This document shows, piece by piece, positions 1 to 36,807 of a DNA stretch of 36,807 bases. The position numbers and the translations under genes were made by a program. The notes below the pieces were generated by a model that saw only the letters and a list, made by a program, of their open reading frames with translations, had not been told where the DNA came from and made no database searches. The DNA is taken from the NCBI GenBank assembly GCA_903832855.1, contig CAILDB010000009.1:1-36807 (forward strand). The letters are read 5' to 3'. The stretch is from an uncultured bacterium. Lineage in GTDB: Bacteria; Patescibacteriota; Minisyncoccia; Phycocordibacterales; GWA1-40-21. Every line of letters begins with the position of its first letter. Within the stretch, counting starts at the first letter, position 1.

Positions 1-19
1 CTGGTTTTTTATAAAGAAA

Positions 20-1372
20 GTGCTATACTTTCTGGACGCTTTAAATATGCTTATATACAACAAAAGAGAGCCATTTTTAGTGTTTTTAGGCGATCTAATC
101 ATATTTGCTATATCTTTATGGCTTTCTCTTGCACTTCGAGATGGGCGATTTTCTTCATTTTCAGATTATTTAAATATTCTTACGCCTTTTAGTATTGTCT
201 TTTTGATTTGGGTCTTAGTTTTTTTTATTGCCGGATTATATGACAAATACACGACAATTCTGAAAGACAAGCTTCCGGGGATGATTGTAAACGCTCAGCT
301 TGTAAACAGTGCTATCGCGGTAGCATTTTTCTATCTTTTTCCTTATTTTAATGCTTCACCCAAAACAATTCTTTTTATCGTAATAATTATTTCTTTGATT
401 TTAATTTATCTTTGGAGAGTTTATATTCAACATTATTTTGGATTAAGATATAAAGAAAATTCTATAATAATAGGAAGTGGGGAAGAACTTTCTGCTCTAG
501 AAAAAGAAGTCAATGATAATTCAAAACTCGGGCTTCATTTTGTGTCTTCTATCGATTTGGATAAAGTCACTGGTGTGGATTTTACAGATGAAATTACAAA
601 AAGAGTTTATTCCGATAATGTTTCCGTCATCGTTGTTGATCTGAAAGATAGCAGAGTTGAACCGATTTTACCTCATTTATATAATTTTATATTTTCAAAT
701 GTAAAATTTATAGATATGGATCGTATTTATGAAGATGTTTTTGATAGAGTTCCACTTTCCCTTTTGAGATATAGTTGGTTTCTGGAGAATATTTCTGTCG
801 TCCAGAATACTATTTATAGTTTTCTAAAAAGATCCGCCGATATTTTTGTTTCAGTAATTTTTGGATTGATTTATTTGATACTTTTTCCTTTTATCGCTAT
901 TGCAATCAAAATTGAGGATAATGGTCCGATTTTATTTTATCAAAATAGAATTGGTAAAAATAATAAAATTATTAAAGTTGCTAAATTCAGAAGTATGGAT
1001 GTCGCAGAAAAAGAAAAAATTACAAAAGTCGGCCGTTTTTTGAGAAAGACAAGGATTGATGAATTACCACAGATGAAGAATGTTTTTGTTGGAGACTTGT
1101 CGCTCGTTGGTCCAAGACCAGAGAAGCCAGATTTTGTAGAACTATATGATAAAGAAATTCCTTATTACAATGTCAGACATCTCATCAAGCCGGGTCTTTC
1201 TGGTTGGGCACAGATTTGCCAAGACAACCCGCCGAAATTTGATGTAAATTTTGACGATACAAAAACCAAGCTTTCTTACGATTTGTATTACATAAAAAAC
1301 AAATCCATTATTCTGGACATTAAAATCGCTCTAAAAACAATCAAGACCTTGATTTCAAGAGTGGGGGAGTAA
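20..1372 (+). CDS. Polyprenyl-phosphate glycosyl-1-phosphate transferase (bacterial sugar transferase, WbaP/EpsB-like)
   Basis: 450-aa ORF with a multi-TM N-terminus and a C-terminal sugar-transferase domain containing RIDELPQ...LSLVGPRPE and GLSGWAQ motifs. The track start is GTG at 20. ATG at 47 is an alternative, because a TGCTATACT -10-like box overlaps 21-29. Confidence 0.85.
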   Translation: MLYFLDALNMLIYNKREPFLVFLGDLIIFAISLWLSLALRDGRFSSFSDYLNILTPFSIVFLIWVLVFFIAGLYDKYTTILKDKLPGMIVNAQLVNSAIAVAFFYLFPYFNASPKTILFIVIIISLILIYLWRVYIQHYFGLRYKENSIIIGSGEELSALEKEVNDNSKLGLHFVSSIDLDKVTGVDFTDEITKRVYSDNVSVIVVDLKDSRVEPILPHLYNFIFSNVKFIDMDRIYEDVFDRVPLSLLRYSWFLENISVVQNTIYSFLKRSADIFVSVIFGLIYLILFPFIAIAIKIEDNGPILFYQNRIGKNNKIIKVAKFRSMDVAEKEKITKVGRFLRKTRIDELPQMKNVFVGDLSLVGPRPEKPDFVELYDKEIPYYNVRHLIKPGLSGWAQICQDNPPKFDVNFDDTKTKLSYDLYYIKNKSIILDIKIALKTIKTLISRVGE

Positions 1373-1405
1373 ATTAAACTACAATAATTTTTGTCTCCTT
1401 CATTA

Positions 1406-2035
1406 TTATTTAATTTTCTTTATCTTTTTACCATCTATCCATACAGCTTCGCTGTCTTTTATTGGGATTATTTTGTAATTAACTTTTTTCTGAAATTCTG
1501 CGATTTCTTTTTTAAGTTTGTCTTCATAGTGAGGGAAAACGACAATATTTGTGAGTTCTAAACCTACCAGATTTTTTAAATTTACATCATTGTCATCTGC
1601 TTCGCTACCCCATCCAGCACTTTCTATATTTGGCCCAGCAATAATGCTACCTGCGCTAATTCCAAGAAAAAATGCATTGTTTTTAACAGATTTTGTTATA
1701 AATTTATCCACCCCAGTTTTTCGTAGTTGCTTTAATATAGAAAAAGTTCCACCACCAAGCATATAAATAACATCAAATTTTTTATTTTCCCCTCTGTCAT
1801 TCCGGCGAAGGCCGGAATCCATCCGCTCTTTATATAAATTAAAAACAGTAATATTTTTAATTCCCAATTTTTCAATTTCATTCTTTGCCCATTTGCCCCA
1901 AACTTCCTCGTCTTTACTTTCCACTGTTGAAATCAAGAGTAGGGAGCATTCTTCTGGCTTTTTTGGTAACTTGGAAACAAAAAATTTCCTAAGTTTTGGC
2001 GTAGAAAGTCCTCTTGATGTAAGTAATAATTTCAT
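1406..2035 (-). CDS. Peptidase E-like (S51 family) / type-1 glutamine amidotransferase-like protein
   Basis: MKLLLTSRG N-terminus, YMLGGGTF, GISAGSII (Ser nucleophile context) and VFPHY motifs. The ORF extends to 2053, but TATTCT (2042-2047, minus strand) lies 6 nt before ATG 2035. The gene contains an in-frame palindromic repeat (1785-1823). Confidence 0.7.
   Translation of the reverse strand: MKLLLTSRGLSTPKLRKFFVSKLPKKPEECSLLLISTVESKDEEVWGKWAKNEIEKLGIKNITVFNLYKERMDSGLRRNDRGENKKFDVIYMLGGGTFSILKQLRKTGVDKFITKSVKNNAFFLGISAGSIIAGPNIESAGWGSEADDNDVNLKNLVGLELTNIVVFPHYEDKLKKEIAEFQKKVNYKIIPIKDSEAVWIDGKKIKKIK
1785..1823. repeat. Palindromic repeat unit (copy A) embedded in-frame in the peptidase E-like CDS
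   Basis: TTTTCCCCTCTGTCATTCCGGCGAAGGCCGGAATCCATC; hairpin TTCCGGC-GAAG-GCCGGAA at 1800-1817. The 14-mer TTCCCCTCTGTCAT (1787-1800) is identical to 13845-13858. On the minus strand it translates as MDSGLRRNDRGE. Confidence 0.8.
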
Positions 2036-2073
2036 ATCATAAGAATACATCATTAATTCATCTTTTCAAGTAT

Positions 2074-2092
2074 GGCAAGGTCTGACCTTGCC
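2074..2092. promoter_or_regulatory. Perfect 9-1-9 palindrome in a divergent promoter region (candidate operator)
   Basis: GGCAAGGTC-T-GACCTTGCC lies between the divergent peptidase E-like and ABC-F genes and is GC-rich relative to its surroundings. Confidence 0.35.
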
Positions 2093-2134
2093 GGACCCTT
2101 TCTATTTCCCTTAAAATACAGTATTCTCTAGTGC

Positions 2135-3595
2135 ATGGCCAAGGATGAAGCAATAATGAGGTTTGAAAAGGTCTCATTTGGATACAGTGAAAATTACCCA
2201 CTTTTGAAAGAAGTGGATTTTGCTATTCGCCGTGGGACAAAGACGACTATAATGGGGCAAAATGGCTCAGGTAAAAGCACTTTGTTTAAGCTAATTACCG
2301 GTGAAATTCATCCTACTGACGGTGCAATAAATATTGTAAATGGAGTTTCTATTTCTCTTTCTCGTCAGGTTATCCCACGAAATGAAGCAGAGCTAACTGT
2401 GCGAGAATTTTTCCAAAAATGTTTTCCCGATAAAGTTTATGATATTGATCCGAAGATTGATGACATTTTGGAAGTTGTAAATTTAAAAGGTCATGTGAAG
2501 GTGCACGAGAGAATTATCGGTTCTTTTTCTGGTGGTCAACAAGCCAGACTTTTGCTTGCTTCTGCACTTATTCAAAATCCTGATTTGCTTTTGCTTGATG
2601 AGCCGACAAATAATTTGGACAAAGCGGGGATTGAACATCTTACGAAATTTTTAATTAATTACAAAAAAACTTTGATTGTTATTTCTCACGATGCCGATTT
2701 TTTGAATAGTTTTACCGATGGTGTTTTGTATTTGGATGTTTTTACAAAAAAGATAGAACAATATGTCGGAAACTATTTTGATGTGCGTGAGCAAATAATC
2801 CTTCGTCAGGAAAGAGAAAATAGGAAAAATGCTCAGCTTGCAAAAGAAATTCAAGAAAATAAAGAAAAGGCAAACTTTTTTGCGATGAAGGGCGGACAAA
2901 TGCGACTTGTGGCAAAAAGAATGCGAGAAAAAGCGGAAGATTTGGAAGAAGAAAAAGTGGATACGAGAAAAGAAGACAGAACCATCCGACCTTTTATTAT
3001 TCCGGCACAACTCGATGTAGTGGGGGATCTCGTTCACATTACGGCATTTAAAACTATCAAAACTCACAAAACTACTGGGCGAAAAACAAATATTAAACTC
3101 AGGCGAAATCAACGGCTTTTGCTTACAGGGCCAAATGGTATTGGTAAAAGTACACTATTAGAATCAATTGCAAAAAATTCTGCAGAAGGGACAAAAATTA
3201 CCAACGGTGTAAAAATTGGTTATTATCGTCAGGATTTTTCAACTTTAAATTTTGAAGATACTGTTTATCAATCACTCAAGGCCGTAGCAGAAAAAGAATC
3301 AGAAGAAACTATCAGAAGTGTTGCTGCGGGCTTTCTCATTACGAGTGATGTGATAAATAATAAAATTGGGAATTTATCGGAGGGTCAAAAAGGCCTCGTG
3401 GCTTTTGCCAGACTCGTTTTGCAAAAACCCGATTTGCTTATTTTAGACGAGCCGACAAATCATATAAATTTCCGCCACATTCCTATTATCGCCGAGGCAC
3501 TTAATAAATACGAAGGGGCGATGATTCTCGTCAGTCACATTCCGGACTTTGTGAGTAAAATCAGAATTGACTATACTTTGGATTTGGATAAATAA
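2135..3595 (+). CDS. ABC-F family ATPase (two ABC domains, no TM domain)
   Basis: Walker A GQNGSGKST and GPNGIGKST; signatures FSGGQQARL and LSEGQKGLV; Walker B LLLLDEPTN and LLILDEPTN; charged inter-domain linker. TATTCT (2122-2127) lies 7 nt before the ATG. Confidence 0.9.
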   Translation: MAKDEAIMRFEKVSFGYSENYPLLKEVDFAIRRGTKTTIMGQNGSGKSTLFKLITGEIHPTDGAINIVNGVSISLSRQVIPRNEAELTVREFFQKCFPDKVYDIDPKIDDILEVVNLKGHVKVHERIIGSFSGGQQARLLLASALIQNPDLLLLDEPTNNLDKAGIEHLTKFLINYKKTLIVISHDADFLNSFTDGVLYLDVFTKKIEQYVGNYFDVREQIILRQERENRKNAQLAKEIQENKEKANFFAMKGGQMRLVAKRMREKAEDLEEEKVDTRKEDRTIRPFIIPAQLDVVGDLVHITAFKTIKTHKTTGRKTNIKLRRNQRLLLTGPNGIGKSTLLESIAKNSAEGTKITNGVKIGYYRQDFSTLNFEDTVYQSLKAVAEKESEETIRSVAAGFLITSDVINNKIGNLSEGQKGLVAFARLVLQKPDLLILDEPTNHINFRHIPIIAEALNKYEGAMILVSHIPDFVSKIRIDYTLDLDK

Positions 3596-3678
3596 ATCGC
3601 TGGACATATAGGAAAAGTTTGTTAGTATCATATTTGGACAAGTAAACTAGAAACTCAAACTTTTTAGGAGATAGTTCT

Positions 3679-4641
3679 ATGAAAAAAGTTGCGATAATTG
3701 GTCGTGGTGCCATAGCGGAACATCTATCAGCTCGGCTTGAATTGATGGATATTGATATTTGTTTTTCTTATACAAGGAGCCACATAGGGATCCCGTTCGG
3801 AGACTTAATTGCTCACGAACGTCCGCAAGCAGTATTTCTTGCAATCTCAACTCTGGATAGGGGTCAGGCGGCCAGAGATTATATTCTCAAGTGTGTGGAA
3901 TATGGAATTCCGGTAATCACCTGCGAAAAAGGAGCCCTTGCTTATCATGCGGAAGTTTTGAAACCTCATCTCAGCAAAATTGGTTTTAGCGCCACAGTCG
4001 GCGGTGGAACCAGAATGCTAAAGTATGTGGTGGATAGACATCTTGTGGGTAAGAAGGTGGAAATTCACGCTGTCATCAATGGAACACTCAACTTTATTTT
4101 TGATGAGTTGAGACATAGCGGACGGTCAATTGGTGAGGTATGTAACGAAGTGTTTAAGTCAGGTTATGCTGAACCAGGAGCAAATGATTCGCTGAGTTTA
4201 ATCAATGGAGAACTTAAGGACGTGCGGATGAAGACCTGTGATTTCTTCAACACTGTTCTTGCGACAGAAAGGCTCATCACTCCCGATGAATTTGGTTTGC
4301 TAAAGTTGACTGATGATGACCTTGAAAACTTGAGCGAGGAAGGAGGGGACTATCGTCTGGTCGTTTCTTTTTCAAATCACAAATCGGTGAAAGACCACCC
4401 TCGTTTTGGTAGGCAATTTGGTTTGCACTCGGTTGATGGTTGGCACATTACGGGATCTTTTCGCCAAATCACGCAGGCTTCACAACTTCTATCTTGGCTT
4501 CCGGGAGGAGTTGGAAATGCCGTTCACATTATTGAAGGCGAACTTGGTTCGGGCGGTAAGTATACACTGTCTGGACCGGGTGCCGGACACGAGCCGACGA
4601 CATCGGCGATGCTTGCTGACTTTGAAGAATTGTGTGTCTGA
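3679..4641 (+). CDS. Homoserine dehydrogenase-like protein (divergent, no ACT domain)
   Basis: N-terminal VAIIGRGAIA Rossmann start, FSATVGGGTRMLKYV, VINGTLNFIFDEL and GYAEPGANDSL motifs resemble the homoserine dehydrogenase catalytic domain. AGGAG Shine-Dalgarno at 3666-3670. GC is visibly higher: about 48% by hand count of line 3961-4020. Confidence 0.65.
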   Translation: MKKVAIIGRGAIAEHLSARLELMDIDICFSYTRSHIGIPFGDLIAHERPQAVFLAISTLDRGQAARDYILKCVEYGIPVITCEKGALAYHAEVLKPHLSKIGFSATVGGGTRMLKYVVDRHLVGKKVEIHAVINGTLNFIFDELRHSGRSIGEVCNEVFKSGYAEPGANDSLSLINGELKDVRMKTCDFFNTVLATERLITPDEFGLLKLTDDDLENLSEEGGDYRLVVSFSNHKSVKDHPRFGRQFGLHSVDGWHITGSFRQITQASQLLSWLPGGVGNAVHIIEGELGSGGKYTLSGPGAGHEPTTSAMLADFEELCV

Positions 4642-4657
4642 GTATGTCGGAGAAGTA

Positions 4658-4697
4658 AACTGTATGGAGGGGCAACCCCTTCATACAGTTTTTTTAT
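4658..4697 (+). terminator. Rho-independent terminator
   Basis: 15-bp stem AACTGTATGGAGGGG / CCCCTTCATACAGTT with a CAA loop, followed by a T7 run. Confidence 0.85.
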
Positions 4698-4716
4698 TAT
4701 TAATAAATTAAAAAAG

Positions 4717-4725
4717 TGATATAAT
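4717..4725 (+). promoter_or_regulatory. Extended -10 promoter TGATATAAT, 8 nt before ATG (leaderless)
   Basis: TGATATAAT-N8-ATG(4734). Confidence 0.6.
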
Positions 4726-4733
4726 ACAAGCAT

Positions 4734-5132
4734 ATGAAAAACGCATACAATTGGTACTCGCAACTTATTAAACCTACTTGGTCACCACCTGCTTGGCTTT
4801 TTGGTCCCGTTTGGACTTTTCTTTATATTTTAATCGCGATTTCTTTCGGAAAAGTTTTCTGGATGTTGTTTCAAAAACAAATTTCTTTTACTGTGGCACT
4901 GCCATTTATTTTAAATCTTATTTTTAATTTCGCTTTCACATCAATTCAGTTTGGTCTAAAAAATAACTTTCTCGCCGGAATAGATATTCTACTTGTCCTC
5001 GGTACACTCATCTGGGCGATAATAGTTATTTATCCTTATGCTCCTTGGATTTCATACATCCAAATTCCATATTTACTCTGGGTTTCTTTTGCAACAGTTT
5101 TGCAATTGACGGTGACTTATTTGAATAGATAA
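4734..5132 (+). CDS. tspO: TspO/MBR family tryptophan-rich sensory protein, short 4-TM form
   Basis: WYSQLIKPTWSPPAWLFGPVWTFLY matches the TspO signature around TM2 of canonical proteins. The protein is 132 aa with 4 predicted TM segments, and the usual first TM helix is absent. Confidence 0.75.
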   Translation: MKNAYNWYSQLIKPTWSPPAWLFGPVWTFLYILIAISFGKVFWMLFQKQISFTVALPFILNLIFNFAFTSIQFGLKNNFLAGIDILLVLGTLIWAIIVIYPYAPWISYIQIPYLLWVSFATVLQLTVTYLNR

Positions 5133-5149
5133 ATTAGAGACAAAAAAAT

Positions 5150-5178
5150 ACCGTTCCGAGGTCAAACCTCGGAACGGT
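5150..5178 (-). terminator. Rho-independent terminator for the minus-strand gene 5185-5520
   Basis: 12-bp stem ACCGTTCCGAGG / CCTCGGAACGGT with a TCAAA loop. The A-run on the plus strand becomes a T-run on the minus strand. Confidence 0.75.
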
Positions 5179-5184
5179 GCCGAC

Positions 5185-5520
5185 TTAAGCGACTTTTGTC
5201 GTCGGAGTCAGGGCGAGTGTGTCCTGACAAATCTTTAGAAACATCAATTCTGTTTCATTGATGCCAAGACTGTTTACGACGGTGCCACGGATAACTGAGT
5301 GTTGGAACTTGAGATGTTCTCCCCAGTGTTTTTCCAGTAGGTCAAGCACCTCAGGTACTTTTTCCTTATCAATTGCGTGGAGAAGAACATTCGTGACATC
5401 ATAGGAAAGAAAGGGGCCAAAGTTATCCAACACAGCAATTGCACGGTCAATGTGTTCTCCAAGCTTACCATCTAAAACTTCACGAAATTTTTCTTCGTCC
5501 ACGACATTAAACTGGCTCAT
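5185..5520 (-). CDS. Hypothetical protein (111 aa)
   Basis: Intact ORF with an AAGGAG Shine-Dalgarno (complement of 5529-5534) 8 nt upstream and a terminator downstream. GC is higher than its neighbours. No family recognised. Confidence 0.55.
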   Translation of the reverse strand: MSQFNVVDEEKFREVLDGKLGEHIDRAIAVLDNFGPFLSYDVTNVLLHAIDKEKVPEVLDLLEKHWGEHLKFQHSVIRGTVVNSLGINETELMFLKICQDTLALTPTTKVA

Positions 5521-5611
5521 GTACTCATCTCCTTTTTAGTGTGCTTCAGTCTAGGTTCTAACCTAAAACTATCATATTTAGAAAATAAGTAAATAAGACA
5601 AAAAAATAGCT

Positions 5612-5701
5612 TGGCGGAAGGGGCGAGATTCGAACTCGCGGACCTCTTACGAAGTCAACACCTTAGCACGGTGTCTCTTTAGACCACTCAGACACCCTTC
5701 C
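5612..5701 (-). tRNA. tRNA-Ser(GCU), type II with long variable arm, CCA encoded
   Basis: The reverse complement reads GGAAGGG-TG-TCTG..., with anticodon stem-loop ACACC-GTGCTAA-GGTGT (anticodon GCT), variable arm GACTTCGTAAGAGGTC, T arm GCGAG-TTCGAAT-CTCGC and acceptor CCCTTCC-G-CCA. Confidence 0.9.
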
Positions 5702-5743
5702 TTATTTGTAATCTAGCATATTTTTTGATTTGAGTAAAACGAT

Positions 5744-6406
5744 TTAATGTGCAATCGAAAAACCGTAGACATTTTTTGCGCCCGAGACCTTGAGGGCGCG
5801 AGAGGCTTCGGTCATTGTGGCACCGGTGGTGATGACGTCGTCAATTACGATAAAATTTTTACCTCTGACTTTTTCTGGATTTATCACAGCGAAACTTCCA
5901 ATCAGATTTTTGAGTCGTTCAAATCTATTTTTTACTTTGACCTGATGTGGAGTTTCTTTTATTTTTTCCAAAATATTTAAATCAATATCAAAATTTTTAC
6001 CACCATCTAGTTCATAAATCTTTTTTACAATAAGCTGGCTTTGATTAAAACCTTTTTCTTTTTGGCTATTTTTTGTTGAAGGAATTGGAATCAAAGTCAG
6101 TTTCTGCCCACCATTAAAAAGCAAAATATCAGATATCTCCTCAATCATCATTTCATAAAGCAAGATTGAAAACTTATCCAAAATCTTTTTATTTGCTTTG
6201 TATTTTATTTCCCAAATCGCAGTTCTCGCAATTGGGTGTTTGTATGAAAAAACGGCCTTAAAATACGGCGAAATATTACCTGCAGGCACCAGCTCACTGC
6301 ATATCTCTCCAAGTTCCATCTGTTCAAGCTTTCGTATCGTCTCCTCTTTTGGAAATATCAAATCTACGAAGTTTGCAAATATGATTTTAATTGCTTGACC
6401 AAACAT
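5744..6406 (-). CDS. comFC: ComF family phosphoribosyltransferase-domain protein (ComFC-like)
   Basis: C-terminal PRTase motif FIVIDDVITTGATMTEA and a ComF-like length. The ORF runs to 6496, but ATG at 6406 avoids overlapping the pilM promoter. The N-terminal Cys-rich zinc finger seen in many ComF proteins is not evident. Confidence 0.7.
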   Translation of the reverse strand: MFGQAIKIIFANFVDLIFPKEETIRKLEQMELGEICSELVPAGNISPYFKAVFSYKHPIARTAIWEIKYKANKKILDKFSILLYEMMIEEISDILLFNGGQKLTLIPIPSTKNSQKEKGFNQSQLIVKKIYELDGGKNFDIDLNILEKIKETPHQVKVKNRFERLKNLIGSFAVINPEKVRGKNFIVIDDVITTGATMTEASRALKVSGAKNVYGFSIAH

Positions 6407-6425
6407 ATTATAAGTATGATATAAT
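6395..6425 (+). promoter_or_regulatory. Promoter for the pilM operon (TTGACC ... TGATATAAT)
   Basis: TTGACC at 6395-6400 and extended -10 TGATATAAT at 6417-6425. The spacer to TATAAT is 19 nt, so the extended -10 is probably the main determinant. Confidence 0.55.
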
Positions 6426-6450
6426 ACTATTAACAATTTTGAAAACAAAA

Positions 6451-7578
6451 ATGAATAATCCCTTTGAAAAACTTTTTGGTTCTTTTTTTGGCACAAAAGA
6501 TACGAGTGTCATTGGTATTGATATTGGCCCATCCTCCGCGAAGCTTGTTCAATTAAAAAAGAAAGGGGGTAGGGCAATACTTGAGACATACGGAGAGATA
6601 GCTCTCGGCCCATACAATAACACCGAAGTTGGCAGGTCCACGGTTTTAGGTATTGATAAAATCGTTGAAGCAATTAAAGATTTACTTCGAGAATCAAACG
6701 CCACGACGACAAAAAGTGGTATGTCTATTCCTATCGGTTCCAGTTTAATAAAATTTATTGAGCTTCCACAAATGGGTGACAAACAACTTGCAGAAATGAT
6801 TCCGCTTGAAGCCAGAAAATACATTCCAGTTCCGATTTCCGAAGTCACCCTTGATTATTGGATTATTCCAAAAAATGACAACATCGTTTCTGAATTTGAA
6901 AATGGTGCAAAGACACAGTCCGTTGAGCCAGCACATATGACCGAAGTTCTTCTTGTTGTAATACACAACGATGCACTTGAAAAAAACAGACAGATTTCCA
7001 GCCTTGTTCCACTTGAAAATTCTTTTTCTGAAATTGAAATTTTTAGTGCAATTCGTGCAGTGATGGATCCATCACTAAGTCCTCAAATGATTCTTGATAT
7101 CGGTTCTGGCTCCACAAAAGTTTACATTGTGGAAAGAGGAATTCTTAGATCTTCACATATTATCAATCGTGGCTCTCAAGACATTACTCTCGCAATTTCA
7201 AAATCAATGGGTCTTACTTTTGATGAAGCAGAAAAAATAAAACGCCAAAACGGAATCGTGTCTTCAAAAGACAATGCAAATCTTGTGGAGGTTTCGTCTC
7301 TCACTGTTGATTATATTTTTATGGAAACAGGACGAGTCATTCTGAATTATGAAAAAAAGTATGGTAAAAAGATAAGCAAGATTTTCCTTACTGGTGGGGG
7401 AGTGCTCCTAAAAGGGCTAAAAGAAAGGGCAGAAGTATCGTTTAACACGCCCGTTCAGATTGCTGACCCATTTGCAAAGGTAGAATATCCGGCTTTTCTT
7501 GAAAATGTTCTGAAATCCGCAGGACCTGAATTTGCCGTGGCTATTGGTCTTGCAATAAGGAAGCTTCAAGGAATTTAG
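6451..7578 (+). CDS. pilM: Type IV pilus assembly protein PilM (actin-like ATPase fold)
   Basis: VIGIDIGPSSAKLVQL phosphate-1 motif, ILDIGSGSTKVYIV and FLTGGG motifs. Gene context. Start taken at ATG 6451 rather than the TTG at 6391. Confidence 0.85.
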   Translation: MNNPFEKLFGSFFGTKDTSVIGIDIGPSSAKLVQLKKKGGRAILETYGEIALGPYNNTEVGRSTVLGIDKIVEAIKDLLRESNATTTKSGMSIPIGSSLIKFIELPQMGDKQLAEMIPLEARKYIPVPISEVTLDYWIIPKNDNIVSEFENGAKTQSVEPAHMTEVLLVVIHNDALEKNRQISSLVPLENSFSEIEIFSAIRAVMDPSLSPQMILDIGSGSTKVYIVERGILRSSHIINRGSQDITLAISKSMGLTFDEAEKIKRQNGIVSSKDNANLVEVSSLTVDYIFMETGRVILNYEKKYGKKISKIFLTGGGVLLKGLKERAEVSFNTPVQIADPFAKVEYPAFLENVLKSAGPEFAVAIGLAIRKLQGI

Positions 7579-7630
7579 GTCTCGCAAAATAGTCCACAGC
7601 CCTAGTAGTAGCTTGTTTTTTAAAAAGTAT

Positions 7631-7636
7631 TATAAT
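7631..7636 (+). promoter_or_regulatory. -10 box TATAAT, 8 nt before ATG (leaderless)
   Basis: TATAAT-N8-ATG(7645). Confidence 0.45.
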
Positions 7637-7644
7637 AAAGTCAG

Positions 7645-8253
7645 ATGGAAACAAAATTTCAAACATCTTTTATACCAAAGAAACCAATTTCCGAGGGAAT
7701 TCGTGAACGACCTTCTGTCGGGCTATTCCTTCTCGTCTCAATTATTATACTTTTGATATCATTAGCTGTTTTTGCTTGGGTTTATTTTGAAAAACAAGTC
7801 CTTATAAAAAATATTGCCGCTGACAAGGCTGTCATAGAAAAAAACAAAGCTAGTTTTGAAACAGATACTATTGAAAGTGTCGTTAGATTGGATTCTAGGA
7901 TAAAAGTTGCAAATGAACTTCTCGCAAATCACATTTCTGTTTCCCCGATTTATAGTTTTATAGAAGCAAGAACTTTGAAAAGTATTAGATTTAAAAACTT
8001 TGATTTTTCTGTGAAAAGTAAAGATGATTCCGGAAATCCTGTTATGAAAATAACTATGTCTGGGCAGGCAAAAGATTTCAAGACACTCGCACTTCAGGCG
8101 GATGAGTTTGGTAAAGTTGATTACAGAAATATTATCAAAGAACCGGTAATTTTAAATCTAAATCTAGCTTCCGATGGAAGCGTCAATTTTGACTTCTCTG
8201 TTTCTGTTGTCTCAGATTTTTTGAAATATATAAATAACGGCACATTTAATTAA
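7645..8253 (+). CDS. PilN-like bitopic pilus assembly membrane protein (putative)
   Basis: Short cytoplasmic N-terminus, a single TM (GLFLLVSIIILLISLAVFAWVYF), then an extracytoplasmic domain. It lies directly after pilM. No canonical INLLP motif. Confidence 0.5.
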   Translation: METKFQTSFIPKKPISEGIRERPSVGLFLLVSIIILLISLAVFAWVYFEKQVLIKNIAADKAVIEKNKASFETDTIESVVRLDSRIKVANELLANHISVSPIYSFIEARTLKSIRFKNFDFSVKSKDDSGNPVMKITMSGQAKDFKTLALQADEFGKVDYRNIIKEPVILNLNLASDGSVNFDFSVSVVSDFLKYINNGTFN

Positions 8254-8258
8254 AAATT

Positions 8259-8831
8259 ATGAATCTTATTTTACCAATCATTTTGTTTATAATCTCAATC
8301 GGAATATTTTTTGGATTTGTTGATCCAAATTACAAAGGTAGTTCAAATTATGTCGAGAGCAATTATTCTACATATGGTGTGACACAGCTTCGAGATGAAT
8401 ATGCAAAATATGAAGAAACACTCAGTAGTTCCCAAAAGGTTTTAAAAAGTAGAGATGCACTTGTCGCAAAAAGAAACAGCATTACTGAAGCCGATATGGA
8501 AAGGTTGACCAAGCTTCTGCCGGACAATATAGATAACCTCAAGTTGATTCTTGAAATAAGTAATATCGCACAGCAAAGGAATTTGAGTATCAGAAATCTT
8601 TCTGTAGGATCGACTGTGACCAATTCTTCTGTTATTGGTCCAGATAGCACCCCTTATGGCACTGTCTCTTTGAAGTTTTCGGTCAATTCCACTTATGACA
8701 ATTTCCTTGTTTTTATGCGAGACCTTGAAGACAACCTTCGCCTGATAGATATCCAAAATGTTTCCTTCACGGCTACAGACAACGGTTTTTATGATTTTAA
8801 TTTTACAATAAATACATATTGGTTAAAATAA
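8259..8831 (+). CDS. PilO-like bitopic pilus assembly membrane protein (putative)
   Basis: N-terminal TM (ILPIILFIISIGIFFGF), a coiled-coil-like segment, then a beta-rich C-terminus. Position is between the pilN-like gene and pilB. Confidence 0.5.
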   Translation: MNLILPIILFIISIGIFFGFVDPNYKGSSNYVESNYSTYGVTQLRDEYAKYEETLSSSQKVLKSRDALVAKRNSITEADMERLTKLLPDNIDNLKLILEISNIAQQRNLSIRNLSVGSTVTNSSVIGPDSTPYGTVSLKFSVNSTYDNFLVFMRDLEDNLRLIDIQNVSFTATDNGFYDFNFTINTYWLK

Positions 8832-8835
8832 ATTT

Positions 8836-9171
8836 ATGATGAATAAAAGAAACATAATATTAATAATAGTCGCAATCATAATTTTGGGTTTCGCCTTCAA
8901 TTATCTTTTTAATCAAAGTCCAAATACTTCTTCGTCTCTTTCTGTCATGGCTTCATCCGCTCAAAATGCAGATACAAAAAACATTCTTGTCCTTCTTTCC
9001 GAAATGAATTTGGTAAAACTTGATAATACTATTTTTAACGGACAGGTTTTTAAATATTTGAAAGATACGAGTTTTACTCTCATTCCACAGCCTGTCGGCA
9101 GATTAAATCCATTTGCACCCATTAGCGCGTCGGAAATAAATAGTATCGTGGCTTCATCAACAAATAGATAA
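8836..9171 (+). CDS. Small single-TM pilus-locus protein, function unknown
   Basis: 111 aa with an N-terminal TM (IILIIVAIIILGFAF), tightly packed between the pilO-like gene and pilB. Confidence 0.5.
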   Translation: MMNKRNIILIIVAIIILGFAFNYLFNQSPNTSSSLSVMASSAQNADTKNILVLLSEMNLVKLDNTIFNGQVFKYLKDTSFTLIPQPVGRLNPFAPISASEINSIVASSTNR

Positions 9172-9173
9172 AT

Positions 9174-10889
9174 ATGGCAATTCTGGACCTTCTAGTAGAA
9201 AAAGGAATAATTAAAAAGGACCAAGCTGGATTAGCACAAAAAAAATCAGAAAAGACAGGTGACTCAGTAGAAAAGGTCCTTGAAGAAATGGGTATCTCTC
9301 AAGATACGGTTTTGAGTGTAAAAGGGGAATATTATAATATTCCTACTTTTAATCTTGGAACTCAGAGCATTCCTTTTTCAGTTTTAAAATACATTTCTGA
9401 AGATGCAGCGACACATTATAGGATAGCGCCTCTTTCTCTCAAAGGCGGTTCTCTTGAAGTTGGAATTGTTGACCCAGACAATATTGAAGCGAGAGATGCA
9501 CTCAATTTTATTGCAGGGAAACTTGCTGTCCCATACAAGCTTTTTTTAATTTCCGAAATCGACTTTGATAAAATAATAGAAAGTTACAAAGGACTCTCTG
9601 GTGAAGTTACCAAAGCACTTTCTGAGCTTGAGACAGAGCTTTCATCCGATCTTGAAGATATTGAAATTATTGAAAGTAAAGATGATTCAAAAAAAGAGAC
9701 GAGAATAATAGAAGACGCACCAGTTACAAAAATTGTCGCTACAATTTTACGATATGCCACCGAAGGCAATGCATCCGATGTCCACATTGAACATATGCGA
9801 GACAAGATTCGCGTAAGATTTCGAGTTGATGGCATTTTAAATACAAGTTTGGTTTTGCCAGTGGAAGTTCACCAAGCAGTTGTTGCGAGAATTAAAATTC
9901 TTTGCAATATGAAACTTGATGAAAAGAGAAAGCCACAAGACGGTAGATTTTCGGCAAAGATAGATGGCAGAAAAATTGATTTTAGGGTCTCTACTTTCCC
10001 AGCTTATTATGGTGAAAAAGTCGTGATGAGGATTTTGGATCAAGAAAAAGGGGTTCAAAATCTTGATAGTTTAGGTTTGTCGGAAAGATCATTATCTATG
10101 ATTCGTGATGCTATAGGAAGACCTTACGGAATGATTCTTATTTCTGGCCCGACGGGTTCTGGTAAGACGACCACCTTGTATGCAATGCTTAATGAAATAA
10201 ACAAGGATGAGAAAAATGTTTTGAGTTTGGAAGATCCTATTGAATACAATATTGAGGGGATGAGCCAGTCGCAGGTTTTTCCGGAAATCGGTTACACTTT
10301 TGCTTCAGGACTTCGCACTACTTTGCGTCAAGATCCGGATGTCATAATGGTGGGAGAGATTCGAGATAAAGAAACGGCTCAGCTCGCCGTGCAAGCTGCA
10401 CTTACGGGTCACCTTGTTTTGTCCACAATCCACACAAACAACGCTACCGGCGTAGTACCTCGACTTATTGATATGGGCGTAGATCCATATCTTATTCCAC
10501 CGACACTTATTTTGACAATGGCACAGCGACTTGTCAGGAAACTTTGTCCAGATACTGGCAAACCAATTCCTATAGAAGGTAGTATTAAAGCAATGATAGA
10601 CGCACAATTTAAAGATCTGCCAGCAGAATTTAAAGAAACTATTCCAAAAAGTGAAAATGTCTATGAAATGGAAATGTCCGGCTCCTGTCCTAGTGGCACG
10701 AGGGGTAGAGTTGCTGTCTTTGAAATGTTTAAAATGGATCCAGAAATAGAAAAATCAATTTTGACAAATCCTATCGAGTCGGAAGTCTTTAGAATTGCAA
10801 GAGGAAAAGGTATGATAACGATGAAAGAAGACGCTATCATAAAAGCAATGAACAAAGAAATTCCATTTAAAGAAGTTAGTGATTTGTGA
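9174..10889 (+). CDS. pilB: Type IV pilus assembly (extension) ATPase PilB/GspE family
   Basis: GspE N-terminal domain, Walker A GPTGSGKTT, Asp box, Walker B DVIMVGEIRD and His box LVLSTIHTNNA. Confidence 0.92.
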   Translation: MAILDLLVEKGIIKKDQAGLAQKKSEKTGDSVEKVLEEMGISQDTVLSVKGEYYNIPTFNLGTQSIPFSVLKYISEDAATHYRIAPLSLKGGSLEVGIVDPDNIEARDALNFIAGKLAVPYKLFLISEIDFDKIIESYKGLSGEVTKALSELETELSSDLEDIEIIESKDDSKKETRIIEDAPVTKIVATILRYATEGNASDVHIEHMRDKIRVRFRVDGILNTSLVLPVEVHQAVVARIKILCNMKLDEKRKPQDGRFSAKIDGRKIDFRVSTFPAYYGEKVVMRILDQEKGVQNLDSLGLSERSLSMIRDAIGRPYGMILISGPTGSGKTTTLYAMLNEINKDEKNVLSLEDPIEYNIEGMSQSQVFPEIGYTFASGLRTTLRQDPDVIMVGEIRDKETAQLAVQAALTGHLVLSTIHTNNATGVVPRLIDMGVDPYLIPPTLILTMAQRLVRKLCPDTGKPIPIEGSIKAMIDAQFKDLPAEFKETIPKSENVYEMEMSGSCPSGTRGRVAVFEMFKMDPEIEKSILTNPIESEVFRIARGKGMITMKEDAIIKAMNKEIPFKEVSDL

Positions 10890-10895
10890 TATAAT
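10887..10895 (+). promoter_or_regulatory. Extended -10 TGATATAAT overlapping the pilB stop, 8 nt before ATG (leaderless)
   Basis: TGATATAAT-N8-ATG(10904). The TGA of this box is the pilB stop codon. Confidence 0.55.
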
Positions 10896-10903
10896 TAAAA
10901 CAT

Positions 10904-11293
10904 ATGGAAGAAAAAAAGAAAATTTTGATAATAGATGATGATAAATTTCTGGTGCATATGTATGCGATGAAATTTGAGAAAAGCGGTTTTACTGTGGACT
11001 ATGCACTCGATGGGCTTGAAGCGGTAGAAAAACTGCGAAATAATTTTGATCCGGATATTATTTTGCTTGATCTTATTATGCCGGGGATGGATGGATTTGG
11101 TTTTTTGGATACGATTAAGAAAGAAAATTTGTTGAAAAAAAGTATTGTCATAATGCTTACCAATCAAGGGCTCGCTTCAGATATAACTCGGGCAGAAGAA
11201 TACGGAGTTCACGGATATATTGTAAAGGCAACGACCATACCTTCAGAAGTTGTAGAGGAAGTCGTAAATATTTATAAACAAAATAATAAATAA
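10904..11293 (+). CDS. Single-domain CheY-like response regulator receiver
   Basis: ILIIDDD acidic pocket, phospho-acceptor context ILLDLIMPGMDG, LTN and YIVKA (conserved Lys). No output domain and no kinase in the window. Confidence 0.88.
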   Translation: MEEKKKILIIDDDKFLVHMYAMKFEKSGFTVDYALDGLEAVEKLRNNFDPDIILLDLIMPGMDGFGFLDTIKKENLLKKSIVIMLTNQGLASDITRAEEYGVHGYIVKATTIPSEVVEEVVNIYKQNNK

Positions 11294-11346
11294 ATACTTG
11301 TCCCGTTAGAAATTCTTATTAAATAAAATAAAAGATAAAAAATATT

Positions 11347-12462
11347 ATGGAAATTAATGAAAAAATAAAACAAGATAATATTAGTAAAATTTCTAATGGG
11401 ATGGATTATAGAAAAGAATTAGACGATTTACTTACGACAGTTATAAAAGAAGGTGGTTCTGACTTGCACCTTTCGGAAGGAAGGCACCCGACTATCAGAG
11501 TCAACGGTTTTCTCATTCCTCTTGTAAATAAACTTGTTTTAACAAAAGAAGATACAAAAGGTATGATTTCTGTTTTATTACGCAAGGAAGATGCAGAAAC
11601 ATTTTTGAGCAAAAAAGAAATTGATTTTTCATACAACTATGTTTCGGGAGAAAGATTTAGAGGAAATGCATATTTTCAACAAGGTGCTATCAGTATGGCA
11701 CTGCGACTTATCCCAAAGAAAATCCGTTCTTTTGACGAATTGAATCTCCCACAGGTCCTCACCACTTTCGCCGAAAAGCCCCAAGGATTTTTCCTCGTCG
11801 TCGGTCCTGTCGGACATGGTAAGACCACTACTCTCGCTGCCATGATTGATTACATAAATATCTCAAGACCAGAACATATTATTACGGTTGAAGATCCTAT
11901 TGAATATGTTTATGAACAAAAGAAAGCCATTATTGATCAGAGAGAAGTCAGAGTTGATACCGAGGATTTTGCCACAGCCCTCCGCAATGTTTTCAGACAA
12001 GATGTGGATGTTTTGCTTATTGGTGAGATGAGAGGCACGGAAACTATCGCCACGGCCGTCACCGCCGCTGAAACAGGTCACCTCGTCTTTTCTACTTTGC
12101 ACACAAATAGTGCAGCGCAAACTATTTCAAGAATTATTGACTCATTTCCCGCAGAACAGCAAAGTCAGATCAGAGTTCAGCTTGCAGGAAGTTTGACCGG
12201 AATTTTCTCACAGCGACTTATTCCGAGGATTTCTGGTGGACTTGTGCCTGCATACGAACTTTTGATAAACAATAATGCTGTTTCAAACTTAATCAGAGAA
12301 AATAGAATTCACGAAATTGATTCTGTCATAGAGACGAGCTCGCAAGAAGGAATGGTGGATATGAATAGGTCTCTCGCCGACCTTGTAAACAGAGGAGAAA
12401 TTACAGTTGAGAATGCTTATATGTATTCTCTTGACGCACAAGTTTTGGAAAAATTATTATAA
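11347..12462 (+). CDS. pilT: Type IV pilus retraction ATPase PilT family
   Basis: Walker A GPVGHGKTT, IITVEDPIEY, RQDVDVLLIGEMR and LVFSTLHTNSA. The 371-aa length is typical of PilT. Confidence 0.88.
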   Translation: MEINEKIKQDNISKISNGMDYRKELDDLLTTVIKEGGSDLHLSEGRHPTIRVNGFLIPLVNKLVLTKEDTKGMISVLLRKEDAETFLSKKEIDFSYNYVSGERFRGNAYFQQGAISMALRLIPKKIRSFDELNLPQVLTTFAEKPQGFFLVVGPVGHGKTTTLAAMIDYINISRPEHIITVEDPIEYVYEQKKAIIDQREVRVDTEDFATALRNVFRQDVDVLLIGEMRGTETIATAVTAAETGHLVFSTLHTNSAAQTISRIIDSFPAEQQSQIRVQLAGSLTGIFSQRLIPRISGGLVPAYELLINNNAVSNLIRENRIHEIDSVIETSSQEGMVDMNRSLADLVNRGEITVENAYMYSLDAQVLEKLL

Positions 12463-12465
12463 AAT

Positions 12466-13671
12466 ATGGTTTTTAAATATAAATCAATAGATGCATCGGG
12501 AATATCAAAAGACGGCACTATAGATGCTATCAATATGGAAATTGCTATTTCCGCTTTGCAAAAAAGGGGACTTATCGTGGCTTCCATTTCACCAGAGGAT
12601 TCTGGATTTTCTCTTTTCAATAACATTTCTTTTTTTGACAGGGTTTCAAACAAAGATGTCGTTATTTTGTCCCGTCAGATGGCGACACTTTTTGAAGCAC
12701 AGGTCTCAGCACTTCGCGTTTTTCAGCTTCTTGCTTCTCAATCAGATAATCCAGCTTTGAGAAAAATTCTTGGACAGGTAGTAGATGACCTTCAGGCGGG
12801 AAGTCCTATTGCAGATGCCCTAGCCAAACATCCGAAAGTCTTCACTCCATTTTATGTAAATATGGTCAAGTCCGGTGAAGAGTCAGGAAAGCTCAATGAG
12901 TCGTTTGCATATCTTGCAGATTATTTGGACAGAACTTACGAAATTACTTCCAAAGTGAAAGGTGCTTTGGTTTATCCTGCTTTTGTTATTTGTACTTTTG
13001 TGGGAGTTATGGCCTTAATGTTTACTGTCGTTATTCCAAAAATCGGCGCAATCATAAAGGACTCCGGACAAGTAATGCCTATTTACACTCGTATTGTTAT
13101 CGGTATTAGTGATTTCCTTGTTTCTTACGGTATTTTCCTACTCCTTGCGCTTATTGTTTTAGGTTTTTTCTTTTGGAGATATTTGAGGACTCCTGCAGGG
13201 AAATATTCAATGGATGAAGCCAAGGTCACCACCCCGTATGTCAAGGACCTTTACAAAAAGCTTTATCTTTCCAGAATCGCAGACAATATGAATACGATGC
13301 TCCTCTCCGGAATTCCTGTTGTTCGTGGTTTGGATTTGACCGCGTCTGTAGTGGACAATGAAGTTTATAAAACAATTTTGCTAAAAGCCGTAGAAGAAGT
13401 AAAAGGTGGAAGCTCTGTGTCGGATGCTCTCGGAAAATATGAAGAAATTCCCGGAATGTTTGTGCAAATGATAAAAATAGGTGAAGAGACAGGACAGCTT
13501 GGAAATATTTTGAAAACCTTATCCAACTTTTACAGAAGGGAAGTTACTACGGCGATTGACTCCATCGTTTCTCTTATAGAGCCGGCAATGATAGTGCTTC
13601 TGGCACTTGGTGTGGGTTTCCTACTTGCGTCGGTCCTTATTCCTATTTATAATCTTTCAGCCAGTATTTAA
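12466..13671 (+). CDS. pilC: Type IV pilus platform protein PilC (GspF family)
   Basis: Two T2SS-F repeats and three TM segments. The 401-aa length and the position after pilT also fit. Confidence 0.9.
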   Translation: MVFKYKSIDASGISKDGTIDAINMEIAISALQKRGLIVASISPEDSGFSLFNNISFFDRVSNKDVVILSRQMATLFEAQVSALRVFQLLASQSDNPALRKILGQVVDDLQAGSPIADALAKHPKVFTPFYVNMVKSGEESGKLNESFAYLADYLDRTYEITSKVKGALVYPAFVICTFVGVMALMFTVVIPKIGAIIKDSGQVMPIYTRIVIGISDFLVSYGIFLLLALIVLGFFFWRYLRTPAGKYSMDEAKVTTPYVKDLYKKLYLSRIADNMNTMLLSGIPVVRGLDLTASVVDNEVYKTILLKAVEEVKGGSSVSDALGKYEEIPGMFVQMIKIGEETGQLGNILKTLSNFYRREVTTAIDSIVSLIEPAMIVLLALGVGFLLASVLIPIYNLSASI

Positions 13672-13689
13672 TCTCTTTCTGTCTCCTTT

Positions 13690-13719
13690 CTGTCATCCCG
13701 TTGAAGAACGGGATCCATC
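13690..13719. repeat. Palindromic repeat unit (copy B)
   Basis: CTGTCATCCCGTTGAAGAACGGGATCCATC; hairpin ATCCCGT-TGAAGA-ACGGGAT at 13695-13714. Same family as 1785-1823 and 13869-13898. Confidence 0.8.
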
Positions 13720-13730
13720 TTTGAATTAGA

Positions 13731-13838
13731 CGAATTTTTTAGAAAACATCCCCTTCGCAAAATGCCTAAAAGTGTCTTAAGCCCGGACAAAGACACTTTT
13801 TAGACACTTTGCTTCGTGTCTGTTTTCTAAAAAATTCG
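13731..13838. repeat. 108-bp element bounded by perfect 18-bp inverted repeats with nested hairpins (MITE-like or structured RNA)
   Basis: CGAATTTTTTAGAAAACA (13731-13748) is the exact reverse complement of 13821-13838. Inner 11-bp hairpin AAAAGTGTCTT/AAGACACTTTT (13768-78/13790-13800) and 6-bp hairpin AGACAC/GTGTCT (13802-07/13816-21). Confidence 0.7.
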
Positions 13839-13844
13839 GCTTTC

Positions 13845-13918
13845 TTCCCCTCTGTCATCCCTTCTTTTCTGTCATTCCAGTGAAGACGGGAATCCATCTT
13901 TTTTCCCCTCTGTTATTC
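13845..13918. repeat. Palindromic repeat cluster (copy C with flanking partial copies)
   Basis: Partial copy TTCCCCTCTGTCATCCC (13845-61), full unit CTGTCATTCCAGTGAAGACGGGAATCCATC (13869-98), and partial copy TTCCCCTCTGTTATTC (13903-18). Confidence 0.8.
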
Positions 13919-13953
13919 TTATCCACAGGTCCTATCACTTGCATTTATTTTTA

Positions 13954-13962
13954 TGATATAAT
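13954..13962 (+). promoter_or_regulatory. Extended -10 TGATATAAT; candidate promoter of the major pilin gene, giving a ~125-nt 5' UTR
   Basis: The 11-mer TATGATATAAT is the same as at the pilM promoter. The downstream UTR contains hairpin ATTTCCTGTCGACGGGAAAT (13979-13998). Confidence 0.5.
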
Positions 13963-14096
13963 GTATGCATAAGCTTGAATTTCCTGTCGACGGGAAATAT
14001 CGGTCGTGGTTTTTGTAAAAGGCCCTGAGCAAGTTTTTTATAAAAAACATACAAGCAATTATTAACGATATTTAATTTAAACGTTTAAATTTAATT

Positions 14097-14504
14097 ATGA
14101 ATAGAAAAGGTTTTACATTGATTGAACTTTTGGTGGTTATCGCCATCATCGGTATTCTTTCATCAGTCGTTCTAGCTTCTCTAAATACAGCTAGATCAAA
14201 AGGTTCGGATGCAGCTGTTAAAGCGCAGATTGGACAACTTTCTGCACAAGCAGCTATATTCTATGATACAGATCACGGTGGTGTAACTAATACATACAGT
14301 GGTTTGTGTACAGATTCTCAGTTCCTTAAACTTTTGAACGCTGCTACAACTACAGCTGGAGCTAATGGATGGTGCAAGGCCGTAGATGCAAACAATTGGG
14401 CGGCTATGTCCCCACTTAAAAGTAGTAATACATCTTATTGGTGTATAGACGGTACTGGTTATGTAGGAGCTGGTCCTGCGACGTCTTCATCTACTTGTAT
14501 ATAA
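14097..14504 (+). CDS. Type IV pilin (candidate major pilin), prepilin-type N-terminal methylation motif
   Basis: MNRKG/FTLIELLVVIAIIGIL class III signal with Glu5. 135 aa with C-terminal Cys residues. Followed by a very strong terminator. Confidence 0.9.
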   Translation: MNRKGFTLIELLVVIAIIGILSSVVLASLNTARSKGSDAAVKAQIGQLSAQAAIFYDTDHGGVTNTYSGLCTDSQFLKLLNAATTTAGANGWCKAVDANNWAAMSPLKSSNTSYWCIDGTGYVGAGPATSSSTCI

Positions 14505-14525
14505 GAAAATTCCTTGATAAAAGGT

Positions 14526-14566
14526 CAAAAACAAAACAGGAGAAATCCTGTTTTGTTTTTGTTTGG
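14526..14566 (+). terminator. Rho-independent terminator after the major pilin
   Basis: 15-bp perfect stem CAAAAACAAAACAGG / CCTGTTTTGTTTTTG with an AGAAAT loop and a T-rich tail. Confidence 0.85.
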
Positions 14567-14574
14567 TTATGCGT

Positions 14575-14580
14575 TATAAT
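14575..14580 (+). promoter_or_regulatory. -10 box TATAAT, 6 nt before ATG (leaderless)
   Basis: TATAAT-N6-ATG(14587). Confidence 0.45.
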
Positions 14581-14586
14581 TGTTAT

Positions 14587-15117
14587 ATGAAAAGTAATAA
14601 AAATCTAAAAGGTTTCACTCTTATTGAACTTCTTGTCGTCATTGCAATAATGGCCGTTCTTACTGGGTTAATTTATGTTTCTATTTCGCAGACAAGAGGC
14701 AAAAGTCGCGATCAGCAAAGAATTGCTACTATTCATTTGATTCAGCTTGGTTTGGAAGCATACTATAATATACACGGATCTTACCCGCAGGCATTATGGT
14801 CTGATCAAGGTTCTGGAACTTCAAGTTTACAATCTCTACCAAATACTTCTCCTGGAAAAATTTATGCAGAAAATCTCGTGCCTCCAAGTAGTGACTATTC
14901 TCACGGATATTTTTATGTTCCTTTAACACCAAGAGGAACTAATACTGGAATATGCAACGGTTATCATTTATATACGATATTAGAATCAAAAACATCTGTA
15001 CTTGAATCAAGAGCGGGATATGATTCTTCAAATGTCCGAGTCTGTAATGGTGGTGATGCGAGTTTAAGAAGAACCGCATCTTCCAGTCCTTTAATCTACG
15101 ACGTTAAGTCCCAATAA
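14587..15117 (+). CDS. Second prepilin-type protein (pilin / pseudopilin GspG-like)
   Basis: MKSNKNLKG/FTLIELLVVIAIMAVL. Start at ATG 14587 is preferred over the TTG at 14563. Confidence 0.85.
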   Translation: MKSNKNLKGFTLIELLVVIAIMAVLTGLIYVSISQTRGKSRDQQRIATIHLIQLGLEAYYNIHGSYPQALWSDQGSGTSSLQSLPNTSPGKIYAENLVPPSSDYSHGYFYVPLTPRGTNTGICNGYHLYTILESKTSVLESRAGYDSSNVRVCNGGDASLRRTASSSPLIYDVKSQ

Positions 15118-15120
15118 TTG

Positions 15121-15915
15121 ATGTCTTTATTTGCTATATTTTTTTTCATATTTGGCGCAATTATCGGTAGTTTTTTGAATGTCGTGATTTTGCGATATGG
15201 CACAGGTTTTTCTTTTGTTTCGGGACACTCAAAATGTTTTTCTTGCTCGCATAAGCTCGCTTGGTATGATCTCGTGCCTATTTTTAGTTTTATTTTTCTG
15301 CGTGGCAAATGCAGATATTGTGGAAGTAAGATTTCCTACCAGTATCCTTTGGTTGAAATCATTTCTGGATTAGTTTTTCTTTCATTGTATTTCTGGGTGT
15401 TTTTATTTAACCCGATAGCTTTTGTTTTTGATGCAATTGTTTTTTGTTTGCTCCTAGCTATAGCTGTCTATGATTTTAGGCACAAGATAATTCCGGATGG
15501 GCTTGTTTACACTTTTATTGGCGTGTCTCTCGTGAAAGTTTTATATTTTACGGGTTTTAGTCATATTTTGTCTTATCCTTTTTATTTAGATCTCTTGACA
15601 GGCCCCATTCTTTTTTTGTTTTTTTATATTCTATGGGCCGTGTCAAGAGGGAGGTGGATTGGTTTTGGAGATGCCAAGCTCGCCCTTGGTGTGGGGTGGT
15701 TTATGGGGTTTTATGCCAGTATTTCGGCAATTATTTTATCTTTTTGGTTGGGAGCAATTATTTCTCTCATTCTTGTCGCCCTCGGTAAGTTGAATTTTTT
15801 GCCAAAAAAGCTTACAATTAAGAGCGAAGTGCCATTTGCACCATTCATAATCCTTTCCGTCCTTGTGGAATATTTTGTGCATTTTGATTTCTTTTCGCTA
15901 AAAAGTTTATTCTAA
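15121..15915 (+). CDS. pilD: Prepilin peptidase (A24 family, PilD)
   Basis: CxxC...CRYCGSKISYQYPLVEI zinc motif, catalytic Asp contexts AVYDFRHKIIPD and GFGDAKL, and multiple TM segments. Confidence 0.9.
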   Translation: MSLFAIFFFIFGAIIGSFLNVVILRYGTGFSFVSGHSKCFSCSHKLAWYDLVPIFSFIFLRGKCRYCGSKISYQYPLVEIISGLVFLSLYFWVFLFNPIAFVFDAIVFCLLLAIAVYDFRHKIIPDGLVYTFIGVSLVKVLYFTGFSHILSYPFYLDLLTGPILFLFFYILWAVSRGRWIGFGDAKLALGVGWFMGFYASISAIILSFWLGAIISLILVALGKLNFLPKKLTIKSEVPFAPFIILSVLVEYFVHFDFFSLKSLF

Positions 15916-15924
15916 TCACTCCAA

Positions 15925-16578
15925 ATGTTTTTTAAAAAAATTCAAAAAAAAAGAAATAAAAAATCTGGCTTTACTCTAATAGAACTTATGGCAGTTCTTG
16001 TTATTTTTGTGGCTCTTACTGGAGTCGTAATGAATAGTCAAAAAAGTTTTGACGGCACAATACTTCTCAATAATCTCGCATATGACATCGCCCTTTCTGT
16101 GAGACAAGCTCAGACCTATGGTGTAAATGTAAGAGAATTTTCTACGACCACAACCTCTTCTGCTTTTTCCGGTTATGGAATTCGTTTTGACCCAAACAAT
16201 GATAATAAACATTACATTCTATTTGCAGATGTGTATAATAATAATTATTTTAATATATCAAATAGTGATCCAGCTTGTCCTAAAAATGATTTACAATGTG
16301 TAGAAAGATACGCTTTAACGAGAGGAAGTTTTATAAGTAGTGTGTGTGTTGGTTTAAGTGTGAGTGACTGTTATCCTCCGACTGGAGCAGATACAGACAA
16401 ATCTGTGAGCATCGTTTTTAGACGACCAAATCCGAATGCTACAATTATGGTAGGTTCCAGTGGAGCAACATGTACAAATAATAAGCCGTGTCAATTCGCC
16501 AAAATAGTCATAAGTTCCTCTGGCGGACAAACAAAAAGCATTATTGTAACAGCATTAGGACAAATTTATGTTGAATAA
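15925..16578 (+). CDS. Minor pilin (prepilin-type N-terminal cleavage/methylation domain; GspH/FimT-like)
   Basis: KKSG/FTLIELMAVLVIFVALTG leader. Confidence 0.8.
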   Translation: MFFKKIQKKRNKKSGFTLIELMAVLVIFVALTGVVMNSQKSFDGTILLNNLAYDIALSVRQAQTYGVNVREFSTTTTSSAFSGYGIRFDPNNDNKHYILFADVYNNNYFNISNSDPACPKNDLQCVERYALTRGSFISSVCVGLSVSDCYPPTGADTDKSVSIVFRRPNPNATIMVGSSGATCTNNKPCQFAKIVISSSGGQTKSIIVTALGQIYVE

Positions 16579-17155
16579 CAAATCACAAAAAGGATTCACT
16601 CTCGTCGAAATGCTTGTAGCAGTGGCAATTTTTATGGTTGTTGTGACGGTAGCAATGACCGCATTAATGTCTGTAATAAATGCAAATAGAAAAGCCCGAG
16701 CAATTCAAAGCGTTGTGAGTAATGTAAACTTCGTAATTGAAAGTATTTCAAGAGATATTAGAATGGGAGGGGATTATTATTGTGGATTTAGTCAAAGCTA
16801 TGATGTAAATTGTGCTATTTCAGGAAATAATGTTGTAAATTATATGCCTGCAGGTAATAGCATAGGTGCAGGATCAAGGGTTTATTATAAGTTTACACCT
16901 CCAAATCTGGATACAGGAAGCAAGGGCTATTTAAGCAAATGTAATACCACTTGTGGTAGTAGTAATTCGGCAAATTATTCTCAGATAACTTCCCCCGATG
17001 TTAATGTTTTGAGTATGGAATTTTATGTGGTCAGAGGTTCAGGAGTTCAACCCAAAGTTGTGATAATTATGGAAGGAGAAGCCGGTGGTCTAAATGATAC
17101 TAGGTCAAAGTTTAGTTTGCAGACAACCGCCTCGCAAAGGCAAAAAGGAATATGA
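16568..17155 (+). CDS. Minor pilin (prepilin-type; PilW/PulJ-like)
   Basis: SQKG/FTLVEMLVAVAIFMVV leader; overlaps the upstream gene by 11 nt. Confidence 0.8.
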   Translation: MLNNKSQKGFTLVEMLVAVAIFMVVVTVAMTALMSVINANRKARAIQSVVSNVNFVIESISRDIRMGGDYYCGFSQSYDVNCAISGNNVVNYMPAGNSIGAGSRVYYKFTPPNLDTGSKGYLSKCNTTCGSSNSANYSQITSPDVNVLSMEFYVVRGSGVQPKVVIIMEGEAGGLNDTRSKFSLQTTASQRQKGI

Positions 17156-17735
17156 TTATGAAAAACGATAAATTACAAAAAGGTTTTACATTAGTTGAGG
17201 CGCTTGTTGCCATCTCTATTTTAATGGTTGCCGTGGCAGCGCCCTTAACTATTGCTCAAAAAGGTTTGCTCTCTTCAATCTATGCTAAAAATCAGATGAT
17301 TGCTGCCTTCCTCGCCCAAGACGCAATAGAATATGTGAAAAATGTAAGAGATACGACTGGTGTGGTAGCAGAAGCAAGCGGTATTGCGAATACTGACCCA
17401 AAGGCATGGCTTGTGGGGCTTGAGTCGTGTGTTCTTCCCGATAGTCCTAATGGGTGTAATGTTGATTCGCTTACTAATTATAAATCTGACGGTGCTTCTA
17501 GTAGAATGATGATAAAAAGAGATCCGAATAATAATAACCAATTTTTAGGATATGGAATTTCTGGGGGTTCATGTCTCGGTGCTGTTTGTTCGGACACTGC
17601 TTTTACAAGACAAATTAAAATCACACAAACGAGCAATCCAAATGAGGCTTATGTTGATGTGATTGTAAAATGGGGGAATGGTACAGATCAAATATTTGAA
17701 ATTGGCTCATATATTTATAATTATTGGGGTAACTT

Positions 17736-17739
<4 letters not shown>
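17152..17739 (+). CDS. Minor pilin (prepilin-type; PilV/GspI-like)
   Basis: LQKG/FTLVEALVAISILMVAV leader; 4-nt ATGA overlap with the upstream gene. Confidence 0.8.
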
Positions 17740-20331
<2,592 letters not shown>

Positions 20332-20335
20332 CTTT

Positions 20336-20620
20336 TTATCTCAAATGAAAAGTAGGCGAAGAGCTATGCCCATTTGGATTATGAATTGTATTGTGCACAG
20401 CACCTCCTTTGATTTCAAACCACGGAACAGCAGAAGCACCTTGTGGATGATATGCAGTGGTAAAAACTTTGTCACCCTGAATTTTAAACTGTGGTAAAGG
20501 GCTTGCGCCTTCCGGATGATATGCTGTCTTGTAAACATTATTTCCACGAACTTCATATTGCGGTTTCATCGTGTGAGTCGTGTTGCCATATTTGGCATCA
20601 TAGAATTTTAAATTAGGCAT
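20336..20620 (-). CDS. Small tandem-repeat protein (three ~23-aa repeats), unknown function
   Basis: The repeats are PQYEVRGNNVYKTAYHPEGASPL, PQFKIQGDKVFTTAYHPQGASAV and PWFEIKGGAVHNTIHNPNGHSSS. A consensus promoter lies directly upstream. Confidence 0.6.
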   Translation of the reverse strand: MPNLKFYDAKYGNTTHTMKPQYEVRGNNVYKTAYHPEGASPLPQFKIQGDKVFTTAYHPQGASAVPWFEIKGGAVHNTIHNPNGHSSSPTFHLR

Positions 20621-20629
20621 AATATGTAT

Positions 20630-20658
20630 ATTATATCACTTGCCAAATTCATTGACAA
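20630..20658 (-). promoter_or_regulatory. Near-consensus promoter TTGTCA-17-TATAAT (with TG extension), 9 nt before ATG 20620
   Basis: The minus strand reads TTGTCA (complement of 20653-20658), a 17-nt spacer, then TGATATAAT (complement of 20630-20638). Confidence 0.7.
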
Positions 20659-20680
20659 TTAAATTAGAAGGGTATTTAAT
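20652..20680 (+). promoter_or_regulatory. Promoter TTGACA-17-TTTAAT for the small gene at 20704; its -35 overlaps the opposite promoter's -35
   Basis: TTGACA at 20652-20657 and TTTAAT at 20675-20680. The two -35 hexamers share the palindromic AATTGTCAATG core. Confidence 0.55.
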
Positions 20681-20703
20681 GGTAATAGAAAGGAGTTATT
20701 ATC

Positions 20704-20868
20704 ATGAATATATTAAGGTGCGTATTTGGTCACAAGTGGAAAAGTGAGCATGAAAGGCCACATGTCCGAATATGCCAAGTTTGCGGTAGGGAGGAGTGGT
20801 TAATGCTCGGCCGTGTTTGTAAAACATTGGCGTGGAAAAAAGTAAGACCACTTGATCCGTTGCCATGA
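20704..20868 (+). CDS. Small Cys/His protein (54 aa), DUF1660-like CxFGHKW motif
   Basis: MNILRCVFGHKWKSEHERPHVRICQVCGREEW... AGGAG Shine-Dalgarno at 20691-20695 and a terminator downstream. It is below the ORF-track length cutoff and was translated by hand. Confidence 0.55.
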   Translation: MNILRCVFGHKWKSEHERPHVRICQVCGREEWLMLGRVCKTLAWKKVRPLDPLP

Positions 20869-20886
20869 TTGTGGTTCTTGATATCG

Positions 20887-20936
20887 ACTCGCTAGCTGAC
20901 GAGAGAAAACTCTTGTTTGCTAGCGAGTTTTTCTTT
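20887..20936 (+). terminator. Rho-independent terminator
   Basis: Stem ACTCGCTAGC (20887-96) / GCTAGCGAGT (20919-28), followed by TTTTTCTTTT. Confidence 0.75.
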
Positions 20937-20955
20937 TGAAAAAATTTATAAAAAA

Positions 20956-20964
20956 TGGTAAGAT
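20956..20964 (+). promoter_or_regulatory. Extended -10 TGGTAAGAT, 6 nt before ATG (leaderless gatC)
   Basis: TGGTAAGAT-N6-ATG(20971). Confidence 0.5.
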
Positions 20965-20970
20965 GATTAA

Positions 20971-21255
20971 ATGCTGGAAATCAATGACATTGAAAAACTT
21001 GCGACTCTTGCAAGGATAAAACTTACGGATACGGAAAAAACTAAATTTCTAAAAGAAATTGAGCCGATTTTGGATTATGTGGCACAGCTCAAAGAAGTTT
21101 CTTCGAGCATATCTGGCACACCAAAAGTCGGCGAACACCGAAACATTGCACGTCCTGATGAAAATGCAAAAGAATCCGGAACTCATACCGATGCTCTTGT
21201 GGCTGAAATGCCAGAATCTGAAAGGAATTATTTGAAAGTGAAGAAGATTTTGTAA
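20971..21255 (+). CDS. gatC: Asp-tRNA(Asn)/Glu-tRNA(Gln) amidotransferase subunit C
   Basis: 94 aa. IEKLATLARIKLTDTEK and the PILDYVAQL motif. Lies directly upstream of gatA. Confidence 0.88.
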   Translation: MLEINDIEKLATLARIKLTDTEKTKFLKEIEPILDYVAQLKEVSSSISGTPKVGEHRNIARPDENAKESGTHTDALVAEMPESERNYLKVKKIL

Positions 21256-21268
21256 TGACAGAAAAAAT

Positions 21269-22708
21269 ATGGAAATTGATTTAAAAAATTTAACAATCAA
21301 AAAAGCGCACGAGGATATGGTAAGTGGAAAGTATTCTGCTGTAGATTTGGCATCTGCTTATCTTGAAGAAATAAAAAAGAAAGATGGTGAGCTTCACACC
21401 TATTTGGAAGTGTACGGAGATGTCTTGGAGCAGGCAAATAAAGCTGATGAAATTATAAAGTCCGGAAAAGCGGGACTTCTCACAGGAATTCCAATTTCAA
21501 TAAAAGATAATATTTTAATAAAAGGACGAAAGGTCTCTGCCGGCTCAAAAATTTTGGAAAATTACACTGCGACCTATGATGCGACGGTGATAGAAAAGCT
21601 CAAAAAAGAGGGCGTGATTTTCATTGGCAGGACAAATATGGACGAATTTGCGATGGGTGGGTCCACCGAAAATTCGGCCTATGGCCCAACGAAAAACCCG
21701 ATAGACGTATTGAGGGTGCCTGGGGGGTCTTCGGGCGGTGCGGTGGCTTCTGTGGCCTCAGGCGAGGTATTGGTCGCCTTAGGATCAGACACAGGAGGGT
21801 CAATTCGTCAGCCGGCAAGCTTTTGTGGAATGGTGGGTTTGAAGCCAACTTATGGCTTAGTTTCGAGGTATGGTCTTATGGCAATGGGCTCATCTTTTGA
21901 TCAAATCGGGCCTATTGGAAAAACGGTGGAAGATGTGGAAATTATTTTTAATGTAATAAAAGGAAATGATCCAAAAGATGGAACTTCTTTAAAAAATTCT
22001 GATTTAAAATTAGAGAGCACGGTAAAAAATAAAATGAAGATTGGTGTGCCTTATGATTCTCTGAATGTCGGCGGATTGGACAAAGATGTTTTAGATTCTT
22101 TTAACGAATCAATCGAAAAATTAAAAAAGCTCGGACATGAAATCGTGAAAATAGAATTACCAAATCTTAAATATTCTTTGGCTGTTTATTATGTCCTTAT
22201 TCCCGCAGAAGTTTCATCAAATATGGCGCGTTTTGATGGAGTCAAATATGGGCTCAGACTTTCTGGAGAAAATGGTATTGATGATTATTTTGTTACTAGG
22301 GCAGAAGGCCTTGGCGGTGAAGTAAAAAGAAGAATCATCATCGGAACTTATGTTCTTTCTTCAGGGTATTATGATGCATATTATAATAAAGCGAACCTTG
22401 TTCGTGAGCTCATCAGAGATGATTACAAAAAAGCTTTTGAAAAAGTGGACGTGATAGTGACACCGACTACTCCGAGTGTAGCATTTAAAATAGGAGAAAA
22501 AGCAAACGATCCTTTACAGATGTATTTGGAAGACATCTTTACGGTGCCAGTGAACCTTGCTGGTGTGCCTGCGATATCCGTCCCATGTGGATTTAAAATG
22601 ATAGATGGTAAAAAGTTACCGATTGGCTTGCAGTTTATTGCAAATCACTGCGATGAAGAAACACTTTTTAAAATAAGTAAGGATTTTCTTTGTGAGTTCA
22701 CCCTCTAA
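21269..22708 (+). CDS. gatA: Asp-tRNA(Asn)/Glu-tRNA(Gln) amidotransferase subunit A
   Basis: Amidase signature GGSSGGAVASVASG...GSDTGGSIRQPASFCG. 479 aa. Confidence 0.92.
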   Translation: MEIDLKNLTIKKAHEDMVSGKYSAVDLASAYLEEIKKKDGELHTYLEVYGDVLEQANKADEIIKSGKAGLLTGIPISIKDNILIKGRKVSAGSKILENYTATYDATVIEKLKKEGVIFIGRTNMDEFAMGGSTENSAYGPTKNPIDVLRVPGGSSGGAVASVASGEVLVALGSDTGGSIRQPASFCGMVGLKPTYGLVSRYGLMAMGSSFDQIGPIGKTVEDVEIIFNVIKGNDPKDGTSLKNSDLKLESTVKNKMKIGVPYDSLNVGGLDKDVLDSFNESIEKLKKLGHEIVKIELPNLKYSLAVYYVLIPAEVSSNMARFDGVKYGLRLSGENGIDDYFVTRAEGLGGEVKRRIIIGTYVLSSGYYDAYYNKANLVRELIRDDYKKAFEKVDVIVTPTTPSVAFKIGEKANDPLQMYLEDIFTVPVNLAGVPAISVPCGFKMIDGKKLPIGLQFIANHCDEETLFKISKDFLCEFTL

Positions 22709-22721
22709 AGTTTTTACTAAC

Positions 22722-22748
22722 GCCGAGCACCATCAGATGGTGCTCGGC
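22722..22748 (+). terminator. GC-rich hairpin after gatA (possible terminator, no clear T-run)
   Basis: 11-bp stem GCCGAGCACCA / TGGTGCTCGGC with a TCAGA loop. Confidence 0.4.
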
Positions 22749-22847
22749 AAGAAAAGTTGATTTAACTACTAACAAAGTATTTTTTATGTTATTATATTAA
22801 TAAAAGTTTTGTCCAACTTTTCATTAGTAAAAATTTTTTAGGGTAAA

Positions 22848-23522
22848 ATGGCTGATAAACCTTTTAAAAAACCAGCACCTACATCTTCAGGAGGCAATGA
22901 AAGCTGGAATTTTTTGATTACATCTTTAGTCATCCTAGCTTTACTTTATGGACTTTATCAATATATTATTTCTGCTTCATCTGCAGGTTCGGGCGCTATC
23001 GGCAAAGTAGGATATTATTTTTCTGTTTTACCAGACTATTTGATTCCATTTTTTGCAAAATTTATGGTTCTGGGAATTTTTGTCGGTATTGCTTTTGCTA
23101 TTCTTTCGGTGATATGGGGGATGAAATATTTTGAAGAATTGAAAAAAACAAAAGAGGTTTTAAAAATTCATATTTCTGAAGAGGAAGAGGCGGAAGAGTT
23201 TGGCGAATTTCATTTCAAATGGGAAGAGGTTGTAAAATATGCAAATTCTCAAAATGAAAACGATTGGGTGCGTGCAATAATTTCCGCAGATGTTATTTTG
23301 GGAGATATTTTGGATAGGATGAATTTGCCGGGGGATACGATAGGAGATAAACTAAAAGCTGTTGAAAAAGGGGATTTTCAGACGCTTGACGACGCGTGGG
23401 AAGCACACAAGATAAGAAATGCCATTGCACACTCTGGTCTTGATTTTCAAATAAACCAAAGAGAAGTAACTAGGGTAATAGGGCTTTACGAAACGGTCTT
23501 TCAGGAGTTCAAAATTATCTAA
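22848..23522 (+). CDS. Membrane protein with cytoplasmic C-terminal helical domain carrying an RNAIAH (R-x4-H) motif
   Basis: Two or three TM segments in the N-terminal half, then an acidic linker, then WEAHKIRNAIAHSG. No family assigned with confidence. Confidence 0.6.
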   Translation: MADKPFKKPAPTSSGGNESWNFLITSLVILALLYGLYQYIISASSAGSGAIGKVGYYFSVLPDYLIPFFAKFMVLGIFVGIAFAILSVIWGMKYFEELKKTKEVLKIHISEEEEAEEFGEFHFKWEEVVKYANSQNENDWVRAIISADVILGDILDRMNLPGDTIGDKLKAVEKGDFQTLDDAWEAHKIRNAIAHSGLDFQINQREVTRVIGLYETVFQEFKII

Positions 23523-23533
23523 AATTTTCTCAC

Positions 23534-23562
23534 TTGCCTAATCAGGTCCTTTCTGTTATATT
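23534..23562 (+). promoter_or_regulatory. Promoter TTGCCT-17-TATATT (TG-extended) for tRNA-fMet
   Basis: TTGCCT at 23534-39 and TGTTATATT at 23554-62. The tRNA starts at 23575. Confidence 0.65.
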
Positions 23563-23574
23563 TAAACCCATTAT

Positions 23575-23645
23575 CGCGGGGTGGAGAAGCGGTATCTCGC
23601 AAGGCTCATAACCTTGAGGCACACGTTCGAGTCGTGTCCCCGCAA
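23575..23645 (+). tRNA. tRNA-Met(CAU), initiator type (C1 x A72 mismatch), CCA not encoded
   Basis: CGCGGGG-TG-GAGA-AGCGGTA-TCTC-G-CAAGG-CTCATAA-CCTTG-AGGC-ACACG-TTCGAGT-CGTGT-CCCCGCA-A. The unpaired 1:72 position is the bacterial initiator hallmark. Confidence 0.85.
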
Positions 23646-23652
23646 CATGTTT

Positions 23653-23697
23653 AAAGAAAGACGGCCCCGACATCGGATGTCGGGGCCGTCTTTCTTT
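23653..23697. terminator. 21-bp perfect hairpin flanked by an A-run and a T-run (bidirectional terminator-like)
   Basis: AAAGAAAGACGGCCCCGACAT-CGG-ATGTCGGGGCCGTCTTTCTTT. Confidence 0.85.
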
Positions 23698-23728
23698 TTC
23701 CCCTAAAGTATATTATATTGGTGAGTAT

Positions 23729-23802
23729 GCCGATGTAGCTCAGATGGTTAGAGCGGGCGTTTCATAAGCGCCAGGTCATTGGTCCGAGTCCAATCATCGG
23801 CA
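23729..23802 (+). tRNA. tRNA with CAU anticodon (elongator Met, or Ile2 if lysidine-modified)
   Basis: GCCGATG-TA-GCTC-AGATGGTTA-GAGC-G-GGCGT-TTCATAA-GCGCC-AGGTC-ATTGG-TCCGAGT-CCAAT-CATCGGC-A. The T-loop has C at position 55. Confidence 0.8.
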
Positions 23803-23851
23803 CAAAATAATATTTGATTTAAGTTTTTTTTTGTGCTATTTTTGTGACTAT

Positions 23852-24130
23852 GCGGGCGTAGTTCAACGGTAGAACGCTCCCCTGTAGACGTGCAGCTTTT
23901 TGTCGAGAGGCAGATTGAAACTCTCTGGGATAACGGTGAAGGCTAAGTTTCGTTTAGAAATATGCGAACACCGTGGGAACCCCTCAAATTTTGAGGGGGC
24001 GCCGTAGAGACTAGATACCGGAGTACCCTAACTCACTGTGTGTGAAGGGTAAAGATATAGTCCATGCCAGTATGAAAATATTGGAAGAAGTGCACGGGAG
24101 AGGTCGTGGGGTCAGCACCCATCGTCCGCG
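23852..24130 (+). tRNA. tRNA-Asp(GUC) gene interrupted by a group I intron in the anticodon loop
   Basis: 5' exon at 23852-23885 and 3' exon at 24093-24130. Acceptor GCGGGCG/CGTCCGC, anticodon stem CTCCC/GGGAG, spliced loop CTGTCAC and discriminator G73. Confidence 0.8.
23886..24092 (+). ncRNA. Group I self-splicing intron, 207 nt, no ORF (IC3-like by resemblance to known tRNA introns)
   Basis: R-like element GTAGAGACTAGA (24004-15); exact S element AAGATATAGTCC (24052-63); P7 GACTA/TAGTC; P4 ACGGTG/CACCGT; P6 8-bp hairpin; P8 TACCCT/AGGGTA; P9 with GAAA tetraloop. Guide sequence GCAG pairs with exon CTGT through a U.G wobble, and the intron ends in a terminal G. Confidence 0.85.
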
Positions 24131-24136
24131 CAAAAT

Positions 24137-24159
24137 AAAGCCCCGGTTGGGGCTTTTTT
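24137..24159 (+). terminator. Rho-independent terminator after tRNA-Asp
   Basis: AGCCCC-GGTT-GGGGCT followed by a T6 run. Confidence 0.8.
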
Positions 24160-24160
24160 G

Positions 24161-24209
24161 TTGCGCGGACGAAGCAAGCAAATGATTTTGCTTGCGTTGG
24201 GTGCTGACC
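24161..24209. repeat. Inverted copy of the tRNA-Asp T-arm/acceptor 3' segment, split by a 26-nt hairpin
   Basis: TTGCGCGGACGA (24161-72) and GGGTGCTGACC (24199-209) are exact reverse complements of 24122-33 and 24110-20. The insert is AGCAAGCAAATGATTTTGCTTGCGTT. Confidence 0.85.
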
Positions 24210-24290
24210 GCCGGAACCATGTTTTTCTAGCAAGAAAAACAGGTGAGGCGCGGCTAGCAAAAATTTTGTGACGACAAAATTTTATGCGGA

Positions 24291-24319
24291 GCCAGCACCG
24301 TTCCCCATCGTCCGCGCAA
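24291..24319. repeat. Direct copy of the tRNA-Asp 3' end
   Basis: CCCATCGTCCGCGCAA (24304-19) is identical to 24118-33. The upstream CAGCACC is also shared, with a 5-nt GTTCC insertion. Confidence 0.85.
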
Positions 24320-24361
24320 TTTAAAAATCGCCTAACAAACCGATTTTTAAATTGCGCTTTT
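24314..24361 (+). terminator. 17-bp perfect hairpin plus T-run (second terminator-like structure)
   Basis: GCGCAATTTAAAAATCG (24314-30) / CGATTTTTAAATTGCGC (24341-57), followed by TTTT. Confidence 0.7.
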
Positions 24362-24389
24362 CAGCATTATTCTCACCCGCTTCTTTTTG

Positions 24390-24398
24390 TGTTATCAT
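24390..24398 (+). promoter_or_regulatory. Extended -10 TGTTATCAT, 8 nt before ATG (leaderless)
   Basis: TGTTATCAT-N8-ATG(24407). Confidence 0.5.
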
Positions 24399-24406
24399 AT
24401 CACCTT

Positions 24407-26182
24407 ATGAATAAAGGCGAGAATATAAGAATTATACAGATAATGGAACAATTTTGGGCCGGTGTTAAACCTAACCGAGTGCCTTTTTTTATATCGTATT
24501 TCTTTTGCTTGGTTACAAACATAGTTGCTGTTTTTGTCCCTCTATTTTACAAAAAGTTTTTTGATTTGCTCGGTCAGTCTGGAGACAAATCACTGATAGC
24601 GAATAACTTGATTCAGATTATTTTTATTATTGCCGGATTGCATTTTGTCATGTGGATTTTTTGGAGAATCTCTGATTTTAACGGCACATTGATGATGTCA
24701 AACGTAATGGCTCGACTCAAACAAAATGCTTTTAATTACATGCTGAAGCATTCTTACGGTTTTTTTACCAACAATTTTACTGGCGGTTTAGTTCAGAGAG
24801 TGAACAGATTTACTCGTGCTTTTGAGTCTCTCAGTAACAGTATCGTTTACCAAATCATACCGCTTACGATTACCATTTTAGGTTCTGTGATTGTTACATA
24901 TTTTATTGCTCCTGTCGTATCCATTTTAATTATTATCTGGATAATTGTATTTGTTATTTTTTCTCTTATCATCTCACAGTGGAAATTAAAATACGATATT
25001 ATTTCAGCAGAGGCAGATTCACAGACGACTGGATATTTGTCTGACAGTATTACAAACAATAATGCAATTTCATTGTTTACAGGTCATGGTTATGAATCGG
25101 ATGCTTTTAAAGATGTAAGTAATAATCAGGCTAGAAAAACAAGATTTTCTTGGTATTTGAGTGATACTATTGATGCTGTTCAATCTTTTTTGATTGTTTT
25201 GATAGAGTTTTTTATTTTTTATTATACGATAAAATATTGGGAAAAAGGTTTTACAACCATAGGAACTTTTGTTTTGGCTCAGACATATATCATAGGTTTA
25301 GCACAACAGCTTTGGGGATTAAATAAAACTATCAGGACAATTTATCAAGGCATTGCGGACGCCAAAGAAATGGTAGAGATACTGGTAAAGCAATATGAAA
25401 TAAAAGATTCACCTGACGCAAAGAAATTATTGGTGAAGAAAGGAGAAATTGTTTTTAAGGATGTTAGTTTTAAATTTGATGAGAACCGTGAGGTCTTAAA
25501 TAATTTAAATTTAACCATAAAGCAAGCGGAAAAAGTCGCTGTCATTGGGCCGTCAGGAGCTGGTAAGACTACTTTTGTTCGTTTGATTATGCGTTTGTAT
25601 GAAATAGTCAAAGGTAAAATAGAAATAGATGGTCAAGATATCAGTGGCGTTACTCAGGATAGTTTGAGAGAGAATATTAGTTTGGTTCCACAAGATCCTG
25701 TTTTATTTCATAGGACTTTGATGGAAAATATTAGATATGGCAGAAGAGATGCTACCGATGAGGAGGTTATTGAGGCGGCTCGTCTGGCACATTGTGCAGA
25801 ATTTATTGATGTTTTGCCGGATAAATACAATACATATGTCGGCGAAAGAGGAATAAAACTTTCTGGAGGAGAAAGACAAAGGGTGGCTATCGCTCGAGCG
25901 ATTCTAAAAAAGGCGCCTATACTTATTCTTGACGAGGCGACTTCAAGTTTGGACTCATATTCAGAATCCTTAATCCAAAAAGCATTGGATAATCTTATGA
26001 AAAATTGCACTACAATTGTAATTGCTCACCGACTTTCCACTATCCGAAAAATGGACAGGATTATCGTCATGGAAGATGGTAAAATAATTGAGGAGGGAAC
26101 ACACGAAGAACTTTCAAACAAAAACAGTGGTCTTTACAAAGATCTTTGGGAACTTCAAGCGGGGGGATTTATTCAGAAGTAG
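24407..26182 (+). CDS. ABC exporter, fused permease/ATPase (MsbA/type I exporter-like)
   Basis: Six-TM domain followed by an NBD with Walker A GPSGAGKTT, signature LSGGERQRV and Walker B ILILDEATS. The track ORF starts at 24284, but that stretch covers tRNA repeats and terminators. Confidence 0.9.
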   Translation: MNKGENIRIIQIMEQFWAGVKPNRVPFFISYFFCLVTNIVAVFVPLFYKKFFDLLGQSGDKSLIANNLIQIIFIIAGLHFVMWIFWRISDFNGTLMMSNVMARLKQNAFNYMLKHSYGFFTNNFTGGLVQRVNRFTRAFESLSNSIVYQIIPLTITILGSVIVTYFIAPVVSILIIIWIIVFVIFSLIISQWKLKYDIISAEADSQTTGYLSDSITNNNAISLFTGHGYESDAFKDVSNNQARKTRFSWYLSDTIDAVQSFLIVLIEFFIFYYTIKYWEKGFTTIGTFVLAQTYIIGLAQQLWGLNKTIRTIYQGIADAKEMVEILVKQYEIKDSPDAKKLLVKKGEIVFKDVSFKFDENREVLNNLNLTIKQAEKVAVIGPSGAGKTTFVRLIMRLYEIVKGKIEIDGQDISGVTQDSLRENISLVPQDPVLFHRTLMENIRYGRRDATDEEVIEAARLAHCAEFIDVLPDKYNTYVGERGIKLSGGERQRVAIARAILKKAPILILDEATSSLDSYSESLIQKALDNLMKNCTTIVIAHRLSTIRKMDRIIVMEDGKIIEEGTHEELSNKNSGLYKDLWELQAGGFIQK

Positions 26183-26336
26183 TATTATGATAACACTGAT
26201 CCAAATGAAGTAAGAGAGGAATTATTTGATAAAATAAAAATGCTTGGCTTGGGTAAAAGCGATGAGGAGACAAGGGGTTACGATACTCAGATATTCCAAT
26301 TAGAATAACAAGGAAAGTAGACTTTTTTATTTTATG

Positions 26337-26345
26337 TGCTAATAT
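26337..26345 (+). promoter_or_regulatory. Extended -10 TGCTAATAT, 6 nt before the leader-ORF ATG
   Basis: TGCTAATAT-N6-ATG(26352). Confidence 0.45.
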
Positions 26346-26351
26346 AGATAT

Positions 26352-26402
26352 ATGTCAACAAAGTCATTAAAGTTTAATAACTCACATACAAGCCTCTTGT
26401 AG
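26352..26402 (+). CDS. Candidate 16-codon leader peptide upstream of hisG (MSTKSLKFNNSHTSLL)
   Basis: Its start context matches the window's leaderless genes. The stop codon lies in the loop of the first attenuator hairpin. It has only one His codon, so any regulatory role is uncertain. Confidence 0.3.
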   Translation: MSTKSLKFNNSHTSLL

Positions 26403-26470
26403 AAGGGGTAACTTTTGATTTCTATTTAGTCTTTAGAATCTTGGACCCCTTCTGCAAGGGGCTTTTTGTT
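26393..26470 (+). promoter_or_regulatory. Attenuator-like set of mutually exclusive hairpins upstream of hisG
   Basis: Segments: 1 CCTCTT (26393-98), 2 AAGGGG (26403-08), 3 CCCCTT (26446-51), 4 AAGGGG (26456-61), then a T5 run. Segments 2 and 3 can pair as GAAGGGG/CCCCTTC (7 bp). Confidence 0.45.
26446..26470 (+). terminator. Rho-independent terminator immediately upstream of hisG
   Basis: CCCCTT-CTGC-AAGGGG followed by CTTTTTGTT. Confidence 0.65.
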
Positions 26471-26494
26471 GTATGAATTATTAAATTAAAAAAA

Positions 26495-27373
26495 ATGAAA
26501 TCAAATAAATTGAAAATAGCATTACCAGCAGGTAGTTTAAAAGAACCAACTATTGAATTATTAAAAAAAGCTGGTTTTAAAATAAGTATTAAAGATCGCT
26601 CATATATTCCAACAATAGATGATGACGAGATAGAATGTATGCTTATTCGTGCCCAAGAAATTTCTCGCTATGTAGAACAAGGAAAATTTGACGTTGGTAT
26701 TACAGGCAAAGATTGGATTGAGGAAAATGACAGCAAAGTAAAAGAAATTACTGAATTGAAATATTCTAAAAAAAGCACAGTTCCTATGAGTCTTGTTTTG
26801 GCTGTTCCAGAATCTTCAAAAATTAAAACTATTAAAGACCTTGAAGGAAAAACGATTGCCACAGAGCTTGTAAATATTACAAAAAAGTTTTTGAAAAAAA
26901 ATAACATTAATGCAAAAGTAGAATTTTCATGGGGTGCAACAGAATCAAAACCACCTTATCTGGTAGACGCTATAGCTGAACTTTCTGAAAGTGGAGCCTC
27001 ACTTCGAGCAAACAATCTAAGAATAATAGAAACAATCTTTCAATCAACAACAAGAATTATTGCAAATGAATCAAGTTATAAAGATGACTGGAAACGTCAA
27101 AAAACTGATATGTTTGCGCTACTTCTTAAAAGTGCACTAGATGCCGAAGGTATAGTAGGACTAAAAATGAATGTTCCTAAAGAAAAAATAAAACAAATAA
27201 TTGAGTGTCTACCGGCACTTCGCAAACCAACAGTCTCGAAGCTTACAGAAAATAATTGGTGTTCAGTCGAATCAGTCTTACCAGAGGTAGAGGTAAAAAA
27301 TATTATTTCTAAATTAATCAAATTGGGAGCAGAGGGTATCGTCGAATATCCTATTAATAAAATAATATACTAA
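26495..27373 (+). CDS. hisG: ATP phosphoribosyltransferase, long form with C-terminal regulatory domain
   Basis: [11 protein letters not shown]-terminus, [10 protein letters not shown] and a PRPP-loop region. The 292-aa length is typical of long-form HisG. Confidence 0.85.
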
Positions 27374-27378
27374 ATTAT

Positions 27379-27705
27379 ATGGAAATAAAACCAAACTTTG
27401 ATAAACGCGGTGGGCTGTTGCCTGTCATTACCCAAGATGAGAAAAGTAGGGAAGTGCTGATGCTTGCATATGCAAATCAAGAAGCTTATGAATTAACATT
27501 GAAAACTGGTATTGCCACATACTACTCAACTTCACGTAATGAAATCTGGGTGAAAGGAAAAACAAGTGGTGATACGCAAATCATTAAAGAGATACTTATT
27601 GATTGTGATGAAGACGCTTTGTTGTATAAAGTTATTCAACAAGGTAAAGGAGCTTGTCACACAGGTGAAAGGACCTGTTTTTACCGTAGTATAAAAATTA
27701 ATTAA
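27379..27705 (+). CDS. hisI: Phosphoribosyl-AMP cyclohydrolase (monofunctional HisI)
   Basis: GLLPVITQD..., [11 protein letters not shown] and [11 protein letters not shown]...[12 protein letters not shown] motifs. At 108 aa it has no HisE domain. Confidence 0.88.
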
Positions 27706-27713
27706 AAAAATAT

Positions 27714-28223
27714 TTATAAAACAAAAGGAAATAGCTCCAGTATTTTTTCTGTTGTTTCTGCTAATTGATTATCAAATAAAAGATAATCCTTCAAATCATC
27801 GAAAGAAACCCATTTATACGACCTAATTTCGGCTTCTTGCAATTTAATTTCACTATCTTCACCAATAAATTTAAATCCAAAAAAATATCGCTCTGACCCA
27901 TCATATTCAACACCGTTGCGAATCAATTTTTTTGTCCTAAACTTGATTTTAAGCGATTCTTTGCAGAAACCAAGAAGCTCAAGAGATTGTTTCCCTATTC
28001 CAAGCTCTTCTTTGATCTCTCTATACCCAGCCTCTTCCAATGTTTCTTTCTGTTCTAATCCTCCACCAGGTATTACAAAGAAATGTGTTTTAAAAGACTC
28101 TAGGTTAACGAGTAGAAATTCATTTTTATTATTTATTATTAAAGCTGAAACACCTTTTCTAAAAAGCTGTTTACCCAATGTTTTTGGTGTGATTTCTTCT
28201 GATTGTAGTTTATTACCATCCAT
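27714..28223 (-). CDS. Nudix hydrolase
   Basis: Nudix box GGGLEQKETLEEAGYREIKEELGI. Confidence 0.85.
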   Translation of the reverse strand: MDGNKLQSEEITPKTLGKQLFRKGVSALIINNKNEFLLVNLESFKTHFFVIPGGGLEQKETLEEAGYREIKEELGIGKQSLELLGFCKESLKIKFRTKKLIRNGVEYDGSERYFFGFKFIGEDSEIKLQEAEIRSYKWVSFDDLKDYLLFDNQLAETTEKILELFPFVL

Positions 28224-28229
28224 ACTCGA

Positions 28230-28238
28230 AGTATAGCA
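28230..28238 (-). promoter_or_regulatory. Extended -10 TGCTATACT (minus strand), 6 nt before ATG 28223
   Basis: The complement of AGTATAGCA reads TGCTATACT, followed by N6 and the ATG. Confidence 0.5.
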
Positions 28239-28377
28239 AATTATGGCTAATTTACGAGAAAACAGGTTCTAACTTCCTCTAGCCAGAGGAGGAGCCGATA
28301 ATATAGTCCTTTAATTATATTTTTTTCTACGATTTACCTAACGGCGATTTTTTGACTAGCTTTTCGAACGTTGGAAC

Positions 28378-28386
28378 TGGTATAAT
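28378..28386 (+). promoter_or_regulatory. Extended -10 TGGTATAAT, 8 nt before ATG (leaderless)
   Basis: TGGTATAAT-N8-ATG(28395). Confidence 0.55.
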
Positions 28387-28394
28387 AAACGCTT

Positions 28395-29273
28395 ATGATA
28401 ACTACCATAGAAAACAAACCAAGGGCATTAATTTTTGTTCTTGTATGTATCGTCTTCTGGTCATTTGCTGGAGTTGCTTCAAAATTAGGGCAGCAACATT
28501 TAGATAACTATCAATTTTTATTTTGGTCTAGTCTACTTTCCTTTGTAGTTTTACTCATAAGTACAATTATAGTTGGAAAATTTAAATATTTTAAAAGTTA
28601 TACCTTAAAACAATTTTTTATAGCTATTGGTCTTGGATTTCTGGGAACTTTTTTATACTATCTCCTTCTCTACTTTGGCTATGCCCATGCGAAAGGACTA
28701 GAAGTTTTAGTAATTCAATATACCTGGCCGATTTTTATCGTTATTTTCTCCGTTTTATTTTTAAGGGAAAAAATAACATGGAAAACTATTCTAGCCATTA
28801 TTTTGGGCTTCTTTGGAGTATTAATAGTTTTAACAAAAGGCAATTTTGCATCTATTAATTTAACAAGTTTTTCAACCGATTTTGTCGTTTTATTTTCAGC
28901 TATAATCTTTGGTATATTTTTGGTCTTAAGTAAAAAGGTAGAATTTGAACCTTTTTCTGTAACAACATTATTTTTTCTTTCCGCGACTATATTTTCGTTT
29001 TTCTCAATGTTAATTTTTTCTAGTTTTGCCACACCAGTAAAAAGTGAACTAATTCCGATTTTAGGAAATGGTATATTTATCAATGGCCTTTCTTATGTTC
29101 TATGGCTTAAAAGTTTGAGTTATGCTAAGGCATCATTTATCGCACCGTTTGTTTTTTTAGCACCAGTTTTAGCGGCTATTTTAATCGTTCTTTTTTTTCA
29201 TGAAATATTTTTACCAGTTTATATTGTAGGTTTATTTTTAGTGATTTGTGCGGGGATTATCCAGAATTCCTAA
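28395..29273 (+). CDS. EamA/DMT-family transporter (10 TM)
   Basis: 292 aa and hydrophobic throughout, with two EamA-like halves. Confidence 0.8.
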   Translation: MITTIENKPRALIFVLVCIVFWSFAGVASKLGQQHLDNYQFLFWSSLLSFVVLLISTIIVGKFKYFKSYTLKQFFIAIGLGFLGTFLYYLLLYFGYAHAKGLEVLVIQYTWPIFIVIFSVLFLREKITWKTILAIILGFFGVLIVLTKGNFASINLTSFSTDFVVLFSAIIFGIFLVLSKKVEFEPFSVTTLFFLSATIFSFFSMLIFSSFATPVKSELIPILGNGIFINGLSYVLWLKSLSYAKASFIAPFVFLAPVLAAILIVLFFHEIFLPVYIVGLFLVICAGIIQNS

Positions 29274-29308
29274 CTACAGGGTTTTATCGTACTAACAGCT
29301 CGATTGTT

Positions 29309-30040
29309 TTAGCAGTTCAAACCAAGAAAGTATTTATTTACAAAATCATTAATTATAATAAGCGCCTTTTTTTGTTTTTCATTAGCAACTTTTTTAGTGT
29401 TCTCGATTATTTTCCTTAATGTATTGATGTCCTGTTTTTCATTATCGAGTAACTCAACTTTGATCTTATAATTAGTATGTAAATTTTTATATTCACGCAA
29501 CACAGCTTCAAGAGGATTTTGTTCACATCTCGCAATTTTTTTTATTGTATTAAAAATAAAACCTACAAAGAAGTCTATACGATAATCTGTATCTACTTGT
29601 ACTTTTTTCGGATTATAACTCGTTGTATTTATTATAGGTAAATCAACACCAAACAACTTTTTTCCTTCACTTGATATATAGGATGTTGATAGAGGGCATA
29701 AATAAATATCTACTACCGTTATTGCTTTGTTAGATTGTATTAATAATGCAGTATGTACGCCGTTAATTGGAGCATTTTGAGGTGGTTCACATAAGTGTAT
29801 TATTTCACCCAAAAGCCCGTAATATTTAAAACGGTTTTTGGATACTTCATCAAAATCTTCATCTTTAAATGTAAACCAAATATCGATATCGCTGTGTGCG
29901 TCTGTTTGTTGCCGTGCAATTGATCCAAATACATGAGCTTCAATTGCCTTATCTGTAAATATAGTCTCCAATTTCTTAAAGATATTTTCTCGAGCCGAAA
30001 CAAGCTGAGTTTCTAATTCTAATTGATTGACTGTTTTCAT
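29309..30040 (-). CDS. Nucleotidyltransferase (Pol-beta superfamily, ANT/MNT-like)
   Basis: HVFGSIARQQTDAHSDIDIWF fits the G-S-x(n)-D-x-D NTase motif, with a helical C-terminal domain. The start at 30040 is supported by TGATATAAT-N7-ATG. Confidence 0.7.
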   Translation of the reverse strand: MKTVNQLELETQLVSARENIFKKLETIFTDKAIEAHVFGSIARQQTDAHSDIDIWFTFKDEDFDEVSKNRFKYYGLLGEIIHLCEPPQNAPINGVHTALLIQSNKAITVVDIYLCPLSTSYISSEGKKLFGVDLPIINTTSYNPKKVQVDTDYRIDFFVGFIFNTIKKIARCEQNPLEAVLREYKNLHTNYKIKVELLDNEKQDINTLRKIIENTKKVANEKQKKALIIINDFVNKYFLGLNC

Positions 30041-30047
30041 AATTAGA

Positions 30048-30056
30048 ATTATATCA
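30048..30056 (-). promoter_or_regulatory. Extended -10 TGATATAAT (minus strand), 7 nt before ATG 30040
   Basis: The complement of ATTATATCA reads TGATATAAT. Confidence 0.55.
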
Positions 30057-30142
30057 TCTATTAAAGAGTGTTGCTTTTTAAATATTAATATATTGCTATA
30101 ATACAAATAACAAAAAAGCAATTATAAGTTAATAGAATAATT

Positions 30143-30547
30143 ATGTCTGAACATACTAAAATAAAAAATAAAAATAATGAGACTATAAAAGCAGGTTGTG
30201 TGGTTTTGAATGAGAATATGGAAGTATTACTTGTAAGTAGTGATGGCGGGAAAATATGGACATTTCCAAAAGGACACGCTGAAAACAAAGAAACCCTTGA
30301 GGAAGTTGCTTTGCGTGAAGTAAAAGAAGAAACAGGTTGTGAAGTTGAAATTTTGAAAAGATTATCTGACTTAACATACACACACGGACAAACCGGTGAA
30401 CTTATACGAGTAGCTATGTTTAAATCAAAACCTGTAAAAAAGATAAACGAAGGAGAAAAAGATATTCAATCTAAGTGGTTCTCGTTAGAAAAAGCAGAGA
30501 AAGCTCTATATTCTAATTTAGCCTTTCTTTTAAAAGAATTAAACTAG
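30143..30547 (+). CDS. Nudix hydrolase
   Basis: Nudix box GHAENKETLEEVALREVKEETGC. Confidence 0.85.
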   Translation: MSEHTKIKNKNNETIKAGCVVLNENMEVLLVSSDGGKIWTFPKGHAENKETLEEVALREVKEETGCEVEILKRLSDLTYTHGQTGELIRVAMFKSKPVKKINEGEKDIQSKWFSLEKAEKALYSNLAFLLKELN

Positions 30548-30587
30548 TCAAAATAAGGACGGGTTTATTCTCACCAACTCTATTTTG

Positions 30588-30596
30588 TGTTATTAT
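30588..30596 (+). promoter_or_regulatory. Extended -10 TGTTATTAT, 7 nt before ATG (leaderless)
   Basis: TGTTATTAT-N7-ATG(30604). Confidence 0.5.
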
Positions 30597-30603
30597 CAAA
30601 CCT

Positions 30604-31107
30604 ATGAAAAAAGTGATCAAATCAATGATGGAAACTCGACAGATGGGGACTATTCCTTACACTTACTATGAAGATACTGATCCAATACAAGATCTGGATA
30701 ATAAAATTCTGCAAGGTGTGCATGCTTATTGTTTTTACAATGGTAAACTTGTGATTGTCTATGATGGACAAAAGAAATCATGGACTCCAGCAGGCGGACA
30801 TATAGAAAAAGGAGAAACTATTGAAGAAGCTGTAATTCGAGAAGTAAAAGAAGAGGCAAATATGAAAGTCCTGCATCAAGAGCTTATCGGATTTATCGAT
30901 GTTGAAGAATCAAAGGATAGGACCATCAGACAAACTCGTTCTTTTTGCATTGTGGAACCCTACGGACCTTTCATATGTGATCCTGACGGCGATATTACTG
31001 AGATAAAACTCATTGACCCAAAAGATTATAAAAAGTATTTTGATTGGGGTGAAGTGGGTGATAGAATAATGGAAAGGGCGTTGGAATTGTTAAAAGATTT
31101 AAAATAA
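30604..31107 (+). CDS. Nudix hydrolase
   Basis: Nudix box GGHIEKGETIEEAVIREVKEEANM. Confidence 0.85.
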   Translation: MKKVIKSMMETRQMGTIPYTYYEDTDPIQDLDNKILQGVHAYCFYNGKLVIVYDGQKKSWTPAGGHIEKGETIEEAVIREVKEEANMKVLHQELIGFIDVEESKDRTIRQTRSFCIVEPYGPFICDPDGDITEIKLIDPKDYKKYFDWGEVGDRIMERALELLKDLK

Positions 31108-31112
31108 CAGAT

Positions 31113-32000
31113 ATGGAACAACAACCTAACAAAGAAGTAATTAAAGAATCATCGCTAGAGTATTATTATGATCTAGAAACTGAGGTCAATTTGTTTTTTA
31201 CATGGCTATTTAAACGAAATAAAAAAAATCATAGAGACAGTATATATAAAAGTTTCCCAGAGCTTGCAGAAATTCATAAAAATCCAGAACAGTTATCTGA
31301 GCAAGAAATTCATTCTAAAATAAAGAAAGCAATTTTAGATTTTAGAGAGAAATATGCCGATAATATTAAACAAGCTGAAGCTAATATCATTTCTGAATTA
31401 CCTGCAATAGATGAAGGCATAAAATCTCTAGAAAATTTAATGGGAGAAATAGAACATTTCAAATATCTTGTTATGCCTTCGGTCTACCCAAGCTGTCCAT
31501 TTGATGTTAAAAGAAATTTATTTTATTTTTCTATTACAGAGGTCAAGGTTGGAAAAACTAAGTTTGATGGATTATCGTCCACTGCTCCACACGAAATTTC
31601 TCATTTTATTTTTTTCCGCCAAATTAAATCTATTCCTAATAAACTATCTGACATTGGGGTTCATCATCTAAAGGAAGTTTTGACCCCAGTACTTTTACAG
31701 CAACCGGATATGATTAAACATAGAAAAGATAGCTATGTATGGGGAAACACAGAGTCAATTGATTACAAAGTTGAAGTAAATGGGGAAGTTATGAGAATAT
31801 TTGATTATGTAAATAAAGAGTACCTTAAAAATCCAACACCTGAAGGATATATGCCTTTTTTACTTTGGCTCATTCGTTTATTTGAGAAAATGGAACCAGA
31901 AATTATAAAACGCGATAAACTTTTTTCCGAAAATGGAAGAAAGATTTTTTTTGACCTTGAACTAAAAGCTAAATTTATGGAACCAATCAAGTTAGAATAG
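31113..32000 (+). CDS. HExxH (gluzincin-like) putative metallopeptidase, paralog 1
   Basis: PHEISHFIFF, then a conserved LKEVLTPVLL about 27 aa downstream. Paralogous to 32748-33491. Confidence 0.55.
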   Translation: MEQQPNKEVIKESSLEYYYDLETEVNLFFTWLFKRNKKNHRDSIYKSFPELAEIHKNPEQLSEQEIHSKIKKAILDFREKYADNIKQAEANIISELPAIDEGIKSLENLMGEIEHFKYLVMPSVYPSCPFDVKRNLFYFSITEVKVGKTKFDGLSSTAPHEISHFIFFRQIKSIPNKLSDIGVHHLKEVLTPVLLQQPDMIKHRKDSYVWGNTESIDYKVEVNGEVMRIFDYVNKEYLKNPTPEGYMPFLLWLIRLFEKMEPEIIKRDKLFSENGRKIFFDLELKAKFMEPIKLE

Positions 32001-32007
32001 CCTTAAT

Positions 32008-32751
32008 ATGCTTGAAGAAAACAAAGATATTTTCATATTTAAAAAGGTACCAGCTTCCACAGGGCAGGTCTTATATTTTTTAGGTATGAGACATACAAAT
32101 AATCCTGCTGATGTAGAATTTAATCAGTTGAAGCAATCTTGGGATGAGTTTTTTAATATTTCTAAAACTGAACGCGTTGTATTTACTGAGGGAACTATTC
32201 GTGCAACATCACCAAGTTATGAAGATTCAATCATTCAACATGGAGAAGCTGGTGCAATGCAGTGGTTGGCAAATGAAAGTAGTGTCGCATGTGTTTGTCC
32301 TGAGCCGGATAGTAATGAACAGCGAAGAGTTCTTTGTACTTCATTTGATCCAAAACTTGTAGCTTATACGATGATTGCTCAAAATCTTACTTCTTGGTAT
32401 AGGCATACAAATCAATCAAGTTTTGATGAAGCTTTGAACAAAGTTATAGAAAGAGAGGCAAAATTTGCAGATATTTATGGCTTTGTCTGTGACAAGATTT
32501 GGTTTTTAGAGCAACATAAAAAGCTATTTGGTGAGCAGAAACTGGATGACAAAAAATTTCTTGACTTGATTACTGATCCGAGAAAAAATGATACTGTAAT
32601 AAATACGATTGTCGCCTTGAGAACAAAAAAACGAAATGAGCACATTTTTGGGGAGATAAATAATGCATGGAAATCAGGAAAGAGTATTTTTGCTGTCTAT
32701 GGTAAGGGGCATCTCGTAGCTTTGGAAGATTTATTGAAAAATATAAGATGA
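32008..32751 (+). CDS. Tiki/TraB/GumN/erythromycin-esterase-superfamily-like protein (putative)
   Basis: Motif order is GMRH (GxxH), VVFTEG (Glu), RNEH, then a C-terminal YGKGHL (GxGH). This matches the pattern of that superfamily. Assignment is from motif memory only. Confidence 0.45.
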   Translation: MLEENKDIFIFKKVPASTGQVLYFLGMRHTNNPADVEFNQLKQSWDEFFNISKTERVVFTEGTIRATSPSYEDSIIQHGEAGAMQWLANESSVACVCPEPDSNEQRRVLCTSFDPKLVAYTMIAQNLTSWYRHTNQSSFDEALNKVIEREAKFADIYGFVCDKIWFLEQHKKLFGEQKLDDKKFLDLITDPRKNDTVINTIVALRTKKRNEHIFGEINNAWKSGKSIFAVYGKGHLVALEDLLKNIR

Positions 32752-33491
32752 AAAATAATTTACCTAAAGTAATTTTCAAACAAATGCCGTTAGAGCTTGA
32801 ATCTGAAATGATTCTTGAATTTTTGGATACGAATTGGAGCGGTAAAATTACAAAGAAATTTCCGGAGTTTTTGAAAATTAGTAAAATTTCTGACAAGAGA
32901 GAAAAGAAAAAAGCTATCAAGAATTTAATCGTCCAGATAAGGGAAAAACTCAAAGAAAAAATGAGTTGGGGATTAAAAGTTATAAAATCCGATTGGCAAA
33001 GGATGGAAAAAGATTGTTTAGAAAGATTGTCAGAAATAATACAGACGGACTGGCCGGAAAAAGAAATAACCGCCTACATATCAATTAATCCAATCTGTCC
33101 GAGATTCCTTGATACATGGAGCTTTTTTGTGTCCCAAGATAACAAAAATTCAAATATTATCATAGCTCACGAAATATCTCATTTTCTTTATTTCAAAAAG
33201 TTCAAAGATGTTTTTCCTAAAATTGAGAAAGATAAATACGAATTTCCGAATAAAGAGTGGTTACTTAGTGAGATAACGACGCCCATAATATTAAATGATT
33301 CAAGAATGCAAGAAATTCTTGGTGGAAAAGACGGTTTTTATATAGAACATAGAAATCTAAGAATTGGTAATGAGTTACTAACAAAAGTTATAGAAAATCT
33401 TTACATAAATTTTGTCATCAAACAAAAAGATTTTTCTAGTTTTATTAGAGAGAGCTTAAAAGTAATAAGGAGGGTAGTTATTAAAAATTAA
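32748..33491 (+). CDS. HExxH (gluzincin-like) putative metallopeptidase, paralog 2
   Basis: AHEISHFLYF, then LSEITTPIIL. It shares the FPE(L/F), xREK and PxCP blocks with 31113-32000. 4-nt overlap with the upstream gene. Confidence 0.55.
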   Translation: MKNNLPKVIFKQMPLELESEMILEFLDTNWSGKITKKFPEFLKISKISDKREKKKAIKNLIVQIREKLKEKMSWGLKVIKSDWQRMEKDCLERLSEIIQTDWPEKEITAYISINPICPRFLDTWSFFVSQDNKNSNIIIAHEISHFLYFKKFKDVFPKIEKDKYEFPNKEWLLSEITTPIILNDSRMQEILGGKDGFYIEHRNLRIGNELLTKVIENLYINFVIKQKDFSSFIRESLKVIRRVVIKN

Positions 33492-34051
33492 TGAAACAAA
33501 TAATTTATATCATTCCCGGATTTGGTGAGAGTCTAAAAGATAAGCCATATTTGGAATTGATAAAATATTTTGAATCAAAAGGTTTAAGGGTTGTTTTTTA
33601 TCAACCAAAATGGAAATGGAATACCATTAAAAAATGGTTAGATGATTTTCAAAATTTGTTAGAGAAAGATGATACTCAAGATTCAGTGATTTTAGGTTTT
33701 TCGTTTGGTGCTGATATTGCCGTCTTATCTACAAAAACTCATAATTTTTCAAAATTAATTCTGTGTTCCATTTCTCCGTATTTCAAAGAAGATATTAAGT
33801 ATTTACCTACATTGGCTGAAAAATATTTAGGAAAAAAGAGAATGAAAGCATTTCAAAAACAAGATTTTCCCAAGAATACAATAATTTCGGCAATATTTTT
33901 GTCTGGTTCGGAAGAAAAGGTATTATTTCCAAATAGTAATAGAAAATATTTTGATTTATGGAAAGGGGACAAAAAATATATAATTGTCTTAAATTCAGGA
34001 CACGATATCTCTACTCCAAACTATATAAAAGAGATAAAAGACCTTTTCTAA
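33491..34051 (+). CDS. Alpha/beta hydrolase-fold protein
   Basis: GFSFGADIA (GxSxG) and a C-terminal SGHD. TAATG start-stop overlap with the upstream gene. Confidence 0.65.
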   Translation: MKQIIYIIPGFGESLKDKPYLELIKYFESKGLRVVFYQPKWKWNTIKKWLDDFQNLLEKDDTQDSVILGFSFGADIAVLSTKTHNFSKLILCSISPYFKEDIKYLPTLAEKYLGKKRMKAFQKQDFPKNTIISAIFLSGSEEKVLFPNSNRKYFDLWKGDKKYIIVLNSGHDISTPNYIKEIKDLF

Positions 34052-34129
34052 TTTTTTTATCTGTCACTTCTTCCTAAAATAGCTCTTGTTAGATGATGAA
34101 TCGTTTCTTCTAGCTTTTCAAAATATGAA

Positions 34130-34492
34130 TCAATTATTTTTATTATTATTTTTAGACAATATTTTAATTTTATTTTCACTAAATTTATCAAGATCGTATA
34201 AAAAAACATGTAGCATTTCATGTAGTAAGACATATTCTTCATCTCCTCTCCAAGGATCCCATGTCATCAGTATTGTAGCGGTTTTTTTCTTTATATCTGC
34301 AATAAAATGTCCACTTTGACGATAACCATTATCTTTTTTAAAATCAACGATTATTAACTTAAATTTCCAATCATTCATATCAAGTTTCTTCTGCCAAAGC
34401 CCCAACATCTTTTTTAGTTCAACAAAAGACAGCCCTTTTTTAGCAGGTGGATTAAAATCAACAATCAGATCTTTCTCTATTCTCTTTTTCAT
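34130..34492 (-). CDS. Small SprT-like HExxH zinc metallopeptidase (putative)
   Basis: YVLLHEMLHV near the C-terminus. The preceding WKFKLIIVD...ATILMT layout resembles SprT-like domains. Confidence 0.45.
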   Translation of the reverse strand: MKKRIEKDLIVDFNPPAKKGLSFVELKKMLGLWQKKLDMNDWKFKLIIVDFKKDNGYRQSGHFIADIKKKTATILMTWDPWRGDEEYVLLHEMLHVFLYDLDKFSENKIKILSKNNNKNN

Positions 34493-34511
34493 ATCTTAGG
34501 TATAAGTATAG

Positions 34512-35123
34512 TTAGGAATATAAAGTCTCAATTATTTTAATTAATTCAGGAAAGTCTTCAATATTAAAATGTCCCTTATCATCAAAAACCGTTGCTGTTG
34601 CTTTAGGTATATTTTCTTTATAGGTCTCAAAATCAGCAAATGGCACGACTTTATCATCTGTGCTGTGGAAAAGAAATATTTTGTCTACTTGATCTGTTAT
34701 TTTTTTGAAATCATCGTTAAATGAAAAATCTGTATTTAGATTATGTTTATTTTCTTTCCCATTATAGGGCGTGGCTATGAGAATGAGAGATTTGATTTTT
34801 CTAGGAAATATTGATTCTGACAAATATTTGACCAAAAACAAACCACCTAATGAATTCCCAATTAAAGTGACATCATCGTTTAAGAAGGGTAGAAGTTTCT
34901 CGAACCAAACTTTCCACGCCACATATTTGGCGTCTTCTTTATTTGGCATTTTTGGAGTAAATATTTCAAATTTATCACCTAATTCCTTCACAAGAGTATC
35001 TTTCCAATTTTTTCTTGGTTTAAAATCATCTATGGTAACTTTTCTCTTCTTAAGCTGGACCAAAAAGTCATCCTTGATATCAAAGATATTACCCCCATGG
35101 ACAATTACAATTTGTTTTTTCAT
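34512..35123 (-). CDS. Alpha/beta hydrolase (YdeN/RBBP9-like serine hydrolase)
   Basis: IVIVHGG, GNSLGG (GxSxG), HSTDDKVV and KGHF catalytic-triad contexts. The start at 35123 is supported by TGCTATATT-N6-ATG. Confidence 0.7.
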   Translation of the reverse strand: MKKQIVIVHGGNIFDIKDDFLVQLKKRKVTIDDFKPRKNWKDTLVKELGDKFEIFTPKMPNKEDAKYVAWKVWFEKLLPFLNDDVTLIGNSLGGLFLVKYLSESIFPRKIKSLILIATPYNGKENKHNLNTDFSFNDDFKKITDQVDKIFLFHSTDDKVVPFADFETYKENIPKATATVFDDKGHFNIEDFPELIKIIETLYS

Positions 35124-35129
35124 ATTAAA

Positions 35130-35138
35130 AATATAGCA
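35130..35138 (-). promoter_or_regulatory. Extended -10 TGCTATATT (minus strand), 6 nt before ATG 35123
   Basis: The complement of AATATAGCA reads TGCTATATT. Confidence 0.5.
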
Positions 35139-35153
35139 TAATTTATAAAAATG

Positions 35154-35162
35154 TGGTATCGT
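35154..35162 (+). promoter_or_regulatory. Weak extended -10 TGGTATCGT, 8 nt before ATG 35171
   Basis: TGGTATCGT-N8-ATG. Confidence 0.35.
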
Positions 35163-35170
35163 TTTGACAA

Positions 35171-35665
35171 ATGAACAAGGAAGCATTGGGTGTAGACATA
35201 GGAAATGTAATTATAGATCATCGTCTGATAAGTAAAGAGGAGGCAAAATTACTAGAAGAAAGATATTCAACTATTCCTGCGACAGATGGTGTGTTTGATT
35301 GCCTTAAAAAATTAAATGATGAAAGATTTCATGGAAATATTTTTCTAATTTCTAAATGTACTCCGTGGGCCAAAGAAAAAGTTTCGGCTTGGTTTAAAGA
35401 CAACGATTTCTATAATAAAACTGGAGTAAAACCAGAAAATGTTTTTTTCTGTCAGGAACGCTCCGAAAAAGAAAAAATTTGTAAAGAAAATAATATTACT
35501 CACTTTGTAGACGATCGCCTTGAAGTTTTAAGCTATATGATAGATAAAGTGCCTAATTTGTTTTTATTTAAACCCAATGAAAAGGAAGTTGAAGAATTTA
35601 AACAGTTTTTACCGAAAGTTATCATGGTGGAAAGCTGGGGCGAGGTCTTAAATAATATTTTATGA
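35171..35665 (+). CDS. HAD-like fold protein with degenerate motif I (putative)
   Basis: GVDIGNV replaces the usual DxDxT. LISKC and HFVDDR resemble HAD motifs II and IV. Confidence 0.4.
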   Translation: MNKEALGVDIGNVIIDHRLISKEEAKLLEERYSTIPATDGVFDCLKKLNDERFHGNIFLISKCTPWAKEKVSAWFKDNDFYNKTGVKPENVFFCQERSEKEKICKENNITHFVDDRLEVLSYMIDKVPNLFLFKPNEKEVEEFKQFLPKVIMVESWGEVLNNIL

Positions 35666-35671
35666 TATACT
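35663..35671 (+). promoter_or_regulatory. Extended -10 TGATATACT overlapping the upstream stop, 7 nt before ATG 35679
   Basis: TGATATACT-N7-ATG. This is the same arrangement as at pilB and the receiver gene. Confidence 0.5.
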
Positions 35672-35678
35672 TTTTGTT

Positions 35679-36599
35679 ATGGAAGAAATAAAAAAAGCTT
35701 TACAAAATTACGATATAAAGGAATTTGACCCGATCGTTTTCTTGCGAGAATCCGGTGATAATTTAGTTTATTTAATTGGAGAAAAAGATAAAAAGGTATT
35801 GAGAATCAGTAAAAGATTACCTATTGAAGATATTAAATTTGAATATGAAGCCGTTAAACATCTTTCTGACGGTGGAATGATAGTACCTAAATTGCTGACA
35901 ACAAAAAAGGGTGATTTTTACACCCTGATTAATGGCACAGTTGCGGTTCTGTTTGATTTTTTAAATGGTCATCATATTGAAGTGGATAAAGATCATTTTC
36001 CATCTATAGCTCAAGCATACAATGCCGGAAAAGGTCTTGGACTTATGAGTAATATTTCTGCTGGATTCAGATCATCCTCACCAAGAAGGCGTAATATCTT
36101 TACCGAATTTGAGAGAGTTATCGCATCAGAGAATATTTTTACGGAAAAATTTGAAGGTGGAAAAGAATTTATCTCTCAAGTAAAAGAAGCTATCACTTTT
36201 GCTAAAGGCCAGAAAGAAATTGAGGGTTTCATTCACAATGATTATCGTCCGAGCAATGTCTTTTTTAACGACAGGGATGAGTTTGCGGGAATAATAGATT
36301 TTGATTGGAGTTGTAACGGTCCACTCATCAAAGATTTGGCTCTTGCGGTTGTGGAATGGTCTTTCCCTGATGGAAGAACCGAACCGGATTTTACGATTTT
36401 TGATTCATTCTTGGACGGGTATAATTCTGTAGCGATTCACAAATGGCCTAAAGATAAAAAGCTCTATGAGTGGATTAAATTCACCACTTTATCTGACGCT
36501 GCCACATATTTCTGCGATTTAGCGGATGATCCTACCCCTGCAAAGAAGGTCATCAGGTCCTACATGTACCGAAAATATCTTTTCTTTTCTAAATTATAA
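35679..36599 (+). CDS. Phosphotransferase-family kinase (APH / homoserine kinase type II / choline kinase-like)
   Basis: Catalytic loop HNDYRPSNVFF (HxDxxxxN) and IIDFDW metal-binding motif. 306 aa. Confidence 0.75.
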   Translation: MEEIKKALQNYDIKEFDPIVFLRESGDNLVYLIGEKDKKVLRISKRLPIEDIKFEYEAVKHLSDGGMIVPKLLTTKKGDFYTLINGTVAVLFDFLNGHHIEVDKDHFPSIAQAYNAGKGLGLMSNISAGFRSSSPRRRNIFTEFERVIASENIFTEKFEGGKEFISQVKEAITFAKGQKEIEGFIHNDYRPSNVFFNDRDEFAGIIDFDWSCNGPLIKDLALAVVEWSFPDGRTEPDFTIFDSFLDGYNSVAIHKWPKDKKLYEWIKFTTLSDAATYFCDLADDPTPAKKVIRSYMYRKYLFFSKL

Positions 36600-36785
36600 T
36601 AAGGCCTCTAACTTATTTGCTAAATCATAAACCATATTTTTTCCAGTTGATTCTTTACAACTAGCCAAAAAGTCTCGGATACTTGCAATATATTTATCAT
36701 TATTTACAAATTTAGGATGAAGATGTTGTTCTCCTCTCTCGTATATTTTAGCAAAATTTCGGAGGTGTGATGTAAAGTCGGCCAT
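36594..36785 (-). CDS. Small hypothetical protein (63 aa)
   Basis: Complete ORF at the window edge, overlapping the kinase stop by 6 nt. No recognisable motifs. Confidence 0.3.
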   Translation of the reverse strand: MADFTSHLRNFAKIYERGEQHLHPKFVNNDKYIASIRDFLASCKESTGKNMVYDLANKLEALL

Positions 36786-36807
36786 CTTGATTAGTTTTGC
36801 TCCATCA

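Follow-up and report, generated by a model that had tools for sequence, protein, structure and literature searches.

Group I introns are excised by a guanosine-dependent, two-step transesterification. In bacterial tRNA genes, the number of recognized group I classes has been raised from 4 to 21 (Williams KP, bioRxiv 2020, 10.1101/2020.01.27.920355), and the seed alignment of that work includes introns of tRNA-Asp (Wba81.Asp.4Ug), tRNA-Tyr (Mba143.Tyr.4Ug), and tRNA-Asn (Pam37.Asn.4Ug). The Asp.4Ug class rests on bioinformatics only (10.1101/2020.01.27.920355), and in the literature we searched, with most subscription journals outside its scope, we found no experimental work on any group I intron of tRNA-Asp. 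Two further introns serve for comparison: that of tRNA-Ile(CAU) in Azoarcus sp. BH72 (IC3, ~205 nt; seed Aol6.Ile2.5Ug), whose self-splicing and structure have been established experimentally, and the Anabaena-type intron of cyanobacterial and plastid tRNA-Leu(UAA). Introns of this kind also matter for annotation. Lui et al. (2021) reported that group I introns hide tRNAs and that complete CPR genomes reach full tRNA sets only when intron-split tRNAs are counted (PMC8172020), and tRNAscan-SE 2.0 was not designed to detect tRNAs split by group I introns (tRNAscan-SE 2.0 paper).

The window analyzed here is a 36.8-kb stretch of DNA from an ultra-small bacterium of the Patescibacteria (Minisyncoccota/Paceibacteria type). 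Positions 23852-24130 very probably constitute a tRNA-Asp(GUC) gene, the last of a Met-Met-Asp cluster, split between U35 and C36 by a recently arrived, 207-nt, ORF-less, IC3-like group I intron (Table 1). A sequence-only reading of this DNA had recognized two tRNA halves, 207 nt apart, with complementary acceptor and anticodon stems. The sequence agrees with the placement of both halves, and the stems reappear in the product: with 23886-24092 spliced out in silico, the sequence is called by ARAGORN as a canonical tRNA-Asp(gtc) of 73 nt with an acceptor stem of 7 bp (one G.U), a D stem of 4 bp, and an anticodon stem of 5 bp. The assignment to aspartate had been read from the anticodon loop CUGUCAC and the discriminator G; the ARAGORN call bears it out, and G73 is present in all 54 sequences compared (the window and 53 tRNA-Asp homologues of other Patescibacteria, alignable over their full length). 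The predicted ligated-exon junction (23885/24093) reads ...CUCCCCUGU/CACGGGAG..., and CCA, being absent from the gene, must be added after transcription. The Met-Met-Asp order recurs at three other loci (L121, L123, and L260).

Table 1. Features annotated in the window, with coordinates, strand, and the evidence for each
Feature	Position	Strand	Evidence
tRNA-Ser	5612-5701	-	ARAGORN
Sigma-70-like promoter match, TTGCCT-17-TATATT with TG	23534-23562	+	consensus scan only; weak
tRNA-Met(CAU) no. 1, mismatched 1-72 pair (initiator-like)	23575-23646	+	ARAGORN; Rfam tRNA 59.3 bits, with 1-72 marked as non-canonical
tRNA-Met(CAU) no. 2	23729-23803	+	ARAGORN; Rfam 65.4 bits
tRNA-Asp 5' exon, nt 1-35, ending G34-U35	23852-23885 (34 nt)	+	in-silico splice; homologous exons in 53 other genomes
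Group I intron, without conserved ORF	23886-24092 (207 nt)	+	RF00028 match; covariation; identical copy in L121
P1: C32-U33-G34-U35 and intron A+1 (23882-86) with guide UGCAG (23891-95)	23882-23895	+	pair counts
P2 hairpin, 6 bp, GAGA (GNRA) loop	23899-23914	+	compensatory changes in 6/6 pairs
P3	23923-28 / 24018-23	+	99.7% of cells paired; compensatory changes in 5/6 pairs
P4, enclosing P5 and P5a	23933-38 / 23969-74	+	100% paired
P5, 11-nt GAAA-receptor-like motif GCUAAG/UAUGC	23942-47 / 23961-65	+	G23942-C23965 covaries; motif frequencies; MFE fold
P5a hairpin	23948-60	+	MFE fold
P6, GG/CC	23975-76 / 24002-03	+	invariant
P6a hairpin	23980-87 / 23991-98	+	compensatory changes in 3/4 tested pairs; MFE fold
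R element GUAGAGACUAGA with P7 5' strand (G24007, bulged A24008, GACUA 24009-13)	24004-24015	+	sequence; Rfam alignment
P8, UACCCU/AGGGUA, 16-nt loop	24024-29 / 24046-51	+	pair counts
S element AAGAUAUAGUCC, J8/7 and P7 3' strand (24058-63)	24052-24063	+	sequence; Rfam alignment
P9.0, A24064-U24091 and U24065.G24090	24064-65 / 24090-91	+	covariation
P9 hairpin, 7 bp, GAAA tetraloop	24067-24084	+	92% paired; compensatory changes in 5/7 pairs
Omega-G, last intron nucleotide	24092	+	G in 54/54
tRNA-Asp 3' exon, C36 to discriminator G73	24093-24130 (38 nt)	+	T-loop GUCAGCA; CCA not encoded
Intrinsic-terminator-like hairpin and T-run closing the tRNA operon	24137-24161	+	sequence scan

Every feature of the Asp.4Ug class is found in the window intron: a tRNA-Asp host, insertion after the fourth anticodon-loop nucleotide (U35), U at position -1, G at omega, no ORF, and a length of ~200 nt. 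The intron is thus a member of a class catalogued in 2020 and common in Patescibacteria. The sequence-only reading had raised tRNA-Asp as a possibly new intron host, a suggestion refuted by the presence of Asp.4Ug in the Williams seed alignment (10.1101/2020.01.27.920355). Nevertheless, the Asp.4Ug seed is 55% identical to the window intron and differs at two core segments, with CUAAUUCGGGG in place of the window's GAUAACGGUG at J3/4-P4 and AUAAGAUAGUCC in place of AAGAUAUAGUCC at J8/7-P7. To judge from these differences, a single site in tRNA-Asp is probably home to two or more intron lineages. The closest sequence relative is the Tyr.4Ug seed (Mba143; 69% identity), which shares the guide GCAG, the exon sequence CUGU, P6 (GG-GAA...GCG-CC), the R and S elements, and a P9 with a GAAA loop; Tyr.4Ug and Asn.4Ug differ from the window intron in their host tRNA. 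Similarities to the Azoarcus intron comprise size, a P1-P9 plan without large extensions, an identical R element (GUAGAGACUAGA), residence in a tRNA anticodon loop, and a P9 GAAA loop facing a P5 receptor of the CCUAAG/UAUGG type (GCUAAG/UAUGC in the window). The Azoarcus intron follows nt 36, one position 3' of the insertion point in the window, is 50% identical to the window intron, and is much more G+C-rich. The Anabaena-type tRNA-Leu(UAA) intron likewise interrupts the anticodon loop of a bacterial tRNA, but it follows U34, measures ~250 nt, and belongs to another phylum, and its seed (Sel1.Leu.3Ug) is 53% identical to the window intron.

Recognition of the element as a group I intron draws on a covariance model and on comparison across species. 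A match to Rfam Intron_gpI (RF00028) covers 23861-24084 of the + strand and every model position (1-253). It scores 49.6 bits, with E = 2e-11 for 1 kb of sequence and 8e-10 for the whole window, where RF00028 gives no further group I match. Because this score is 0.4 bit below the gathering score of 50, the intron goes unlisted at the default threshold and becomes visible in E-value mode; on this model its homologues reach 30-48 bits. The two scans that had been proposed together with the sequence-only reading gave different answers, the covariance model showing the intron in E-value mode and ARAGORN, with introns allowed, finding nothing in the unspliced DNA (23800-24200); across the whole window, ARAGORN lists just tRNA-Ser and the two tRNA-Met genes. 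Scanning a single genome from each species for R and S elements separated by 25-55 nt gave at least 120 loci. Almost all are from Patescibacteria/CPR; a few carry the labels Gammaproteobacteria, Bdellovibrionales, Omnitrophota, or Planctomycetia. At many of these loci the alignment to the window extends through the exons and spans all 279 nt. Host tRNAs were assigned by enumerating U/G splice sites and requiring a 5-bp anticodon stem, U33, and R37. Among the matches listed, hosts were tRNA-Asp(GUC) (53 loci), tRNA-Asn(GUU) (~15), tRNA-Tyr(GUA) (~9), and, in a few cases, tRNA(CAU). The insertion follows G34-U35 in all of the Asp, Asn, and Tyr introns, and length within the family ranges from 185 to 274 nt. 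The family seems to follow the loop C32-U33-G34-U35 shared by tRNAs with GUN anticodons.

For the structural comparison, the window and the 53 tRNA-Asp loci were aligned (n = 54), and pairs were counted on a P1-P9 model. In this sample, which is biased toward intact cores because the homologues were chosen for the same R and S elements, 93.6% of 2692 cells were paired, compared with 37-44% when partners were slid by 1-3 columns. Changes on both sides occurred in 27 of the 50 pairs, and none of 500 shuffles reached any of the observed measures. The minimum free energy (MFE) fold of the window sequence taken by itself (z = -3.5) reproduces P4, P5, P5a, P6/P6a, P7, P8, and P9. What emerges is a P3-P4-P5-P6 and P7-P8-P9 core with a P3/P7 pseudoknot, in which P7 itself is uninformative: the search pattern demanded the R and S elements, leaving P7 invariant and its covariation without content. 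The fold, the splice-site determinants, and the tRNA identity of the product are under selection across species. The intron is real and well supported, and it is probably functional.

Most of the anatomy proposed from the window sequence is recovered in the family. This holds for the R and S elements, P4, the P6 hairpin, P7, P8, P9 with its GAAA loop, the GCAG guide, and the terminal G. Apart from P7 and the R and S elements that contain it, all fixed by the search pattern, these parts have covariation support in the 54 sequences. The exception is a short, 4-bp P5 at 23949-52 / 23965-68. Although complementary in the window sequence alone, these strands pair in 47.5% of family cells, no better than slid controls, and the family pair counts reject them. 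P2, P3, P6 proper, and P9.0 were absent from that earlier description. The P5 supported by the family carries GCUAAG/UAUGC, which differs by one pair from the CCUAAG/UAUGG GAAA-tetraloop receptor and is the majority form among homologues; it is faced by L9, which is GAAA in 52 of 54 sequences. Variation elsewhere is similarly structured: L2 is mostly GAAA or GAGA across the family, P4 has either UA (34) or AU (20) as its outer pair, and the outer four pairs of P8 (24024-27 / 24048-51) are well paired, three of them covarying, while the inner two are specific to the window copy. The presence of P2, the lack of P2.1 and P5abc, an L9 GAAA facing a P5 receptor of the 11-nt type, and a GNRA L2 mark the window intron as IC3-like by structure.

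Conservation is strongest where the splice sites are set. The CG, UA, GC, and UG pairs of P1 are invariant (54/54), with U23885.G23892 as the splice-site wobble, and the inner pair at intron position +1 covaries (AU in 46, CG in 5, GC in 2). Both the exon U in a U.G wobble and the intron-terminal G, as read from the window, are found in 54/54 homologues. At the 3' end, the first pair of P9.0 is AU in 52 of 54 sequences, and the second is CG (35), UA (14), or UG (5) and never unpaired; because P9.0 directly precedes the terminal G, it fixes the 3' splice site at 24092. An alternative register, with splicing 2 nt upstream (23883/24091), would give a UGC anticodon and hence a tRNA-Ala. Both alternative sites offer a U before the 5' site and a G at the intron end, and ARAGORN accepts the product as tRNA-Ala(tgc). 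This register is nonetheless scarcely credible, given that U23883 (U33) belongs to a U-A pair that never varies, the invariant wobble being at U23885 (U35), that the alternative omega position is A in 14 of 54 homologues, and that P9.0 covariation puts omega at 24092. The product also has a G3-C70 pair instead of G3.U70 and a discriminator G instead of A. The compact, ORF-less intron between nt 35 and 36 that the sequence-only reading described thus stands on every test run. No conserved P10 (the 3' exon start CAC against the P1 loop) was found in the family alignment, and since L1 sequences vary freely, none is proposed.

From this anatomy and established group I chemistry, we infer that the window intron would splice between U35 and C36 as follows. 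The guide UGCAG (23891-95) would pair with C32-U33-G34-U35 and A+1 to form P1, placing U35 in the U.G wobble. The P3-P8 and P4-P6 domains would fold, with L9 GAAA docked on the P5 receptor-like motif and the GNRA loop of L2 as putative braces. A free guanosine held in P7 would attack after U35 and would then be replaced by omega-G24092, positioned by the 2-bp P9.0. The 3'-OH of U35 could then attack after omega-G24092 and join C36, creating the GUC anticodon. The anticodon stem of the tRNA itself probably holds the exons together, a role that PMC3984707, citing Zaug et al. 1993, ascribes to the anticodon stem in Anabaena pre-tRNA-Leu. RNase P and CCA addition would complete the tRNA.

Uninterrupted counterparts of the predicted product are widespread in the lineage. 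Intron-less tRNA-Asp genes with the same unusual T-loop occur in 77 species, the closest reaching 95.8% identity with the spliced product, and many of them share the window's placement of the gene 1-2 kb downstream of gatA. In a syntenic Met-Met-Asp cluster (L123), the intron-less tRNA-Asp has the same anticodon arm as the window's spliced product. These genes bear on whether the locus might be a dead tRNA-Asp pseudogene with a decaying intron, another tRNA-Asp elsewhere doing the work. The odd T-loop GUCAGCA would fit such a relic, as would the failure of ARAGORN and Rfam to find the gene at default thresholds, and only 36.8 kb of genome is in view. Yet the T-loop is that of the lineage's normal tRNA-Asp, as the 77 intron-less genes attest, and no second tRNA-Asp was found within the 36.8-kb window or near any of the at least 120 intron loci. 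All helices are intact, compensatory changes over 54 species show selection on the fold, and the exons retain every cloverleaf pair together with G73. The gene also keeps its place in the conserved Met-Met-Asp order, flanked by a promoter-like site and a terminator, and the identical intron copy in L121 argues against decay. A pseudogene is accordingly very unlikely.

The split tRNA-Asp gene appears to have gained its intron recently. At locus L121, in a divergent genome, the intron is identical to that of the window at 207 of 207 positions, within an exact common block of 236 nt (23875-24110). Upstream gene order is the same, at 72-79% nucleotide identity; the Met-spacer-Met stretch is 83% identical, and the two tRNA-Asp genes differ in the D-arm, T-loop, and acceptor. 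A perfect copy amid diverged flanks, together with the 77 intron-less relatives, points to recent lateral gain of either the intron by itself or the intron with the anticodon arm. Most relatives whose tRNA-Asp is of this type carry no intron. These two observations are what is new here, and at the level of sequence they indicate that the window intron is a recent lateral arrival. The 11 and 18 exon nucleotides included in the identical block may owe their identity to constraint rather than to co-conversion. Chimeric assembly is an unlikely source of the block, because separate projects produced the two contigs, whose upstream parts are collinear. A second case comes from one MAG in which two contigs carry the same cluster, one intron-less (L260) and the other with introns in a tRNA-Met and in tRNA-Asp (L007). 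The outer flanks of these contigs are 98-100% identical, and the segment from the second tRNA-Met to the tRNA-Asp 5' exon is 81% identical. Candidate routes for an ORF-less intron include reverse splicing, recombination after DNA uptake, and co-conversion by a neighboring endonuclease.

An endonuclease gene does adjoin tRNA-Asp in many relatives. At L121, a truncated LAGLIDADG ORF runs 10 nt into tRNA-Asp before it ends, and homologues occupy the same position at most of the loci with an Asp intron. Of these homologues, ~18 are intact, two-motif proteins of ~225 aa. The two acidic residues of the motifs never vary; PDB 2dch, a putative homing endonuclease, is the nearest solved structure; and the stop codon of the gene is formed by tRNA nt 8-10. 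Among the intron loci listed, no LAGLIDADG gene lies beside an Asn or Tyr intron, and no LAGLIDADG match was obtained anywhere in the window. A protein-first search retrieved homologues in more than 506 genomes. In all 74 informative best loci, the gene abuts tRNA-Asp, which is split in 32 and uninterrupted in 42. The latter count ties the endonuclease to the 5' edge of tRNA-Asp rather than to the intron, and it weakens strict collaborative homing, in which the LAGLIDADG enzyme would cut the empty intron site.

A tentative account, possible but more doubtful than probable, is that the tRNA-Asp of Patescibacteria is a shared target of two selfish elements: the LAGLIDADG gene at its 5' edge and, 34 nt downstream, the ORF-less intron, which would spread through recombination or repair provoked at the locus, by trans-homing or hitch-hiking. 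Such an arrangement would explain both the 207/207 copy amid 72-79% flanks and the coexistence of intron-plus and intron-minus alleles in one population. That the endonuclease aids intron spread by provoking repair at the tRNA-Asp locus is speculation. No two-element arrangement of this kind on a cellular tRNA gene was found in the literature searched.

The window intron could also be a genuine group I intron that self-splices inefficiently, needs a protein cofactor (maturase-like or chaperone), and would make a poor minimal ribozyme. Some LAGLIDADG proteins act as maturases elsewhere, and such genes are encoded beside many of the homologues; a P1 of 5 bp is short, a conserved P10 is not visible, and the G+C content of the RF00028 match is moderate (0.47), unlike that of the very stable Azoarcus intron. 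Dependence on such a cofactor is unlikely all the same. The LAGLIDADG gene is absent from the window, its frequent position beside intron-less tRNA-Asp (42/74) shows no tie between protein and intron, and the full set of tertiary braces known from self-splicing IC3 introns is present (L9 GAAA in 52/54 and the receptor motif).

The split tRNA-Asp gene is of moderate interest for annotation, ribozyme work, and intron mobility. Since this tRNA-Asp is missed by ARAGORN even with introns allowed, by Rfam at its gathering score, and, going by its publication, by tRNAscan-SE, Patescibacteria genomes will seem to be without tRNA-Asp (and tRNA-Asn or tRNA-Tyr). The family is compact, abundant, richly covarying, and AT-richer than the Azoarcus intron, qualities that suit a ribozyme test bed. 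The identical copy, the intron-plus and intron-minus alleles, and the abutting LAGLIDADG gene in hundreds of genomes make this a tractable case for the movement of ORF-less introns in tiny genomes. As for coding capacity within the window intron, there is no ORF on the + strand of 23886-24092, and hence no intron-borne homing endonuclease; two unconserved minus-strand ORFs (24011-24220 and 24033-24260) overlap its 3' part. The surroundings are those of an ordinary chromosome, carrying ligA, gatC, gatA, a gene for an unknown protein of 224 aa, the tRNA trio, an ABC transporter, and hisG. That unknown protein has its closest relative, at 64% identity, in a MAG labelled Minisyncoccia, phylum Minisyncoccota.

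The window and L121, a locus from another genome, match exactly over 236 nt (window 23875-24110; L121 4438-4673), a block that comprises the 5' strand of the tRNA-Asp anticodon stem, the entire group I intron, and the first 18 nucleotides of the 3' exon. Outside this block, the upstream genes are just 72-79% identical, and the tRNA-Asp D-arm, T-loop, and acceptor of L121 differ from those of the window. The same intron core was found in tRNA-Asn(GUU) and tRNA-Tyr(GUA), inserted after G34-U35 at loci among L006-L118, with the shortest such introns spanning 185-186 nt. The guide GCAG pairs with the loop start C32-U33-G34-U35, which is common to all hosts. Among the matches listed, there was no clear case of a tRNA-His(GUG) host.

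Intron-containing and intron-less states coexist in one MAG, SMAG_U12017, where the Met-Met-Asp cluster occurs on two contigs. One (L260) lacks introns; the other (L007) carries group I introns in one tRNA-Met (Rfam, 69.8 bits) and in tRNA-Asp. The outer flanks of the two are 98-100% identical, the segment spanning tRNA-Met2 and the tRNA-Asp 5' exon is 81% identical, and the intron-bearing tRNA-Met segment of L007 appears to be inverted.

More than 506 Patescibacteria genomes carry, immediately 5' of tRNA-Asp, genes for a predicted two-motif LAGLIDADG endonuclease family (roughly 225 aa), and nucleotides 8-10 of the tRNA usually supply the TAG stop codon. At the 74 informative best loci, the adjacent tRNA-Asp was intact in 42 and intron-split in 32. 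Only C-terminal remnants of the gene persist at several loci, and the window has no LAGLIDADG gene.

The window tRNA-Asp has a T-loop (GUCAGCA) with G54 and G58 in place of the normal U54-A58 pair, together with a short, 7-nt D-loop (AACGGUA). Because this combination recurs in 9 of the 54 intron-containing tRNA-Asp genes and also in 77 intron-less tRNA-Asp genes from related species, it is a lineage trait rather than damage. The second tRNA-Met(CAU) gene has C55 in its T-loop (UCCGAGU), a position at which U (pseudouridine) is nearly universal. Between both tRNA-Met genes lies a perfect GC-rich hairpin of roughly 22 bp, flanked by A- and T-runs in the manner of a bidirectional terminator and 98% conserved in L121. 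Weak Rfam matches to microRNA and ctRNA families are spurious products of this hairpin.

Features of the window and of the compared loci
Feature	Locus	Positions	Strand	Sequence
Hairpin	window	23652-23700
tRNA-Met(CAU) no. 2	window	23729-23803
tRNA-Asp D-arm	window	23861-23875
tRNA-Asp T-loop	window	24109-24119
Inverted tRNA-Asp 3'-end copy	window	24161-24212	minus	GGTCAGCACCCA + 25-nt hairpin insert + TCGTCCGCGCAA
Direct tRNA-Asp 3'-end copy	window	24290-24319	plus	CCAGCACCGTTCCCCATCGTCCGCGCAA
Span between ABC transporter starts	window	24284-24442
SMAG_U12017 compared segments	L007	858-1261; 2012-2296
SMAG_U12017 compared segment	L260	410-745
Asn/Tyr-host intron locus	L043	2292-2492
Asn/Tyr-host intron locus	L118	5292-5493
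LAGLIDADG gene	L121	4003-4422
LAGLIDADG gene	L062	5756-6430
LAGLIDADG gene	L125-L203	each about 1501-2170

In the window, the 3' end of tRNA-Asp recurs beyond the terminator as two incomplete copies, one inverted and one direct, which may be remains of earlier recombination or integration at this tRNA gene. Counterparts are absent from L121, and synteny between the two loci stops at this region. The longest ORF of the downstream ABC transporter (632 aa) starts at 24284, within the tRNA-end repeats. The public gene call on the same contig is 579 aa, placing the start near 24443; the intergenic region 3' of tRNA-Asp is therefore about 310 nt.
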